7,544 bases of DNA from Octopus sinensis (Eukaryota), in contig NW_021828831.1 of NCBI RefSeq assembly GCF_006345805.1, forward strand, positions 1 to 7,544. Direction: 5' to 3'. The first letter of the stretch is position 1, and the number at the start of each line of letters is the position of its first letter. Positions 1-7,544 of this stretch are shown here, in pieces. The position numbers were made by a program, and so were the translations under genes. A model generated the notes under the pieces. The model was not told the origin of the DNA and did not search any database. It saw nothing but the letters and a program-made list of their open reading frames with translations.

Positions 1-111
1 TCTCCATTAGAGAAAGAGCCGGATTCCAACCCAGAAAAAAGGCCCTTTCATTGGAATTCAAACATCTTAATTTAACTATGCATGTACGTGTAATGTGTAT
101 GTGTAGTATTG

Positions 112-164
112 ATGTATGTATGTATGTATGTATGTATGTAATGTATGTATGCATGAGTGGTATG
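112..164. repeat. (TATG)n/(TACA)n microsatellite
   Basis: Direct reading: tandem TATG units with one GTAATG interruption and a degenerate right end. Confidence 0.95.
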
Positions 165-789
165 TTTGTTTTTTTGTTTCTTTTTAATTTAGAATAAAGT
201 TTGGGCCGGTCATCATGGCTGTGATGGAAGCATCTTGGTTTTTTTTTCGTCCTTTAAATCTTAAAGTTGTTTGCTGTTGTTTGTTCCTTTTCAAGCCATG
301 CCTGGCTCATAAGGGCCGGTTTTCCTTCCCGTTTCCTTGGCGTATAGGTTCCCTACCTGGACAGCGACGCCATCCGTCGCAGGTGAGCTGCAAGATGCAG
401 GAGGAAAAGAGTGAGAGAAAGTTGTGGCGAAAGAGTTCGCAGAGGGTTCGCCATCACCTGCTGTCGGAGCCGCGTGTGTGTTTCGCCATAAACACACACA
501 TCGCCGGTCTGAGATTCGAACTCGCGATCCCCTCTACCGCGATTCAGCTGCGCTAACCACTAGGCCATGTGCCTCCAAATCTTAAGAAGTACTTGCAGCT
601 TTTTATAATCCCAGATATCGTGATAATTTATAATGTATGAATTAAGGATTAGCGTTATCTCCTGAAGAGCCTAAACTCAGCCACACTTGGCCTCAGGTGG
701 AATTGTATGTATCCTGTTGCTCCGGTGGTAATAGATATGAAGCTGGAGGTGTATCTTGGGTGCCGGATTGTGAAAAACCGTTATCACAA
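165..789 (-). mobile_element. RLE-type (R4/Dong-like) non-LTR retrotransposon 3' fragment, copy 1 (pseudogenised, interrupted by SINE A1)
   Basis: Minus-strand 759->577 translates in one frame as PRYTSSFISITTGATGYIQFHLRPSVAEFRLFRR*R*SLIHTL*IITISGIIKSCKYFLRF, then KG after the SINE is removed. This matches the recalled C-terminal pattern of RLE ORFs (PxYxFxFxPIIIGALGY...LQxxxIxGTxKxCKTFLxF). It is nucleotide-similar to 3000-3194. The 3' UTR (165-250) ends at (TACA)n. Confidence 0.75.
265..576 (-). mobile_element. tRNA-derived SINE, family A, copy A1
   Basis: Minus strand starts GGAGGCACATGGCCTAGTGGTTAG (A box) and has B box GAGTTCGAATCTC (511-523) and an (AAC)-rich tail. Perfect 9-bp TSD AAATCTTAA at 256-264 and 577-585. 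It shares an exact 32-nt block (406-437, inverted) with 2633-2664. Confidence 0.9.
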
Positions 790-858
790 TGTATGTATGT
801 AATGTATGTATGTATGTATGTATGTATGTATGTATGTATGTAGTGTGTAGTATGTATG
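790..858. repeat. (TATG)n/(TACA)n microsatellite
   Basis: Direct reading: long run of TATG units with GTAATG and TAGTGTG interruptions. Confidence 0.95.
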
Positions 859-860
859 TT

Positions 861-1165
861 TTGCCCTTCACATTTTAATTTATTATATTCTTCCTAGAAA
901 GAAGGAGCTAGTTTTTAAGAAAGAAACAAAAGCTCTATGACTAGAATTTCAATAACAACTACGATAATTGTTACATGTCAAACTTTAAGAAAGTCTTGCA
1001 CATTTTTACTGTTACACTTACTGACTGCATCTGCATAGTTCGTGTTAGTCTTGAAAATCTTAGCGGTTCCAGATTCTCACTTACATATTCAGTAACATAC
1101 CAAGCGTACCAATGGTTATTAGTAACGATGTAAATTTAAAATCAGAGTAGATGAGCTGCACATTT
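861..1165 (-). mobile_element. RLE-type non-LTR retrotransposon 3' fragment, copy 2
   Basis: Minus strand: QLIYSDFKFTSLLITIGTLG (1158->1099), a 1-nt frameshift, then YVTEYVSENLEPLRFSRLTRTMQMQSVSVTVKMCKTFLKFDM* (1099->971, stop TAA 973-971). A ~110-nt 3' UTR with AATAAA (884-879) ends at the (TACA)n tract. Confidence 0.75.
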
Positions 1166-1330
1166 TGTACATATACGAATGTGTGTATACGTGGGTATAT
1201 ACTTTCACATTTATGTTTGTGTGAATATGTATGGTTGTGTGTGTGTGGATCTATGTTTAAACTCACGTATGGGTATATATACATATGTTTATTTGTCAAT
1301 GTGTGCGTATTTTTCTGTATATGTACCTAC
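1166..1330. repeat. Degenerate (TG)/(TA)/(TATG) low-complexity tract
   Basis: Mixed TG/TA dinucleotide and TATG units. It may include the decayed 3' UTR of RLE copy 3. Confidence 0.7.
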
Positions 1331-1588
1331 AACAAACTAAACACCCGGAGTGCTTGCAGTTTTTATTTCCATTAATGGTTTGTAATTAAAATTTCTTAAT
1401 TAGCCATGTCGTTTCTGATTTATGAAGCTCAGCTTCTCGTGAATGGCACAGAGATAGTTAAGCTACATAAACTTACTGCTCCAATGATTACAGGTACAAA
1501 TCTAAAGTCGTAGTCTGTGTGCAATATCTTCAGATTTTTCTTCAGTTCAAAGATGTTACTTTTTTCTATCATCTTTAACATAATTTCT

Positions 1589-1997
1589 TTTATTTATTTT
1601 TTTTTTTTTCTTTACTTCTTTTAGTCATTAGACTGCGGTCATACTGGAGCACCGTCTTGAAGATTTTTAGTCAAACGAATCGACCCCAGTACTTATTTTT
1701 TAAAAATCTGGAACTTATTCTATCATTCTGCTTTGCCGAAACGCTAACTTATGTTAACGTAAACACGCCAACACTGGTCGTCAGACAGTTGGGGGGGGGG
1801 CAAAGATACACACACACATACACACGAACATATACGACTGGATTCTTTCAGTTTCCGTCTTCCATATCCACTCATAAGGCTTTAGTTTACCCGAGGCTAT
1901 AGTAAAAGATATTTGCTCAAGGTGCCACGCAGCGGAGTGAAACCGGCACCATGTGGTTGAGAAGCAAACTTCTTACCACACGGCCACGCCTGCACCT
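1589..1997 (-). mobile_element. tRNA-derived SINE, family B, copy B1
   Basis: Minus strand starts AGGTGCAGGCGTGGCCGTGTGGTAAG, has an internal (CA)n/G10 block and an A-rich tail (1589-1620). Perfect 10-bp TSD CATAATTTCT at 1579-1588 and 1998-2007. Homologous (inverted) to 5825-6206. Confidence 0.92.
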
Positions 1998-2144
1998 CAT
2001 AATTTCTGCAAAACCACTTATTTTCACAATTATACACCCCCGTTTTTTAAGTCTTAATCATAATGTCTAGTCTATTAGTAAAATCTATCAACGATTTCCA
2101 GATATTTTTTAAAAGGAATCAATTTATGATGGGCTCCCTCATAT

Positions 2145-2275
2145 ATTCCATCTACCAAGTTCAGTCGCAAGGCACTGGTTAGCCTGAGGTTATTATAAAA
2201 GCTACTCGGTTAAGATGCCATAAAGTGAAAACCGGACCCGAGACCTCGTGGTTACAAAACAAACACCTTAGCATA
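2145..2275 (-). mobile_element. Degenerate 5' portion of SINE family B
   Basis: TTCCATCTACCAAG...GCCTGAGGTTATTATAAAAG...AAGATGCCA...GTGGTTACAAAACAAAC aligns by eye with 1853-1977 of copy B1. Confidence 0.7.
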
Positions 2276-2484
2276 TTTATGTCTGCGCTTAAACAGCAAC
2301 CGAATATCTCTCAAACCACAGCTGTCTTAAGGAGCAATGCTGCATTACATAATATAGTCCTAGGTATATCATGTCTTTAAAAAAAAACGAGTAACTTATG
2401 GTCTTTTGTTTTTAGATTTAATAAAACGTATTTAATTTTTAAAAATTAAATCAAACTAAATACCACCAGTATTCGTTCATATTA

Positions 2485-2786
2485 GTGATGCCACATGGAC
2501 TACTGGTTAGAGCAGCAGACTTGCGGTCGGGTGATCGCAGGTTCGAATCTCAGACGGGGCGAGGTATGTGTTTATGAGCGAAACACTTAAACTCCGCGTG
2601 GCTCCGGCAGAAGGTAATGGTGAATTTCTGCTAACTCTTTCGCCACAACTTTCTCTCACTCTTTCCTCCTGCATCTAGCAGCTCACCAGCGACGGACCGG
2701 CGTCCCGTCCAGGTAGGGAACCTATACGCCAATGAAACCGAGAAACTGGCCTTTATGAGCCAAGCATGGCTCGAGAAGGAACAAAC
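2485..2786 (+). mobile_element. tRNA-derived SINE, family A, copy A2
   Basis: A box TGGACTACTGGTTAG (2496-2510) and B box GGTTCGAATCT (2540-2550). 14-bp TSD with 2 mismatches: ATTCGTTCATATTA (2471-2484) and ATTCTTTCATATCA (2787-2800). Inverted homolog of A1. Confidence 0.9.
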
Positions 2787-2999
2787 ATTCTTTCATATCA
2801 TGGGTGAATATCCTCTCCTTATCAATGGAATTTCTTATAATTTTATCTTCAATACTCTCCAAACTATGCATTGCACTGTGCACTGCTTTGGCCAGTACAT
2901 CACTTCTCATTGATAGATAGTTTCGTGGTTAATGATGAGAGTCTCATCTTTGGTTGTAATTCTACAAAATTTTTATCTCTGTCAATATATATCCTCTTC

Positions 3000-3194
3000 C
3001 TCCTTTCAATTTAGAATATATTTTGAGCCGGCGGCTAACTTGATAGCAAGGTTGTGAAAGAAAGCATCTTGTTTTAACCACTATCCTTTATATCTTAAAG
3101 TCTTTCAGATTTTTATAGTCCCGGATATCGTGATCATCTGTAACGTATGAGGTAAGGATTTGCGTTCTCTCCCCCAAGATCCCGAGTTCAGTCA
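3000..3194 (-). mobile_element. RLE-type non-LTR retrotransposon 3' fragment, copy 4
   Basis: Minus strand: TELGILG, a frameshift, then RERKSLPHTLQMITISGTIKI*KTLRYKG* (stop TAG 3083-3081). The coding end and 3' UTR align with 186-265 plus 577-680 of copy 1 (e.g. TTTAGAATA, GCCGG, AAGCATCTTG, ATCTTAAAG, GATATCGTGAT, TAAGGATT). Confidence 0.75.
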
Positions 3195-3248
3195 TACTGA
3201 ATTTTGACTGAACTCTCTGACTTTGCTCTCAAGTTCAGTTATACTTTG

Positions 3249-3292
3249 TTGTCGGGAAGCAAACTTCTTACCACTCAGCCACGCCAGCACCT
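3249..3292 (-). mobile_element. Isolated 5' head of SINE family B
   Basis: GGGAAGCAAACTTCTTACCACTCAGCCACGCCAGCACCT is nearly identical to 1960-1997. Confidence 0.8.
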
Positions 3293-3406
3293 CCTATGTC
3301 GGTGTTGTTTCTTACGTCGTTATTTTATTTATTTTTTTTTTGTTATTACAAATATTGTTACTGTTTCTGTTGTGTTGTTAGTTTTTCACTAACGCTCTTA
3401 ATATCA

Positions 3407-4003
3407 TTATTACCTCCGCCTTAAACAGGCGGAGTTATTGTTTTCAATCGCGTTTGTTTGTTTGTCCGTAAGATATCTCAAGAACTGTTGGATGGATTCG
3501 GATGAAACTTTCAGGGATGTTTGGCCTCGTTATTGGCACAAACTGATTAGATTTTGGGATCGATCCAATACCGGACAAGGGTTCTAGATTATTTGCTATA
3601 TTTACTTTATATGATTACGATCTTACGTTAACTTTCAAGTCTTTCCGAATTATGTCCCTTTAGGCTGTAACTATTTTGAATGGTGAATTTGTTAACTTTG
3701 GCTTGTATTAGATAAGGATAAACTATTCATTACTCTTACAAAATTTACTACAGCCACCTTCACATTCCATGACTACCATTGGGATCGATCAGGTATCGGA
3801 CAAGGATTTTGAATTATTTTTCCGGTCTTTAGAAATTTTTTTTACTTAATTTTTGAGAGCTGTCGGGTTCATTTTTAGTATTCTCATTTGTGAGAGCAGT
3901 CGAGTTTATTTCAGATATTCTCATTTTAAAAATCATCTCTGGTTAATCGTTGAGAGGACGTTGGTGTTACCTTGGCGGTGGTTTGTGCTCTCTGAGTGCT
4001 CTT
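3407..4003 (+). mobile_element. Non-autonomous Helentron/DINE-1-like element (HINE)
   Basis: The 5' end TTATTACCTCCGCC has a nearby inverted copy (CTCCGCC 3414-3420 / GGCGGAG 3428-3434) followed by (GTTT)3-GTCC. The 3' end has subterminal inverted repeat GGCGGTGGT (3974-3982), then a short hairpin GTGCTC-TCT-GAGTGC (3985-3999) and a T-rich end. This architecture is established for Helentron-associated interspersed elements. Confidence 0.7.
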
Positions 4004-4500
4004 GTTGGTATTGTTTTTGTCGTTATTTTTTGTATTACTTTCGCTGTTATTGTTGATGTGCTGTTGTATTATATAAGTGCTGTTCTTATTTTAGTTGTTA
4101 CGTTCGTTTTTTTTTTTATCATTATATTTGTTTTTAAAGCAGCGAGCTGGCAGATTCGTTAGCACGCCAGGCAAGATACTTTTGTCTGTCTTTACGTTTT
4201 AAGTTCAATTTCCGCCAAGGCCGACTTCTCCTTTCATCCCTTCAGGGTCGATAAATTAAGTAGCAGTTGAGTACTGGGTCAATGTAATCGACTTACCACC
4301 TCACCTAAAATTTCAGGTCCTGTGCCTTTAGTAGAAAGGATTATTATATTTGTTTTTAAAATTATATTTGTTTTTTGTCGTTATATTTTTTTGTTATATT
4401 TGTTTTATTCTTGTTGTCTTGTTATTGCTGATATTTGTTTTCATTCTTTTTGATTTTTTGGCTTGTTTTTCTTTGTTCTTGTTGCTGTAACGAACATAAT
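4004..4500. repeat. Degenerate (GTT)/(ATT)-rich low-complexity tract hosting SINE C; continues left of the HINE (3300-3400)
   Basis: T-rich triplet-like sequence on both sides of the HINE and of SINE C. Confidence 0.7.
4139..4342 (+). mobile_element. tRNA-derived SINE, family C
   Basis: A box TGGCAGATTCG (4148-4158), B-box-like AGTTCAATTTCC (4202-4213), core CCTTTCATCCCTTCAGGGTCGATAAATTAAGTAGCAG and tail AGTAGAAAGGATTAT. Perfect 18-bp TSD ATTATATTTGTTTTTAAA at 4121-4138 and 4343-4360. Confidence 0.88.
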
Positions 4501-4528
4501 TTGGTCTAAAAAGTTAGATAGTCACACT

Positions 4529-4756
4529 CTGTCTGTTTGTCTCGCTCTCTCTCTCTCTCTCTCCCTCTCTATCTATTTATCTCTATCTATCTGTCTATCT
4601 ATCTATCACACACACACACACACAAGCATACATGCGCACAAACACATAAACATACACAAATATAAACACACACAAATACACACGTACTCATATGCACATA
4701 GATGCACACACATGCAAACACACATAAACAGGAACACACACAAACATACACACACA

Positions 4757-4797
<41 letters not shown>
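4529..4797. repeat. Compound microsatellite (CT)n-(CTAT)n-(CA)n
   Basis: Direct reading. It accounts for ORFs 4463..4930, 4599..4796 and 4606..4818. Confidence 0.95.
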
Positions 4798-4798
<1 letters not shown>

Positions 4799-5183
4799 AA
4801 GCATGATTGTGTCTGCACTTTATGCGTTATATCGAAAATCTTCCCTCTTCTCGTAACGGTTCTTCAATATCAAAACTTCATATTTTTTTTCCTCTGTCGG
4901 TTTAGCAATCAATTCTTGTTCAAATTTTGACTCTCAACCCGACCTATATCCATCCATCCATCCATGCCTGTTATCCAATAATCCATATACATGAATGCAT
5001 AATTATAATTCAAATATATATTGAGAGCAAAAGAAAAAAAAATACATTTATTCTTTATTTTTTCCAATAATTATATAGTTTTAATATACAGTAAATATTC
5101 GCATGAAAGCTTTGTTTTTAAATTATATTTTTCTTGCAAAAAAATTTGTTTTATTTGTTCTGCTTATATTATATGTTGTGCTG

Positions 5184-5276
5184 GGAGAGAGAGGCGGGGA
5201 AGTGAGAAAGTGAGGGAGAAAGAGAAAAAGAGAGTGATATCGTCTCTCTCTCATTCTCTCTCTCTCTCTCTCTCTT
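5184..5276. repeat. (GA)-rich tract followed by (CT)n tract (imperfect inverted repeat around GATATC 5236-5241)
   Basis: Purine tract 5184-5234 and pyrimidine tract 5243-5276. Confidence 0.85.
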
Positions 5277-5294
5277 TGAATATCTAGTGTGCAT

Positions 5295-5354
5295 ATGTGT
5301 ACACACACAAATACATACATACACATAATATTATACATACATATATGCATATGC

Positions 5355-5394
<40 letters not shown>

Positions 5395-5430
5395 ATAATA
5401 TATATATATGTATATATATGCATATATATA

Positions 5431-5464
<34 letters not shown>

Positions 5465-5470
5465 TATGTA
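5295..5470. repeat. (CA)/(TA)n microsatellite
   Basis: Direct reading; long (TA)n from about 5360 to 5465. Confidence 0.95.
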
Positions 5471-5824
5471 GGACAATAAATAATGGTCATTATATATTAC
5501 TGTATTGTAACATTTATTGTCAAATTTACTAAGAAATATGGAACTACCATTATTTATGCCCTGTCTTGTATATCATTCTGTATAACAAAAAAAAAACTAT
5601 ATAACTAGAACACAGTCACGGATTTACAATACAGACCGGTGATGAACTATAACCTCAGATCTTGCCACAAGAATACGCCCGAGTTTTTTTTTTTGTTGTT
5701 ATTTTTTTTGTTTGTTTGTTTTTTTGTTTTACTTATCTAAACAATGTTGTTATCTTGGTGTACTAGCAGAGAGCCTATACAATATTTTTCCCCACATTGA
5801 TAATCTCTCTCCAATATCTGTTAC

Positions 5825-6206
5825 GTAGTGGCTGTGTGGTATGTAGCTTGCTTACCAACTACATGGCTCCGAGTTCAGTCGCGCTGCGTGGAACATTGGG
5901 CAAGTGTCTTCTACTATAGCCTCGAGCCGACCAAATCCTTGTAAGTGGATTTAGTAGACGGAAACTGAAAGAAACCCGTCATGTGTTTGTGTGTCTGTGT
6001 TTGTCTCCACAACATCGCTTGACAACCAATGCTGGTGTGTTTACATCTCCGTAACTTAGAGTTTCGGCAAAAGAGACCGATAGAATAAGTACTAGGCTTA
6101 CAAAGAATAAGTCCTGAGGTCGATTTGCTCGACTAAAGGCGGTGCCCCAGCATGACCGCAGTCAAATGACTGAAACAAGTAAAAGAGTAAAGAGTAGAGT
6201 AAAAGA
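5825..6206 (+). mobile_element. tRNA-derived SINE, family B, copy B2
   Basis: A box TGGCTGTGTGG (5829-5839), B-box-like GAGTTCAGTC (5871-5880), internal (TG)n and tail of GAGTAAA-like repeats (6177-6206). Homologous to B1 and B3. No TSD found. Confidence 0.92.
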
Positions 6207-6207
6207 G

Positions 6208-6287
6208 CATATATATATATATATATATATAATATATATGGTGGAGTATATGTAGATATAGATAGTTACATACACGGACAAGCAGAC

Positions 6288-6323
<36 letters not shown>

Positions 6324-6390
6324 TATAGATAGATAGATAGATAGATATTTATCCTTCTCTCCCATGAGAGGTACATGTGTGTGCATGTGC

Positions 6391-6436
<46 letters not shown>
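6208..6436. repeat. Compound microsatellite (TA)n-(GATA)n-(GT)n
   Basis: (TA)n 6208-6238, (GATA)n about 6285-6346, (GT)n about 6374-6435. Confidence 0.95.
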
Positions 6437-6443
6437 TGATAGT

Positions 6444-6976
6444 GACGATGCTGGGGCACTACTTTGAAGGGTTTTAGTTGAAGGAATCGGCGCCACTAAT
6501 TCTCAAACGCCCGGTACATATTCTGACGATCACTTTCCCGAACAGTAAGTTACGAGGACGTAAACAAACCAACGCTGGTTGTCTTGCGGTGGTGGAGGAC
6601 AAACACGAACACACAACACACACATATATATATATATATTTCACAAAAAAAAGACGAAGAAAGGTGGTGTAGACAACAAATTGATGTATTAGTATAACGC
6701 TGGGGAAGTGAAAAAGTCTTTAACGTTTCGAACCTATGCTCTTCCATAGAAAGGAACACATAAAGAAACAAGGAGAGAAAATAAAGAATGTGTAGAATTT
6801 TGCGATCTATCATGGCAAAGGCCATATATATGAAGGGCTTCTTTCAGTTGCTGTATACCATGTTCACTCAAGATGTTTTGTATAATAGCAAAACGCGAGC
6901 CCAACATGCCCGAGGTGGAACCGAACCCGGAAACGTGTAGTTGGAAGGCAAACTTCTTACCTCACAGCCATGCCTG
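6444..6976 (-). mobile_element. tRNA-derived SINE, family B, copy B3 (diverged, split by a nested insertion)
   Basis: 6444-6639 matches the 3' half (ATGCTGGGGCAC, AAGTTACGAGGACGTAAAC, GGACAAACAC) and 6824-6976 matches the 5' half (GGGCTTCTTTCAG, GAACCCGGAA, GCAAACTTCTTAC, CACAGCCA) of family B. Confidence 0.85.
6640..6823 (-). mobile_element. Nested insertion, probable Penelope-like retroelement terminal fragment
   Basis: About 184 bp with no family-B homology, flanked on both sides by (TA)n inside the SINE's microsatellite. It contains minus-strand CCTTT-CTATGGA-A-GAGC-ATAG-GTTC-GAAAC-GTT-AAAG, a degenerate minimal hammerhead layout typical of Penelope terminal repeats. The family assignment is inference. 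Confidence 0.55.
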
Positions 6977-7102
6977 ACCATGTTATTGTAATAAGTGGAA
7001 AATTTATTAGCGATGAATGGCATATCACATCAAGGCCAGTATCAATGTGTCTTATGTCCAAGAGATAATTCTATTATCAACAACCGCAGGAAAACATTAT
7101 TT

Positions 7103-7138
7103 GTGTGTTTGTCTGCGTGCGTGCGTGTGTGTGTGTGT

Positions 7139-7172
<34 letters not shown>

Positions 7173-7201
7173 TGTGTGTGTGTGTGTGTGTGTGCGTGTG
7201 T
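7103..7201. repeat. (GT)n microsatellite
   Basis: Direct reading. Confidence 0.95.
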
Positions 7202-7339
7202 GCTATCAGCTTGCCTAATAAATCAATATTGTATTATACTATTCAAACTAAATTGAACTAATCGTTTCTATTGTCAGAATAGATTTCCTTCAGGAACCTT
7301 TCCAATAATTACGCTGTGTATAAGTTGTGCGCGTTTCCA

Positions 7340-7544
7340 TGCGTGTATGCTGTGTCGTGTGTGTGCGCACACGCTTGCGTGTATACATACATATACGTAT
7401 ATGACGTATATAATATATATATATATTATATAATATATATTCGTATTATTATATTACCATATATATGGTGTGTATGTATGTATGTATAATTATAATATCT
7501 ATATATTATATAATATATCTACGTATGTATTAATTTACATAACA
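7340..7544. repeat. Degenerate (GT)/(TA)-rich low-complexity tract
   Basis: Direct reading; it runs to the window end. Confidence 0.85.

What the first reader, a model, noticed from the sequence alone, without database searches (positions are those of the whole stretch)
165..3194. Hidden head-to-tail array of four co-oriented RLE retrotransposon 3' ends
Seen: four separate minus-strand segments each encode the same C-terminal motif block (GATG...SGIIKSCKYFLRF at 723-577; GTLG...VTVKMCKTFLKF at 1110-980; PVIIGA...LQTING..CK at 1494-1353; SGTIKI*KTLRY at 3128-3090). All share one orientation and are packed nearly end to end over 3 kb. None is visible in the ORF track because of stops, frameshifts and SINE insertions. 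Established: R2-group non-LTR elements (R2, R4/Dong, NeSL, CRE, Hero) end in a CCHC knuckle plus a PD-(D/E)xK restriction-like endonuclease, are often sequence-specific, and leave 5'-truncated copies. Inference: repeated, orientation-locked insertion into the same target has built a retrotransposon graveyard array, comparable in logic to site-specific elements stacking in rDNA, telomeric or microsatellite targets.
Basis: partly seen in the sequence, partly recalled or inferred. Interest (0 to 1): 0.75.

Follow-up and report, generated by a model that had tools for sequence, protein, structure and literature searches.

The report
Stacked microsatellite-targeting retrotransposon tail fragments
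A 3-kb stretch of what looks like octopus DNA holds five decayed, same-direction tail ends of one jumping-gene family that inserts into (ACAT)n simple repeats, which is a real but expected pattern for this known class of element.

Summary
All four peptide blocks match the C-terminus of a real RT + CCHC + restriction-like-endonuclease (RLE) non-LTR family (P0270-P0272, L004, L005). tblastn E-values are about 1e-8 to 1e-6 for segments 1-3. Segment 4 is weaker, but its frameshift-aware score is 64 against a null maximum of 38. A fifth minus-strand fragment lies at 2925-2457, and segment 3 extends to 2076 across a SINE. Three SINE insertions with target-site duplications break the copies.

Copies 1 and 2 each end in a short 3'UTR plus (ACAT)n, and copy 3 ends in an ACAY-rich tract. 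Copies 1 and 2 start within a few bases of the tail upstream. Three near-full-length relatives from other samples (L001, L004, L005) are flanked on both sides by same-strand (ACAT)n. The family is therefore (ACAT)n-specific and orientation-locked.

The copies differ in 5' truncation point. Apart from copies 1 and 4 (80%), they are only 61-76% identical, so they are independent insertions and not a block duplication.

Microsatellite-specific RLE LINEs (Dong, some HERO, Togen) are established, and Dong-R4 and Hero LINEs are already catalogued in octopus. This is at most a new member of a known kind.

The parts
96..155 (-). (ACAT)n tail of copy 1, read as (TGTA)n/(ATGT)n on the plus strand
   Evidence: TRF period 4, 14.5 copies. 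Aligns with the (CATA)n tail of L001.
165..252 (-). Copy 1 3'UTR. The original stop, two codons after FLRF, has mutated to CGA. The conserved 3'UTR motif carries a deletion.
   Evidence: Homologous to the copy 4 UTR: blastn 179-267 vs 3001-3101; nhmmer 251-170, E 8e-10, though that profile included copy 1's own sequence; alignment.
253..264 (-). Copy 1 ORF end (...LRFK), 3' side of the SINE-A1 insertion
   Evidence: The tblastn HSP runs across the excised SINE, 780->253.
265..576 (-). SINE-A1, a later insertion into copy 1. Perfect 9-bp TSD AAATCTTAA at 256-264 and 577-585.
   Evidence: 81% identical to the inverted copy at 2468-2787. TSD printed.
586..780 (-). Copy 1 ORF fragment, family residues ~360-414 (RHPRYTSSFISITTGATGY...ITISGIIKSCKYFLRF). 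The 5' truncation lies within 8 nt of the upstream (ACAT)n.
   Evidence: tblastn 40-42 bits, E 2e-7 to 2e-8. L004 probe E 6e-7.
789..859 (-). (ACAT)n tail of copy 2, which is also the 5' junction of copy 1
   Evidence: TRF period 4, 18 copies, 88% matches.
862..973 (-). Copy 2 3'UTR, plus the stop codon at 971-973 (KFDM*, the same position as in the family)
   Evidence: Alignments.
974..1170 (-). Copy 2 ORF fragment, residues ~345-416, with one frameshift near 1099
   Evidence: tblastn 37-38 + 23.5 bits, E 1e-7 to 4e-7. L004 probe E 1.4e-8. Frameshift-aware alignment scores 93-105.
1175..1335 (-). ACAY-rich degenerate low-complexity tract between the end of copy 3 and the start of copy 2. Probably the decayed tail of copy 3.
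   Evidence: Sequence; alignment. blastn similarity to the CA-rich tracts at 4574-4800.
1340..1588 (-). Copy 3, 3' part: residues ~330-416 (IMLKMIEKSNIF.ELKKNL...FRFVPVIIGA...LQTINGNKNCK). No recognisable 3'UTR.
   Evidence: tblastn 37-38 bits, E 3e-6. Frameshift-aware alignment 2076->1368, scores 99-116.
1589..1997 (-). SINE-B, a later insertion into copy 3. Perfect 10-bp TSD CATAATTTCT at 1579-1588 and 1998-2007.
   Evidence: 79% identical to the plus-strand copy at 5828-6232. TSD printed.
2008..2076 (-). Copy 3, 5' part: decayed RLE catalytic core (NRLDIMI...KRGCIIVKIS...)
   Evidence: The tblastn HSP runs across the excised SINE-B, 2045->1450, 39.7 bits, E 1.3e-7. The frameshift-aware alignment reaches 2076.
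2126..2273 (-). Old SINE-B-like fragment between copy 5 and copy 3 (weak)
   Evidence: 60% identity over 146 nt to SINE-B positions 17-162.
2290..2456 (-). Unresolved stretch. It may be the degenerate continuation of copy 5.
   Evidence: No alignment to any part of the family protein exceeds the shuffles.
2457..2470 (-). Copy 5, part 3' of the SINE-A2 insertion (EYWWYL, family residues ~287-292)
   Evidence: tblastn HSPs across the excised SINE: P0270 residues 240-290 at 2925->2463, P0272 reaching 2457.
2490..2786 (+). SINE-A2, a later insertion into copy 5. Decayed ~19-bp TSD ATTCGTTCATATTAGTGAT / ATTCTTTCATATCATGGGTG at 2471-2489 and 2787-2806.
2787..2925 (-). Copy 5 ORF fragment, residues 240-286, the region between the CCHC knuckle and the RLE (RNYLSMRSDVLAKAV...). 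It may extend to ~2972.
   Evidence: tblastn 28 bits alone and 36 bits, E 1.7e-6, with the SINE excised. Frameshift-aware score 92.
2989..3083 (-). Copy 4 3'UTR, including the stop codon TAG at 3081-3083 and the conserved motif CCTTGCTATCAAGTTAGCCGCCGG. No (ACAT)n follows, only ~20 nt of AT-rich sequence before copy 5.
   Evidence: A UTR profile built only from L001-L003 has its best hit at 3059-3028 on the minus strand, E 0.057. Alignment.
3084..3198 (-). Copy 4 ORF fragment, residues ~377-416 (SMTELGI...LQMITISGTIKI*KTLRYKG)
   Evidence: Frameshift-aware score 64 vs null maximum 38. tblastn E 0.002-0.006. 80% nt identity to copy 1.

Best explanation
The region is a graveyard of five 5'-truncated, pseudogenised 3' ends of one family of non-LTR retrotransposons. 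The family encodes RT, a CCHC knuckle and a C-terminal restriction-like endonuclease. It has no APE domain and no detectable N-terminal zinc finger or Myb domain, so it resembles R4/Dong or HERO.

The family is specific for the tetranucleotide microsatellite (ACAT)n and carries (ACAT)n as its own 3' tail. Each insertion is made by target-primed reverse transcription at a nick inside an (ACAT)n tract. Because the repeat is strand-asymmetric, and the RNA tail can presumably pair with only one strand of the target, orientation is fixed relative to the repeat. Every new copy also brings a fresh (ACAT)n tail in the same orientation, which is the next landing pad. Copies therefore pile up head to tail and co-oriented.

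Reverse transcription usually aborts early, so only the last 40-180 codons plus a short 3'UTR remain. Unrelated SINEs (SINE-A twice, SINE-B at least once) inserted later, and point mutations and indels destroyed the frames.

Shown: homology of all five fragments to the family; their common strand; the junctions with (ACAT)n; the SINE target-site duplications; and (ACAT)n on both flanks of three relatives.

Inferred: that the RLE cleaves (ACAT)n; that tail-target pairing primes reverse transcription; and the order of the insertions.
For: - Homology of the fragments: with null distributions.
- Family architecture: RVT_1 and R2-like RT, E 5e-20; CCHC; the RLE, where P0270 matches the A1 profile at 98.6% probability and the A1 profile matches the R2 RLE domain in PDB at E 4e-6; no APE.
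- Tail and target: L001 has (ATAC)n at 1-15 and (CATA)n at 3561-3650. L004 has (CATA)22 at 1-88 and (ATAC)18 at 4470-4541. L005 has (ATAC)29 at 1-116 and (ACAT)29 at 4011-4125. In all three the repeat is on the element's strand.
- Window junctions: (ACAT)n at 96-155 and 789-859 directly 3' of copies 1 and 2. Copy 1 starts at 780, 8 nt from the repeat.
- Independence of the copies: different truncation points and 61-76% pairwise identity apart from c1-c4 at 80%.
- Literature: RLE clades are mostly target-specific, and microsatellite-specific families exist (PMC4640811). Dong-R4 and Hero LINEs are abundant in octopus (PMC10294476, PMC13282606).
Against: - Copy 4 has no (ACAT)n between its UTR and copy 5, only ~20 nt of AT-rich sequence.
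- Copy 5 has no identifiable 3' end.
- Copy 3 lacks the conserved 3'UTR.
- Five fragments on one strand has a chance probability of only 1/16, so orientation locking rests mainly on the junctions and on the three outside relatives.
- No genome-wide census was possible.
- Cleavage specificity of the RLE is untested.
- The source organisms of L001-L009 are unknown.
- The octopus origin of the window is inferred from my recollection of its SINEs.
Confidence: 0.85

Rival explanations
1. Partly nested rather than purely head to tail. Copy 5 (residues 240 to ~292, perhaps to ~345) and copy 2 (residues ~345-416 plus UTR and tail) are the two halves of one older element. It was split when copy 3, with its ACAY-rich tail and an old SINE-B piece at its 5' junction, inserted into it in the same orientation. 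The array would then be copy 4 | copy 5+2 (with copy 3 inside) | copy 1.
For: Copy 5 and copy 2 are collinear and do not overlap on the family protein. Copy 5 has no 3' end of its own, and copy 2 starts about where copy 5 could end. By eye, KSKNKRP*VT and YIM*CSIAP*DS at ~2420-2330 resemble the NRPDIV and IIEVACPLD motifs (frames printed).
Against: The stretch 2460-2290 gives no alignment above the shuffles. The best, non-significant alignment places residues 344-383 there, which would overlap copy 2. No target-site duplication is visible around the putative insert. The site inside the ORF is not an (ACAT)n tract.
Confidence: 0.25
2. The array arose by tandem or segmental duplication of one LINE-tail-plus-microsatellite unit, for example by unequal crossing-over between (ACAT)n tracts, and not by repeated insertion.
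For: Microsatellites promote unequal exchange. Copies 1 and 4 are 80% identical over 111 nt and share the same short UTR.
Against: The five fragments all have different 5' end points: residues ~360, ~345, <=303, <=240 and ~377. Pairs other than c1-c4 are 61-76% identical (the higher values over overlaps of 19-44 nt), no closer than to the foreign relatives L001-L003. Copy 2 carries a UTR variant distinct from that of c1 and c4, and copy 3 has no recognisable UTR. Spacing between units is irregular.
Confidence: 0.05
3. Chance clustering of unrelated decayed LINE fragments in a repeat-rich region, with microsatellites that arose independently and no target preference.
For: The window is saturated with SINEs and microsatellites. 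Five of five fragments on one strand has p = 0.06 by chance.
Against: All five fragments belong to one family, and none lies elsewhere in the 7.5-kb window. The junctions fall at the microsatellites. Three outside relatives are bounded on both sides by the same repeat on the same strand.
Confidence: 0.03

Closest known systems
Dong (R4 clade), the (TAA)n-specific RLE non-LTR retrotransposon of Bombyx mori, and the 'Dong-R4' LINEs annotated in octopus genomes (PMC4640811; PMC13282606; PMC10294476)
   Same: A single ORF with RT, a CCHC knuckle and a C-terminal RLE, and no APE. It inserts into a microsatellite in a fixed orientation. Copies are 5'-truncated. Elements of this label are abundant and recently active in Octopus vulgaris.
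   Different: The target and tail here are (ACAT)n, not (TAA)n. Clade membership by RT phylogeny was not tested, so the family could equally be HERO-like.
HERO clade families with microsatellite specificity, and Togen, (TG)n-specific and near NeSL/HERO (PMC4640811)
   Same: RLE-encoding elements, with no N-terminal zinc finger or Myb domain detected here, and microsatellite targets.
   Different: A different repeat unit. No phylogenetic placement was done here.
R2 (28S rDNA-specific). Solved structures 9nl3, 9dou, 8gh6, 8ibw
   Same: The RT is homologous (E 5e-20). The CCHC and RLE regions are homologous at profile level. The mechanism is TPRT at a specific target, with tandem or stacked, 5'-truncated copies in the target array.
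   Different: No N-terminal zinc finger or Myb domain was detected in the near-full-length relative L001. The target is a microsatellite and not 28S rDNA.
Waldo (R1 clade), specific for ACAY repeats. From my own knowledge of Kojima and Fujiwara 2003/2004, which are cited in PMC5035012.
   Same: Nearly the same target repeat, (ACAY)n, and the same outcome of co-oriented copies in the repeat.
   Different: Waldo encodes an APE endonuclease and belongs to the R1 clade. This is convergent target choice, not homology of the nuclease.

Membership tests
RLE-encoding (R2-group) non-LTR retrotransposons | Non-LTR-type reverse transcriptase domain | tested here: met
   Met in the family relatives: RVT_1 E 2e-27 in the L001 ORF and E 1e-20 in P0272; R2 structures E 5e-20. 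The window copies are 5'-truncated and hold no RT sequence.
RLE-encoding (R2-group) non-LTR retrotransposons | C-terminal PD-(D/E)xK restriction-like endonuclease | tested here: met
   P0270 against the A1 profile: 98.6% probability, E 6.5e-16, covering NRPDI...IIEVACPLD...KE.EK. The A1 profile against the R2 RLE region in PDB: E 4e-6. Window copy 3 keeps a decayed core, NRLDI...CIIVKIS...EK.
RLE-encoding (R2-group) non-LTR retrotransposons | CCHC zinc knuckle between RT and RLE | tested here: inconclusive
   CRLC...H...C is visible in P0270-P0272 and aligns with the R2 CRHC...H...C. Pfam zf-RVT hits are below threshold for this family and for the wider relatives. In the window, the candidate KFCR at ~2972 is not significant.
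RLE-encoding (R2-group) non-LTR retrotransposons | Absence of an APE (Exo_endo_phos) domain | tested here: met
   No such Pfam hit in eight full-length wider relatives or in the L001 ORF.
Microsatellite-specific non-LTR retrotransposons (Dong, Togen, some HERO) | Copies flanked 5' and 3' by the same microsatellite in one orientation | tested here: met
   Met in L001, L004 and L005, that is 3 of 3 relatives with both ends visible. Also met at window copies 1 and 2. Not met at the copy 4 / copy 5 junction.
R4/Dong clade versus HERO clade | Placement in an RT phylogeny with reference elements | not testable with these tools
   No Repbase or Dfam reference sequences were available. Only the absence of N-terminal zinc finger and Myb domains argues against R2, NeSL and CRE.
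Dong sensu stricto | (TAA)n target | tested here: not met
   The flanking repeat is (ACAT)n.
R2 sensu stricto | N-terminal zinc finger and Myb domains, and insertion in 28S rDNA | tested here: not met
   No N-terminal domain hit in L001. No rRNA match in the window.
Waldo (R1 clade, ACAY-specific) | APE endonuclease at the N-terminus | tested here: not met
   No APE, and an RLE is present instead.

The most novel reading that the evidence does not exclude
This clade may be an undescribed lineage of RLE retrotransposons whose tetranucleotide target has switched between sister groups. The window's group (L001, L004, L005) uses (ACAT)n, and L006-L008 are associated with (ACTT)n. That would make it a natural system for asking how an R2-like protein and its RNA tail re-programme target choice. 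In addition, the partial SINE-B heads lying directly 5' of copies 3 and 4 could be template-switch chimeras, that is, snapshots of SINE birth on this LINE's tail.
Probability: 0.2. Interest if true: 0.45.

Novelty: new member of a known kind. Interest (0 to 1): 0.22.

Why it matters
It shows that eye-read peptide motifs in heavily decayed DNA can be real. It also gives a clean worked example of how a microsatellite-specific LINE builds co-oriented stacks by landing in its own tail. For cephalopod genomics it suggests that some tetranucleotide microsatellites, and the LINE-tail clusters beside them, are products of Dong/HERO-like elements, which matters for repeat annotation and for microsatellite marker design. 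The sister groups with different repeat targets could inform work on re-targeting R2-type insertion systems. None of this changes current understanding of these elements.

Tried and rejected
- The 50-aa ORF at 1429-1581 found nothing through the word-indexed search.
Profiles built from those 120-269 proteins detected only segment 3, and only marginally. That wider family was too distant, so it was used only to establish that the domain is an RLE.
- A second frame open in both copies 1 and 4 (..YHDIWDYKKL.. / ..DHDIRDYKNL..) was considered as the true coding frame.
- A possible sixth copy at the left edge (1-95) is not supported by nhmmer or by the frameshift-aware alignment.
- A plus-strand tRNA-like SINE head inside copies 1 and 4 (a shared 12-mer CCGAGTTCAGTC with SINE-B) was judged near chance expectation. 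It is also inconsistent with the homology that extends upstream of it.
- Extension of copy 5 into 2460-2290 and up to ~2972 was not significant.
- Rfam and tRNA scans of the window gave only low-complexity noise.
- Looking up a window ORF to find the source contig found nothing on record.
Full report
**What the window is.** The 7,544-bp window is AT-rich eukaryotic DNA full of microsatellites and tRNA-derived SINEs. From my own recollection of the large SINE (here called SINE-B: 1589-1997 on the minus strand, 5828-6232 on the plus strand) it looks like an octopus genome. That is an inference and was not tested.

**Checking the observation.**
- At the DNA level only segments 1 and 4 are mutual homologues. 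They match at 572-687 vs 3085-3198 and 179-267 vs 3001-3101, with 72% identity over the full ~200-column alignment and 80% over the ORF end.
- Segments 2 and 3 show no DNA similarity to the others under blastn.
- The uninterrupted 50-aa ORF in segment 3 found nothing in the word-indexed protein search.

**Establishing the domain.**
It fetched 1,067 real proteins.
- A profile of these (alignment A1) matches the C-terminal restriction-like endonuclease region of solved R2 retrotransposon proteins (9nl3, 9dou; E about 4e-6).
- An exhaustive search with A1 found 24,076 representative clusters.
- Full-length members carry RVT_1 in the middle, a zf-RVT/CCHC-like knuckle, and this domain at the C-terminus. 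They have no APE domain.
These profiles are too distant from the window's copies, however: only segment 3 was hit, marginally, at i-E about 0.05.

**Finding the right subfamily.** I concatenated all candidate-frame peptides from the four segments, with X at stops, into one query. It retrieved P0270, P0271 and P0272. These end ...NRPDI..IIEVACPLD..KE.EK..IYGPLIRNLQL..FSFVPIIIGATGYV...RKLQVLTISGTVKIAKTFLKFxx*.

**Matches of that subfamily to the window.** With tblastn:
- Segment 1, 780-577: 40-42 bits, E about 2e-7.
- Segment 2, 1170-1099 plus 1099-974: 37-38 + 23.5 bits, E about 3e-7.
- Segment 3, 1584-1450: 37-38 bits, E 3e-6.
- Segment 4, 3170-3087: 27 bits, E 0.006.
- A new hit, 2925-2815: residues 240-277, 28 bits.

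In 100 dinucleotide shuffles of the window the best hit had a median of 21.9 bits and a maximum of 26.2. A frameshift-aware alignment of segment 4 scores 64 against a null maximum of 38. Translations of the independent relatives L004 and L005 hit the same four places and nothing else in the window.

The family itself has these properties:
- Its RT is R2-like (E 5e-20).
- Its C-terminus aligns with the A1 RLE profile at 98.6% probability.
- The near-full-length relative L001 shows no N-terminal zinc finger or Myb domain and no APE.

**Anatomy.** Three SINE insertions interrupt the copies, each with a target-site duplication:
- SINE-A1, 265-576: TSD AAATCTTAA, twice, perfect.
- SINE-B, 1589-1997: TSD CATAATTTCT, twice, perfect.
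- SINE-A2, 2490-2786: a decayed ~19-bp TSD.

When only the flanks are joined, the protein alignments run across the junctions. Copy 3 becomes residues ~303-403 at 2076->1368 and includes a decayed catalytic core, NRLDI...CIIVKIS...EK. The new fragment, copy 5, becomes residues 240-292 at 2925->2457 (36 bits, E 1.7e-6).

Read 5' to 3' on the minus strand, the region is:
1. Copy 4: 3198->3084 ORF end, stop at 3083-3081, UTR to ~2989.
2. About 20 nt of AT-rich sequence.
3. Copy 5: ~2925->2457, split by SINE-A2.
4. An unresolved stretch, 2456->2290.
5. A weak old SINE-B-like piece, 2273->2126.
6. Copy 3: 2076->1340, split by SINE-B.
7. An ACAY-rich tract, 1335->1175.
8. Copy 2: 1170->974, stop KFDM*, UTR to ~862.
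9. (ACAT)18, 859->789.
10. Copy 1: 780->253, split by SINE-A1, UTR to ~165.
11. (ACAT)15, 155->96.

There are therefore five fragments, all co-oriented. The true stop of the ORF lies two codons after FLKF. It is kept in copies 2 and 4 and mutated in copy 1.

**The target.**
- L001 is the contig that encodes P0270. It holds a ~3.55-kb element with RT and RLE that starts directly after (ATAC)n at 1-15. After a ~215-nt 3'UTR it ends in (CATA)n at 3561-3650.
- A collection scan found six more loci.
- The two closest loci, L004 and L005, have intact ORFs and are bounded on both sides by 70-115 bp of (ACAT)n on the element's own strand.
- A 3'UTR motif, CCTTGCTAT..GTTATAGCCGGT, is shared by L001-L003, L005 and window copy 4, and in deleted form by copy 1.
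- The family is therefore (ACAT)n-specific and orientation-locked. The (ACAT)n tracts in the window are both the tails of upstream copies and the landing sites of downstream ones.
- A sister lineage, L006-L008, is associated with (ACTT)n instead.

**Independent insertions or duplication?** The fragments begin at different residues: ~360, ~345, <=303, <=240 and ~377. Pairwise nucleotide identity over the shared ORF end is 61-76% (the higher values over overlaps of only 19-44 nt). This is no higher than identity to the foreign relatives L001-L003. The exception is copies 1 and 4 at 80%. The UTRs also differ between copy 2 and copies 1/4. This rules out a recent block duplication and indicates several separate insertion events from more than one subfamily.

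**What remains open.**
- Copy 5 has no 3' end of its own, and copy 2 begins roughly where copy 5 could end. The two may be one element split by a nested, same-orientation insertion of copy 3. The stretch that would decide this (2460-2290) gives no alignment above the shuffles.
- The copy 4 / copy 5 junction lacks a visible (ACAT)n.
- A suspected sixth copy at the left edge is not supported.

**Comparison with what is known.**
- RLE-encoding non-LTR elements fall into the CRE, R2, R4, NeSL and HERO clades. Most are target-specific, and microsatellite-specific families are established: Dong at (TAA)n, some HERO families, and Togen at (TG)n (PMC4640811).
- Among molluscs, R2-Hero and R4-Dong types are reported almost only from cephalopods (PMC10294476).
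- A 2026 annotation of Octopus vulgaris lists five recently active Dong-R4 families with 1,129 insertions (PMC13282606).
- The mechanism inferred here is the standard one for such elements.
- What I could not find described is (ACAT)n specificity for an RLE element. The ACAY-specific Waldo is an APE-bearing R1-clade element, which I state from my own knowledge. Repbase was not available to check.

**Verdict.** The finding is a new member of a known kind at most. Interest is low, about 0.2.

Noticed in passing
L006 401-477; L007 2770-2853; L008 3748-3837: More distant relatives of the same LINE clade (47-48% aa identity to P0270) are associated with (ACTT)n/(CTTA)n and not (ACAT)n. This suggests a switch of tetranucleotide target between sister lineages.
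   Followed up: partly
window 3247-3282 and 2126-2273 (minus strand): Partial 5' heads of SINE-B lie just upstream, in the minus sense, of two LINE fragments. One is 48 nt from copy 4 (81% over 36 nt). The other lies about 50 nt upstream of copy 3 (60% over 146 nt, weak). This could be chance, or it could be template-switch chimeras.
   Followed up: partly
window 3184-3215: An 11-bp perfect inverted repeat, GAGTTCAGTCA ... TGACTGAACTC, with a 10-nt loop, spanning the 5' end of copy 4. The arm resembles the B-box region of SINE-B.
   Followed up: no
window 265-576 (-) and 2490-2786 (+): Two copies of a ~310-bp tRNA-like SINE (SINE-A), 81% identical, in opposite orientations, each inserted into a LINE fragment. 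Both end in GGAACAAAC(AAC)n-like tails, unlike the LINE's (ACAT)n.
   Followed up: partly
window 5828-6232 (+), 6448-6632 and 6826-6976 (-): Further SINE-B copies. The two minus-strand pieces match consecutive parts of SINE-B and are probably one copy split by a ~190-bp insertion.
   Followed up: no
window ~3420-4010, incl. 3554-3594 / 3779-3819 and 3849-3926: A block with a 41-bp direct repeat pair and a 37-bp tandem repeat (two copies). It looks like another, unidentified interspersed element.
   Followed up: no
window ~4140-4330 (+): A third tRNA-like, SINE-like sequence (GCAGCGAGCTGGCAGATTCGTTAGCACGCC...), unrelated to SINE-A and SINE-B.
   Followed up: no
L004 4165-4380: The 3'UTR of this intact relative contains a 72-bp tandem repeat (3.1 copies). 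This makes its UTR much longer than the ~100-nt UTRs of the window copies.
   Followed up: no
window 5300-5351 (+): A plus-strand (TACA)n/(ACAT)n tract with no LINE fragment of this family beside it. Not every (ACAT)n in the window is occupied.
   Followed up: yes
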